A DNA stretch of 64,000 bases from a virus, in the IMG/VR virus record IMGVR_UViG_3300017991_000052; one strand, 5' to 3'. A model generated the notes under the pieces. That model saw only the letters and a list, made by a program, of their open reading frames with translations. It had not been told where the DNA came from and ran no database searches. The position numbers were made by a program, and so were the translations under genes. Below, piece by piece: positions 1-64,000 of this stretch (within the stretch, counting starts at the first letter, position 1; each line of letters starts with the position of its first letter).

Positions 1-227
1 AATTATTAGTTGAGAAATCTAAGGGGCCATGGAAGAAAGGTAAGAAAGGTCCAGTAACTAAAGAGCAAAAATTGAAAGATGCTGCTGTGAATATTTACTA
101 TCATCAATATCGACAAAAGGATAATTACGATATAATAAGAAAACTTCTTGGGAAAGAAAGTGTTAGCATTGAAGATGTAGAAGACATTTTAAAAATACCA
201 AAGCGCTCAAGAATATTAGAAAGGTAA
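1..227 (+). CDS. Partial small basic protein (5' truncated), ...LLVEKSKGPWKKGKKG...RILER*
   Basis: Frame open from position 3 to TAA at 225-227; not in ORF track; carries VEK|S motif followed by K/G-rich segment like the next gene. Confidence 0.7.
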   Translation, partial: LLVEKSKGPWKKGKKGPVTKEQKLKDAAVNIYYHQYRQKDNYDIIRKLLGKESVSIEDVEDILKIPKRSRILER

Positions 228-231
228 TACA

Positions 232-978
232 ATGACTGTTAATAAATATCATTTAGATGGTGATAATAAGAAATTTGAAAAAGGTACTGGAAAACCCTGG
301 GCCCTTCAACAAAGAAAACCTGGTAAAGGTAAAGGTAAAAAAGGAAAAGAAGTTAAATATGATGATGTTATATTAGAAGAAATAATGAATGATATTGATA
401 CTTCAAAAAAGACATTGACTAGTTTACAAGGGCAAGAGTTAAATCATTATATCTCAGCTGGATCTTCTAATCTTTATGAAAAGAGAGCAATTCAATATCA
501 TGTTGGCCAAATAATTTCAGCTCCTGTTCCAGCATTATCTGAAGCACGAGAAAAATTAAAAGAGATCGATAAAAAATATACTGTAAGAATTGCAGAAGAT
601 ATGGGAAAAAATGAATCTAGAAATCTTGCTAGATTACATCATGATAAATTAAAAGAACAAAAAAGAATTGTATTTGGGGTACAACAATATTTAGATCTAA
701 CTCCAGAAAAGCAAGATGTAGGAGATAAGTATCTTGATGTAGCTAAAAAATTAGGGATTAAACCAGAACCAATGGGAACAGCTCCATTTATTTTTCATAA
801 AAAAAATGGGGATACTCTTACTTTTGGTTATGTTGATGGCCCATTAGGTTGGGATATTGTTAATAGAGAAGGAGAAATAAAAGATTCAAATCAGATGGAA
901 GATGAATATGCATCAGCCGAAGATCAAGTAGCTTTTATGAGAGATGTTGCTGATACATATGGATTTGAGCTTAAATAA
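232..978 (+). CDS. Hypothetical protein, candidate head-internal protein
   Basis: 248-aa ORF; leader MTVNKY...FEK|G followed by K/G-rich stretch. Confidence 0.7.
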   Translation: MTVNKYHLDGDNKKFEKGTGKPWALQQRKPGKGKGKKGKEVKYDDVILEEIMNDIDTSKKTLTSLQGQELNHYISAGSSNLYEKRAIQYHVGQIISAPVPALSEAREKLKEIDKKYTVRIAEDMGKNESRNLARLHHDKLKEQKRIVFGVQQYLDLTPEKQDVGDKYLDVAKKLGIKPEPMGTAPFIFHKKNGDTLTFGYVDGPLGWDIVNREGEIKDSNQMEDEYASAEDQVAFMRDVADTYGFELK

Positions 979-1367
979 TGTATTATCAATGTGTTGGTAA
1001 AACTCATTATTACGAGAAGCTGGGCTTCCCTCAGTATAAGGGACCAAATAACGTAAGTAAGTTTATTGACTATAAAGATTGGATGCCAGGGTACAAAAAG
1101 ACTCCATCAGAATTAGGTGTACCATTTCCGCCTCCAGAACAATTTAGAGATGCTGATGGCAGATTATGGTTATTAAGACATGGCGATATTGGAGTTGATG
1201 GCAATAAACCATTTACAAGTGAAGCTAGACATGGTGCAGAAGCAGTTGGGGATTGGAGTGGATTTAAGCCTCAAGTAAAAGAAAAAACATATGATCCGAA
1301 TTTAAGTTGGGCTTTTCAATGGGGAAATACATGGCAAAGCCTTAAACGAAGGGGATTTTTAAAATGA
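978..1367 (+). CDS. Hypothetical protein, paralog of 2653-3060
   Basis: Overlapping stop/start (TAATG); shares YE.xGFP.Y and SLK.RG motifs with 2653-3060. Confidence 0.7.
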   Translation: MYYQCVGKTHYYEKLGFPQYKGPNNVSKFIDYKDWMPGYKKTPSELGVPFPPPEQFRDADGRLWLLRHGDIGVDGNKPFTSEARHGAEAVGDWSGFKPQVKEKTYDPNLSWAFQWGNTWQSLKRRGFLK

Positions 1368-1606
1368 AAAAATATAAACTGCCAATAAAAAAGAATATAG
1401 ATAAACTTCCTATAGAAAAAGGTGGACCAGGATCTGGTCGAAGAAAAGGAAGTCGACTTGATGTTGGAATGCCATTAGTTAATGTTAATGGTAAACCTGG
1501 AGAAATTGTTGGTGGTAATAGTAGACATGGTTATTGGGTAAGATTCCATGGTAGTGGAGAAGAAAAACGTTATCCTGCTAAAAAAATTCATGTTATGAGA
1601 GACTAG
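1364..1606 (+). CDS. Small basic protein with KLPIEK-GGPGSG motif and SH3-like beta C-terminus
   Basis: ATG overlaps upstream stop; motif shared with 1767-2282. Confidence 0.7.
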   Translation: MKKYKLPIKKNIDKLPIEKGGPGSGRRKGSRLDVGMPLVNVNGKPGEIVGGNSRHGYWVRFHGSGEEKRYPAKKIHVMRD

Positions 1607-1766
1607 TTAAAATAGTATTAACAATTAATTTAAATTTGTTATTATCGCTATAAGAAAAGTTAATAAGTATTATATCCTCTTTCATTCTTCTGTTAATCAT
1701 AAAAAATTGCCTTCGTAGATAACATTTTTGTGGTAATAATTATATATATAGAGCAATAGCTTTCAA

Positions 1767-2282
1767 ATGAAAAAAACATTAATTTTAGATAATTTAGGTC
1801 GTATACAAGGGAGGTTGGAACCTCGCGGAGGTGACGTGTATGTGTATGACCGCAATGGTGTGTATCAAGGAAAAACTTCTGGCGGAAAAACATATAACAA
1901 GAATGGGATTATTATTGCTATTGGAGAAATCCCTGGTATTTTAATAAAATCAAAAAATAAATTACCAATTCAAAAAGGCGGTCCAGGATCTGGTAGAAAA
2001 AAATTAACTGAAAAAGATAAGAAACTTATAGCGTTAGCAAAAAAAGTAATTAAACCAGGTATGGATGCGTCTGATATAGTTGCTGCTTTAAAACAAGAAG
2101 GAGTAAGCCCTACTGAATTTTGGAAACCAAAAGATTATGAAACATGGGCTGAAAGAACTGGAAAAAAACATAAAGAAGCAAATAAAAATAGATCACAAGA
2201 AGATATTCAAAAAGAAGAAGAAAAGTATAAGAAACAACAAGAGAATGAAGATAAGACAAAGCGTAGATATGATATTGGCTAA
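1767..2282 (+). CDS. Hypothetical protein: beta-rich N-domain plus KLPIQK-GGPGSG basic domain
   Basis: 171-aa ORF; repeated YD.NG..G hairpin motifs, then GGPGSG motif. Confidence 0.7.
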   Translation: MKKTLILDNLGRIQGRLEPRGGDVYVYDRNGVYQGKTSGGKTYNKNGIIIAIGEIPGILIKSKNKLPIQKGGPGSGRKKLTEKDKKLIALAKKVIKPGMDASDIVAALKQEGVSPTEFWKPKDYETWAERTGKKHKEANKNRSQEDIQKEEEKYKKQQENEDKTKRRYDIG

Positions 2283-2302
2283 ATAAAAAAGGAGAGTGTT
2301 AC

Positions 2303-2653
2303 ATGAAAAAGTTACCTATTCTAAAAGCTAAAAAGAAACCTACGCGTTCTCAAGCAAAACAATCTGGAACGTATATCGGATTTGATAAATTGGTTGAGAA
2401 GTTAAAAAGAAAAAAAGGTATTTCAGAAAATTCATTGGAAAAAGCTTTGGATATTTTGAAAGTAGAGGATTTCTTCGAAGAACTTTGGGTAAAATCCATT
2501 GATGGTGTTATTATGAACACACCAGAATTTATGGAAGAAATTGGGAAGGCAAAGGTTTATAATCCCGCTGGATTAGCTGCATATATTGGAAGAAAAAAGT
2601 ATGGAAAGAAAAAGTATCAAGAAATGGCAGCTAAAGGAAAGAAGAAAAAATAA
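2303..2653 (+). CDS. Small basic phage protein (NPAGLAAYIGRKKYG motif)
   Basis: GGAG SD; motif recognised from small phage head-region proteins. Confidence 0.7.
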   Translation: MKKLPILKAKKKPTRSQAKQSGTYIGFDKLVEKLKRKKGISENSLEKALDILKVEDFFEELWVKSIDGVIMNTPEFMEEIGKAKVYNPAGLAAYIGRKKYGKKKYQEMAAKGKKKK

Positions 2654-3060
2654 TGGGGATGTTAGGTGAACAACCTACTCAACCAGTTTCAGCATTTGGG
2701 TGGTGGGTTGGTAAAACAGGGAGCCAGCTTATTCAATCGCTTGTTCCTCAAATGCCAAAGCCACCACCAAAATTAAATATAAACTTAACATATGATAATG
2801 TAAAACAAGTAAATCCAACAACACATGATTGGTCATATCCTCAAACATATAAATCTGGATCTGCTGAAATAAAAGCATATGAAGATAGAGGATTTCCACG
2901 TTATGATAATAATGGACAGCCAACAAAAGAATTTGCGAATTGGAATGGATTTAATTGGAAAGATTATCCAAATAGATTTGAACCGCCAAGAGAAAAAACA
3001 GCGACTACACATGGGGCAAGATTAGATTCTTTAAAAGAACGAGGCTTAATACAATCATGA
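2653..3060 (+). CDS. Hypothetical protein, paralog of 978-1367
   Basis: Coupled stop/start; shared motifs. Confidence 0.7.
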   Translation: MGMLGEQPTQPVSAFGWWVGKTGSQLIQSLVPQMPKPPPKLNINLTYDNVKQVNPTTHDWSYPQTYKSGSAEIKAYEDRGFPRYDNNGQPTKEFANWNGFNWKDYPNRFEPPREKTATTHGARLDSLKERGLIQS

Positions 3061-3485
3061 CATTAAAGATACATAAAGATTTAAGAATATGGAAGAAGCC
3101 AGACAAAAGAGCTTCTGAATATGCATCAGATCAGGGATTAGAATATTCTTCTAAAGATCCTGCGCCAAATCAATGGATTAGAAAAAACATTTTAGATAAA
3201 GTGGTTTATTGGATTGATACAGTTCATGAACCCGGTTCTCAAGAGGGGTATAGAACCGCCTTTAATGAATTAACTAATTATGCTATACCCCTTGGGGATA
3301 TTAAATTAAATATTGAATCATATATAGCACAAACAAAGATTAATAGAAAAGAATCAAAAGTAGAACCAACAAAAGATAATTTTAAGTATTATGATAATGA
3401 ACTTAAAGCTTTAGAAAATGTATTATTGTTGGTGAACGATAAGATCCCACCAGAAGAACGAGATCGCCTATTTACTTTAGGTTAA
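3057..3485 (+). CDS. Hypothetical protein
   Basis: ATGA overlap with upstream gene. Confidence 0.7.
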   Translation: MTLKIHKDLRIWKKPDKRASEYASDQGLEYSSKDPAPNQWIRKNILDKVVYWIDTVHEPGSQEGYRTAFNELTNYAIPLGDIKLNIESYIAQTKINRKESKVEPTKDNFKYYDNELKALENVLLLVNDKIPPEERDRLFTLG

Positions 3486-3493
3486 GGAGAAAT

Positions 3494-4081
3494 ATGACTA
3501 TCGCTAAATATACATTACATAATAATTTATTAGAAAAAATTGAAAACAATATTAATAAAACTATTGATATTAGCATGTGGGATCCCAAAAGAGATAATAT
3601 AGAAAATCATACAGATATAGATCCTGATATTGCAGATAAAATGCCATTTAAAGTTGGCGATTCTCGACAATTATTAGATAATAAAGTACATACTGATTTA
3701 TCAATTGATGAACAATTGCCAATAAGAAATAAAATAATTGTTATTATAAATGATGCTTTACAGACCGCAGATCACGATTCAAACGAAAGTAAAAGACAAC
3801 AAATATATAATTTAGGAATTAAAGAAGCTCTTACAGCATCAATAGAGCATATTAAGAGTGGAGTGAATTTATATGAATTAGCAGATTATTATAAAAAATT
3901 AGCATTTAAATACAAAAATATGTTAATTGATGAACCAGATACAGAAGAGTTAGAGTACCCACAAACACGATTCAAAGGAAGTGCTAGTGGGTTTTTTAAT
4001 TTATACCAGCTAATTGAATATAAATTAGCTGAAGAAACGATGACAAAATATAAACAAAATCTCGTCCCAGTGGTGAGATAA
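3494..4081 (+). CDS. Hypothetical protein with MTIAKY leader
   Basis: AAGGAG SD; 195 aa. Confidence 0.7.
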   Translation: MTIAKYTLHNNLLEKIENNINKTIDISMWDPKRDNIENHTDIDPDIADKMPFKVGDSRQLLDNKVHTDLSIDEQLPIRNKIIVIINDALQTADHDSNESKRQQIYNLGIKEALTASIEHIKSGVNLYELADYYKKLAFKYKNMLIDEPDTEELEYPQTRFKGSASGFFNLYQLIEYKLAEETMTKYKQNLVPVVR

Positions 4082-4096
4082 AAAAGGAGTGCAAAA

Positions 4097-4576
4097 ATGA
4101 AAGTGACGGAATCATATAGTAGCCAACCATTATTGAGACCAACAGAAAGATTTAAAAGTGTAGAAGAAAAGCTAGAGGAATTAAAACAAAACTTTTCTCA
4201 CAATGCTGTGAAAGTAGATTTTTTAAGAAAGTCTGATGGATTTAATTATGTATTAGGTTATGTTGGCTTAACCGAAGATAATGCAGAATGGAGAATATGG
4301 AAATCTATTGGTAATATTTCTAAAAGTGATGAATATCTTCATACATTTAAAAATGCCGATGAAGCACGAGTAATGTTTAAATCGGTAATTGAAGAAGATT
4401 ATACATCAAAGTCAATAGAAAAGGATCAAGTAGAAAAAGCAAGAAAAAAGAAAAAAAAGAAAAAAGATAATAATTTCGTATCTAAAGATAGTGACTATCC
4501 TGCGGCACAAGATAATTCTAGTGATGTTGAAGCAGCAAAAAATGCCGAGGAAAAAGGAACATTGGCAAAAGAATAA
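4097..4576 (+). CDS. Hypothetical protein rich in xKS/xKA motifs
   Basis: AAGGAG SD; FKS, RKS, WKS, SKS, EKA motifs. Confidence 0.7.
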   Translation: MKVTESYSSQPLLRPTERFKSVEEKLEELKQNFSHNAVKVDFLRKSDGFNYVLGYVGLTEDNAEWRIWKSIGNISKSDEYLHTFKNADEARVMFKSVIEEDYTSKSIEKDQVEKARKKKKKKKDNNFVSKDSDYPAAQDNSSDVEAAKNAEEKGTLAKE

Positions 4577-4602
4577 TAATTTCCCAACAAGGAGGAACAA
4601 CG

Positions 4603-5028
4603 ATGAAAGTCTATCGCGCAAAAGATAATGGTAGTAAAGTTACCGTTCAACAATTTGACGGAGCTTGGAACTACAATGATAAAAAAGAGAAAAGTATTGA
4701 ACAGTACGCTGGAGATGGTAGTTGGAAATGGCTTCATGGAGTAAAACTTATGGTTGATCCAGCTGGTTTAGTTATAAAAGGACCAGATATTTTTATTAGT
4801 AGAAAATATGATGATGTAAAAAATCTATCATATGCCGATACATTTACTGTAATGCGTTCAGTTGCAAGAGCAACTGGTGCAACTAATAAAGCTATTGAAA
4901 TGCCAGAAGATAAAGAAGCAAAAGAAAAAGCATGGCAAGAAGCAGTTGATTTAATGGATACATTAATTGAAACTAGAAAGCAACATGAAAAAGATAAAAC
5001 AAAGTATTTAACTCCAAGTAACGAATAA
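4603..5028 (+). CDS. Hypothetical protein
   Basis: AAGGAGG SD; 141 aa. Confidence 0.75.
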   Translation: MKVYRAKDNGSKVTVQQFDGAWNYNDKKEKSIEQYAGDGSWKWLHGVKLMVDPAGLVIKGPDIFISRKYDDVKNLSYADTFTVMRSVARATGATNKAIEMPEDKEAKEKAWQEAVDLMDTLIETRKQHEKDKTKYLTPSNE

Positions 5029-5041
5029 AGAAGGTGAAGCA

Positions 5042-5485
5042 ATGAGTAAGTTTGAAGCATTTAAATGTTTAGTTTGCGGGAAGAAATTTAAAAAGCCAAA
5101 AGAAGAGTGGGTTAAACTTAATGAGGAATTAAAAAAAGTAAATGACCCTGATAAAGTAAAGAATAAAATTGAATGTCCACAATGTAGAAATACAAAATTA
5201 CAGCATTTAGTTAAAAAGAATATTAATATATTTAAATCTTTATTTTCTTTTATAAATAAAATAATTGATTTAAATTTAAGTATGTTGGGTAATTTAGCTG
5301 CAAATACTTTGATTTTTATTAATAGACAAGTTGGTAGAAATATAGATATTGTAATTGAATATGTAATTGGATTTGTTGGCATATTAGTAGCTACTTATCT
5401 TACTAGTCAATATTTAAAAATAGATGTGTTGTGGAGTCTTGGAGTTGTATTTCTATTTTTCATAATTAAGAAACTATTAAAGTAA
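5042..5485 (+). CDS. Zn-ribbon membrane protein
   Basis: CLVC...CPQC plus two C-terminal hydrophobic helices. Confidence 0.65.
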   Translation: MSKFEAFKCLVCGKKFKKPKEEWVKLNEELKKVNDPDKVKNKIECPQCRNTKLQHLVKKNINIFKSLFSFINKIIDLNLSMLGNLAANTLIFINRQVGRNIDIVIEYVIGFVGILVATYLTSQYLKIDVLWSLGVVFLFFIIKKLLK

Positions 5486-5489
5486 AGTA

Positions 5490-5570
5490 TAGGCTAGGGT
5501 CGCTCCCGAAAAGAGACATTCTGAGTCTCCTGCCTAACTATAAAACCAGAAAATAACTACGGAGGTTATT
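5490..5570 (+). ncRNA. Structured cis-RNA (three-way junction plus SD-sequestering hairpin) upstream of free-standing endonuclease
   Basis: TAGGC/GCCTA, GGG/CCC and GAGAC/GTCTC stems; AATAAC/GTTATT hairpin encloses GGAGG. Confidence 0.6.
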
Positions 5571-5573
5571 AAT

Positions 5574-6254
5574 ATGCCAATTGGAGTATATAGAAAAACT
5601 AAAAAACATAAACAAAAAATCGGTAAAGCGAATAAAGGTAAAATTTCTTATAAAAAAGGAAGAACTTATGAAGAGATATATGGAAAAGAAAAAGCAAAAC
5701 AAATAATTAAAAAAATAAGTAAAACGAAAATAAAATATTATAAAACTCATGATGCCCCTATGAAAGGTAAAAAGCATTCAGAAGAAACAAAAGAAAAATT
5801 TAGAAAAATAAAATTAGGAAAGAAAACTGGAAGAAAACCAATGTTAGGCAAAAGTCATTCTAAAAAAACTAAACAATTATTAAGTGAAAAATTTAAAGGG
5901 AGAACATTTTCTAAAGAAGCAAAAAAGAAAATGAGAATATCAGCAATCAAAAGGATAGAACGAAATCATGGCATTGCACATCCTAACTATAATTCTAAAG
6001 CATGTGAATTTTTCAAAACATACGATAAAAAACATAATACTAATGGACAATATGCAACTAATGGTGGGGAATATTATATAAAAGAACTCGGATACTATCC
6101 CGATTACATAAACTTTGATAAGAAAATAATTATAGAATATGATGAGAATTATCATAAAGGTCAAATTAAAAAAGATAAAGGGCGTCAAATGGAAATACAA
6201 AAATTATATCCAGATTTTGAATTTGTAAGAGTTAAAGAAAGTAAAGGAGTGTAA
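5574..6254 (+). mobile_element. Free-standing homing endonuclease (NUMOD3 repeats plus PD-(D/E)xK-like domain)
   Basis: GKKHSEETKEK and GKSHSKKTK NUMOD3 repeats; YYPDYIN..IIIEYDENYH nuclease motif. Confidence 0.8.
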
Positions 6255-6256
6255 AC

Positions 6257-7909
6257 ATGGCATTTCGCGATGGATTTAATCAAACTATGAATAAAGCTTT
6301 TGGGCATTCACAAGTGTCTGCACGCCCATCTATTGTTACATCTGGAAGTTCAATGGAAAAGTCCATGCGAGCCTATTTACCTACATACCGTGATGATGCT
6401 CGATATGGACAACCACCAGAAGAAGGCTTTGAATACAAACTTAGAACTTCTTTATTGCGTAAAATGTATGAAAGAAATGTTGTTGTTCGTGCGGCAATAG
6501 ATACTATTATTAATGAAGTTGTATCTGCAAAATTTGAAATTAAACCAATAAATCCAGATGAAAAAGTTAGTCCAGAAAAAAAATCACAACAAGATAAAAA
6601 AATAAAAGAAATAGAAGATTTTTTTAATCATCCAAATGAAAATAGAGAATCATTTCGTATTTTATTAGAAAAAATGATGTGGGATCTTCTAGTATTTGAT
6701 GCTGGTGTCATAGAAAAAGTTAGAAATGTTGGCGGAGATAAATTAAAAGAAATTTATGCGATACCTGGAGATACAATAAGAATTAAAGTAGATGAACATG
6801 GTAAAATATTAGGGTATTGGCAAGTATTAGATGGTACAAAACGACCACCTAAGTTTTTTAAATCAGATAATATTATATATATCGTAATGAATCCGCGTTC
6901 TCATACACCTTATGGATTTTCTCCATTACATACATTGGAGAATATGGTAACAGCTTTCTTATATTCAGAACATTACAATGTTAAATATTTTGAAAATAAT
7001 GCTACACCAAGGGGAATATTAGAACTTGGAGCTATTAATGAAGGTCAATTAGATAGATTTAGAGAATATTGGAGGCAAGAAAATCTTCAGCAACCACATC
7101 GTGTAATGGTTGTTTCCAATCCGCATGCACACGAAGGCAAAGGCGGAATCAAATGGATTCCTTTAGCGTTAAATGCTAAAGATATGGAGCTAATGCAATA
7201 TTTAAATTGGTTAATGAAAATGATTCTTATGGTCTTTGGCGTTACGCCATCCGAGGTCGGCTTTGCGGACGAACTTAGAGGTGCACCTGCTCTTGGCCAA
7301 GTCCTCCAATCTCAAGCTTTTAAAAATAAAGCAATCTTTCCTATGATGGATAGAATTGCAAGATATTTTACTGAAGAAATTATTGTTTCTGAATTTGGGG
7401 CTAAAGATTTAATATTTGATTTTATTGAAGAACAATCAATTCAAGAACAATTACAAAAAGCCCAATTAGATTCATTGTTAATTCAATCTCAAATAATGAC
7501 TGTTGAAGAAGTTAGAAAAGACCGTGGATTAGAAATTAAAAAAGGAAGAGGAGTTCCTGGTCTTGAGGGCATTCTCGCTGGATTGCAAGGTAAACCTGCG
7601 CCTGGTGAAGAAGCAGTAATGGGAATTGAAAACGAACCAACAATTGTAGACACCGCATTTAAGCAGTTAAAAGAAGCAGTATATAATCATTTAGGTCTTG
7701 ATGAAAGTGTCGAGTCGAAGCCTGGCGTGCCTGAGACATTGGATGGCGCGTACAATGAGCTAAAAGATTCGATTGAAGCATATATTGGGCAGAAGAAAAC
7801 TGGAGAAACTGGAAGTCTTATTGAAGATGCTTTTCATCGATTAGTTAGAGAAATTAAACTTATGACTACAATGAAGCATATAGATGGTATTTTAAGTGGG
7901 AACCGCTAA
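6257..7909 (+). CDS. Portal protein (HK97-like)
   Basis: VRAAIDTI, YGFSPL, YFENNATPRGIL, VFGVTPSEVG and MTVEEVRK portal motifs. Confidence 0.93.
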   Translation: MAFRDGFNQTMNKAFGHSQVSARPSIVTSGSSMEKSMRAYLPTYRDDARYGQPPEEGFEYKLRTSLLRKMYERNVVVRAAIDTIINEVVSAKFEIKPINPDEKVSPEKKSQQDKKIKEIEDFFNHPNENRESFRILLEKMMWDLLVFDAGVIEKVRNVGGDKLKEIYAIPGDTIRIKVDEHGKILGYWQVLDGTKRPPKFFKSDNIIYIVMNPRSHTPYGFSPLHTLENMVTAFLYSEHYNVKYFENNATPRGILELGAINEGQLDRFREYWRQENLQQPHRVMVVSNPHAHEGKGGIKWIPLALNAKDMELMQYLNWLMKMILMVFGVTPSEVGFADELRGAPALGQVLQSQAFKNKAIFPMMDRIARYFTEEIIVSEFGAKDLIFDFIEEQSIQEQLQKAQLDSLLIQSQIMTVEEVRKDRGLEIKKGRGVPGLEGILAGLQGKPAPGEEAVMGIENEPTIVDTAFKQLKEAVYNHLGLDESVESKPGVPETLDGAYNELKDSIEAYIGQKKTGETGSLIEDAFHRLVREIKLMTTMKHIDGILSGNR

Positions 7910-8111
7910 AGATAAAATTGCTCCTGAAACTACGGGCAAAAAATTAGATCCAGAAATCAAAAGAGTATATTCAACTCTAAACCAATCAAAGAAACGTGAA
8001 AGATATGATAAGCCTCTACAACAACTAGAGACTTGGTATTATGATCTTCTAATAGAGAAGATGAAAAAAGTTAAAGAAAGGTTTAATGAGGTGTATAAGG
8101 AAGGTAAATAA
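7896..8111 (+). CDS. Small helical protein, possibly the detached N-terminal part of the MuF-like protein
   Basis: GTG start overlapping portal; coupled to the next gene. Confidence 0.5.
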   Translation: MGTAKDKIAPETTGKKLDPEIKRVYSTLNQSKKRERYDKPLQQLETWYYDLLIEKMKKVKERFNEVYKEGK

Positions 8112-8941
8112 TGAAATTTGATTTTACTTTTCCAAATACTTTGCTTTTAGCTTCACTATTTTTCCTATTTATCGACGATATTTTATCAGCAACTGACGAT
8201 CTTCCAGATAAAACTCTTTTATTAGGTGCTCAGTTATTACATGAGCAAGTAAAGCCGGGAACGACAATGGATATTAAAAGAATATCTGAAGAAGCTGGCC
8301 CCACATTAGAGAAATTAAAATTAAAACATTATTGGAATGTTCAAGGTTTAGCAGATAATTCTCGAAATAAGTTAATGGAAGTTATAGTTGGTGGTAAAGA
8401 AAAAGATCTTCCACCTGGAGAAATTGCTAAACAAATAAATACAGAAGTATTTGAGAAATTTTCCAATAAAGCATTATTAACAACAAGAACTTTTATTACG
8501 GAAGCTGAGGCTGAAGGTAGAGTTCTTTATGCTAAAATGCGCGAAAAAGATACTGGCAAAAAACAATATTTACAAGCAAATTCTGCACCAGATGCTTGTC
8601 CTTTATGTAAAACATATTTAAATTTCATCGATGGAAAAGGTTCTATAATAGAAGGAAAGATATTTCCAGTCGATTATTTAGCGAAACAAAAAAGTAATTT
8701 AAGTAAAAAACCTAAAGATATTAAACCAAATATTCCAGTTCATTTTAATTGTCGTTGTATTTGGTTACTTGTTTCAGAAGAAAAATATAAATCTCAACAA
8801 GACAGAATTAAAAAAGGTGAATTGAAAAATAGAAAATTAGATGAAGTTACTTCTATATTAAAAAAGCATGACAAAAATTTTAAGAAGACTATTGATGAAG
8901 TAACATTGGAAAAAACATTTGAATTAGAATTTACTTACTAG
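8111..8941 (+). CDS. Head morphogenesis protein (MuF/SPP1 gp7-like)
   Basis: Follows portal; ACPLC ... PVHFNCRC signature. Confidence 0.85.
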   Translation: MKFDFTFPNTLLLASLFFLFIDDILSATDDLPDKTLLLGAQLLHEQVKPGTTMDIKRISEEAGPTLEKLKLKHYWNVQGLADNSRNKLMEVIVGGKEKDLPPGEIAKQINTEVFEKFSNKALLTTRTFITEAEAEGRVLYAKMREKDTGKKQYLQANSAPDACPLCKTYLNFIDGKGSIIEGKIFPVDYLAKQKSNLSKKPKDIKPNIPVHFNCRCIWLLVSEEKYKSQQDRIKKGELKNRKLDEVTSILKKHDKNFKKTIDEVTLEKTFELEFTY

Positions 8942-8950
8942 GGGAGAATT

Positions 8951-17164: not shown

Positions 17165-19389
17165 TGCTTATAAATAAATCATTAATAGACGACTTAAGTG
17201 AAGGAGTCGTTTATGAACTTGAAAAAGCGATTCCTGGCATGCCTAAATTACCAAAACCTGGTAAAATAGGCGGACAACCTGATTTAGATAAGAAAAAAGT
17301 TGGAGATATCGTTCAAAGACACGGGAAAGATTATAGAATTACAGCTATAAACCCAACAAAAACTGGGTGGGGACGTTTTAAATTAGAAGCAGTTACTAAA
17401 AAACCAGAAGATGAAGCTGCTAAAAGAGAAGCGCGTCCAGAAGAAACTGGAAAACCTACTGCTATTAAACAAATGGGACAACAAGTAAAAGATCTTTATT
17501 CTAAAGTAAAAGAAAAATTAGGGGAAAAACAAAAACCAACTGTAACACCGCCTAAAGAAAAACCAAAAGAAAGACCAATGATCCCTAAAACATCGGCAGA
17601 AGTACAACAAGCTGATATAAATACTTTAAAAGGGACAATGGATTATCTTTCTAATTTAGAAAATAAAATGAATGCTACAAAAACATCTCCAGAACTGGCA
17701 AAATTAAAACAAGATGTTGTAGATAATTATATAGTTAAAATGAGAGATAAACTTAAACAAAAAATGGGATCTCGTTTTGTTGAATACAAACCAACTGGAA
17801 AACCAGGAGCAGCAGCTGCAGCTGTGAGTTATGAAGATTTACAAAATAAAGTTAAACAATATGAAGATAAAATGTCTGCTGGTCAATATTTAGATCCTCT
17901 TGAAAATAAAGAATATAAGAGAATGAGTAAACAGCTTAATGATATAGAAGATAATAGAATTAAAGCAATGCAAGCTGCTAATCAAAAAATGATGCAAGAA
18001 GAACGTGCTAAAAAAGCAAAAGAATTTGGTGAGAAATTAGCACGTGGTGAAAAACCATTTCCTGAAAGAACTGATAAACATAAAATTGAAGAAGTTAAGT
18101 TAACAGATAAAGATAAACAAGAAGATCTTAGCACCTTTGTTATGACTCGTTATAGAGATGATACTGGAAAATCATATTCATTAGATCAAGTACAAGCTAA
18201 TAATAAAAAAGTTGTAGATAGTTTTGTAAAACAAAATGGGTTAAAGATTCCTAAAGATTCTATTAATTATGTTAAAGGTGAAATTAGAATACCATTTAAT
18301 TCAAAAACTATTAAAGAAATAAGTGGAACACTAAAAGAAAATTATGGATCAACTGATAATGATTATATATCTTTTGAAAAAGGTACTCCTGGTGAAGATT
18401 CAATTTTAAAGATCAAAAAAGTTGGCGGAATTAATTGGGAAATTAAACCATTACCAGAACAATCATTAGCTGATTCAATAAATACAGTTTCTGATATGTA
18501 TGATAAACAAGCAAAATCTGGAAAGAGAAAAGAATACAGATTTTTATTTGCTCCAGATCAAGCATTATTTAATCCGCCAGATTCTCCTGAAGGTCAATCA
18601 ATGACATTTATTCAAGGTGGTATGAGATCTGGTAAAGGATTAATGTTTGGTACAATGATGAATCAAGCTCTTGGAAGTGCTGATGGATCTGTTGTTAAAT
18701 TTTATAATTTTGATCCAACTGGTGCTTTTTGGAATGACATGAAAGATGTTAATCCAAATGTTATTAAACAAATGGATAAAAAAGGATTAGTTGGTCATAA
18801 TGGTGTTGCAACAGATAATATAGTTAAGATGCCACCAGATAAACAAGCTTCTGCTGTTAAATCATATGTAGATAATTTTGTTAATAAATATAATGAAGTT
18901 TATAGCGAACGAGCAGCAATGATGGAACATTATGGCGTTGGTCATATTGGGAAAATAAAAGATCAACAAATTCCTCAAGCAGTATTTAATTTTGATGAAA
19001 TGCAACAATTTGAAGGTATTATTCAAAAAAATACTGCATTATCTAAAGGTGAGAAAAAAGAATTATTAAATAAAATAACTGGAGTAATGGCATCACAAAA
19101 AACAACAGGAAAAAAACTTGGTATAACAATGAATGTTGTTTGTCAAAATGGATTTGATAGTGATCAAATGACTAGTATTTCTGGTGCAGCTGGAAATCAT
19201 TTATTATCATTAGATGGAAAAGCAGATTTAAGATCTTTTGGCAGTGCTAGAGGATTTACAAGTGCAGTGACAAGGGCAAATATTGGAAATGCAATAGTTG
19301 CTGAAACAAGAAAGCCAGATCAGAATCCTAGACTATTAAATCCAATAGTTCCTGGTGTTGGTACAGCAACTGCATTAAAAGGTAAATAA
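17164..19389 (+). CDS. Large protein with C-terminal FtsK/SpoIIIE-like P-loop domain
   Basis: FIQGGMRSGKG (Walker A), NFDPTG, VFNFDE (Walker B) and GKKLGITMNVVCQ follow the FtsK motif order. Confidence 0.7.
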   Translation: MLINKSLIDDLSEGVVYELEKAIPGMPKLPKPGKIGGQPDLDKKKVGDIVQRHGKDYRITAINPTKTGWGRFKLEAVTKKPEDEAAKREARPEETGKPTAIKQMGQQVKDLYSKVKEKLGEKQKPTVTPPKEKPKERPMIPKTSAEVQQADINTLKGTMDYLSNLENKMNATKTSPELAKLKQDVVDNYIVKMRDKLKQKMGSRFVEYKPTGKPGAAAAAVSYEDLQNKVKQYEDKMSAGQYLDPLENKEYKRMSKQLNDIEDNRIKAMQAANQKMMQEERAKKAKEFGEKLARGEKPFPERTDKHKIEEVKLTDKDKQEDLSTFVMTRYRDDTGKSYSLDQVQANNKKVVDSFVKQNGLKIPKDSINYVKGEIRIPFNSKTIKEISGTLKENYGSTDNDYISFEKGTPGEDSILKIKKVGGINWEIKPLPEQSLADSINTVSDMYDKQAKSGKRKEYRFLFAPDQALFNPPDSPEGQSMTFIQGGMRSGKGLMFGTMMNQALGSADGSVVKFYNFDPTGAFWNDMKDVNPNVIKQMDKKGLVGHNGVATDNIVKMPPDKQASAVKSYVDNFVNKYNEVYSERAAMMEHYGVGHIGKIKDQQIPQAVFNFDEMQQFEGIIQKNTALSKGEKKELLNKITGVMASQKTTGKKLGITMNVVCQNGFDSDQMTSISGAAGNHLLSLDGKADLRSFGSARGFTSAVTRANIGNAIVAETRKPDQNPRLLNPIVPGVGTATALKGK

Positions 19390-19391
19390 TA

Positions 19392-20150
19392 ATGGCAGAA
19401 TGTACTTCAACTAGAGTTAATGCGATCAAAGGCATGGTTGATAGAGGTGGTGTTTACGTCACTATCTATAATGCTGAACCTTGTACTGGTGATCAAATAA
19501 CAGTTAATAATGAACTTCAACAGTTTAATTATGAATTAACTGGCACTAATAGCGTGATCCTGTATGGGTATGAGAGTCTTATTGGGGCTAAAGTAGATTG
19601 GGATCTAAGTGGAACTGAAGTAGTATCTGGATCCATGGTAGTAACAGATGCGTCTGGAGTTACTGGATATAATGAAAATATTGATTATACAATGGATTAT
19701 GAAAATGGCACTTTAACTAGAACAGATACTGGATTATTACAAGACTTATCAATTATAAAAATAAATTATACATGGCATTTTGATTGTGTAGATGAAAAAA
19801 CTGGATCTCCGTTTAGATATTGTACAACATGTATAGATCCAGATCAAGGTAATTTTCCAACAGGTGTAATATATACAAATTCGACTAGAATGAAAGCTTT
19901 ATTTCATATTCCAAATTATAATTCTCCTTTTGAAAAAATTGGCGTATGGAAATTAGGTGATGGTGTAGTAACAGTACCTTATGATGTTCAAGTAAATGCT
20001 AAAAATCATGAAGACGGTGGATTTTTCTGTCAAGATAAAATAAAAATTGATGGACAACCAGGAATTTGGAAAGTTATGTCTCTCCCACAGACCATACAAA
20101 TGGGGGAATTCTTGGGTAAAAGAATTCATGTCAGAAAGATAGATTTTTAA
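19392..20150 (+). CDS. Putative head closure/neck protein with inserted beta domain
   Basis: Position in neck module; C..C..CxxC motifs; DYTMDYENGTLT insert. Confidence 0.5.
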   Translation: MAECTSTRVNAIKGMVDRGGVYVTIYNAEPCTGDQITVNNELQQFNYELTGTNSVILYGYESLIGAKVDWDLSGTEVVSGSMVVTDASGVTGYNENIDYTMDYENGTLTRTDTGLLQDLSIIKINYTWHFDCVDEKTGSPFRYCTTCIDPDQGNFPTGVIYTNSTRMKALFHIPNYNSPFEKIGVWKLGDGVVTVPYDVQVNAKNHEDGGFFCQDKIKIDGQPGIWKVMSLPQTIQMGEFLGKRIHVRKIDF

Positions 20151-20151
20151 C

Positions 20152-20709
20152 ATGACTATATATAAATACGTAGTAGATGAAAATATAAATAAAGCAAAAA
20201 AGCCAGTTAAAGTTAGATCAAAAACTGGTAAAGTGTTTACTCAAATGAGAGAAGAAGGTAAAGGAGCTAAAACAAAAACTCCTAAAATTCTTTATCATGT
20301 AGCATTTACTGAAAAAGTTCCTAAGATAAAAGAAGAAGGAGTTAGACCATTACAACCAACAAATTGGGTTCAAGCAGGTAATAAGAAAAGATATGGTGGT
20401 GGAGAAGTATATGCGTTTGAACATCCAGAAGATGCTTTTCGATGGGCAGCTAAAATGGATTGGGAATTTAATAAAGAGATGGGCAGTGGAAAAATTTCTG
20501 TAGTTAGAGCTAAAAATGATGAAGAATGGGAAATAGATGAAAATGATCCAATGAGTCAAGCCGGTTCAAAAGGTAATTGGCTTAAACATGATTTAGGAAT
20601 CAAAAAAGAAAATATACAAGATGCTGTACCATTAACAATAGATATTACAAGAAAAATAACTGCAGGAGATACTGAAAAATTAGATTCATTATTTAAAAAG
20701 GAAAAATAA
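20152..20709 (+). CDS. ADP-ribosyltransferase-fold (KptA/Tpt1-like) protein with basic leader
   Basis: LYH.......KI..EG.RP ... VYAF....A pattern typical of H-class ART domains. Confidence 0.6.
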   Translation: MTIYKYVVDENINKAKKPVKVRSKTGKVFTQMREEGKGAKTKTPKILYHVAFTEKVPKIKEEGVRPLQPTNWVQAGNKKRYGGGEVYAFEHPEDAFRWAAKMDWEFNKEMGSGKISVVRAKNDEEWEIDENDPMSQAGSKGNWLKHDLGIKKENIQDAVPLTIDITRKITAGDTEKLDSLFKKEK

Positions 20710-21167
20710 TGGCTTTAAAAGATAATGATGCGTTACAGGCTAGATTTGATAATATTGTTCATGAAGAAATGGAACAAGGAGTTGGAATTGTAGTTGAAAC
20801 AATTCAAGAAGTTGGGATAAGACGAAGAACTGGTAATTTATTAAATTCAGTTAGATATGTTGGTGAAGTTGAAGCGATGACACATAGAATTGTAGTTGGT
20901 GCTCCTTATGCATCATATTTAAATAGAGGATATGGCGAATTTAGTTTGGTTCCGGGAAGATTGGGAAAAACAATTCCATTAAGAGATGCAACTGGTAAAT
21001 TAATATTTCGTAGAGTATCAACAAGGCCAACATCAACAGGAAAAAATTGGACACATCCAGGATATGAAGGAAAAAATTTCGTGGATATAGCAAAAGAAAA
21101 AATTTATAAAAATATTGTTGTTCGTGTTGAACAGTTTTTAAATGATATTGATCCGGAGGATATGTAA
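20709..21167 (+). CDS. Neck/tail completion protein (HK97 gp10-like)
   Basis: RTGNLLNS, APYASYLNRG and HPGYEGKNF motifs. Confidence 0.75.
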   Translation: MALKDNDALQARFDNIVHEEMEQGVGIVVETIQEVGIRRRTGNLLNSVRYVGEVEAMTHRIVVGAPYASYLNRGYGEFSLVPGRLGKTIPLRDATGKLIFRRVSTRPTSTGKNWTHPGYEGKNFVDIAKEKIYKNIVVRVEQFLNDIDPEDM

Positions 21168-21643
21168 TGAGAAAAGCCTGGAATAAAGGGTTAGTAGTAG
21201 AAAATTATCATACAGATGAAGTTAAAAAAAGAATTGGTGAAGCTTCAAAAAAAAGATGGGCAAAAACAAGTTATAGAAATATGATATATAAATCTATGCG
21301 TAATGCATTTAATAATAAATGTACTTCTATTGAAATAAAAATACAAAAAGCATTGAAAGATAAAAACATTGATTTTGAAATCAATAAGCCATTAAGTGGA
21401 TTACCAGATATATTTATAAAACCTAATATTTGTATTTTTGCAGATGGTGATTATTGGCATTGCAATCCAATTAAATATCCTAATGGACCAATAAATAATT
21501 ATCAAAAGACAAGAATAGAAAAAGATAAAAGAATTAATAGAATATTGAAATCAAATAAGTATAAAGTTTTAAGGTTTTGGGAGAATGATATAAAAAATAA
21601 TTGGGGTAAATGTGAAAAAAAATTAATGGGGGCTATCTACTAA
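21167..21643 (+). mobile_element. Free-standing Vsr/DUF559-like endonuclease
   Basis: AWNKGL, TSIEIKI, PDIF..CIFADGDYWH..KDK..YKVLRFWE. Confidence 0.82.
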
Positions 21644-22200
21644 TGAGTATCGTGGATGCAAAATATGCAATATGGCGAACATTACATGATGCTTATAAAG
21701 AATTAAATGAGCAGCATCCAGATAAAATAGATGTAAAAGTAACTATGGCTTATCCAAGAACTGTTGAGGAAATCGATAAAAGAGCTATAATTACTGTTGC
21801 ACGAATAAATGCTCCGGAAGAAACGAGATTTGTTTCTGATTTGCTATACGAAGAATTACAAACAAATGAAATGCAAAATCAAAGGGGGACATTTCAAACT
21901 GATATTTTCGAAGTAGCAATTTGGACATTGGATCCTCAATATAGAGATGATTTATATTTATTAACAAGACAACTATTATTTGAAAAAAAGAAAACTGAAT
22001 TATTAGAAAAATTTAAATTTATTAAATTTTACAGAATAGGGGGAAGTGATCAAGAATTAGATGTAGCAAAATTGCCACGTACAATATACAGAGCAGTATT
22101 AACTTATTTGACAACAACTCAATTAGAATACCAAACATTATATGATTTAGTAGAACAAATAACTGTTAGTACTTTAGTGGTTACGGGAGATATAGTTTAG
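21643..22200 (+). CDS. Putative tail terminator
   Basis: Position before sheath; size and beta-rich pattern. Confidence 0.55.
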   Translation: MSIVDAKYAIWRTLHDAYKELNEQHPDKIDVKVTMAYPRTVEEIDKRAIITVARINAPEETRFVSDLLYEELQTNEMQNQRGTFQTDIFEVAIWTLDPQYRDDLYLLTRQLLFEKKKTELLEKFKFIKFYRIGGSDQELDVAKLPRTIYRAVLTYLTTTQLEYQTLYDLVEQITVSTLVVTGDIV

Positions 22201-22211
22201 GAGGAGAAAAG

Positions 22212-22445
22212 ATGGTTGAAATAATTAAAAGTCAAAATGAAGATGAAAGTATTAAACTTCAAGCTGGAAGTGAGCCTAAGAAAGATTATCCTAAAATGAA
22301 CTTTTTTGAGCTTGCTGCCGAAATTGATCAAAAATATGTACAAGCATTAAAAGTATTTGCAAAAGTTAAAAATGGTAATGAAGAAAAAACAAGAGAAGAA
22401 TGGCATGAACTATTAAGTAAAATGCTGAATAAAAAAACTACATAG
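22212..22445 (+). CDS. Small protein upstream of sheath
   Basis: GGAGGAG SD; 77 aa. Confidence 0.65.
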   Translation: MVEIIKSQNEDESIKLQAGSEPKKDYPKMNFFELAAEIDQKYVQALKVFAKVKNGNEEKTREEWHELLSKMLNKKTT

Positions 22446-22460
22446 AAAAGGAGGAGAACG

Positions 22461-23879
22461 ATGAGTCCTACGTTTGATGGAAAGTTTTATAGGGTTCCAC
22501 AAGTAGCTGTAAAAACTGATATTTCAGGTCTTACGTCTACTGCTTTGGCACCCGGAGGAATTGTTGCGATGATAGGATCTGCTGAGGGTGGAGCACCGAA
22601 TCTAGTAACTCGTTTTACTGATCCGGTAGAAGCAACTAATACATTTAGAGGCGGGAATTTACTTGAAGCAGCTCAAGTCGCATGGCAACATGGCGCACAA
22701 GTGATCTATATGACAAGAATTGGAACAGCTGATCAAGCTACATTGACATTAGTAGATGGAGCTAGTGCAGATGTTCTTCAAGTCGATTCAATAGATTATG
22801 GTGATTATGTAAATGAAATTAAAGTAAAAGTAGAAGATGGGTCTGTAAGTGGTAAAAAAGTTACTGTACAATTGTATGATAGTTTAACAAACAGAACAAC
22901 TGTGGAAGTTGGAGATAATTTGGCAGATGCAATATCAATTGCTAATTATTTTAATGGTATTACAGAAGGGGTTGAACCATCTGCACTTGTTACGATGACC
23001 TCTATTGTAAGTGGCGGAATTCCTGAAAATATTGGATATACTAATTTAAGTGGTGGAGATAATGGTACGCCATTAACAGCTACTGATTGGTCAAATGCAT
23101 TAGATCTGTATGCAACTGAATTTGTAAATATTTTACATCCTGCAGGAAGTACAGATGCAACAGTTCACGCGTTATTTCAAACACACGTTGAAACATATTC
23201 TAATCAAAAATTAGAAAGAACAGCGGTTGTTGGAGCGGCGGCTGAAGATCCAATTGGAGATATAAGTACACCAGATTCGTTAGTATACAGAGCATATAAT
23301 ATGAATTCTGAAAGAATGGTATTAGTTGCGCCTGGAACTGATGGAAGATCTGGAGCTTATACAGCTGCAAAGATTGTTGGAAGAGCAGCTGGAGTTGATG
23401 TTGCAACACCATTAACTTATCAGACAATCACGGCTACAAGTATTGCCGAAAAATATACAGCGTCTCAAAAAGACACATTAGTACAATATGGAATTCTTGC
23501 AATTGAAGAAGTACCTCAAGGTCGAAGAATCGTAAGAGGTATTACAACTGTTCAAGATCCATCTCAAACGACTGAAGATCCTTTTAAAGAATATAGTGTA
23601 TTGAGAATTAGAGATTATGTTAATTCTAATGTAAGATCAATTCTTGAATCTACTTATATTGGCAAGAAAGGTGTTTTTGGAGTTGAGAGTCAAATTCAAG
23701 CTACTACAGCTTCAGTGCTTGGAAGATTAAAGGAAGCTGAAATCGTTCTTGGTTATAGAAATATCAGAGTTACAAAAGATCAGAACAATCCAAAAGTTTA
23801 CTATGTAAACTATCAAATTGCTCCGATCAGTCCGATTAACTGGATATTCGTGACTACAGAATTTGTTAACACAATTTAA
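22461..23879 (+). CDS. Contractile tail sheath protein
   Basis: IGSAEGG.PN, F.GG.L, LSGGDNG, IVRGITT, RIRDY, YIGK and PISPINWI motifs. Confidence 0.92.
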   Translation: MSPTFDGKFYRVPQVAVKTDISGLTSTALAPGGIVAMIGSAEGGAPNLVTRFTDPVEATNTFRGGNLLEAAQVAWQHGAQVIYMTRIGTADQATLTLVDGASADVLQVDSIDYGDYVNEIKVKVEDGSVSGKKVTVQLYDSLTNRTTVEVGDNLADAISIANYFNGITEGVEPSALVTMTSIVSGGIPENIGYTNLSGGDNGTPLTATDWSNALDLYATEFVNILHPAGSTDATVHALFQTHVETYSNQKLERTAVVGAAAEDPIGDISTPDSLVYRAYNMNSERMVLVAPGTDGRSGAYTAAKIVGRAAGVDVATPLTYQTITATSIAEKYTASQKDTLVQYGILAIEEVPQGRRIVRGITTVQDPSQTTEDPFKEYSVLRIRDYVNSNVRSILESTYIGKKGVFGVESQIQATTASVLGRLKEAEIVLGYRNIRVTKDQNNPKVYYVNYQIAPISPINWIFVTTEFVNTI

Positions 23880-23896
23880 GAAAAGGAGGTAGAGAA

Positions 23897-24496
23897 ATGT
23901 CTAATTTAATTGGTGCTCCGCTTACAGCGATTACAGCAACGCTTATGTTTTTTGGAAGACAAGTTGGCGAATTACAATCACTGTCATGGAATGAAAACAA
24001 TAATTATCGTAGATTGAGTTCTATTGGTAATGGCGTTGATGTTATTCATGTTCCAGGAGTATCCCAATATGATTTAACCGCAAGACGTGCTTTATTGGAA
24101 ACTGATCTAGTTTTAGATTTGTTATATACAATGAAGCAAGGGGATTTTGATGGTAAAACACCATTCGTTGGTAAAGGACCCAATCCCACAGATACAGCTT
24201 CATTAGTAGCTGCAACAGTAACACCTGAAGATTTAATTGCAGCAATTCTTGCTGGTGGCGGTGGAATTGATTTGGGAGATAAGATTGTAAACTTGTACTT
24301 TGATGTACAAGTACAAAATGCTGCTGGTGCTCCGCTCTTTACCTTCGAGGATGTTTCGTTAAACACGAGAAGAGCTACCCTTGATGTGGGTGGAGTTATT
24401 ATTATGAGTGATATAACAATGCTTGGTAGAAAGAAGAAAATTGCAGTTGATTCAAATAGAGCAGCTGAATTAACAAAAGCATTGCCATCAACTTAA
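23897..24496 (+). CDS. Tail tube protein
   Basis: Directly after sheath; G.QVGELQSL..E......IG...HVPG. Confidence 0.75.
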   Translation: MSNLIGAPLTAITATLMFFGRQVGELQSLSWNENNNYRRLSSIGNGVDVIHVPGVSQYDLTARRALLETDLVLDLLYTMKQGDFDGKTPFVGKGPNPTDTASLVAATVTPEDLIAAILAGGGGIDLGDKIVNLYFDVQVQNAAGAPLFTFEDVSLNTRRATLDVGGVIIMSDITMLGRKKKIAVDSNRAAELTKALPST

Positions 24497-24514
24497 TAAA
24501 AAAAGGAAAAATGA

Positions 24515-25063
24515 ATGCCGGGAATAATTGGAAATCCATTATCAGCTTTAACCGCAAGAATCCTATTTGATGGGACAGATGTCGGCACATTGCAAGAATT
24601 AACTGTTGAGGAAGATTTTAATGTTCGACAAGTTAATCAGATTGGTTCCAATATTCCCGCTGAATTTTTACCGGGAACACAGACTGGGAGAATAATTGCT
24701 GCTAGAGCAATGCTCGAAGGTGATTTACTTTGGGATAAACTTACTCCTAGCCTTGTTCCCGGGGCAGATTTAACGGAACTAATCAAAGGTGCTATAGATA
24801 ATAGTGGAGAATTAGAGCTTAATCCAGTATCAGATATTCTTGAACAAGCATATGATATTTATGAAGCTCTTTTTTTGGGGAGAGTTACTGGGGATAGAGC
24901 AACATTTGTAGTATATTTTAATGTTGAAATATTAGATCCAAATGATAATATAATTGCAAAATTTAATAAATGTACTTTAACAGCTAGAACATTATCAATA
25001 ACAATTGGTAATATAATAGTAATGCAAAATATAACAATGTTATTTGGAAGTAGGGAATATTAA
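24515..25063 (+). CDS. Tail tube paralog 2
   Basis: IG.PL.A.TA.I.F.G..VG.LQ.L motif shared with 23897-24496. Confidence 0.7.
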   Translation: MPGIIGNPLSALTARILFDGTDVGTLQELTVEEDFNVRQVNQIGSNIPAEFLPGTQTGRIIAARAMLEGDLLWDKLTPSLVPGADLTELIKGAIDNSGELELNPVSDILEQAYDIYEALFLGRVTGDRATFVVYFNVEILDPNDNIIAKFNKCTLTARTLSITIGNIIVMQNITMLFGSREY

Positions 25064-25785
25064 TGTTAATTAAGCAGGTAATAACAGCTCAGAATTGTGT
25101 AATTGAAATACCAGATGGACATGAAGTTGGTTATTTGCAAAATTTAACTATAAATGCTAGTTATAATTTACAACCTATTAAAAATTTATATCAACATACT
25201 ATACAACAATATGCTCAAGGTATTGCACAATATGCCGTGACAGCTCAAAGGGGATTCATTGAAATGGATTCTATTTTTGGGGATCAAAGGGCATTAGTAC
25301 AATTTTTAGATTCACTTGAGAATTTAACAAATAAAAATCAAGAAAATACAACAGCTAATAATCAAATGCTTCAATGGCTAGATGATATTGGTACGATTAT
25401 TAGAACTGGTAAACAAATATGGGATAAGATAACATCAGATAATAGTGAAGGTATTATAGATACTTTAAAAGAAATATTCTTAGGTAATAGAAATATTGGA
25501 GACTTATTTACATTAATAAAATTTAACATTAGAGTGGCAAACCCAATTGTTCAATATCCTGAAACACTTGGGCAAGAAGCTGCTAGAATAGCTGAACTTT
25601 TCACTGGCAATCGAAGTGATTTGTATATATTAAAGGACTGTAAGGTAAATTCAAGAAACATGGTAATTAATCCAGAGAATGTATTAGTTATGGAAACTGT
25701 AGAAATTTTCGCCGAACAAATGGAAGATGCTGTATTTAGAGCAAATCTTCCAAATGATTTAAATATCGGAAATTTTACAACGTAA
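25063..25785 (+). CDS. Tail tube paralog 3
   Basis: G.EVGYLQNL..TAQRGFIE and CKVNSR..I motifs shared with the two upstream genes. Confidence 0.65.
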   Translation: MLIKQVITAQNCVIEIPDGHEVGYLQNLTINASYNLQPIKNLYQHTIQQYAQGIAQYAVTAQRGFIEMDSIFGDQRALVQFLDSLENLTNKNQENTTANNQMLQWLDDIGTIIRTGKQIWDKITSDNSEGIIDTLKEIFLGNRNIGDLFTLIKFNIRVANPIVQYPETLGQEAARIAELFTGNRSDLYILKDCKVNSRNMVINPENVLVMETVEIFAEQMEDAVFRANLPNDLNIGNFTT

Positions 25786-25807
25786 AGAATAATGGGAGGT
25801 GAATGAA

Positions 25808-26302
25808 ATGCCAGAGGATAAAAAGCCAGAAATAAAGAAACTGACAGAAGAACAAGAAGCTATTAAAGTAGCAAAAATTGAAATTGGTAAAGATCAAAAA
25901 GCAAAGATCACAACTACTTTCGATGATGATAAAGATAGAAATAGAAAGATCACATTTGAATTTGATGTTCATATTCCTACTGTTCAAGAAGAACTTCAAA
26001 TAACAGTAAGAGAAAATGAAATTCTTGGTGCTAATGTAAATAATTTTCTAGTAAATACTGCAGTTAGAATGATTGCAACTTTAGATATTGTTACTGATCA
26101 AATTAGAGTAACTGATGACGACAATAAAACTCATGTTCTTGATTGTGGATTTTGGGATATGTTACAAACAATGAAACAAGTTGGTAAAGCATACAAAGAA
26201 ATAGTTTTTCCAGTTTATCAAGAATTTTCTAAATTTCAACAAGATATCGAGGTTGATTTCGACGTATTAAAAAAATCGTTAGCACACCTTGGGAAGAAAT
26301 AA
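25808..26302 (+). CDS. Tail assembly chaperone (lambda gpG analog)
   Basis: Between tube and tape measure; GGAGGTGA SD favours ATG 25808; slippery site near 3' end. Confidence 0.75.
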   Translation: MPEDKKPEIKKLTEEQEAIKVAKIEIGKDQKAKITTTFDDDKDRNRKITFEFDVHIPTVQEELQITVRENEILGANVNNFLVNTAVRMIATLDIVTDQIRVTDDDNKTHVLDCGFWDMLQTMKQVGKAYKEIVFPVYQEFSKFQQDIEVDFDVLKKSLAHLGKK

Positions 26303-26568
26303 AATTTGGTATTTGGGAAAGATATGGGCTACCCTGGGATGTGCAAAATCTTACAAAGATGCAGTATATGTTGCTTTATGCCCATATTTTTAATAGCTTA
26401 CATAAAGAAGATACTAAAGATAAAGCAACTAAAGAAGAAATTGAAAATGATTGGAATAAACGCTTAGAAGACGCTAAAGTGAGATCTATTAAGAGACAAA
26501 AAAGCCGAGAAGACATGATTAAAGAAGCCCAAGACAAGATCATGAAACACATAGAGGAAAATAAATAA
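26269..26568 (+). CDS. -1 frameshift extension of tail chaperone (gpGT analog)
   Basis: A AAA AAA at 26269-26275; -1 frame reads IVSTPWEEIKFG... continuously into ORF 26341-26568. Confidence 0.75.
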   Translation, partial: KKIVSTPWEEIKFGIWERYGLPWDVQNLTKMQYMLLYAHIFNSLHKEDTKDKATKEEIENDWNKRLEDAKVRSIKRQKSREDMIKEAQDKIMKHIEENK

Positions 26569-28479
26569 ATGGCATCGGAAGTAATTGATTTATTATTAGG
26601 AAGATCTGGAGTTGGGGCTGGTAGGCGTGTAGAACAGGCTCATAGCGATGCTATGTCTCAACAACAAGTAACAGATATTTCTAATGCGATGCAAGAACTA
26701 ACTACCCAATTCAGAGATATGAAGCAACTTCAATATCAATTAAGAAGTGGGGAAATTAGACCTAGTGAGGGCGAACCAGCAAGAGCGGCAAAAGAAGTTG
26801 AATTAAACCTTCAAAGAGACTTAACAAGAAGTTTACAAGATTATTTGAAAAGTCAAGGCGGAGGCAAAGAAGACTGGGAAGTTTATCAAACAGCTCAAAG
26901 AATATCAAGAGCTAGAAGCTTAGAAGAATTTAATGAGCAAATTGAGAAAGCTACAGGTAGTTATAAAGAATTCAATAGAGCTGCTGAAAGAGCTGGAGGA
27001 TCTAGAGGATTTATAAGTACATTGCTTGGAGCTGCTGGAGCAGCTGCAGTTGTTGGTGGAGCAATGACTGGTAATGTACTTCAATTAGCTATGGGCGGAG
27101 TTGCAATTGGCGAAGGATTTCGTAGGGAAAGAATGCGCCAGCAACAAATTGATGAAGCAAAAGAACAAGGTGTAGATATTGCAAGTATGTATGAGAAACT
27201 TGTTCCATCTCCAATGCTTCGACAAGCATTATCTGTATTTACAACTGGAACAGTTTATGCACTTCAAGCTTCAATAGATAGAGCATTACAAGATGTTCCA
27301 AGAGCACTTCAATTAGGAATGGGTGTTGAACGAGCTAGAGCAATGGGTGCTACTGGTTTAGGTTATATGCAATTAACTGGTAGAGCTATTGGCCAAGATC
27401 AATTTGCAGCAATGGGTGCTATTGCTGGACAAGATGTATTAGGAATACAAAGACGCCAGCAAATGGTAGATCTTTTTGCTCAAACAGGCGGAGGAACACA
27501 AGCTGATCTTGCAAGAGCAATGAGACAGTTTGCTGAATATACAGTAGTATATGGAGAATCAGCTCAACAAATGATGCAAGCTACTAGAGGTTTGCAAATG
27601 TGGATTCCTGATGGAGATATGGGAAAAGTAATGAGAGATGCTCTCAATGCTTCTGAAGCCCAAGGAGTTCCAAGAGCTTTACAATTAGAACAAATACAAG
27701 CATTTAGTCAATATGGTAGACAACTTGCGATAAGCGGATATCAAGATAGAGGCGCTGTTGCTGATGAAGCTAGAAAAGCTATACAATATGCTGATCGTTT
27801 AGGATTACATGGAGCAGCAGGGGTACAAGCAGTTCAAGGGTTCCAAGGTGGATTTGCTGGGGCAGTACAAAATACTCCTCAATTTGCGGCATTAATGGCT
27901 GCAGGATTTTCTCCACAAGAAATATTTGCAATTGCATCTGGTGAAAAATCAATAAATAAAGATCAAATACAACAATTAAGTAGCTATTTAGGGACTGCAA
28001 TGGGTGGAACCCCCGAATATGTACAATCATATATAACAAGAATGTTAATTCCAATGGCTGGCGGAAGAATAGGCGGAGAACTTCTTGAACGAGGAAGAGC
28101 TGGAGAAGAAGTAGTTGTTGGTGAACTTGGTGCAAGAAGAGGAAGAAGAGGTATTGGAAGACAAGCATATGCTGCAGTAACTGGTGAATTTGCAAATCAA
28201 TTTCAAGCAATGTCTTCTGTATATACAACTGAATCTGAAAGAGTAAGAATTGCTTTTCATGCTGGTATGAAGAGTTTAGTACAAGCAAATCAAGCGATTC
28301 AACAAGAACTTGGGAATAGAATGGTTGCATCTATTGCTGGATTAGCAGAGAAAGTTGATAATGTAATTGGTATATTAAGAGGAAGAGTTCCAACGAAAGC
28401 TGAAAGGCAAGCAGAAAAACCAATGGTAATATCTACAGATTCAGTTAATCAAGTTGGTACTTCTAAAGGTAAAAGATAA
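26569..28479 (+). CDS. Tape measure protein
   Basis: A/G/Q-rich helical 636-aa protein after chaperone; hydrophobic segment. Confidence 0.8.
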   Translation: MASEVIDLLLGRSGVGAGRRVEQAHSDAMSQQQVTDISNAMQELTTQFRDMKQLQYQLRSGEIRPSEGEPARAAKEVELNLQRDLTRSLQDYLKSQGGGKEDWEVYQTAQRISRARSLEEFNEQIEKATGSYKEFNRAAERAGGSRGFISTLLGAAGAAAVVGGAMTGNVLQLAMGGVAIGEGFRRERMRQQQIDEAKEQGVDIASMYEKLVPSPMLRQALSVFTTGTVYALQASIDRALQDVPRALQLGMGVERARAMGATGLGYMQLTGRAIGQDQFAAMGAIAGQDVLGIQRRQQMVDLFAQTGGGTQADLARAMRQFAEYTVVYGESAQQMMQATRGLQMWIPDGDMGKVMRDALNASEAQGVPRALQLEQIQAFSQYGRQLAISGYQDRGAVADEARKAIQYADRLGLHGAAGVQAVQGFQGGFAGAVQNTPQFAALMAAGFSPQEIFAIASGEKSINKDQIQQLSSYLGTAMGGTPEYVQSYITRMLIPMAGGRIGGELLERGRAGEEVVVGELGARRGRRGIGRQAYAAVTGEFANQFQAMSSVYTTESERVRIAFHAGMKSLVQANQAIQQELGNRMVASIAGLAEKVDNVIGILRGRVPTKAERQAEKPMVISTDSVNQVGTSKGKR

Positions 28480-30416
28480 TGGTTAGAGAATATGGGCCAC
28501 AATATCATGTAAGAATAATTACAAGTACAGGCGAAATTAATTTAGATAATGTTTTGTCTATAACAACTGACAAGGATATATATGCAGATCATGGAAGTTT
28601 TCAAATAGAATTAAATTATGATCAACATTTTTTTAATGATCAATTAATAAATTCAGTAACTTATAGTCAAAGTTCAGTATTTTTTAGAATAAAACCAATG
28701 GATTATGTTGAGATTTATTTATCTCATGATACTGATAAAAAATTTGGAGTATATGATATAAAAGGAAAATTCGTTAGGGATTTTGATTTTAATTCAGATA
28801 CTCAACAGCCAGAAAATAAACAAGATGCAGATGCTATTGGAATAGTCGAAAGAATGGTAAATCCTCATTTAGTATTTTGTGGATTTGTAGATGCAATTGA
28901 TAATAATTTTGCTTTAGCTGAAAATAGTACAAACAATAGAGTAATAATAAGAGGAAAATGTCTTGCTAAATATTTAGTTAATCATCATTTGTTTTTTAAT
29001 TTTCCTTACGATGAATTATTCGTAAGAAAAGTTAAAGGGCAAATTGCATTATTGGGGTTAAGACCAAATGAGGCTATTGATCTTGTTATGACTAATTATT
29101 TAATTGGTATAATGACAACAGATCAATTACAAGTAGTTGATGAAGTTATTGATAAGGGTCAAGGTAAAAAAATTAAGTCAAGAAAATTGAAGAAAAAACC
29201 ATCTCATACAATAATTTGGCATGATAAAAAGAAAAAAGGTAAAGATGGTCAACCAGCAAAACTTGCTGAAGTTCTTCATAACGATACACCAAGCTTTAGA
29301 TATTTATATTGGGGAACAAATTTAACATCAGCCAGCCGCAACGGTGTGCCTGCTTCGGAGCAAATTCCATCAAAAGGATACTTTGAATGGGGCAGAATGC
29401 AATATGTGAATACAACTAATAGAAATATAATGAACATAACTGCTGATGCTCCATTGTTTGGTATTTTAAAACAAAGTGCTCAAGTTCCATTTAATGAATT
29501 CTTTGTGGATGAAGTTGGTAATATAGTTTTAAGAAGAGCAATAGATGCATGGGATTTTAATCAAGGCAGTTTAGATACTCAAGATGATAAATTAGTTAAA
29601 GATTGGGTAGAAATAAAAGAAGAAGATATTATTAATTGGAATTTTTCAATTAGTGATGATGAATTAAGAACTTTAATATTATCTATCCCAGTTGCTTCAA
29701 TGTTTGGCAATATGCCTATTATGGTTGGAGCAGTTGGTATGGCTCCAGTAACAGAAGAAATACAAAGAACTTTTACAGATTTAGATACAAAAAGATTTAA
29801 ACAAGCTTCTGATATTTTAAAAAATAAAGCAAGAGGAAAAACTCAAGTAGTTAATGTTCAAAAAGAAAAACAACAACTTGCAGATACTTTACAAGATATA
29901 CGAGAAAAACAAGCGAATCATTTAGATGAATATCCATTAGTAACAAAAGAAGATATTCTAAATTTCTGGAAAAGATTTGGTGTAAGACCTGAATCAATTA
30001 ATGATCTTTATTCAGATGATTTTAGTAAATTTTATTGGTCTGCTTGGTCATTATTTCAAAAGTATGCAAATTATTGGTGGAAAGGGTCAATTACGGTTAA
30101 AGGTGATTCAAAATATAAAATTGGCCAAAAATGTGTAATTAAGAGATTTGCTAAAGATAAAACTAATGTAATAAGAGATTTTCATTTATATATTCATTCA
30201 GTAAAACATCAATTTGTGTGGGGAGAGGGATGGATAACTCAATTAGCTTTTACTCGTGGAGAAATTGAAGGATCTACAACGAGCCAAGATATGGAAGCTA
30301 ATAGTGAAAAAACAAAAACAGATCCAAAAAATAAACAACGCCCACCCCTTGCAAAGCCATCTATAGAAACCGAAGATTATGAATCAATACAGGACAAAGC
30401 TGTTCCTGGATTTTAA
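28479..30416 (+). CDS. Baseplate hub protein
   Basis: IKPMDYVEI, VFCGFVD, PFNEFFVDE, GSITVKGD..KIG and YIHSVKHQF..W.T.L..TRG. Confidence 0.75.
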   Translation: MVREYGPQYHVRIITSTGEINLDNVLSITTDKDIYADHGSFQIELNYDQHFFNDQLINSVTYSQSSVFFRIKPMDYVEIYLSHDTDKKFGVYDIKGKFVRDFDFNSDTQQPENKQDADAIGIVERMVNPHLVFCGFVDAIDNNFALAENSTNNRVIIRGKCLAKYLVNHHLFFNFPYDELFVRKVKGQIALLGLRPNEAIDLVMTNYLIGIMTTDQLQVVDEVIDKGQGKKIKSRKLKKKPSHTIIWHDKKKKGKDGQPAKLAEVLHNDTPSFRYLYWGTNLTSASRNGVPASEQIPSKGYFEWGRMQYVNTTNRNIMNITADAPLFGILKQSAQVPFNEFFVDEVGNIVLRRAIDAWDFNQGSLDTQDDKLVKDWVEIKEEDIINWNFSISDDELRTLILSIPVASMFGNMPIMVGAVGMAPVTEEIQRTFTDLDTKRFKQASDILKNKARGKTQVVNVQKEKQQLADTLQDIREKQANHLDEYPLVTKEDILNFWKRFGVRPESINDLYSDDFSKFYWSAWSLFQKYANYWWKGSITVKGDSKYKIGQKCVIKRFAKDKTNVIRDFHLYIHSVKHQFVWGEGWITQLAFTRGEIEGSTTSQDMEANSEKTKTDPKNKQRPPLAKPSIETEDYESIQDKAVPGF

Positions 30417-30428
30417 TTGGAGATATAA

Positions 30429-31148
30429 ATGTTTGAAGATACTAAATTATTTTTAGCTGAAGTTACTAATGTCTACCCAAAAAGAGTTGTAGGCAAACAA
30501 GCTTTAGGTACAGATACAGAAATTGAAGTAGTTCATGAAGCATATACAATTGATGTAAAACCTGCCGCTCATAGGATGCCATTACAAGGAGTAAGAGTAT
30601 TAATTCCAACAGCTGGAACTGGATCAAATGTTAATTCTGGATTTGTTTGGTTACCATCAGTTGGGGATTGGGTTGTTTGTGGATTTTTAGAAGGATATCC
30701 TGATTTTGCTATATGTTTTGGAGTGGTTAGAAATCCATTATTTAATAAACCATCTGATGAAGGTGAAGTTTTTGATGATTATGTAATTCATCATCAATCA
30801 GATTCTTGGATAAGAATGAGAAATCTTGAGAAAGAACAAGATCCATCATCGACACAAATAAGATCTGAAGTAAAAATACATCATAAGTCTGGAACAGAAT
30901 TAGAATTTACAGAACCAGAAGTTGATAAATGTGAATGCAGTATAACACATAATACTGGTACAATATTTAAAATAGATCAAGAAGGTAATATTGAAATAAC
31001 TACAGAAAAAGATGTAAAAGTTATTGGCAAAACAGTTACTTTAGGTGATGAAAGTAAAGCACAAGGTGTTCAAACTAAACAAACAATTCCATTTTGTAGA
31101 TATACTGGAGAACCTTTTGAAGGATTACCAAATATAAAAGCTGGTTAA
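30429..31148 (+). CDS. Baseplate spike (P2 gpV/T4 gp5 OB-fold-like)
   Basis: LPSVGDWVVCGFLEG.P motif; H.SG beta-helix repeats. Confidence 0.8.
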   Translation: MFEDTKLFLAEVTNVYPKRVVGKQALGTDTEIEVVHEAYTIDVKPAAHRMPLQGVRVLIPTAGTGSNVNSGFVWLPSVGDWVVCGFLEGYPDFAICFGVVRNPLFNKPSDEGEVFDDYVIHHQSDSWIRMRNLEKEQDPSSTQIRSEVKIHHKSGTELEFTEPEVDKCECSITHNTGTIFKIDQEGNIEITTEKDVKVIGKTVTLGDESKAQGVQTKQTIPFCRYTGEPFEGLPNIKAG

Positions 31149-31149
31149 A

Positions 31150-31932
31150 ATGAAATGGACATCATCAAAATTAAAAAATTTTATAAAGAGTGCTTTACAA
31201 ACTAAAAATAGAGTTACTTTACAAGATGGTAATATAACTAAAGCAACTAATGAAGTATTAACAGCAATTGCAAACGGTATTGCAACTGTACATGGTGAAT
31301 GGCAAGATAATGCAAAAATAAATAATATTATAGTAAATGGTGGAACATGTACACCACTTGGTCCATTGGCATTACCAGCAACTGGAATAGCATTAACTGG
31401 GTGTATTCAATTAAAAATAAAAGCAAAACAAATCGAATCTGAAATATTAAGTTATTTTCCAGGAAAAAATATTGTTGAATTAACTGGCGGATTAAAGAGT
31501 TTAGCAATTGCGGCATCAAGTGGATTTGCTAATACATATAATCAATGGTTAGATCTATTAGTTATAAATAATATTATAGTAAGCGGTGGAACATGTACAT
31601 GTCAATCACCACCATTATCGCCAATTGGAACATATTCAAATGGAACTGGGCAATTACCAATATTAGAAGGTAATTTATCTACAAAGATTCAACAAAAAGT
31701 TTTAAAACAAAATATTACTTTAGATTTAAAAAGTCAGGTTAAATTAGACGAATCTGGTAATATAACAAAACATTTACAACAATTTGTTGATGCAATAACA
31801 CAAGGGATTATGGATATGTATAATCAATGGTTAATTGGAACACAAATTCAAAATATACAAGTTAATGGTGGAGTTTCAGTATTTGCAGGACCATTAAGTG
31901 GAGCACAGGGTATTCAAGGAGAGTTAAAATAA
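31150..31932 (+). CDS. Baseplate-associated protein with three internal repeats
   Basis: W....INNIIV.GG repeated three times. Confidence 0.6.
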   Translation: MKWTSSKLKNFIKSALQTKNRVTLQDGNITKATNEVLTAIANGIATVHGEWQDNAKINNIIVNGGTCTPLGPLALPATGIALTGCIQLKIKAKQIESEILSYFPGKNIVELTGGLKSLAIAASSGFANTYNQWLDLLVINNIIVSGGTCTCQSPPLSPIGTYSNGTGQLPILEGNLSTKIQQKVLKQNITLDLKSQVKLDESGNITKHLQQFVDAITQGIMDMYNQWLIGTQIQNIQVNGGVSVFAGPLSGAQGIQGELK

Positions 31933-31933
31933 T

Positions 31934-33622
31934 ATGCCAACTTTTACTGTAGATATACAAAATACACAAGAAGCTTTAGATACAATTACTGATTATATTG
32001 GTGGAACATTTAAAAATTATATAAAAACAATATTTCCACCGATATCAGTTGTTTATGTAAAACAATCTGGAGTCGAAATACCATATACATTAGAAGATAT
32101 TGATGGGGATGGTGAATTAGAAATAGTTGTTGGAAGTGCGACAGAATCTGCTCTTGTTAAATTTAATTATGAGGGCGGAGATGAACCATATTCTCAAGCA
32201 GCAGAAATAACTATTTATAATCCAACTGGAACACCAAATAATTATGTAGAAGTAACTAATTATCCAGTAACAACAGTAAATGATCCAGCAACTGGGACTA
32301 TTGATGGAATTGGAAATCAATTAATAAGAGTTGGCGGATTAACTGGTAAAATAAATGTGAATTATCAATATGATGCTGGGGAACTTGGAGCAATGGCTGG
32401 GGCTGCCGTTTCTAAAGAAGAAGAATATGATGAATTAATTGCTTCAATAGACAATTTAGAACAAACTAAAATAGATAAATATAATGAGTTCGTCATAAAC
32501 AACAAAATGGCCACCTTTTATTATCAAGGTTTTGATTTAACTGTCTCTTACCCTACTGAATATGATCTGTATCAAGATGAATATGATAATAAGGGCAGTT
32601 GGACGTGGCAGGACCAAGGCGGTGGTAACTTTACCTGGTATTATACGGGTGGCCATTCAACTGAATTTGCTGCTGGAATAATTGAAGAAATTGAATATAA
32701 TAAAAAAGAATTGGCTTCAATGGCTATTCAAGGGTTGCAACAAGAAGAAAAAATTAGTTTAGATACATTAACAATTAGCACTGCAGTATCGGGAGAAAAT
32801 TTTCAATATGGTGAAAGAATTCTTGAAAAAGCAATTGATGATCAAATTGGTATAGATAACGCTTTTCAATCTAATGCAATTAATCCAATTACTATTTTTA
32901 TTACATTAGATTCTTTACAATATATAACTAAAATTAGAATTAATGCAACTCCAGAATTAGGTCTAGAAATAATTGAAAGTGTTAAATTAATGGATGATTA
33001 TGGAACTTCTGGAATTGAATTATTAAGAGAGCCTAAAGAAGTTGCTAATGAATGGATAGATATAGATGCAATTCAAAAATTTACAGATGATTTTGGAATA
33101 GCAGAAGAAGATGAAAATGGCCAAGAAAAAATATATTTAGCAAAGAAAAAAATAATTGGGATTACAATATCAAGAGCGTTATCTGATAATGTATGGATAA
33201 ATGAAATAGAAATTTATAAAGCAGCATATACACCAACTCAATTAAGTATATTAGAAAGTACTTGGAATATATACAATATTAATATAATAGATTCACAACG
33301 AAATTATGGCCCCGATGATGGATGGGATACAATTCCTCCAACTGGTAGAGCAACATGGATTGATACTCGTTTCACGAATACATTAACAAATAGACAATCA
33401 AATATTACTACTTGGGTAGAACTTCCAGAAAATATTGCAGATGCAGCACAAATTGTAGATGAGGGAGATACAAATTATGTAATATCTCAAAAGAAATTAT
33501 GGAGAGAAAAATTTGATTCAAGTGAAACACAACAGTTTGGAATTCAAAATTCAATTAGTGACACTGGAGTAGAGATTGTAAAAATAGGGTCTGAACTTCG
33601 AGATTATCAGAGGTATTTATAA
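31934..33622 (+). CDS. Acidic baseplate-region structural protein
   Basis: 562-aa ORF in baseplate module. Confidence 0.6.
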   Translation: MPTFTVDIQNTQEALDTITDYIGGTFKNYIKTIFPPISVVYVKQSGVEIPYTLEDIDGDGELEIVVGSATESALVKFNYEGGDEPYSQAAEITIYNPTGTPNNYVEVTNYPVTTVNDPATGTIDGIGNQLIRVGGLTGKINVNYQYDAGELGAMAGAAVSKEEEYDELIASIDNLEQTKIDKYNEFVINNKMATFYYQGFDLTVSYPTEYDLYQDEYDNKGSWTWQDQGGGNFTWYYTGGHSTEFAAGIIEEIEYNKKELASMAIQGLQQEEKISLDTLTISTAVSGENFQYGERILEKAIDDQIGIDNAFQSNAINPITIFITLDSLQYITKIRINATPELGLEIIESVKLMDDYGTSGIELLREPKEVANEWIDIDAIQKFTDDFGIAEEDENGQEKIYLAKKKIIGITISRALSDNVWINEIEIYKAAYTPTQLSILESTWNIYNINIIDSQRNYGPDDGWDTIPPTGRATWIDTRFTNTLTNRQSNITTWVELPENIADAAQIVDEGDTNYVISQKKLWREKFDSSETQQFGIQNSISDTGVEIVKIGSELRDYQRYL

Positions 33623-34980
33623 TGGCACAACTCCTATCAGAAAAAAATAAACCACCAATGTTCATTTTAGAATATTGGGAAAAAAAAGATATTTCAGAAG
33701 AACAAGCTAATGATGAAGTTAGTACTAATGAAACTGATATCATTAATGGATTATTTGAAAATGTAAAAACTAAATTTATAAATACTGCAACCCAACCATT
33801 AAATAATGTTACAAGAAAATATGGATTACCAAGTCTTCAATTATTTGGTAAACAACCAACGGAAATAAAAAAAATAAAAACTTTAGATTTGAATTCAGCA
33901 ACAATGGATTGGGCATCTAGTCGTTCAAAAAAAGGAAGCCCAAAAATGGATTCAAAGACCGCTATAGAATGGGCAAAACCACCAAGAACTGGATGGGCTG
34001 TTGTAAGACATAAATCTTTAGGAAATTCAGTATTGGCACCAGATGATGATAGAGTCCATCTTCTTACAGCTAACGAAGTAGCAGCAGCACCTATTGATTT
34101 TGGTGGAGTTGTATGGGTATATCAAGCTCAAGGCGGAGAAACTCCAATATGGGTTCCGGGATCTCCTGATTATTATAATCATTATGTGGAAAGATTTGAA
34201 AAGGGAAGAGTAGCTAAAACACTTAGAAATTATGAATATATTTCTGAGCCTGGAGATAATAAATATAAAGTTGTAATATTAGATCAATCAGCATTGAATT
34301 TACCTTCTTATCCGCCAGCAAATGTTCCATATGTAGTAATTAGATATTATAAAGATTGGGAATATAAACCTGGTGATAGAGAATTACCACATCCAATTCA
34401 AACAGATATAAATGGATTAAATATTGATGTTTTTGGATTACATATAAATTTTCCATGGAAAGACGAAGAAGATACTACAACAACTCCTACATATGATATT
34501 TGGATGTTAGATTTTCATGATATTGCAAGAAGAGATTTTGGATTTGGCGTAGAAAGATTTGATTTTGGTGGAGATTCTAGAAAATCAATACAACAAACAA
34601 GAGGAAAAGTTACTAATGATACTGTTCAAAATAATTTTTATGTAGATACATGGTGGAAAGGTCCAGAAACAATAACATTAGCAGGAGTAATTGAATTACC
34701 AAATGGTTATGAAACTAATGTTTTAATAAAAAATAGCGAATCATATGATGATATATTTTCTCCATTTTTAGAAGCAACTGAAAGATTTTTTCTATGGAAT
34801 AATAATCCAATAAGAGCAAACCGCGGAGATTATATGATCTTTAGAGATTTATATAGAGAACAAGAATATAAAGTTACATTTAAATCGAGAAGATATTCTC
34901 AATCAGTTGAGAGACAGAGTTTAGTATCATTTCAATTTGATTTTGTTGTATTAGATTCTACAAAGGATAGAGGAAGATAA
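33622..34980 (+). CDS. Putative baseplate/tube-initiator protein
   Basis: QQTRG..FYVDTW..G.ETITLAG motif; position. Confidence 0.5.
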   Translation: MAQLLSEKNKPPMFILEYWEKKDISEEQANDEVSTNETDIINGLFENVKTKFINTATQPLNNVTRKYGLPSLQLFGKQPTEIKKIKTLDLNSATMDWASSRSKKGSPKMDSKTAIEWAKPPRTGWAVVRHKSLGNSVLAPDDDRVHLLTANEVAAAPIDFGGVVWVYQAQGGETPIWVPGSPDYYNHYVERFEKGRVAKTLRNYEYISEPGDNKYKVVILDQSALNLPSYPPANVPYVVIRYYKDWEYKPGDRELPHPIQTDINGLNIDVFGLHINFPWKDEEDTTTTPTYDIWMLDFHDIARRDFGFGVERFDFGGDSRKSIQQTRGKVTNDTVQNNFYVDTWWKGPETITLAGVIELPNGYETNVLIKNSESYDDIFSPFLEATERFFLWNNNPIRANRGDYMIFRDLYREQEYKVTFKSRRYSQSVERQSLVSFQFDFVVLDSTKDRGR

Positions 34981-35873
34981 TGGCAGCTGATCCAAGGATT
35001 TATGGTACTGATTTATATTTAGAAGATGGTGATCTTATTTCTGGGTATTCTGGAGATATGCAAACAATTTCTTCTTTAGAAAATCTTGCACAATCTATTA
35101 AATATGCTTTAATGACTGAGCAAGGAAGTCTTTATTATGATCCAGATTATGGAATAAATCTTTCTAGTATTATTGGGACAAAAAATACCGCTTTACAACG
35201 TTCAAGATTAAGAACAGAAATCAGTCGAGTATTAAACGCGGAACCAAGAATTGAAAAAATAGAACAATTAGATGTAACTCAAAGCACTACAAATCCAACA
35301 GAAATAAATATATATGCGAGAGTAAAACCTATTGAATCAACAGCAACGGTAGAAATTAATTTAATTTATCCATTTGCTGTATTTGCTGTAGAATCAACTA
35401 CGATAACTGGGGAAGCACAAATAAGTTCTACACAACTAATAGTATATACACAATATTCAATTTATAATGTTCAAGGTGTTTATTTATCTACCGATATAAA
35501 TCGCGAAGGAACAAATTATTATACTGGGGGATATGTTGAAGATAATAAAATAACTTTAGGTACTCCTCTTCCAGGTGCTTATACTGATGTTATTATCGAT
35601 TATGAAACATTAAATATAACAAGAACGAATATTCAAGTTACACAAATAGATAATGAAAGAGTAACCACGAATGATGGTTTAACATTAAATCTTGAATATA
35701 ATATATATGATTTAACTAGTGCCTATTTAGTAAGCGATACAACACAGACTGGTACTGATTATGCTTCTGGTGCAACATATGTTACAAATGTAATGACTCT
35801 TGGAGCATCAGCTGAGCCTAACACTTCATTTTTTGTAGATTATTCTACTACAGATAAAATAAGAAGGAGCTAA
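34980..35873 (+). CDS. Baseplate wedge gp25/gpW-like protein with two extra C-terminal domains
   Basis: YGTDL, NLAQSI..L.TE.G.L.Y.PDYG and EPRIEKI. Confidence 0.85.
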   Translation: MAADPRIYGTDLYLEDGDLISGYSGDMQTISSLENLAQSIKYALMTEQGSLYYDPDYGINLSSIIGTKNTALQRSRLRTEISRVLNAEPRIEKIEQLDVTQSTTNPTEINIYARVKPIESTATVEINLIYPFAVFAVESTTITGEAQISSTQLIVYTQYSIYNVQGVYLSTDINREGTNYYTGGYVEDNKITLGTPLPGAYTDVIIDYETLNITRTNIQVTQIDNERVTTNDGLTLNLEYNIYDLTSAYLVSDTTQTGTDYASGATYVTNVMTLGASAEPNTSFFVDYSTTDKIRRS

Positions 35874-35875
35874 TT

Positions 35876-37246
35876 GTGGCTGTCGAATTTAGAACACAAA
35901 ATAAGATATTTCAAAATCTAAGAGCATACATTAGAACGATAAGTTCTACTTTAACTGATTTTAATAAAGGAAGTATACTTAATACTATTTTATATGCTTT
36001 TAGTAATGGACTTTCTAGTTTATATGGAAGTTTACAAAATGTTTACGATGCTAGTTTTGTTGCAACAGCTACTGAAGATGATTTAGATGATAGAGTTTTA
36101 GATTTTAATATAACAAGAAGAATTGCTACTCGTGGGTCTGGAACTGTTACATTTTTCAGATCAACTCCTACTGGTGGAGATATTATTATACCAGCAGGAA
36201 CTCGTGTTAAAACAATTACAACAAATTTATTACAAGGTATAGAATTTCAAACAACAATTGAAAAAGTTATTCAACCAGATATTACTGAAGAAGCATATAC
36301 ATATTATTCAACACAACAAATATATGATTTTAGTGTAAGAAAAGTTTATGACATAGATGAAATAATTGGAACTGTTGGTGGATTTTCTGGATATACTTTT
36401 GTAAAGAATGTCGATTATCAATTAAATACAACTGATTCAACTCAAGCAAAAATAGAATGGTTAACTGTTGGTGTAAAACCAGATACAAATACAAATTTCT
36501 TTGTTACATATACACCACTTTCAGTAGATGCTCCAATTGAAGCAATTGGTGCTGGTGCTTTTGGAAACGTATCTGCTGGAACTATTATAAATATTCCACA
36601 AAAACCATCTGGAGTTGAAGAAGTAACTAATTATGAAGCAACAAGTGGGGGAACTGATGCTGAGTCTGATGAAGATTTAAGGGCAAGGGTTCCCCTTTAT
36701 TTGTCTTCACTTTCAAAATCAATTAAAAGTTCATTAAAAGCTTCAGCACTTTCAATTGATGGAGTACAAAATGCAAATGTTGTTGAATATGATCCACCAA
36801 ATGGATATGTAACTATTTTTATTGATGATGAATCTGGTGGTGCAACAACTGATGTTATTAGAGCTGTTAAAGATGCAATTGATGGGACTGTTAATGGAGT
36901 AGAATCAACTAGTGCTACTGGAATTAGAGCGGCTGGAATTGCTGTTAATGTAACAGCTCCAACTGTAAAAGATATTTCAATATTTGTAATAGCATATATT
37001 GATACTGGATATGATCAAACAACAGTTTCAGCTAATATAGAAACTGATGTAAAACAATGGTTGTCATCTCATACAACTGGTCAAGATATTTTAAGAGCCG
37101 AATTAATTGAGATTATTATGGGAGTTGAAGGGGTAGCAAATATTGATTTAGAAACTCTAAGTGTAAATGGAATTACAACTGGAGATACAACAGTTGGAGA
37201 TAATGAAGTTCCAAGACTTAGAACAATAACAATCTCACCGAGGTAA
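35876..37246 (+). CDS. Baseplate J-like wedge protein
   Basis: TDFNKGS, ATG.VTF, IPAGT.V, GGTDAESDEDLRAR and GIRAAGI. Confidence 0.9.
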   Translation: MAVEFRTQNKIFQNLRAYIRTISSTLTDFNKGSILNTILYAFSNGLSSLYGSLQNVYDASFVATATEDDLDDRVLDFNITRRIATRGSGTVTFFRSTPTGGDIIIPAGTRVKTITTNLLQGIEFQTTIEKVIQPDITEEAYTYYSTQQIYDFSVRKVYDIDEIIGTVGGFSGYTFVKNVDYQLNTTDSTQAKIEWLTVGVKPDTNTNFFVTYTPLSVDAPIEAIGAGAFGNVSAGTIINIPQKPSGVEEVTNYEATSGGTDAESDEDLRARVPLYLSSLSKSIKSSLKASALSIDGVQNANVVEYDPPNGYVTIFIDDESGGATTDVIRAVKDAIDGTVNGVESTSATGIRAAGIAVNVTAPTVKDISIFVIAYIDTGYDQTTVSANIETDVKQWLSSHTTGQDILRAELIEIIMGVEGVANIDLETLSVNGITTGDTTVGDNEVPRLRTITISPR

Positions 37247-37250
37247 TTGA

Positions 37251-37334
37251 ATGTCTTTAGAAATTTTTAGAAAAATTAAAAGAGAGATAAGAATTAAAGA
37301 TAACAAGAAAAAGGGAATAGTTTATGTCACTTAA
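37251..37334 (+). pseudogene. 27-aa mini-ORF duplicating the start of the next gene (possible endonuclease remnant)
   Basis: MSLEIFR versus downstream MSLNIFR; GAGGT SD. Confidence 0.45.
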
Positions 37335-38712
37335 TATTTTTCGGGAATTATTACTTTCAAGTCTTTCAAGTGTTTTTTCTAAAGTAACGTCATCAACAAA
37401 TTATAAAGTTATGACGGCTATTGCTAGTAGTGTAGATGATGCTCAAACTCAAATTGATAATATGAGTGAAGCATCCTCGATTAATCAAGCAACATCTGCA
37501 GATTTAGATCTTCATGGATATACATTAGATGTACAAAGAATTATTGGTGAAAATGATGCAACCTATAGACAAAGAATTTTAGCTTCATATGATAGACCAT
37601 ATGTAACAAAACCAAATCTTAAAGAATTAACTCAACAATATAGCGAAAGCGATATTAGAGTTGAAGAATATATATTAGATAGATGGTGGCTTGGTGGTAA
37701 TCCATGGCCACAACCAGTTACTGAATATTTACCAGCATTAACTGATACAGTTACTCAGACATCAAGCGGAATATTAACACGTACAATGCCTGAAGGATGG
37801 TTAGCAGCAGACACAGCGCGCACTGGTACTAATTATACTTCTGGTAGCACATGGACTAATAATGCCTCAGGAGCCGAACTCACCCTGACAACTCCTGTGT
37901 CAGCTGGAACTATATTACGAATCACATATACTCCAAATACAAGTCCATCTGGAGATGACATTGATTGGGTCCCCCATGGATATCTTGGTGATGACACAAT
38001 AATACATCATCGTTTAGTATCGAATAATTATGGGGAAATCGAATCAATACCATCAGAAATAAGTATACAGACAAATATGCTTCCAGGATATCAGGTATAT
38101 TCTATGTATAATGATATAGAAACTGGAATTGTTTATAGTTGGATATCAGTAGTAGATGGAAATAAACGAATAACATTAAAAGAAGAAAATAGAACTGATA
38201 ATTTAGTTAGTGATGAATTTCAAAATGCAACTAGCACAACACAAGTACAAGTAAATCACGATATTGCAAAAGTAATTGGTGTATGGTTAGCTACAGATCC
38301 AGATCATGAAGGAATAAACTACGCTACAGATAATACTTTTGATGGAAGAACTATTTATTTAAATACAGAATTACCAAGTAAAACTGGATTAATTGTTAAT
38401 TATCATCGATATTCAATTACAGATTATCAAAGACTTGATTTTGAAAAATTTGTAAAAACCGGAGAAGATGATTTGAGATTTACACTTGAATTACAAATGT
38501 CTTCTAGCTTTATTAAATGGGGAACTTTTAAATATAGACAAAAAAGATGGGGAGAATTAATAAATGAAGTTGCTGGGACAGTAGGGGAACTTCTTAATAT
38601 TGCAAAAGCTGCTGGCGTAAAAACAAAAGCAATATTGATTACAGCTGGCGCAATTTATGGAAGACCAGAATCGATATACGCACAAGTATATTATGGTGGT
38701 TCATATTACTAA
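37324..38712 (+). CDS. Baseplate wedge protein (P2 gpI-like) with inserted domains
   Basis: LDLHG....R..GEND..YRQRI and KAAGVK motifs. Confidence 0.75.
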   Translation: MSLNIFRELLLSSLSSVFSKVTSSTNYKVMTAIASSVDDAQTQIDNMSEASSINQATSADLDLHGYTLDVQRIIGENDATYRQRILASYDRPYVTKPNLKELTQQYSESDIRVEEYILDRWWLGGNPWPQPVTEYLPALTDTVTQTSSGILTRTMPEGWLAADTARTGTNYTSGSTWTNNASGAELTLTTPVSAGTILRITYTPNTSPSGDDIDWVPHGYLGDDTIIHHRLVSNNYGEIESIPSEISIQTNMLPGYQVYSMYNDIETGIVYSWISVVDGNKRITLKEENRTDNLVSDEFQNATSTTQVQVNHDIAKVIGVWLATDPDHEGINYATDNTFDGRTIYLNTELPSKTGLIVNYHRYSITDYQRLDFEKFVKTGEDDLRFTLELQMSSSFIKWGTFKYRQKRWGELINEVAGTVGELLNIAKAAGVKTKAILITAGAIYGRPESIYAQVYYGGSYY

Positions 38713-38726
38713 GTTGGAGGAAAACA

Positions 38727-39353
38727 ATGGATAAGACTAAATTTTATGATCAAATGCATGTTGCTGCAGAAGACATGGAACAAATATATTTAGATACAGA
38801 AGCTTTTATGGTGCAGCATATAAGAGACTTTCATACAAATAAAACACAATTTATACTTGGAAGTACTGCATATGGATCTAATTCATTGAAAGTTTCTTCA
38901 ACTTCTATTCCATCTTTAACTGTTGAAATTTCTGGTGGAGTTGCTTATGATAGTTATAAACGCCTTGAAGTAACATCAACAGAAGATTTTGTAATTACGA
39001 ACCCTCCTCCAACATCTGGTGGTGGATTAATTATTACAAGAATTGATCTACTTTATATTAAAAGAATTACGACAGATGCATATCCATTTACTATTGATTT
39101 AATTGATTATAATAGAAATATTTATCAAGATACAAAAGATACAAGAAGCGTTGATTCATATCAAATTGAACAATTGCAAGGAACATATAATATAGCTGGT
39201 GGAGTAAAACCCGCAGTTCCTGATGATGTAATTCCTCTCGCATGGATTCATTTGAGAGATAATACAAATAAAATTTATAACTATGATACGGGAAGTCTTG
39301 ACGAGGGGTATATCGAAGACGCCCGTACAGTTGTATATGCAAATACAATATAA
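38727..39353 (+). CDS. Tail fibre attachment/baseplate protein
   Basis: SLTVEISGG.AYD, RIDLLY, P.VP...IPLA and IEDAR motifs. Confidence 0.65.
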   Translation: MDKTKFYDQMHVAAEDMEQIYLDTEAFMVQHIRDFHTNKTQFILGSTAYGSNSLKVSSTSIPSLTVEISGGVAYDSYKRLEVTSTEDFVITNPPPTSGGGLIITRIDLLYIKRITTDAYPFTIDLIDYNRNIYQDTKDTRSVDSYQIEQLQGTYNIAGGVKPAVPDDVIPLAWIHLRDNTNKIYNYDTGSLDEGYIEDARTVVYANTI

Positions 39354-39365
39354 GGAGAATGAATA

Positions 39366-40625
39366 ATGTCAACACGTTATCCTGACAACTATGACAGTTA
39401 TACAGATAAGCAAGACAATATAAGTGATGCAAGAGCGCAAGATGTAAATGATTTACAAGATGCTATAATGGCAATCCAAGAGGAACTTGGAACTAATGTT
39501 GCTGGAAGGAATCAACCTTCTGGGTGGACACTTGCATCTAGATTGGATCGTTTTATTAATGATAACGGGACATTAAAAGCTACAGTGTTGACTTCATCTG
39601 ATATACCCTCTGGATCAATTTCAAATACAAAAATTTTCCATGAAGATACTTTTGATTTTAAACAAATAAATGTTGGACAACATTCTGATGGAATAACTTA
39701 TGGATATTCTGGTAGTGGACCTGGCCCAGATGCCGGTGTAACAATAGATGAAGATGGTAATATATGGTGTGATGGAAATATAACAGTAAAAGGTGGACAA
39801 GCAATTCAAGCATCTGAAACAATTACAACAAATCTTAATGTACATGGTAATTCATATTTAGGTGATCAATCAACAGATATTACAGAAATTCATGGGACAT
39901 TACGACCAGCTGTAACTTCACAATATAATATTGGATCTTCAACAAAAAGATGGAAATCTGCTTATATTGATATAATATTGGGGCAATCAACTGGTGGAGA
40001 AACTTTAACTGTTGGAACTTCGGGGGTATTTGATAATACAATAGCAATTAAATCATCAACAGATTCTTCTTCTGGTGATGCTCTTGGATTTATTGGTATA
40101 AAAAATCAAGATCTAATATTTCAATCTGGTACGGGAAAAAATTTAAGATTACAACCTTATGAAGGGATTACATACCTTGATGGAGTTGCAACACTTACAA
40201 ATCCCAATACAGGAATGATTGTTAATAGTAATATTGTTTTTAATGATGGGTCTTCAAAAATAACAGCAAAATATGATGATATAGATACATATAATTTTTA
40301 TATAAAATATCCATATGTACAAGAAAATATTCAACAACAATTTATAGCAAGCCCAGGAACAGTAATTTCAACTTCAGCAAAGACTGATGTAGCAGCTTCT
40401 GGGAATAATTTAATTGTTGATGTTACTATAAATAATGATAGATTAAATGAAATAGGGGATTTATATACTTTTCCAGATATTACAAATGCAGTTACGACAA
40501 AAACAGATTTTGTTTCTGGGGATTCAGTAGTTTTGAATGATGCTCTTGGAATTTCAATTATACAAACTGGTTCAATAGTTTCTGGACAAGATTTAAAAAT
40601 TGGAGTTAAGGTAAGGAAAATATAA
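39366..40625 (+). CDS. Fibre protein
   Basis: YP..YD..A.DVN.LQDAI.AI..ELG N-terminus; YNIGSSTKRWKS motif; C-terminal domain shared with 61904. Confidence 0.7.
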   Translation: MSTRYPDNYDSYTDKQDNISDARAQDVNDLQDAIMAIQEELGTNVAGRNQPSGWTLASRLDRFINDNGTLKATVLTSSDIPSGSISNTKIFHEDTFDFKQINVGQHSDGITYGYSGSGPGPDAGVTIDEDGNIWCDGNITVKGGQAIQASETITTNLNVHGNSYLGDQSTDITEIHGTLRPAVTSQYNIGSSTKRWKSAYIDIILGQSTGGETLTVGTSGVFDNTIAIKSSTDSSSGDALGFIGIKNQDLIFQSGTGKNLRLQPYEGITYLDGVATLTNPNTGMIVNSNIVFNDGSSKITAKYDDIDTYNFYIKYPYVQENIQQQFIASPGTVISTSAKTDVAASGNNLIVDVTINNDRLNEIGDLYTFPDITNAVTTKTDFVSGDSVVLNDALGISIIQTGSIVSGQDLKIGVKVRKI

Positions 40626-41725
40626 TGGGGAATATATATTATTCTGGAGGTTCATCTTTACCTCCTCAATATAGTGAAGGTAGAGATGGGAATATTATTG
40701 TCACTGGAACAAATGTAAATATTGCTGATATTTATAATAATGATAATGTTACTGGTGTTATAACTCATCGCGGTTCTAATAAAGGATTAAATTATTCAAA
40801 TGGAAATCCAACAGGTGAAAATGCATATAATCCTCAAGCAAATCAATTTGAAAATAGAGGATTAAATATTCCTAACTGTCTTAATTTCACTATAAACTCT
40901 GGTGCTTCTTTAATAGCTTCATCATGGAATGGTACAGATAATCGAAAAGGTGTAATATGGATTGCTGCTATACAACAAATTTATATTGCAGGAACAATTA
41001 ATGTTGATCAATTAGCAGTTGCTGGAGCATCTTCTCCTTGTTATCAACAGCAAGGGCTTACTGGAGCTGGAGTTGGTTATGGTGGAGGAGGTTTTAGTGG
41101 AGGTCCTGGTTATGGTGGTCCAACAGGAGGAACTGCTGGCGCGTCATATGGAGATACTCAAATAAGTACAATTACTTGGGAAAATATATATGGTTCATCT
41201 GGTGGAAGTGGCGGAGCTACACACGCTGGATTTTGTGGAGGATTCCCATTTGGTGGCGGTGGTGGACATTATTCTGGGCACGGTGGTGGCGGTGGTTTTA
41301 GAAGTACAGGACGTGAAGGATACACAAGTTCGGGTACAAATACTTCAACGGATTGTTTTTGGGGTTCTCATGGCGGTGCTGGCGGAGGAGCAGTTAGATT
41401 ATATGCAGCTTCTTTAATAATTGATGATTCCACAGGATTAATAACAAGTGATGGAACTTTTGGTGGAAGCGGAACAGGTCAATTACAGGGTGATTATGCT
41501 TCGGGTGGAGCTGGTGGAGGAGGTAGTGGAGGTTCAATTTATATTGAAACAGTTTTAGGTGCAAATATAGGTACAGATAAAATTAGAGCAAGGGGTGGGA
41601 CTGGTGGAGGATGTTGGAATTTAAGTCCTACACGTTATTCAAATGCTGGTGGTTATGGTAGTGAAGGAAGAGTTCACATAGAAGGTGGATATACGGGTTC
41701 AACAAGTTTTAACCCAATAGAATAA
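40625..41725 (+). CDS. Glycine-rich adhesin-like protein, paralog 1
   Basis: Polyglycine motifs GGAGGGAVRL, GGGGSGGSIYI and GSEGRVHIEG. Confidence 0.7.
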   Translation: MGNIYYSGGSSLPPQYSEGRDGNIIVTGTNVNIADIYNNDNVTGVITHRGSNKGLNYSNGNPTGENAYNPQANQFENRGLNIPNCLNFTINSGASLIASSWNGTDNRKGVIWIAAIQQIYIAGTINVDQLAVAGASSPCYQQQGLTGAGVGYGGGGFSGGPGYGGPTGGTAGASYGDTQISTITWENIYGSSGGSGGATHAGFCGGFPFGGGGGHYSGHGGGGGFRSTGREGYTSSGTNTSTDCFWGSHGGAGGGAVRLYAASLIIDDSTGLITSDGTFGGSGTGQLQGDYASGGAGGGGSGGSIYIETVLGANIGTDKIRARGGTGGGCWNLSPTRYSNAGGYGSEGRVHIEGGYTGSTSFNPIE

Positions 41726-41735
41726 AAGGAAATTT

Positions 41736-41996
41736 ATGGGAAATACTATAATATATAAATATAATTTAACAGATAAAATAAATAATAATGAATTAACTTT
41801 AACTTCTGCAACAAGTGGGACTAAAGAAGAATTTTTACAAAATCCATTGACTATTGAAGAAAAAGAAGAATTAGAAATTATATTAAAAACGGTTAATAAT
41901 AATTATGATTTATTAGGATATAAAGAAGTTAACGGGAAAAGACATGTAATAATTATATATCTGGATTGTCCAGAATGTCATACACCTAGTGATTAA
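41736..41996 (+). CDS. Hypothetical protein
   Basis: AAGGA SD; 86 aa. Confidence 0.6.
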   Translation: MGNTIIYKYNLTDKINNNELTLTSATSGTKEEFLQNPLTIEEKEELEIILKTVNNNYDLLGYKEVNGKRHVIIIYLDCPECHTPSD

Positions 41997-42026
41997 TTTT
42001 GTTAATAACATTAAAGGAGAATAAGA

Positions 42027-45000
42027 ATGACAGGCCTAAACATATATCCAAGTGATTACGATACATGGTCAACAAAAGTTGATAATGTCAATCGTATTTT
42101 TGCTGATCATGTAAATAAATTACAAGATGTAGTAGAAGCGATTGAATATGAACTTGGACTTGGCCCAAAAGGTGCTACATCAAATGTAGCTGCAAGATTA
42201 GATACATCTCATGATATATATGGTAATAATGTAGATAGATTTTATAATAATTCTGGAAGAACATTAAATATCGGGGAAGTTGTTGTTGCAGATAAAACTC
42301 AAGCACAATCTATAACTGTTAGTGGAGCTTTATATAATGAAGAAGTTATTGGAGTTGTAACTGAAGCGACTGCAGCTGGATTATTAACACCTATTGCGAC
42401 ATTGGGTAATGTTGGAACTTATGTTACTGCTGAAACTGGGGACATTAGTCCTGGGGATTGGTTAACAACTGCTTCTACTCCTGGATATGCAACTAAAGCT
42501 CTTGCTGATACTCAAGTATTTTTAGGAAAAGCTAATACAACTATTTCAGCTGGCACTTCTGGAATATATTCAATATTTGTAAGAGTTGGTGCTAGTGGAT
42601 TACCAGAACATACCCATAGTGGAATTACTGGGTCTGGTGGGTTATTAGGTGATAATGTTGTTGATAATAGAATATTAGATAATACAGATGATTATACAGT
42701 TCATAGTTTAACTGTTTCTGGAGATCTAATTGTTAGTAATTTAGGTGGAGATACTCTTAATATAACTGGAAATTCATATTTAGGAAATGATGCTTCTGAT
42801 TTAACTCAAATATCTGGTAATCTTTATATTGCTGAAAATACTGGTATTCCAGTATCAAATGGAGCTATTTATTTGGGACGTGCTGGTGGTTGGACATATT
42901 ACTTAAGATATAATTCTGCAGAAGGAAGATTTGAATTAAATGCTCCTCTTTATATTGGAGGACTTTTTAGTGCAGATTATTTACAATCTTATAATGATGC
43001 TATTATTTGGGGAAATACTTCTGTAAATACAATTTCTACTTCTGGTAATGCTGAATTTGGAAATGATGTTGTAATACATGGGGATCTTTATGTAGAAGGT
43101 ACAGAATATGTAACAGAAACAGAAGTTTTAACTGGAGATCAAGTTATTACTGGTTCTTTATATGTTTCTGGTAATACATATTTAGGAAGTGATTCTACAG
43201 ATACTGTTTATGTGTCAGGAGATTTAGCTGCTGCTGGAACAATATCTGCTTCAGCATTAAATATTGCAGACAATTCAATTTTTCAAAGTGATTTAACTAT
43301 TGAAGGTGATTTATATGTAAATGGTACGGAATACATTACTAATACTGAGATTATTTCTGGGGATCAAATAATTGGTGATGAATTATGGGTTAAAGGAAAC
43401 TCATATTTAGGAAATGAATTAACTGATACAACTTTTGTATCTGGAGACTTATATGTTGGTGGAATAGTTCATGGATCAAGTCCATTAAAAATTGGTGATG
43501 ATTTGAACATGAATAGTAATAAGATTGCAAGTTTAGGAGAACCAAATGATAATTCAGATGCAACAACTAAAAATTATGTAGATACTCTTGTTGCGGCAAC
43601 TTCAGGACAAGGTGGAGGTGGAGGAGCCTCACTTATTACTGGAGTATTAGGTGAAACAATAGATATTGGGCAACCTGCATATCAAGCAGAATCTGATAGT
43701 AAATGGTATTTAGCTCAAGCTATTGATGGAAAATTAACAAGTTTATCTATTTGTCAAGCCGGTGGAAATGCTGATGATACTGGAACATTTATGAGATATG
43801 GTGAAATTACTTCTGCAACATCAGTTACTTCTGGTAAAGAATTATATGTTTCACAAGATACTCCAGGAGAATTAATTGATGTAGTTCCTGAAACTGGTAT
43901 TATATCATTTATTGGAGTAGGTAAAGAAAACGATAAAATAGATGTTGCAATTGGATTAACATCATATACTATTAATAGTACTGGCGGTGGAGGTACTGGA
44001 ACTGGAATATTAACAGGAACTCTTGGAGAAGCAGCTAGTGCTGGTCAACCAGTATATCAACAAGAATCTGACGGAAAATGGTATCTTGCTCAAGCTGTTG
44101 AAAATATGGTATCATCATTATCTATAGTAAAAGTTGGTGGCGGATCTGGAGCAACTGCAAGTCTTGTGAGATATGCAGAAGTTACTGGATTAGATAATTA
44201 TCCATCAAATAAAGAATTATATCTTTCTCAAGATTCACCTGGGGTTTTAACTGATACAGTTCCAGCTTGTGGAATTAAAATATATACAGGTATTACACGC
44301 GGCCCTGATACAATGGATGTTGTTATTGGAGTTATTGGCGGATCTATTAGTGGTGGATCTGGTGGTACAGGGACTGGGGTTACTGAAGGTGAACTTGGTG
44401 AAACTGTAGCAAAAGGACAACCTGTTTATCAAAATAGTTTAGACGGTAAGTGGTATCTTGCACAAGGTGTTAGCGGAAAAATATCTTCATTATCTGTATG
44501 TATTTTAGGCGGAAGTTCAGGAGCAACAGGACAATTTATTAGATATGGAGAAATTACTGGACTCACTGGATTACCTGATAGTAATGAAATATATTTATCG
44601 CAAGAAAATGCTGGTGAATTTGTTGAAACTGCATCTCCATCTGGAGTTGTTGCTTATATTGGTGTAAGTAGGGGTACAACCGAACTTGATGTTGCAATTG
44701 GAATTACTTCTTATGCTTCTAGTGCTTCTGGGAATGTTGAAGTACAAGGACAAATTTATTCACCATCTGTAGATCATGGAGATGTTAGTGGAGCATTTGA
44801 TCTTAATTGGAATGATGGAAATGTTCATACAATTTCTTTAACTGATAATGCTACAGGTAATTTAATACATGCATTTAATGGTGCAAGTTATGTACTTACT
44901 GTAACTCAAGGAACATCTGGGAATAATCTTAATTTTGTTCAAGCAATTAAATGGCCTGGTGGAGAAACATATGTACCAACAACAACTCAAGGAAGTGTTG

Positions 45001-45065
45001 ATGTTCTGAATTTTATTTATGCAAATAGTACTTATTATGGTGCTTATATGCAGGATATGTCATGA
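42027..45065 (+). CDS. Large modular fibre protein (1012 aa)
   Basis: Shared N-terminus with 39366, GTEY shaft repeats, triple ~115-aa repeat, C-terminal W.GG..P.T....DV..F domain. Confidence 0.75.
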   Translation: MTGLNIYPSDYDTWSTKVDNVNRIFADHVNKLQDVVEAIEYELGLGPKGATSNVAARLDTSHDIYGNNVDRFYNNSGRTLNIGEVVVADKTQAQSITVSGALYNEEVIGVVTEATAAGLLTPIATLGNVGTYVTAETGDISPGDWLTTASTPGYATKALADTQVFLGKANTTISAGTSGIYSIFVRVGASGLPEHTHSGITGSGGLLGDNVVDNRILDNTDDYTVHSLTVSGDLIVSNLGGDTLNITGNSYLGNDASDLTQISGNLYIAENTGIPVSNGAIYLGRAGGWTYYLRYNSAEGRFELNAPLYIGGLFSADYLQSYNDAIIWGNTSVNTISTSGNAEFGNDVVIHGDLYVEGTEYVTETEVLTGDQVITGSLYVSGNTYLGSDSTDTVYVSGDLAAAGTISASALNIADNSIFQSDLTIEGDLYVNGTEYITNTEIISGDQIIGDELWVKGNSYLGNELTDTTFVSGDLYVGGIVHGSSPLKIGDDLNMNSNKIASLGEPNDNSDATTKNYVDTLVAATSGQGGGGGASLITGVLGETIDIGQPAYQAESDSKWYLAQAIDGKLTSLSICQAGGNADDTGTFMRYGEITSATSVTSGKELYVSQDTPGELIDVVPETGIISFIGVGKENDKIDVAIGLTSYTINSTGGGGTGTGILTGTLGEAASAGQPVYQQESDGKWYLAQAVENMVSSLSIVKVGGGSGATASLVRYAEVTGLDNYPSNKELYLSQDSPGVLTDTVPACGIKIYTGITRGPDTMDVVIGVIGGSISGGSGGTGTGVTEGELGETVAKGQPVYQNSLDGKWYLAQGVSGKISSLSVCILGGSSGATGQFIRYGEITGLTGLPDSNEIYLSQENAGEFVETASPSGVVAYIGVSRGTTELDVAIGITSYASSASGNVEVQGQIYSPSVDHGDVSGAFDLNWNDGNVHTISLTDNATGNLIHAFNGASYVLTVTQGTSGNNLNFVQAIKWPGGETYVPTTTQGSVDVLNFIYANSTYYGAYMQDMS

Positions 45066-46048
45066 CAGCCTATTATAATTTAGGAGCATTTTTAGGGTAA
45101 TATTATCCTCCATTTGGTAATGGAAGTGATGGAGAAGTTATTTTAGGGTCTGGATCGGTAACTTTAAAAAGTATTTATGAAGATGATGATGTATCTGGAG
45201 TTACTACTTGGAGAGGTACAGATAAAGGATTAAATCACGGAACAGATTCTTATTTACCATATAGAAATAAAACATTTGGTAATTGTCGTAATGTTCCCAA
45301 TTTTACTAATTTTACTATAAATAATGGTGCAACTTTAACAATTGATGCTTTAGGAGAAGGGACAGATTTAAATAATGGAGTAGCTTGGTTTTGTTGTACT
45401 GGAACTTGTACAAATAGTGGAGCAATAGATTTAGCAGCAAAAGGATGGATAGGCGCTCCTTGGACATGGGGAGATAGCGAGAACGGAAGAGGTCCAGGTG
45501 GCGGTATAAATGGTAGAGGTGGAAGTAACCCTCCGCCATATGGAGGAACTGGTGGACCAATTTATGGATCTACTAATATTCCTAAAAAACCATGGGAAAA
45601 TTTATTTGGTTCAGGTGCTTCCGCTGGTGGAGGTGCCGTTTATGATGATTCTTGGTATGGTGGTGGCGGAGCTGGAGCGGGTCATAGAAGTGTTGGTGAA
45701 GATGGTTCAGATGGATTAGCAAAAACACCACAAACTGCGGGTCCTTCAAGTGGTATACCAGGAAATGGTGGAGGCGCATTAAGAATATATGCAGTTAATT
45801 TTAATACAGAGAGTGGAACAATTAGTGTAAATGGACAAAATGCAGTAAATGGACATGCTGGTGGCGGTTCAGGTGGAACAGTTTATATAAAAACATTAAA
45901 CGGTAAGTTAGGAACAAATAAAATTACTTCTACAGGTGGAATTGGATTAACTGACTGGGCTAGTTCGGTAGGTGGGGATGGTTCAGAAGGAAGAATTCAT
46001 ATTGATGGACCATATACTGGAAGTACAACTACTCCACCAATTGAATAA
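45062..46048 (+). pseudogene. Glycine-rich adhesin-like paralog 2 with premature TAA at codon 13 (45098-45100)
   Basis: ATGA overlap; frame otherwise open to TAA 46046-46048; collinear with 40625 and 62761 (TTWRGTDKGLN, GGGALRIYA, GSEGRIHIDG, PIE*); missed by ORF track. Confidence 0.85.
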
Positions 46049-46065
46049 AATAAAAAAGGAGAATT

Positions 46066-46878
46066 ATGATGGTTAGAGGAGATGGAGGTCTTATAAATGT
46101 ACCCGTTGGCGGTGTTGGGGGAGAAGCGTTTGACCCATCCCAAACTCTTACGCTAACAAATCCAGGAACAGGATTAGTTGTTGAAGGCGATTCTGTAATG
46201 CAGAGTGCTTTATATGCTGTAGATGAAATAATTTTTGCAGATGGAACTTCAATGACAACTGCTTCTTCTGGTGGCGGCGGAGGAGGGGGAGAAAATCTCT
46301 CTCAAACATTAGCTATTGGTAATTCAGCTGGATCCTATACAATTGATATGAACAGCCAAAAGATAACAAATGTCGCAACACCGACAAATAGTGGAGATGG
46401 CGTAAATATTGATTATGTATTAACACAATCTGAAGCAACTTCAGGGAATGCTTTGGGGCAAGCACAAGCTTATACAGATACAGCTTCAGGGAATCTCGCT
46501 TCTTATATAGATGTAAGAGATCAATGGGTATATGATAATGTCCCAAAAGGAATAACTTGGAATGAAGTTACAGGAACTTCTCAAGGGATGTCAGTAGGAA
46601 ATGGTTATATAGCAAATAATGCATCAAGAGTAACTTTAACATTACCTTCAACTTGTGCAGTTGGAAGTATTGTTGCTTCTATTGGTAAAGGCGCTGGTGG
46701 TTGGAAAATAGCACAAAATTCTGGACAACAAATACATTTCATTAATGTAAGTACAACATCAGGAACAAGTGGATATGTTCAATCAACAAATCAATATGAT
46801 GGTTGTGAAATAATTTGTATTACTGCAAATACTACATTTGCTATTAGAAATTCAGTTGGTACTTTAGAGGTAAATTAA
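46066..46878 (+). CDS. Short fibre protein
   Basis: GNSAGSY.IDMN repeat; GYIAN...TLTLP....G..GGWKIAQN tip domain. Confidence 0.7.
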   Translation: MMVRGDGGLINVPVGGVGGEAFDPSQTLTLTNPGTGLVVEGDSVMQSALYAVDEIIFADGTSMTTASSGGGGGGGENLSQTLAIGNSAGSYTIDMNSQKITNVATPTNSGDGVNIDYVLTQSEATSGNALGQAQAYTDTASGNLASYIDVRDQWVYDNVPKGITWNEVTGTSQGMSVGNGYIANNASRVTLTLPSTCAVGSIVASIGKGAGGWKIAQNSGQQIHFINVSTTSGTSGYVQSTNQYDGCEIICITANTTFAIRNSVGTLEVN

Positions 46879-46880
46879 TT

Positions 46881-47849
46881 ATGGCGATAAAACGTAGTGG
46901 AGATGTTTTACAAATATCTTCATCAGCTAAATCTTCTACAATATCTGCTACAGGACAAATGTATTATGAGACAGATACTCATAAAATAAAATTTGTTATT
47001 GTTGGTGGTGCTGCTGGTTGGACTAGCGGAGGAAATTTAAATAATGCTAGAGGGGCTGGAATTGGTGGTGCAGGGACTTTAAATGAAACATTATCTTTTG
47101 GTGGAGGTACTGGTATTAGTGCTTTTTCTGCTAAAACTGAAGAATATAATGGAGCATCCTGGACAAACAGTAATGATTTATCTACGGCGAAATATTTTGT
47201 TGGTGAGGCAGGTACTCAAAATGCTGGGTTATGTGCAGGTGGAAGTACTGATGTAGGTGTTTATACTGCCGTAACAGAAGAATATGATGGAGCGTCTTGG
47301 TCTGGAGGTGGTGCTCTTAGTACTGCCAGACAAGGAATGGGTGGTTGTGGGACTCAAAATGAAGCATTAACATTTGGTGGTAATAATGGCGGGCATTTAG
47401 CAACTACTGAAGAATACAATGGTGCGTCATGGTCATCTGGAGGAAATTTATTAGATTCAAGAAATAGTACTTCAGGATGTGGAACACAAAATTCAGCACT
47501 TTGTGCTGGTGGATATGATGGTTCTTATAAACCTGTTTCAGAAGAATATAATGGTTCGTCATGGTCAAATGGTGGAACAATGAACACGGGATATGGAATG
47601 CTTGCAACTTTCGGGGTACAGGGTGACGCAATTTCTGCAGGTGGAGATACTGGAAGTCCAAGTTCTAGTTGTGAGAGATATAACGGGACTTCTTGGTCTA
47701 TTATGCAAAGTTTAAATACTGCAAGAAGAGCAGCTGGACCTGGAGGAGTTACTTCTGCAGGATTAACTTTTGGTGGCGGATGGTTATTTGATACTTATTT
47801 AAGTTCTACAGAAGAAATTACTGGGGCTGTAGAGAGGTATATACAATGA
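46881..47849 (+). CDS. Kelch-like beta-propeller protein 1
   Basis: Six WxxGGxLxxAR..GT...GG..TEEYNG repeats. Confidence 0.85.
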   Translation: MAIKRSGDVLQISSSAKSSTISATGQMYYETDTHKIKFVIVGGAAGWTSGGNLNNARGAGIGGAGTLNETLSFGGGTGISAFSAKTEEYNGASWTNSNDLSTAKYFVGEAGTQNAGLCAGGSTDVGVYTAVTEEYDGASWSGGGALSTARQGMGGCGTQNEALTFGGNNGGHLATTEEYNGASWSSGGNLLDSRNSTSGCGTQNSALCAGGYDGSYKPVSEEYNGSSWSNGGTMNTGYGMLATFGVQGDAISAGGDTGSPSSSCERYNGTSWSIMQSLNTARRAAGPGGVTSAGLTFGGGWLFDTYLSSTEEITGAVERYIQ

Positions 47850-48028
47850 TAATACAAAATTCTTCAGCATTTAAAGTTCCAATTATAACATCAACAACTG
47901 CACCAACAACTGGTGAAGAAGTTTCAGGAGCATTTTTAGGATATATGTGGTATGAAACAGACACTGCTAAATTAAAAGCATTTGTTGACGATAATAATGG
48001 AACACCATTAATAAAGGAATTAAATTAA
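47846..48028 (+). CDS. Small protein consisting of the G.MWYETDT.KLK module only
   Basis: Same motif as N-termini of flanking kelch proteins. Confidence 0.65.
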   Translation: MIIQNSSAFKVPIITSTTAPTTGEEVSGAFLGYMWYETDTAKLKAFVDDNNGTPLIKELN

Positions 48029-48029
48029 T

Positions 48030-49019
48030 ATGAGTTATCAAAACAATGATAATTTTAAATATATACATATGACAACTTCAGCATCAAGTGGGGATTTTAC
48101 AATTACCGGTAATGAAGGAATAATTTTTTATGAAACAGATACTGAAGCATTAAAAGTATTTATTACTTCTGGTGGATGGAGCTCTGGTGGTAATTTAATA
48201 ACTGCACGTCCAGGATTAGCGGGTGCAGGATTGCAAGATGTTGGACTTTGTTTTGGAGGTCAAACTGCAGAAGCTCCATATTATAGAGATGAAACAGAAG
48301 AATATGATGGAAGTTCATGGGCAAGCGGTGGAGATTTAGTAACTGGTAGAGGTTCTCCAAGCGGAGCTGGTACTCAAAATGCTGGACTTTGTATTGGCGG
48401 ACAAAATGCTGGTTCTCTTAGTTCTTGTGAAGAGTACGATGGAGCATCATGGTCAAGCGGTGGAGATACTATAACTGCAAGAAATGGCGGCGCAGGTGCA
48501 GGAACTCAAACAGCTGGATTAGTTTTTGGTGGAACTGGTGCAGGACTTACTTCTGAAGAATATAATGGATCAACTTGGGCAACAGGTGGTTCTTTATCTT
48601 GGTCAAGAATGACTCCTGCGAGTGCAGGTATACAGACAGATGCTTTAGCAATTGCAGGATATGTTTCAATTGATGCTTCTGTATTATGTGAATCTTATGA
48701 TGGTGCTTCATGGAGTAGTGCAGGAAGTTTAAGTCAAAAAAGATATACTACAGCGGGATGTGGTGCAGATAGTAGTAATGCATTAGTATTTGGAGGTCTT
48801 TCTGGAAGTACAGTTCTTTCAAGTACAGAAATATACAATGGATCAAATTGGGCAAATACTGGTTCATTAAATAGTGCAAGAAGATATTTAGGCGGGGCAG
48901 GAACAACCTTAGCAGGATTAAGTATGGGTGGAAATGCAGTTGGAAGTACTTCTGGAAATACAAATGTTACAGAAGAATATAGTGGCAGTTCTACAGTAAC
49001 AGTTCCAACAGCAGAATAA
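48030..49019 (+). CDS. Kelch-like beta-propeller protein 2
   Basis: Six kelch-like repeats, paralog of 46881. Confidence 0.85.
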   Translation: MSYQNNDNFKYIHMTTSASSGDFTITGNEGIIFYETDTEALKVFITSGGWSSGGNLITARPGLAGAGLQDVGLCFGGQTAEAPYYRDETEEYDGSSWASGGDLVTGRGSPSGAGTQNAGLCIGGQNAGSLSSCEEYDGASWSSGGDTITARNGGAGAGTQTAGLVFGGTGAGLTSEEYNGSTWATGGSLSWSRMTPASAGIQTDALAIAGYVSIDASVLCESYDGASWSSAGSLSQKRYTTAGCGADSSNALVFGGLSGSTVLSSTEIYNGSNWANTGSLNSARRYLGGAGTTLAGLSMGGNAVGSTSGNTNVTEEYSGSSTVTVPTAE

Positions 49020-49037
49020 ATAAAGGAGTAAAGTAAA

Positions 49038-49820
49038 ATGAATAACAATACTATTTCTATACCTATGTATTCTGAAGAAAGTTTAGAGACAATTAAAGAA
49101 AGTCAATTTTTACCAAAAGAAGACTTTAAAGAATTAGAACAATTAAGAAGCGAATTGCAAGATACATTTGAAAAGAAACAAATGTGGAGAACAGAAACTG
49201 AAATGAGAATTTCTGTTCTTAATGATATTAAATTCCCAACAAATGCTTCTAAATACTGGCAATCAGTTAGAGAGCAATCTGTATTTTTTGAGAATTTAGT
49301 AACACTTTCGTTTGAATATAGAAGAAATAATATAAAAATAAAAAAATTAATGAAAGAAATTGAACAAGCAAAAAATGATTTTGAAAAAGAAGAAAAACAA
49401 ATTGATTTAGATGAGGCATTATTTTCAAAAAAGAATATGGAATTAGCTGCCAAAGATAGAATGAGAGAAATAAAACTTTGGAGTAAAATTAAAAAAGAAC
49501 TTGATAATAATACTTTTGATACTCACAATGTTAATAATCATCAACTTATAAGTTATGGTCAGAGATTTCTTAAAATGGGACTTAATTTAAAACATTCTCC
49601 CAATGCTAATACCGGAGAGGTTAATAATATATTGGGGCAAATGATAACAACATTAAAAGTCGCAAAGGATAATGGAGTTGAAGATGAGATTCTTAAAGCA
49701 TTAACTCCAAATGAACAACAAGAAATTATTAATTATATGAAAATAAGCACTGGAATAGATTTATCTAAAAATTTACCAGAAGGTAAACCACAGTTAAGAA
49801 TTTTGGAGGGTAAACAATGA
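49038..49820 (+). CDS. Coiled-coil protein of the kelch-associated module
   Basis: KKQMWRTETEMRISVLND..FPT.ASKYWQ.VREQ motif; coiled coil. Confidence 0.65.
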   Translation: MNNNTISIPMYSEESLETIKESQFLPKEDFKELEQLRSELQDTFEKKQMWRTETEMRISVLNDIKFPTNASKYWQSVREQSVFFENLVTLSFEYRRNNIKIKKLMKEIEQAKNDFEKEEKQIDLDEALFSKKNMELAAKDRMREIKLWSKIKKELDNNTFDTHNVNNHQLISYGQRFLKMGLNLKHSPNANTGEVNNILGQMITTLKVAKDNGVEDEILKALTPNEQQEIINYMKISTGIDLSKNLPEGKPQLRILEGKQ

Positions 49821-50089
49821 CACACAAATATTATGTTGCTGAATGTTATGGACAAGGGTTTATAACACATGATCATCAAGAAGAAGATAATCTTCAATTT
49901 GAAGGATTTCCTGGTAATGTATGGCTTGTTAGATCATCTACTGAAGAGAATTCAGGCAATATATTAACTTGGGCAGCTGGAGTAAGTGGTGAAGAAAAAA
50001 CTCTTTCAGAGGCTCAAAATATTGTAGACGCAACAAATCCTACTGATATAGAAGGTAATCCAATAACAATAACAGTTCCTGCGTCATAA
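49817..50089 (+). CDS. Small acidic protein of the kelch-associated module
   Basis: G.GFITH, GFPGNVW and EAQ.IVD motifs. Confidence 0.65.
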   Translation: MTHKYYVAECYGQGFITHDHQEEDNLQFEGFPGNVWLVRSSTEENSGNILTWAAGVSGEEKTLSEAQNIVDATNPTDIEGNPITITVPAS

Positions 50090-50108
50090 AAGATAAGGAG
50101 GATAAGTT

Positions 50109-50426
50109 ATGTGGGTAAAGATAGTAGAATTTTTGCTTAATCAAGGTCTTGCGGGGATTGCAATACTGGCATTAGGTGGTGCTGCTTGGATTTTTTATAA
50201 AGATAATCAAAAAAAAGAAGTATCACATCATGGAGAAAAAAAAGAAATAACAGAAAAGTTTATTCAATTATCTAATGAAGCGGTAAAATATATACAAGAA
50301 AATACTTCAAGTCTTAAAGAATTACGAGAAGATATAAAAGAAGATCGACATGCGCGCGAAAGAGTTAATGAGAGAATGTTACAAGCATTGCAAGATGCAA
50401 TAAGGGATTATAGAAGAGGAGAATAA
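50109..50426 (+). CDS. Holin-like single-TM coiled-coil protein
   Basis: N-terminal TM, QG..G motif, charged coiled coil. Confidence 0.55.
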   Translation: MWVKIVEFLLNQGLAGIAILALGGAAWIFYKDNQKKEVSHHGEKKEITEKFIQLSNEAVKYIQENTSSLKELREDIKEDRHARERVNERMLQALQDAIRDYRRGE

Positions 50427-50428
50427 TA

Positions 50429-50767
50429 ATGAATATGGTTTTTATAGTATTTGCAATAATGATGTTTATTAGTTTTCTTATTGCATCAAGATTAACATAC
50501 ACTTTTTTTAAATTAGCTGAAATAATGAAAAGCAAAAAGAATTTAGCTAAATTTTTAGGGTATTTTTCATCAGCCGGTGCGATTGTTGCATTATCAGTTT
50601 TAGCAACAAATATTATGAGTATTTTTGCTAGTACTGTTGATAGATATGTAACTTATCTTGTATATAGCTCAATTGGCACGCTTATTAATATATCTGTATT
50701 TGTATGTTCTTTAATTCTATTTTATATAGTAGAAATTAAAAACGGCAATGGTAAATCTATTAAATAA
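50429..50767 (+). CDS. Three-TM membrane protein
   Basis: Three hydrophobic helices. Confidence 0.6.
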   Translation: MNMVFIVFAIMMFISFLIASRLTYTFFKLAEIMKSKKNLAKFLGYFSSAGAIVALSVLATNIMSIFASTVDRYVTYLVYSSIGTLINISVFVCSLILFYIVEIKNGNGKSIK

Positions 50768-50778
50768 AGGCAACTTAA

Positions 50779-51207
50779 ATGGGTGTAACAGGAACAGGAC
50801 AACCTTATGTAAATCCGGGTGATATAATACAACGTCGCTGGCAAACACCAGCTGATGCAGATAGAGTTACGCTTGTTGATGAAAATGGCAATCTTATAAA
50901 TGAAAGTCACCCATTACCAACATCAGCGACAATAGAATTAAGTGGAGTTAATATTGAAGCTGTCGCTATTAAAGATGGTACAACAGATTCTCAAAGAGCA
51001 GCAGTTGATAGCGATGGAAGTTTACACGTAAAAATTCAAGAAGTAGAACCTTTATCCGCTACAACTGTCAATCCTTCATATATATATACTTGGACAGGAA
51101 ATAATCTCACAAAAATTAGAAAAACAATTGGATCTAATAGTTGGGAAAAAACCTTGTCATATACTAATAATAATTTGACAAGCGTTAGCGGATGGGTTTC
51201 AGTATGA
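50779..51207 (+). CDS. Structural hypothetical protein
   Basis: Y.W.GNNLT beta-hairpin repeats. Confidence 0.6.
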   Translation: MGVTGTGQPYVNPGDIIQRRWQTPADADRVTLVDENGNLINESHPLPTSATIELSGVNIEAVAIKDGTTDSQRAAVDSDGSLHVKIQEVEPLSATTVNPSYIYTWTGNNLTKIRKTIGSNSWEKTLSYTNNNLTSVSGWVSV

Positions 51208-51806
51208 CATGGCATAAACACGAAGTATTAGATTTAGAACATGGAGAAATTAGAGGATTAGCACTTCCCGTCGAAACTGATGGTACTTCTGGTGAGTATT
51301 TAAGTAAAGTAAGTGATGATACAGCAGAAGGAACAATAACTTTTAATAAAGATATTATTCTTACACCAACAACTACTCCAAGTGGTTCTGAAGATGGAAG
51401 AATAACTTATTCACAAGGTGATTTATTTGTTTATGATAGTACAAGAACTAAATGGATAAGTTTATCGAGAAGAAATTTTGTTTTTAGTAGAGATGGGCAA
51501 AATCAATCATCTCAGTTTTTAAAAATTGGTGGAGTAGTTACTTCTGTAACTGGGTTAAAGATGCCAAGAAATGGTACTATTTTAAGAATAATAGCTAATT
51601 CAAGAAATAATTCAAATGTAACTTATGAAGTAAGAAAAAATGGAACACCATTAGCATCTCTAGTAATTTCAGGGACACAAGGTGGATTTAATAATTATAT
51701 AAATGTAGATTTTAATGCGAATGATGATTTAAAGATATATATGAATGTAACTTCAGGCAGAGTTGATTATCCTGTAGTATGGATAGAAATAGCGTGGAGA
51801 ATTTAA
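51204..51806 (+). CDS. Fibre tip-domain protein
   Basis: C-terminal domain paralogous to that of 51821; start moved to ATGA overlap. Confidence 0.65.
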   Translation: MTWHKHEVLDLEHGEIRGLALPVETDGTSGEYLSKVSDDTAEGTITFNKDIILTPTTTPSGSEDGRITYSQGDLFVYDSTRTKWISLSRRNFVFSRDGQNQSSQFLKIGGVVTSVTGLKMPRNGTILRIIANSRNNSNVTYEVRKNGTPLASLVISGTQGGFNNYINVDFNANDDLKIYMNVTSGRVDYPVVWIEIAWRI

Positions 51807-51820
51807 AAAGGAGGTAAATC

Positions 51821-53569
51821 ATGGCAGGTGATATGACAATTATTGTAAAGAATAATTCTGGTTCAACACAGTGGATTTATGATTTAGGTATTTCAATAGC
51901 AAATACTGCACAAAGAACAATAAGTGATGAATTCACACAATCAGAAATATCAAAGTCGAATGATCTAAAGTCATTAGTTTTAGCAGGAACACTTGTCCTT
52001 AATAATGGTACAAGTGATATCCCAATCCCAGAAGCAGCTGAAATATTCAATACTATAAATGAATATGAGCAAGCAAATACTTTTGCGACATCTGGTGATT
52101 TAGAAAGTACATTAAGATTTGGTAATAGTGCAGGCAGTTTTGATATTGACATGAATAGTAATAACATTACTAACCTTGCTGATGCAGCAAATAGTTCGGA
52201 TGCTGCAGCTTGGGGTCAAGTGTATACTTTAGTTGAAACAGCAACAGGTGCTATATCAACACCGAATTTAGAAACTGTTTTAGCTCAAGGTAATTCAGCT
52301 GGATCTTACGATATTGATATGAATAGTAACAATATTGTAAATGTTGCTGATGCTGATAGTAATGATGATGCAGCAAATTGGGGTCAAATAAAAGCATTAA
52401 CTGAAACAACAAGTGGATCAATAGATCTACAAATAGTAACTGATAATGGGAATACTACAACAAATGCAATAACAATTGGTGGTAGTTCTACATTTCAAAA
52501 TGATTTAACTGTACAAGGAGATCTATATGTTCAGGGAACTGAATATATTACTAATACGGAAATTATTAGTGGAGATCAAATTATAGCAGGAAAATTAGAG
52601 ATTAATGGCGATTCTTATTTGGGAAATGAATCAACTGATACTACTTTTGTTAGTGGTGATATTTACATTGGCGGAGATGCTATTGTAAGTGGTGGTGGAA
52701 GTTTTGGTTCAGATCTTGATATGAATAGCAATCAAATTAATGAAGTAGCAGACGCTACTTTAAATTCTGATGCTCCTAACTGGGGCCAAGTTCAAACATT
52801 AGTTGCTTCAAGTTCTGGTGCGGAAACATTAGAACAAATACTTGCTAAAGGAAATTCAGCTGGTTCATATGATATTGATATGAACAATAATCAGATTAAT
52901 AATCTGGCTGATGCCACTTTAGATAGTGATGCAATTAATTACGGGCAAGTTAAGACTTATGTAGAAACAGTAACTGGAGGTATTGATTTACAAGCAGTAA
53001 CTGATAACGGAGATACTACAACAAATGGTATTAATGTTCAAGGTGCTTCGACTTTTACTGGTGGAACAACCTTTAATACTTCAAGTCAAACTTATGCTCC
53101 AGTAATAATCACACCACAAACTGCAGTTCCTTCAACAGCGGAAACTTCTGGTTCGTTAATGGTCTATGAAAATAAGACTTATATGTATGATCCAGTAAGG
53201 GCAAAGTGGTTGAGTATGGAAAAATTGCCTTTTGCGTTCGGTATTGGGCGTGCTGCTCAAGGAAATATTTACCTTGATATGGCAGGTGGAGTTGTATCTT
53301 CTCAAACAGGATATAGAATGCCTTATGCAGGAACAATTTTGGGTATAGCATTTGATAGTAGAAGTAATACTGATTCAGATATTGAGATCAGAAAGAATAA
53401 TGTAGCTTCAGCTATAGCGACTTTATCCACAACAAATAATTCAGATGATGATTTTAATTTGAATATTGATTTTAGTGCGGGTGACAGATTGCAATGTTAC
53501 CTAACATTAAATGGTGTTCAAAGAGTTAATTATCCTGAAGTTTGGGTATATGTAGCGTTTCGTGCCTGA
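51821..53569 (+). CDS. Modular fibre protein
   Basis: GGAGGT SD; three GNSAGS.DIDMN repeats, GTEY module, LQ.VTDNG.TTT repeats. Confidence 0.75.
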   Translation: MAGDMTIIVKNNSGSTQWIYDLGISIANTAQRTISDEFTQSEISKSNDLKSLVLAGTLVLNNGTSDIPIPEAAEIFNTINEYEQANTFATSGDLESTLRFGNSAGSFDIDMNSNNITNLADAANSSDAAAWGQVYTLVETATGAISTPNLETVLAQGNSAGSYDIDMNSNNIVNVADADSNDDAANWGQIKALTETTSGSIDLQIVTDNGNTTTNAITIGGSSTFQNDLTVQGDLYVQGTEYITNTEIISGDQIIAGKLEINGDSYLGNESTDTTFVSGDIYIGGDAIVSGGGSFGSDLDMNSNQINEVADATLNSDAPNWGQVQTLVASSSGAETLEQILAKGNSAGSYDIDMNNNQINNLADATLDSDAINYGQVKTYVETVTGGIDLQAVTDNGDTTTNGINVQGASTFTGGTTFNTSSQTYAPVIITPQTAVPSTAETSGSLMVYENKTYMYDPVRAKWLSMEKLPFAFGIGRAAQGNIYLDMAGGVVSSQTGYRMPYAGTILGIAFDSRSNTDSDIEIRKNNVASAIATLSTTNNSDDDFNLNIDFSAGDRLQCYLTLNGVQRVNYPEVWVYVAFRA

Positions 53570-53582
53570 TGTATTTTAAGTA

Positions 53583-54429
53583 ATGTATAAGTGTGTATGT
53601 AATAAAAAGTTCAAAAATACAGGTGCTCTGGCATCACATAAACGTTTTTGTAAAAAATGGATTAAATATAAAAATGAGTTTTATAAAAATCCACCGCTTT
53701 GCAAATGCGGATGTGGAGCACCTGTTAAAAAAATAGGGAATAAGTTTATTGCTGGACATCATAAGAACACTAAAGAATTTTGGGAGAAAGTAAAAAAGGG
53801 GATAAAAAATAGAGATAATTTATATTTAAAAGCATCAAAAAGAAAAAACAAAACATATGAAGAACTATATGGCAATGAAAAAGCGAATGAATGGAAGAAC
53901 AATTTATCTCGAATTGCTTGGAATAAAAATTTAACTAAAGATTCTGATGAAAGAGTTAATAAATATGCAATAAAAATGTTGGGTAGGATAGGAAACAAAG
54001 GATTTTTGGGGAAAACGCATTCTAAGAAAACCAAAGAATTTCTTAGTAATTTAATGGCACAAAAACAAATAAGTCATCCTAGATGTAAATGGTATAAATA
54101 TAAAAGAAAAAATGGAGAAATTATAAAAGTCCAAGGAACTTGGGAATTAAGGTTTGCAAAGTGTTTAGATGATATTTTTAATAATAATTGGGAATCACAA
54201 TTTAATTTTGCCCCCATTAAATACCACAATAATGGAATTAAACGAAGTTATAGACCAGATTTTAGAATAAAAAATGAAGAAATTTATTTTGATGTAAAGG
54301 GATATTTTGATAACAAATGTCAAGAAAAAAATAAGATTAGTAAGAGAACAAAACAATGATAAAAAAATTGTTATTATTGATGAAAATCTATTAAAAAAAT
54401 ATGAAGAGGGAATAACTAATGGCTTCTGA
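53583..54429 (+). mobile_element. Free-standing endonuclease (Zn/NUMOD plus TnsA-like PD-(D/E)xK), probably frameshifted at A7 54325-54331
   Basis: CKCGCG, KTYEELYG, QGTWE..FA..LD and YRPDF..YFDVKG; alternative frame IRLVREQ..IVIIDE continues to 54429. Confidence 0.75.
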
Positions 54430-54925
54430 TATTAGAATAACAGCCATAAATAACACGGGCTCGCCGATTGATGTATATGACTTAGGAATTTCTATTCCCG
54501 CATCGAGTCAGCGAGCCCTTTATTTAGAATTCAGCGATGAAGATATCGCTAGTAGTTTAGATTTAAAGTCCTATGTTGAATCAGGGGATGTAATAATTCA
54601 CGATGGAACTAAGAATCTTTCAGTATCAGAAGCCTTAGAAGTCTTTAATCAAGTTATTGGATATGAAGTAGATAAAACAATTGGAGAATCAGATCGATAT
54701 ATAGAATATATAAGAACAGGAAATTTGGTAACAAGCATTGTTGAATGGACAGATTCTGGTAAAACTAAAAAAATAAGAGAAGAAATATATACAAGGATAA
54801 ATGGTTTAATTAGCCAAGTTCAAATAAAAGATTATGATGAAGATGGGAATCTTACAACAACAAAAACTACAACTATAAATAGAATTGATTCATTAGTATC
54901 AACTGAAACCGTGGAGGTTAGTTAA
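54419..54925 (+). CDS. Structural protein sharing its N-domain with 51821
   Basis: NN.G....YDLGISI....QR...EF...I..S.DLKS.V motif. Confidence 0.7.
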   Translation: MASDIRITAINNTGSPIDVYDLGISIPASSQRALYLEFSDEDIASSLDLKSYVESGDVIIHDGTKNLSVSEALEVFNQVIGYEVDKTIGESDRYIEYIRTGNLVTSIVEWTDSGKTKKIREEIYTRINGLISQVQIKDYDEDGNLTTTKTTTINRIDSLVSTETVEVS

Positions 54926-55476
54926 TGTATCTAACAGGAGAATTTTTATTATTAGGAAAAACAGGTACTTTAGCTGAAGTTACTACTGGTGGTCTTATAA
55001 AAGTCGAATCATATCAATCTTCTTCTGCAACTCCTACAAGAACAATTATTCAAGATTATTATAATTTACAAAATTTTGCTTCAATTGACGAAACTGGACG
55101 ATTACATGTCTCAACAGCTGCTCCAGCACCTCCCGATACAACATCAATATCGAATACTCAAAAATCAAATATGACAGGGACAGTTGATTCTTTTACGATA
55201 ATTCCTTCAGGACATTATATTCAATTAACTTTATTTCAAGCTGGTTCCGAATATGATTCAGTAGCAGGAAGTAATGCGGAAATATATTATGCACCTAATG
55301 GCACAACAACAGGAATAGAGTTAATAGCCGCAATATATGTTAATGGTTCCTCTAATCAATTTGACATTACTTATATAACTCCAGAGGGTGATGGAACAAA
55401 GTCTATTCTTTTGAGAAGAAGAAGACTTGGTGGTGGTGCTAAAGAAATATTTGCAAAGTGGGGAGGATATTATTAA
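54925..55476 (+). CDS. Hypothetical structural protein
   Basis: Coupled ORF; beta-rich. Confidence 0.6.
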   Translation: MYLTGEFLLLGKTGTLAEVTTGGLIKVESYQSSSATPTRTIIQDYYNLQNFASIDETGRLHVSTAAPAPPDTTSISNTQKSNMTGTVDSFTIIPSGHYIQLTLFQAGSEYDSVAGSNAEIYYAPNGTTTGIELIAAIYVNGSSNQFDITYITPEGDGTKSILLRRRRLGGGAKEIFAKWGGYY

Positions 55477-56057
55477 TGCAATTAAAATTATTCTGGACTA
55501 ATTTTAAAAATACTATTAACAACAAAAAATTAGCTGAATTTGTTCAGTACCTAGAAATAGAGTCAGAAGTAACAGGTACAGAATATACAATATTCTGTTC
55601 AGAACAAATAGTTACATATTATTGTGTAATAAATGATTCAGATAATCCCTCTGATGTTTCAGATTTTGAAAATAATTATAAATCATATTGTAATAAAAGA
55701 AATTTTGGAGAAGATTCAATTTTAGCAACTCTTAAAGGTGATGACTTATATCAAACAGCAAAAAAAACAAATATAGGAACTAGTGGGTATACAAATATTA
55801 TTAATGTTACAGTTTCTAGCGGAAAAAGATGGTTAGTGTCTCATTTAAGTATAAGTCCAAATACAAATGGTGAATGGTATTTAGATATTAATGGAAACGC
55901 AAAAGAGGGTGGATATATAGCAGCTTTTAATTTTATAAAAAGTGATTTTTGTGTTCCTCTTTTAGCAACAGAAGGACAAACTGTGAGATTAAGATATAAA
56001 CCACAATCTGCAAATGCTATTTGTTATGGATGTATTAGCGGGATGAAAGTAGACTAA
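55476..56057 (+). CDS. Hypothetical structural protein
   Basis: TAATG coupling favours start at 55476; DFENNYK motif shared with next gene (DFEENIK). Confidence 0.6.
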   Translation: MQLKLFWTNFKNTINNKKLAEFVQYLEIESEVTGTEYTIFCSEQIVTYYCVINDSDNPSDVSDFENNYKSYCNKRNFGEDSILATLKGDDLYQTAKKTNIGTSGYTNIINVTVSSGKRWLVSHLSISPNTNGEWYLDINGNAKEGGYIAAFNFIKSDFCVPLLATEGQTVRLRYKPQSANAICYGCISGMKVD

Positions 56058-56066
56058 GGAGAAAAT

Positions 56067-56690
56067 ATGGATAAACTTGCTATTCCTTATAACACTATAA
56101 AAGAAATACTTACTAATTATAATGTTCCTATATATTATTCATATAATGATGATAATACATATGATTTATTTTCTGCAAGTAAAGACTTTATTTATACTTG
56201 TAATATTACTAGTTCTGCTAATATTCTTGATTTTGAAGAAAACATAAAAACAAATTCTGTTGAAGTAACAGGCGGAGAAAATGTTGCTATAACATTAGCA
56301 ACTATTCCATATAGATGGGCATATTCGGGATATAAAGTAGTTCAAAAATCTTTATATATAGATGGTAAAACATTAACTATAACTCCGGGTTCTTCTGGGG
56401 GATATATTGAATGGCAATATGCTTCTTTAGTTGAACTCCAAGGATTAGATGCTCAAGTATGTGGAGATGGAGCACAATTTGGAGATTATCTTAATTTAAC
56501 AATTGAACATCCTATTGTAGGGGAAGTAAATAGATTTGGGAATAATGTTTTTATGTTTGAAAATAATATATATGGTGCTATTGCAGATGTTGTAGCAGAT
56601 TTAGCTGCTGGATTAAAAATACGATTATCATATTATGCATGTGATACAAATGGAAGAAATATATTAGCAAGAGTGAGGTGTTTTAGATGA
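56067..56690 (+). CDS. Hypothetical structural protein
   Basis: AAGGAG SD. Confidence 0.6.
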   Translation: MDKLAIPYNTIKEILTNYNVPIYYSYNDDNTYDLFSASKDFIYTCNITSSANILDFEENIKTNSVEVTGGENVAITLATIPYRWAYSGYKVVQKSLYIDGKTLTITPGSSGGYIEWQYASLVELQGLDAQVCGDGAQFGDYLNLTIEHPIVGEVNRFGNNVFMFENNIYGAIADVVADLAAGLKIRLSYYACDTNGRNILARVRCFR

Positions 56691-56884
56691 CGCTTCAAGA
56701 TATTATTGATAAATTAAATGATCTCAATTTTAATAATACTATACATAAAAATATTTTAGTAGGAACAAATATTTTTACTACATTAAAAAAAGAACTTGGG
56801 ACAAGTGTAGCTAATAGAATCTATGGTATTCCATTTGAACTAGATAATACATTAGAAAAAGATCAAATTACTTTAGAATCTTAA
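56687..56884 (+). CDS. Small hypothetical protein
   Basis: ATGA overlap. Confidence 0.55.
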   Translation: MTLQDIIDKLNDLNFNNTIHKNILVGTNIFTTLKKELGTSVANRIYGIPFELDNTLEKDQITLES

Positions 56885-56911
56885 ATTCAAATACATAATG
56901 GAGAATAATAA

Positions 56912-58954
56912 ATGGGCATAGGAAGAGCAACCTTCCCAAGAAGGCATTTTTCATATACTATTAGTTATCCAACTATTACTGCTGATAGTTATATAGAAAT
57001 AACATTTGATAAAGATCCCGGCGATGCGATGGGGCAGGGAACTGTTCAATATATAGAAAAATTACCAGGTGTAGGATTTACTATTCATTTATCTTCTACA
57101 GTATCTGATAATATTCCTTTTACATATCAAGTAATAAATCCTGGAGATGTTGGATATTCAAATACTGGAGCAGTTAGTGGAGATTTATTTATATATGGTG
57201 ATCTTTATGTTTTTGGGACTGAACATGTAACTGAAACAGAAATTTTAACCGGAGATCAACGTATTACAGGATCTCTTTCAGTATCTGGTGATACTCATAT
57301 ATGTGGTGAAATGTTTGGATGTGAAGATGTATCAGAACCAATGATTTATTATGATACTGAATCAACTGGATTAGGAGATTATACAGTTCATAGTGCATTA
57401 GATGATCTAAGTTATTTAATGCCATCAAGACCAAATAATATTGGACAAAATATTGCAGGAATTCCTAACTCTGGAATACCATCTTGGTCATTAGCTGGAT
57501 TTGTATCTGGAAGATTTACTGATAATAGCACTTCTATTTCAACTTCATATATAACTCAACAAGGAAATTTTAATGTTACTGGTATTATGGCAAATGCTGA
57601 TAGAGGTATTCTTGTTTGTGTAGTAAATAGTGTTGAAGTTGCAGAATTAAATTTAGAATCAATTTATGATTCATCAAAAAGAGAAACGGGCCAAGATAAT
57701 TATACTCCTTCAAATATTGGAAAAGATGTTATAACATTAACATATCGATTACCATATTGGGATGATTATAGCGGATGGGGAAGTCCATATACTAATTATG
57801 ATGAAAAATTCCCAGCATATCAAATAGCAACTTATAGTATTCCATTGAATTTAGTAAATGGACTTAATGATAATATTCAAATAATACATTATAAAGATAT
57901 ATCAAAAACAACAATTTATTCTATAGATAATAGTTATACGCATCTTAATACAATATTCAGGGATATTGGTCCGACACCCCCAGCGACATGGACTCCAACA
58001 ATCTCATTAAATACATTAAGTTCAAATAAATATTTATCTGGAGTGAGATTCTATTCTACAGGTGATACATTTAACATGTCAGTTAATGGTGTTAATGTAT
58101 TTGCTAATTCATATAAAAATAGTCCATTAGATTTAGATTTTACTCAATTTGATGCTGGAACTTCATCTATAACATATAATAATTTAGGAGCTGGATCTGC
58201 CCCGCTTCCCACGGATGGAGCAGTACATAATGAAGTGTTTGTTATTGGAAGTACTGGGACATTACAATCAGATGCAAGAATAAAAACTAGATTTGGGGAT
58301 CCATTTAATGAAGATAGTTATAAATCTAGTGATCCTGGAATTTATTTAGTAAATACATATACAAATTCATCAACAGAATTAATTGAATATTTTAGAGATG
58401 AAACATATAGAAAATCTGGAAGTTCATCTTTTGATACCATTCCTTCATGGACTACTGGAGATTGGGATAGTACACAAAATTTAACAACTTATGATAGTGG
58501 TAATGGATTACAATTCTATGGATCATTGATATATCCAACTATTAATTACTCATCTGGATATTTACCAACACAATCAATAAATTATTCTGGATTATCTGGG
58601 AATAGAGTCTTTATACGCTTATTAAGAGATAATGGGACTCCTCATACAAATGGAATTATACAACTTAATGGAATTTCTTTTGCTCAAATAGAAGAAGGAG
58701 GAGGAAGTCAAGTAGCTCGTGTAGAGATAAAACTTCCATCACAAACTGGGTGGTTAAATCTTGGAAAAATTTTTAATATAGCAACTTTCACTGGTTCGGA
58801 TGGAGATGGATGTTTAACTGAATATACGGGAAGTAATTTTAGTTGGACATCAGCAACATTTAGCACAGCTCTTTCTGGATATATGATTGCGATAAGAATT
58901 ACATTTTTTAATAGTAGTATATCGTGTAGTTCATTGCAATTGATAATAACTTAG
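56912..58954 (+). CDS. Large beta-rich virion protein with GTE[HY] shaft module
   Basis: 680 aa, S/T/G-rich. Confidence 0.65.
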   Translation: MGIGRATFPRRHFSYTISYPTITADSYIEITFDKDPGDAMGQGTVQYIEKLPGVGFTIHLSSTVSDNIPFTYQVINPGDVGYSNTGAVSGDLFIYGDLYVFGTEHVTETEILTGDQRITGSLSVSGDTHICGEMFGCEDVSEPMIYYDTESTGLGDYTVHSALDDLSYLMPSRPNNIGQNIAGIPNSGIPSWSLAGFVSGRFTDNSTSISTSYITQQGNFNVTGIMANADRGILVCVVNSVEVAELNLESIYDSSKRETGQDNYTPSNIGKDVITLTYRLPYWDDYSGWGSPYTNYDEKFPAYQIATYSIPLNLVNGLNDNIQIIHYKDISKTTIYSIDNSYTHLNTIFRDIGPTPPATWTPTISLNTLSSNKYLSGVRFYSTGDTFNMSVNGVNVFANSYKNSPLDLDFTQFDAGTSSITYNNLGAGSAPLPTDGAVHNEVFVIGSTGTLQSDARIKTRFGDPFNEDSYKSSDPGIYLVNTYTNSSTELIEYFRDETYRKSGSSSFDTIPSWTTGDWDSTQNLTTYDSGNGLQFYGSLIYPTINYSSGYLPTQSINYSGLSGNRVFIRLLRDNGTPHTNGIIQLNGISFAQIEEGGGSQVARVEIKLPSQTGWLNLGKIFNIATFTGSDGDGCLTEYTGSNFSWTSATFSTALSGYMIAIRITFFNSSISCSSLQLIIT

Positions 58955-58965
58955 GAGATTAACCA

Positions 58966-60450
58966 GTGGGATTTTCAAATGAAACAAAAGTAGATAAAAC
59001 GTGGAAGAATAGTTTAGATAAAGCATTAACTTCCACAAAAAAAGCATATTACGAAGAAGCTATTGGCGCTGCTAATATTCTTTTTGGTGATAGTGTTTGG
59101 GTATCTGATCTTCCAACTGATCCTAGTCAAGCTGTTACTCAGGGATTAGCAATACAATATGCTGATTTAACATTAACAGAAGATGTTACAGTTGAGAAAA
59201 AACAAGGTTGGTTAGCATGTGCAGTTGTTGATAATTTGGGAACAAGAATTAGAAATTGGATTCCTCCTAAATTTGGTGTTGGATATAATATAAGATTATA
59301 TGAAGATAATGGAGCTGGTAGTAAAGGTACTGAAATATTTACTGCTGATAATATAAATTGGTTATTTGATTACGGCAATGGAATTCTTTTTTTAGAAAAT
59401 CAACCAACAGGAAAAACAACTCCATTTCATATTTCTGGTTATGTATATACTGGATTAACTGCAACTTCAATATCTAGTGGAGCAAGTGGTCTTTCTATAG
59501 ATATTGCAAATCAATTATATTTACGCAGAGATGGAACAAATAATGCAATAGGAACTGTTCATTTTGATGCTTCAGGAACAGGCGTTGTAATTAATAATAA
59601 TTTAACAGTAAATAATATTCCATTTTATGATGATTCAAATACTCAATTAACAAATTTATTAGATGCAACTTCTATTGTCGGATCAATTAATGAATTAGCT
59701 TCAGGTGGAGATGACTATGGAGGAGAATATGTAAAAGAAGTAAATCCAGTAACAAGATTATCTAATACACAATTTAGATTAGAAGGCGATTTTACAAGTA
59801 GATATGTAAAAGATAGATTATTAAAAACAAAATATAATGGAACTCCTTATTATCATTTTGTAGAATCTTCAGTATTAAATAGTGGTTATACAACAGTTAC
59901 TATTAATAATACAGTTATTAATGGATGGTCACTTCTTCCAGCATCAATTGATTGGTTGGGATATTCAGTAATTGGTCTTTCTTCTGTTTATACAGGAGCA
60001 ATAAAAAATGGAACAATTATTGATGTTGATATTAATGAAGATGCACGTATTGATGATAAAAAAATATGGATAGGTGTATTTAATAAAAATTTTGAACAAG
60101 CAATTGCTGATGGTGATTTTGCAAGTTCAATAACTCAAGCTGCTTCAGCTGTAACTTTTTCTCCAACTGGTAATATACAATCTACTAATGTTCAAGATGC
60201 TATTGTTGAAGTTTCTTTACAACAACAACAAGGTGCAACATGGACAACTTATTCTGCTTCAGGTAATAATTCAACAGTAGATTTTATATTACCACATACA
60301 GTAGTACAAAACTCTGAAAATGTATTTCTTAATGGACTTTTAAGTTATCCAAGTGAACAATATGAAATACAAGGTGGTAATACGGTTCATTTTTATGAAC
60401 CACCCAGTTTTAACTGGAAAGTTTTTATAAAGTATCAATTCTATGCATGA
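58966..60450 (+). CDS. Virion structural protein
   Basis: W.FDY..GIL.L motif; C-terminal SENVF.NG..Y domain shared with 60467. Confidence 0.65.
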   Translation: MGFSNETKVDKTWKNSLDKALTSTKKAYYEEAIGAANILFGDSVWVSDLPTDPSQAVTQGLAIQYADLTLTEDVTVEKKQGWLACAVVDNLGTRIRNWIPPKFGVGYNIRLYEDNGAGSKGTEIFTADNINWLFDYGNGILFLENQPTGKTTPFHISGYVYTGLTATSISSGASGLSIDIANQLYLRRDGTNNAIGTVHFDASGTGVVINNNLTVNNIPFYDDSNTQLTNLLDATSIVGSINELASGGDDYGGEYVKEVNPVTRLSNTQFRLEGDFTSRYVKDRLLKTKYNGTPYYHFVESSVLNSGYTTVTINNTVINGWSLLPASIDWLGYSVIGLSSVYTGAIKNGTIIDVDINEDARIDDKKIWIGVFNKNFEQAIADGDFASSITQAASAVTFSPTGNIQSTNVQDAIVEVSLQQQQGATWTTYSASGNNSTVDFILPHTVVQNSENVFLNGLLSYPSEQYEIQGGNTVHFYEPPSFNWKVFIKYQFYA

Positions 60451-60466
60451 TTAGGGGGTGAAATAA

Positions 60467-61837
60467 ATGGCAATAATGCAAATTTTTGGGGGACAGATTA
60501 CCGATAGTGCGATTACATCGGGTAAAATAGCAGACGGACATGTTATAACTGATAAAATTGCTGATTTAAATGTTACTGAAGCGAAATTAGCAACTGATGC
60601 AGTTACAACAAACAAAATTACAGACCTTAATGTAACATTGGGCAAATTGGAAACTAACGTCCAAAATGTCCTTCCTACTTCAGATGAAAAAGCAGCGTTA
60701 ACTGGTCCATCGGGTTATACACCTAGTGCAAGTGACCCGTACGCGACACAAGATTATGTTGACAGTATAGTTGATACTACATCAGGTGCAATAACTCTAC
60801 AAACTGTTACAGATAATGGTAATTCAACAACAAATGGAATAACTGTTGACGGAAGTTCAACTTTTAATTCAGATTTACATGTTGAAGGGGATTTATACGT
60901 AACCGGAACTGAATACATCACTAATACGGAAATAATTTCAGGCGATCAGATTATCGCTGGTAAAATAGAAATTAATGGTGATTCTTATTTAGGTAATGAG
61001 AACACAGATACAGTCTTTGTATCAGGTGGAATGTATATCGGTGGTCAAGTCGACATGCAATCACACAAAGTTGTCAATTTGGCCAATGGTACAGTATCTG
61101 GTGATGCAGTAAACTATGGTCAGATGACAGGTGGTGACTCTTCAACTTTAAGTTCTGCACAATCTTACACAGACACTGCGTCTGGTAATTTAGCAACTTA
61201 TATTGATGTTAGAGATGCTTATGTTTTGGGTGAAGCTGAATCATATGCTGACGGTGTAGCTGCAACAGCAGAATCTAATGCAAATTCTTACACTGATACA
61301 GCATCTGGAAATCTCGCTTCATATATAGACGTAAGAGATGCATGGGTTTTAAGTCAAGCAGAATCTTATGCAGATGGAGTTGCAGCAACAGCTGAATCAA
61401 ATGCTAATGCATATACTGATACAGCTTCTGCAAATTTAGTTGCATATGTTGATCAACAAGTTGGTGCAAACAATGATCTAGAAGAAATTCTAGCTAATGG
61501 TAACAGTGCTGGAAGTTATGACATTGATATGAATGGTAATAAAGTTGTCAATGTGGGAACTCCAACGGCTTCAGGTGATGCGGCAACCAAAGACTATGTT
61601 GATAATGCTATAAGCGGTGCTGGTGGAACACCAACTCAAGATGGTTTCTCTGGAACAGGTTCTCAAACAGATTTCTCTTTGAGTCAAACACCGGTTTCAA
61701 ATAGCGAAAATGTATATGTCAATGGTATTAGGCAAAGACAAACAACTCACTATAGTATAACGGGAACTACATTATCATTTACAGATGCTCCAGATTCTGG
61801 TGCTCTAGTTGATGTTATGTATTCTTATTTAGCATAG
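60467..61837 (+). CDS. Modular fibre protein
   Basis: VT..KIAD repeats, GTEY module, YTDTASGNL coiled repeats, GNSAGSY repeat. Confidence 0.75.
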   Translation: MAIMQIFGGQITDSAITSGKIADGHVITDKIADLNVTEAKLATDAVTTNKITDLNVTLGKLETNVQNVLPTSDEKAALTGPSGYTPSASDPYATQDYVDSIVDTTSGAITLQTVTDNGNSTTNGITVDGSSTFNSDLHVEGDLYVTGTEYITNTEIISGDQIIAGKIEINGDSYLGNENTDTVFVSGGMYIGGQVDMQSHKVVNLANGTVSGDAVNYGQMTGGDSSTLSSAQSYTDTASGNLATYIDVRDAYVLGEAESYADGVAATAESNANSYTDTASGNLASYIDVRDAWVLSQAESYADGVAATAESNANAYTDTASANLVAYVDQQVGANNDLEEILANGNSAGSYDIDMNGNKVVNVGTPTASGDAATKDYVDNAISGAGGTPTQDGFSGTGSQTDFSLSQTPVSNSENVYVNGIRQRQTTHYSITGTTLSFTDAPDSGALVDVMYSYLA

Positions 61838-61846
61838 TAGTAATTT

Positions 61847-61880
61847 GAGGGGGTACTAACCCTACCCCCTCTTCATTTTA
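61847..61880 (+). terminator. Probable intrinsic terminator
   Basis: GAGGGGGTA-loop-TACCCCCTC then TTCATTTT. Confidence 0.6.
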
Positions 61881-61903
61881 AATTTAAGGGGATAAAGACG
61901 TAA

Positions 61904-62761
61904 ATGCCATTAATGGAAATAACTGGAGGACAAATCCAGGATTTTACAATAACTAATGCTGATATAGCAACTGGAGCAGCTGTAGAAGAAAGTAAACTTC
62001 TATTTGATCCCATTTCTGGACATGCACATGATGGCGAAGATAGTAAGCAACTGGTATTTACATCTTTATCTGATGCACCTTCAGCTTATGATAATCAATC
62101 AGGGAAAGTTGTTAAAGTAAATGCCGATGAAAATGCTCTTATTTTTGGTGATGAAGGATATTTTGAAAGACAAAGTAAAATTGGTTCTGAAGGAATTTCT
62201 AGCGAATATGGAGAAAGAACTACATTTACTTTTTCTGCAAGCGCAATGGTTGATGATTCTGTTCTTCTTGTTTTTGATAATGGATTATTAATGAGAGAAG
62301 GATACGATTATTTTCAAAATGGTGTTGGAGAAATAACTTTTGCTTCTTCACGTTCTTTAAGTTCAAAAATAGCTTTTGTATTTTTACAAACAATGCAATC
62401 TGTTGTTCATGAATTAGATTTTTATAATTTTTATGTAGATGAACTTCAACTTGCAGATAATCTTATTCAACAATTTATAGGATTTAATGGAACTGTAATA
62501 GAGGCAAGAGCAATTTTAAGTACTGCTGCTTCTGGTGCAAGTGGAGAAAGTTGTGCTGTAGATATTGATAATAATGGAACTGTAATTAAAGCATCTGGAG
62601 ACAATTATACATTTCCTCTTGTTTCTACAACACAAGTAGTAAAAACTTCTTTTGATTCTGGGGCAGAATTAATTGCAAATAATTTATTAACTTTAAATAT
62701 AAAAGAACTTGGTGGGACAGGAAGTAAATTAAAAGTAATTCTCAAAGTGAGGCGAACTTAA
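61904..62761 (+). CDS. Fibre/adaptor protein
   Basis: N-terminus like 60467; C-terminal domain paralogous to 39366. Confidence 0.7.
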   Translation: MPLMEITGGQIQDFTITNADIATGAAVEESKLLFDPISGHAHDGEDSKQLVFTSLSDAPSAYDNQSGKVVKVNADENALIFGDEGYFERQSKIGSEGISSEYGERTTFTFSASAMVDDSVLLVFDNGLLMREGYDYFQNGVGEITFASSRSLSSKIAFVFLQTMQSVVHELDFYNFYVDELQLADNLIQQFIGFNGTVIEARAILSTAASGASGESCAVDIDNNGTVIKASGDNYTFPLVSTTQVVKTSFDSGAELIANNLLTLNIKELGGTGSKLKVILKVRRT

Positions 62762-63705
62762 TGTCTAATGTTGCTTATGCTGAAATATTAGATGCAGAAT
62801 ATGGAACTGGTATGGATAAAGCAATAATAGTTTCTTCTGGCACAATAAATATTAAAGATATATATGAATTAGATGATTTAACTGGAGTTACTACATGGCG
62901 TGGAACAAACAAAGGGTTAAATTATGGTGTAGGAACTTATGATCCTAAAAATAGTAGCTATATAAATGCTACATCTTTTACTGTAAACAATGGTGCAATT
63001 ATTATTGCTGATGCATGGGCAGACGGCACAGACGACAGAAAAGGTGTTGTTTGGGTAATGTGTACTGAAACTTTTACTAATGCGGGCAACTTTAATATGG
63101 CAAATCTTGGTGGTTCAGGTGGAACACCGTCACAAAATGGAGTTGGTTCTGGCGGTGGTGGCGGAGGAGAATATTCTTGCGACCACATTCCTCAAGGTGG
63201 AGTTGGAGGAAGTTCTTACGGAACAACAGATATTTCTATTTCTACTTGGGCTGATATTTACGGTTCAGGTGGGGGTGGAGGTGCTCCTAGATGTGAAGGT
63301 CATTATGAAGGAGCAGGTGGCGGAGGCGGTGGTGGACGCAATGCTGGTGTTACTGGTGATAATGGATTTACTATTATAGGACCAGGTGGTGCTTCAGGTT
63401 CTTGGGGTAGAGTTGGCGGTGGAGCAATAAGAATATATGCAAGAATTTTTAGAAATACTGGAACTATGACAGTAAATGGACAAGATGGAACTTTTCAAGG
63501 TATTGCAGGACACGGTGGCGGTGGTGGTGGAACTATATTTATTAAAACTGCCGATGGAGATATTGGAATAAATAAGTTAACTGCTAAAGGTGGAATTGGT
63601 GGTTGGTCTGTTCCCACTGGGATAAAAGGTGGCGCAGGATCTGTAGGAAGAATTCATGTTGAAGGCAGATATATTGGTTCAACAAATGAACCTGCAATAG
63701 AGTAA
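62761..63705 (+). CDS. Glycine-rich adhesin-like protein, paralog 3
   Basis: Collinear with 40625. Confidence 0.7.
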   Translation: MSNVAYAEILDAEYGTGMDKAIIVSSGTINIKDIYELDDLTGVTTWRGTNKGLNYGVGTYDPKNSSYINATSFTVNNGAIIIADAWADGTDDRKGVVWVMCTETFTNAGNFNMANLGGSGGTPSQNGVGSGGGGGGEYSCDHIPQGGVGGSSYGTTDISISTWADIYGSGGGGGAPRCEGHYEGAGGGGGGGRNAGVTGDNGFTIIGPGGASGSWGRVGGGAIRIYARIFRNTGTMTVNGQDGTFQGIAGHGGGGGGTIFIKTADGDIGINKLTAKGGIGGWSVPTGIKGGAGSVGRIHVEGRYIGSTNEPAIE

Positions 63706-63720
63706 TTGGGAGTTAAATAA

Positions 63721-64000
63721 ATGTCGAATGAAACACAAATACAATTACATAATATAGAACAAGCATTAAACGGGGATTTTGCTGTAACAGGAAGTATTTC
63801 AACAAGTGGAGCTATTTTTCAAAATACCGTAACTCCCACAAATCCTAGTTCAGGTAGTATTAAATTATATTCAAAAGATGATAATAGATTATATTTTCTA
63901 CAACCAGATGGTACTGAATTACCTGTAGGTTCTGGAAGCGGAGTAGGAATGGCTGGTATTCTTGGAGAAGATATTCTTGCAGGTGAGCCAGTTTATCAAA
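63721..64000 (+). CDS. Partial fibre protein (3' truncated)
   Basis: ATG 63721; ends in GILGEDILAGEPVYQ, the start of the repeat seen in 42027. Confidence 0.7.
   Translation, partial: MSNETQIQLHNIEQALNGDFAVTGSISTSGAIFQNTVTPTNPSSGSIKLYSKDDNRLYFLQPDGTELPVGSGSGVGMAGILGEDILAGEPVYQ

Follow-up and report, generated by a model that had tools for sequence, protein, structure and literature searches.

The 64-kb window analysed here is part of the 152-kb genome of an uncultured phage, for which database searches found no cultured relative. It contains a head module in which the genes for the portal, protease(-scaffold) and major capsid protein follow one another as in HK97-type phages (Table 1). Unrelated proteins encoded around this module, one of them a sigma factor, share two short N-terminal leaders: type A, K-[LI]-P-I-x-K, and type B, M-T-[ILV]-x-K-[YHF]...[ILF]-x-K. 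Type A is just 7-8 residues long, scarcely longer than its site, and both types close with a hydrophobic-x-K/small motif (the slash marks the bond that would be cut). Tagged proteins are laid out as a leader, the hydrophobic-x-Lys site, usually a Gly/Lys/Arg-rich basic module, and a variable cargo domain. The 152-kb genome as a whole encodes 13 proteins that bear such a leader at the N-terminus, one of the conserved basic modules, or the two together; their genes all lie within genome positions 2203-33300, the terminase-portal-head block, where they surround a terminase-like gene, the portal and the head genes, and none was found in the remaining ~120 kb. Five of these tagged genes fall outside the window, at distances of up to 10 kb on its upstream side. 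The leader system is also present in seven related contigs, and a complete relative of 178 kb (G001) has the same tagged-gene layout as the source genome.

Table 1. Head-block features in the window (nucleotide positions of the 64-kb stretch; a slash marks the putative scissile bond).
Feature	Position	Strand	Description
77-aa gene (most of it)	1..227	+	Starts 7 nt ahead of the window; short leader to V-E-K/S, then S-K-G-P-W-K-K-G-K-K
Tagged protein, 248 aa (ORF 232)	232..978	+	Type B leader, residues 1-17, to F-E-K/G, then G-K-P-W..Q.R..G.G.G basic module
Tagged protein, 80 aa (ORF 1364)	1364..1606	+	Two type A motifs in tandem (nt 1376, 1403), then G-G-P-G-S-G-R-R-K-G
ORF 1767	1767..2282	+	Conserved 64-aa N-domain, internal type A motif (nt 1959), G-G-P-G-S-G-R-K-K, variable C-terminal part
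Tagged protein, 116 aa (ORF 2303)	2303..2653	+	8-residue type A leader right at the N-terminus
Tagged protein, 195 aa (ORF 3494)	3494..4081	+	Type B leader, conserved x-K/[TS] near residue 22; no basic module
Portal protein	6257..7909	+	phrog_12, E = 3e-56; conserved [ILM]-x-K/[AS] sites at ~residues 13 and 34
MuF-like gene	8111-8941		Separate ORF
Sigma-70 family protein	8951..10285	+	27-residue leader to K-I-P-I-Y-K/T; sigma regions 2-4; C-terminal domain, residues ~317-444
Prohead protease (Peptidase_S78) fused to scaffold-like tail	10285..12261	+	L-E-K/A invariant after the protease domain, residues 195-197
Major capsid protein, exon 1	12373..12783	+	phrog_10, E = 7e-25; starts M-G-L-E-K/A, 5-residue putative propeptide
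741-aa protein, family unknown (ORF 17164)	17164..19389	+	After head-tail adaptor; ~21-residue N-segment to L-E-K/A, then G-M-P-K-L-P
Tagged protein, 185 aa (ORF 20152)	20152..20709	+	Type B leader, residues 1-14, to I-N-K/A, then K-x-[RK]-V-x-S-x-T-G-K-x-F basic module

The same kind of site recurs in the core head proteins. The protease domain (PF04586, 37.9 bits against a Pfam cut-off of 21, residues 17-165) also matches the head maturation protease family phrog_3244, and its His68 and Ser118, a putative catalytic pair by position alone, are invariant in four lineages. It continues into a scaffold-like tail, in which an acidic tract is accompanied by two zinc ribbons and by repeats of A-V-A-P-x-x-K-G-A-D-T. 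This protein had been described as studded with candidate sites, and the scaffold indeed holds 14 against 4.1 expected (z = 5.2, a 3.4-fold excess), whereas the tail proteins are unenriched (43 observed against 44.6 expected). A proposed N-P-I-F-K/G site at the protease start is unconserved in relatives, which conserve hydrophobic-[SN]-K/[ST] at ~residue 12-13 instead. At the capsid start, [LF]-E-K/A at residue 5-6 is invariant in four lineages; a group I intron begins at 12784, directly after this first capsid exon. The portal sites in Table 1 come from a comparison by eye of the N-termini of five lineages. In the 741-aa protein downstream, the G001 orthologue has I-L-K/A ahead of an identical G-M-P-K-L-P. 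We infer the specificity of the protease for hydrophobic-x-K/small from these motifs themselves. A predicted complex of the protease domain with residues 1-45 of ORF 1364 scored 0.02 against a mark of 0.32, which speaks neither for nor against binding. Because the tags end in a motif resembling the putative cut site at the capsid N-terminus, the leaders are probably clipped by the head protease during assembly.

The leaders themselves occur more often than expected. As had been noted from the sequence, K-[LI]-P-I-x-K stands at nt 1376, 1403, 1959, 2309 and 9014; each copy is read in the coding frame, and the other frames of the 64-kb window contain none. Over the 152-kb genome, the wider pattern [KER]-[LI]-P-I-x-K is observed seven times against 0.38 expected (0/300 residue shuffles reach seven), and the type B start six times against 0.25. 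Leader HMMs were trained solely on the related contigs and run against a six-frame translation of the source genome; the best five type A and best four type B matches are these leader sites, including the type B leaders at ORFs 232, 3494 and 20152 that had been noted from the sequence. A site consensus drawn from 47 non-redundant sites in the seven related contigs has Lys at P1 in all 47, Glu at P2 in 27, a hydrophobic residue at P3 (I 37, F 4, L 4, V 2) and mostly a small residue at P1' (G 22, S 15, A 6, T 3). The bare hydrophobic-x-K-small string is common, arising about once per 150-200 residues in shuffles of this Lys-rich proteome, and our case is therefore built on position and conservation and not on the site by itself. 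One motif is misplaced as an N-terminal leader: that at nt 1959 is internal, at residues 65-70 of ORF 1767-2282. Since a conserved, folded-looking domain of 64 residues precedes it, both here and in the orthologues, a short leader is not universal.

Behind the site, the expected basic segment is present, with a net charge of +3.06 over the 20 residues after the site against -0.04 elsewhere in the same proteins. The modules in this position are of at least four conserved kinds and are exchanged between cargos, although the module is missing from ORF 3494 and from some tagged genes of G001. The S-K-G-P-W-K-K-G-K-K module also stands behind leaders in four other related genomes or contigs (L003, L004, L017 and G001), and that of ORF 20152 recurs in related genes of L020 and G001. 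An E-K followed by G-G-x-G-S-G-R is further found in extensions of head maturation proteases from unrelated contigs. Orthologous cargos may carry different modules, as with the ORF 232 cargo, which matches L001:4168, where the module is G-G-P-G-S-G-R-K-K. Conversely, one G001 gene consists of the ORF 1767 N-domain and the ORF 2303 cargo fused at the motif: homology of ORF 1767 to this gene stops at the motif, and ORF 2303 is 61% identical to the part behind that gene's internal motif. The motif thus marks exact homology breakpoints between modules. Searches further afield added little: a 31-residue query spanning leader and module gave no match by tblastn in GenBank phages, a word-indexed protein search with the 80-residue ORF 1364 returned only itself, and a pattern scan of prokaryote genomes for E-K-G-G-P-G-S-G-R-K gave three uninformative matches. 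Longer forms of the DUF5661 cargo are fusions to rubrerythrin and cupin, with no head connection. No relevant paper on the G-G-x-G-S-G-R or K-G-P-W-K-K-G module came up in a literature search, and the modules are not mentioned in a study of polyvalent proteins (PMC5512222). Double-glycine leaders of the bacteriocin type were judged by inspection not to apply: the conserved residues stand in a different register, and G-G occurs in just one of the four modules.

Such shuffling raises the question of whether the common N-termini have any function, or are relics of gene duplication, a cassette junction acting at the DNA level or a translation-start element reused by recombination. The tagged genes do form tandem arrays in some relatives, with 10 genes packed into 5 kb of L001 and ~11 into 6 kb of L020, and their modules have clearly been shuffled. 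However, the cargo parts are mutually unrelated by BLASTP, orthologues excepted, and we accordingly rejected a paralogous family. A DNA-level element was likewise rejected, since synonymous codons differ throughout the motif, those for L, P, I and K varying freely among leader copies. Confinement to the coding frame points the same way, as does retention of the peptide across lineages whose portals are 59-71% identical and whose cargo has diverged past BLASTP detection. We regard functionless N-termini as very improbable.

The sigma protein is the product of the only sigma-70 gene found in the source genome, and all three of its sigma regions exceed their Pfam cut-offs (region 2, 37.0 against 24; region 3, 30.3 against 25.3; region 4, 28.0 against 24.1). 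Its leader is conserved in orthologues, one of which begins exactly at P1', and one lineage retains just the leader and the C-terminal domain. Head maturation proteases of other phages carry this C-terminal domain as a fusion partner. AlphaFold2 modelling of the domain on a four-row alignment gave a mean pLDDT of 52.7, too poor for a fold search. The combination of the tag with a domain otherwise fused to head proteases suggests that the sigma factor is delivered in the virion; we know of no described example of such delivery.

Strong conservation and shortness are also what would be expected of binding peptides, and the leaders could be uncleaved docking peptides for one common partner, such as a chaperone, the phage's ClpC-type unfoldase, a host factor or the scaffold, to which they would bind without being processed. 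Against this, the invariant Lys and following small residue are common to the capsid N-terminus and to the junction of protease and scaffold, and the homology breakpoints fall at the Lys/small bond, with one orthologue starting at P1', which argues for a scissile bond. Leader genes are moreover restricted to the head block, and the proteins of this genome that share a C-terminal tag form a set with no overlap with the leader-bearing ones. We consider docking without cleavage unlikely.

Cleavage need not imply loading. The leaders could instead serve as propeptides for activating or inhibiting assembly factors or toxic effectors in the producing cell, removed by the prohead protease or by another enzyme, for example a papain-type peptidase. 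One such gene, of the Peptidase_C1 family, is interspersed with the tagged genes upstream (genome 3365-4237), and in another phage scaffold-like proteins are likewise cut and then exit the head (PMC10052503). No homologue of this C1 peptidase, however, is present in the complete relative G001 or at the other related loci, though the leaders are conserved there, and the peptidase was rejected as the processing enzyme. In addition, papain-type enzymes prefer a hydrophobic residue at P2, but here it sits at P3. The conserved basic modules behind the site would also suit DNA-associated internal proteins, and a purely intracellular role for the cleaved leaders seems improbable to us.

We therefore favour, with some confidence, the interpretation that the leaders are N-terminal propeptides of head-internal proteins. 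The original prediction had read them as packaging or processing tags on proteins taken into the head and then injected along with the DNA. A processing tag tied to the capsid-type site is well supported at the sequence level; for loading and injection, the support comes from where the genes lie, from the parallel with T4 and from the domains of the sigma protein. The location of some G001 tagged genes 25-50 kb away from the portal counts against the interpretation. Cleavage, protease identity, packaging and ejection are steps that we infer. The precursors would be produced late, alongside the portal, protease-scaffold and capsid protein, and taken up into the procapsid, where the Peptidase_S78 prohead protease would cut the leader after Lys, at the same type of site as in the capsid, its own scaffold tail and the portal. 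Once mature, the basic proteins would remain alongside the DNA and probably reach the host together with it. As type A leaders barely exceed the length of the site, recruitment might occur by docking on the scaffold-fused protease; alternatively, the basic module might bind the acidic tract of the scaffold. In its most elaborate form, which we put forward tentatively and think rather less likely than not to hold in full, this would be a plug-and-play address in two parts. One of two leaders would dock on the scaffold-fused S78 protease and be cut after Lys, leaving one of at least four basic modules as the new N-terminus. A dozen or more changing small effectors would thereby be loaded and delivered with the DNA, including the phage's only sigma-70 factor, so that host RNA polymerase would be redirected by injected and not newly made sigma.

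Should the tags function in this way, they would represent a second, independent form of the T4 load-then-cut signal, with Lys in place of Glu, in the far more widespread HK97/S78 protease lineage, and would offer a short, testable tag for placing foreign proteins in non-T4 capsids. They also list candidate injected proteins of an uncultured phage clade, most of them without a known family and plausible as anti-defence or takeover factors. Because the proposed cut follows Lys, tryptic proteomics would be blind to it, and such Lys-cut systems may have escaped notice where ordinary tryptic proteomics was used.

Several known systems share features with this arrangement. HK97 and Listeria phage A511 capsid proteins are cut after Lys (K/S), and HK97, whose maturation protease gp4 and capsid protein gp5 were reportedly treated by Duda, Oh and Hendrix in 2013, has the same S78 protease family and portal-protease-capsid gene order. 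There, too, a short peptide signal brings a protein into the procapsid, although the signal is the C-terminal tail of the protease itself and no set of tagged accessory proteins is known from HK97. Its capsid delta domain is 102 residues, compared with ~5 residues ahead of the site in our phage, where protease and scaffold form one protein. By analogy only, adenovirus core precursors (pVII, pre-mu and others) are basic, DNA-associated internal proteins with N-terminal propeptides, cut at a short consensus by the viral protease inside the particle; that enzyme is an unrelated cysteine protease with another consensus, in a eukaryotic virus. Encapsulin cargo-loading peptides similarly send unrelated cargo into an HK97-fold shell by a short terminal peptide, which is usually C-terminal and uncleaved, in a system not known to involve a protease, DNA or ejection; the present tags are N-terminal, end in a protease-site-like motif and are encoded alongside an S78 protease. 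MuF-fused polyvalent or toxin proteins join cargo domains in one polypeptide with a MuF (SPP1 gp7-like) head domain (PMC5512222), whereas here the MuF-like gene stands alone and the tagged proteins are separate small genes.

In phiKZ-like giant phages, many head proteins, including the portal and internal or ejected proteins, have N-terminal propeptides removed by one self-cutting prohead protease. In SPN3US these propeptides span 20-254 residues (PMC10052503), and the protease is gp245, with the motif A-x-E (PMC10052503, PMC7411985). They are mostly 111-254 residues long and share no single short leader, P1 is Glu, and the phage lineage differs. In T4, as here, a short N-terminal leader is common to unrelated, mostly basic proteins, the same site type is found in capsid and scaffold proteins, and cargo genes vary between relatives. 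The T4 capsid targeting sequence on internal proteins was reportedly described by Mullaney and Black in 1996. It comprises 10 residues, sits on the internal proteins IPI, IPII, IPIII and Alt, and is removed by gp21 (PMC9026906). The T4 leader ends in a head-protease site with a hydrophobic P3 and a charged P1, and the present leaders end in a putative site of that type. The P1 residue is Glu in T4 ([LI]-x-E) and Lys here, and the T4 protease is of the gp21 type, whereas ours is a scaffold-fused Pfam Peptidase_S78 enzyme of the HK97 type. Further differences are the two leader classes, one of 7-8 residues, and the at least four conserved basic modules swapped between cargos after the putative cut site. 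With an S78 protease and an invariant P1 Lys, the system described here is therefore a putative functional analogue of the T4 signal and not a member of the T4 family.

The window corresponds to bases 12592-76591 of a 152,375-bp single-contig virus record (31% G+C, CheckV completeness ~85%) in which almost all genes lie on one strand. GenBank phages show no DNA match to the genome, and their protein matches are only weak. A portal search of IMG/VR recovered six contigs with portals 59-71% identical, one belonging to a complete 178-kb genome (G001) that we analysed whole, and two pattern scans added two further contigs of the clade. Two group I introns, each followed by an endonuclease-type ORF, interrupt the major capsid gene, and introns lie at other positions in the relatives' capsid genes. 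Homing-endonuclease-like genes with NUMOD3-like basic repeats, both free-standing and intron-borne, are dispersed over the head and neck module at positions that vary among relatives.

Positions of features in the window and in upstream sequence
Feature	Position	Remarks
Terminase-like gene	genome 7957-9453 (upstream of window)	Walker A motif; no Pfam match
Actin-like protein	L034 (genome upstream of window):1028-2044	full-length match to Pfam Volactin, E = 2e-79; longer homologue in G001, 22614-24749
Papain-family cysteine peptidase	L034:3365-4237	among tagged genes; PF00112, E = 4e-21
Small family starting M-Y-Y-x-C-x-G-K	window 978-1367	within tagged-gene array of every relative; no leader of its own
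ORF 1767 N-terminal domain	window 1767-1958	residues 1-64
Homing-endonuclease-like genes	window 5574-6254, 13106-13774, 14371-15012, 21167-21643	
Portal	window 6257-7909	
MuF-like gene	window 8111-8941	
Sigma-70 family gene	window 8951-10285	
Sigma C-terminal domain	window 9900-10285	residues ~317-444
Peptidase_S78 prohead protease fused to long scaffold-like tail	window 10285-12261	tail, residues ~200-658
Major capsid gene	window from 12373	
Group I introns in capsid gene	window 12784-13049, 14007-14235	Rfam RF00028, 80.7 and 63.6 bits
ORFs following introns	window 13106-13774, 14371-15012	first is HNH
144-aa protein after capsid gene	window 15330-15764	last 50 residues match RecA C-terminal domain PF21096, 33.8 bits; same place in all relatives
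Head-tail adaptor	window 16022-17164	
741-aa protein	window 17164-19389	family unknown

The window contains five copies of the type A leader motif, K-[LI]-P-I-x-K, all of them in the coding frame; non-coding frames contain none. The motif positions listed in the original prediction were all correct. Across the whole genome a slightly wider type A pattern was observed 7 times versus 0.38 expected from shuffles, and the start of the type B leader (full form M-T-[ILV]-x-K-[YHF], then [ILF]-x-K further on) 6 times versus 0.25. Of the 230 predicted proteins, all of which were scanned, 13 have the leader, a conserved post-site module or both; every one of these genes starts within genome positions 2203-32743 (five upstream of the window), and Shine-Dalgarno-like sequences precede most of their start codons. 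For the gene at 2203 the true start is likely an ATG 12 nt downstream, which would bring the type A motif right to the N-terminus. Free of our own choice of pattern, two profile HMMs built only from the leaders of related contigs were run on a six-frame translation of the whole genome, and the best five type A and best four type B matches were exactly the reported sites. The Leu, Pro, Ile and Lys codons of the motif differ freely between copies, showing that it is the peptide on which selection acts.

The same leader system is found in all related contigs, often more densely, with ten tagged genes in 5 kb of one (L001) and about eleven in 6 kb of another (L020). In 47 non-redundant sites, P3 is Ile in 37 (Phe in 4, Leu in 4, Val in 2), P2 is Glu in 27, P1 is Lys in all 47 as fixed by the search pattern, and P1' is Gly in 22, Ser in 15, Ala in 6 and Thr in 3.

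The basic segment proposed to follow the motifs was borne out, the 20 post-site residues having a net charge of +3.06 versus -0.04 elsewhere in the same proteins; their Gly+Pro content is 22% versus 9%. Among these segments we distinguish at least four conserved modules (G-G-x-G-S-G-R-[KR]-K, S-K-G-P-W-K-K-G-K-K, G-K-P-W..Q.R..G.G.G and K-x-[RK]-V-x-S-x-T-G-K-x-F-x-A-G). With leader and module removed, the cargo parts match only orthologues in other genomes and not one another, and homology breakpoints coincide with the motif. In G001 one gene runs from the ORF 1767 N-terminal domain (64 residues) through a type A motif into the cargo of ORF 2303. The window has these parts in separate genes: an 8-residue leader is all that precedes the ORF 2303 cargo, and the N-terminal domain is joined to a different cargo. 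Similarly, the ORF 232 cargo lies behind the G-K-P-W module in the window and behind G-G-P-G-S-G-R-K-K in L001. The ORF 1767 domain is itself conserved and Gly/Tyr-rich (signature Y-V-Y-D-x-N-G-V-Y-Q-G-K-T-S), and in three lineages it is followed by an internal type A motif and then by a C-terminal cargo that differs from lineage to lineage.

The junction of E-K with G-G-x-G-S-G-R is not confined to the clade, being present in unrelated viral contigs with 30-55% G+C. Two of these have it in the C-terminal extension of proteins matching phrog_1028, a head maturation protease family, and another has it in a gene adjoining an XkdF-type protease. Our literature search for the G-G-x-G-S-G-R and K-G-P-W-K-K-G module motifs found no paper naming them.

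Comparable sites (a slash marks the putative cut) are conserved in the head proteins. The capsid protein begins M-x(1-2)-[LF]-E-K/A in four lineages, and portal N-termini have conserved [ILM]-x-K/[AS] sites around residues 13 and 34. The protease scores above the Pfam S78 cut-off, with one His and one Ser invariant; L-E-K/A is invariant immediately behind its domain, and a further conserved site, hydrophobic-[SN]-K/[ST], lies around residue 12-13. The scaffold had been described as rich in sites, and the protease-scaffold protein indeed contains 14 versus 4.1 expected (3.4-fold, z = 5.2, 0/200 shuffles reaching 14), while 44 tail, baseplate and fibre proteins are at expectation (43 versus 44.6). 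Because a proteome this rich in Lys contains the bare site often, single internal sites should not be over-read, among them those predicted inside the sigma protein and the one in the first seven residues of the protease. Also conserved in four lineages are three features of the scaffold-like tail: a strongly acidic tract, a pair of zinc-ribbon units and an A-V-A-P-x-x-K-G-A-D-T motif that is repeated twice. The papain-family peptidase is unlikely to be the processing enzyme, since relatives that have retained the leaders do not conserve it, and it is absent from G001.

The sigma gene, the only sigma-70 family gene found in the genome, has a stop codon overlapping the protease start, and its regions 2, 3 and 4 score above Pfam cut-offs. 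Its leader is conserved in orthologues at 7 to 28 residues with different modules inserted behind, and one orthologue without a leader begins with Met and the P1' residue. The lineage of contigs L004 and L006 is without MuF and without the sigma regions, and a 217-aa gene at the same place comprises the leader and the C-terminal domain. This domain (signature I-R-I-R-Q-R-D-P..F...W..E-A-K.W) belongs to no Pfam or PHROG family. Among metagenomic proteins it is found by itself, behind sigma regions, adjoining ChaB, or as a fusion with head maturation proteases (P0092, with a Pfam S78 match, and P0043, matching phrog_80). The conserved leader, its retention with the C-terminal domain where sigma regions are missing, and the protease fusions make it plausible that the sigma protein is associated with the head.

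On sequence and analogy, the leaders are best read as a capsid-targeting or propeptide system resembling that of T4, in which internal proteins enter the prohead by means of a 10-residue leader that ends in a gp21 site and is subsequently removed (PMC9026906). As type A leaders barely exceed the site in length, the most economical recruitment would be for the leader to dock on the scaffold-fused protease, or for the basic module to bind the scaffold's conserved acidic tract. A further resemblance is to the propeptides carried by head proteins of giant phages (PMC10052503). In contrast to T4, P1 is Lys, the protease is of the S78 type and fused to its scaffold, two leader classes exist side by side, and the predicted mature N-terminus carries conserved basic modules that are interchangeable. 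Because this phage does not have the gp21-type Glu-specific protease, one of the features that define the T4 family, we would call its leader system a functional analogue of the T4 system rather than a member.
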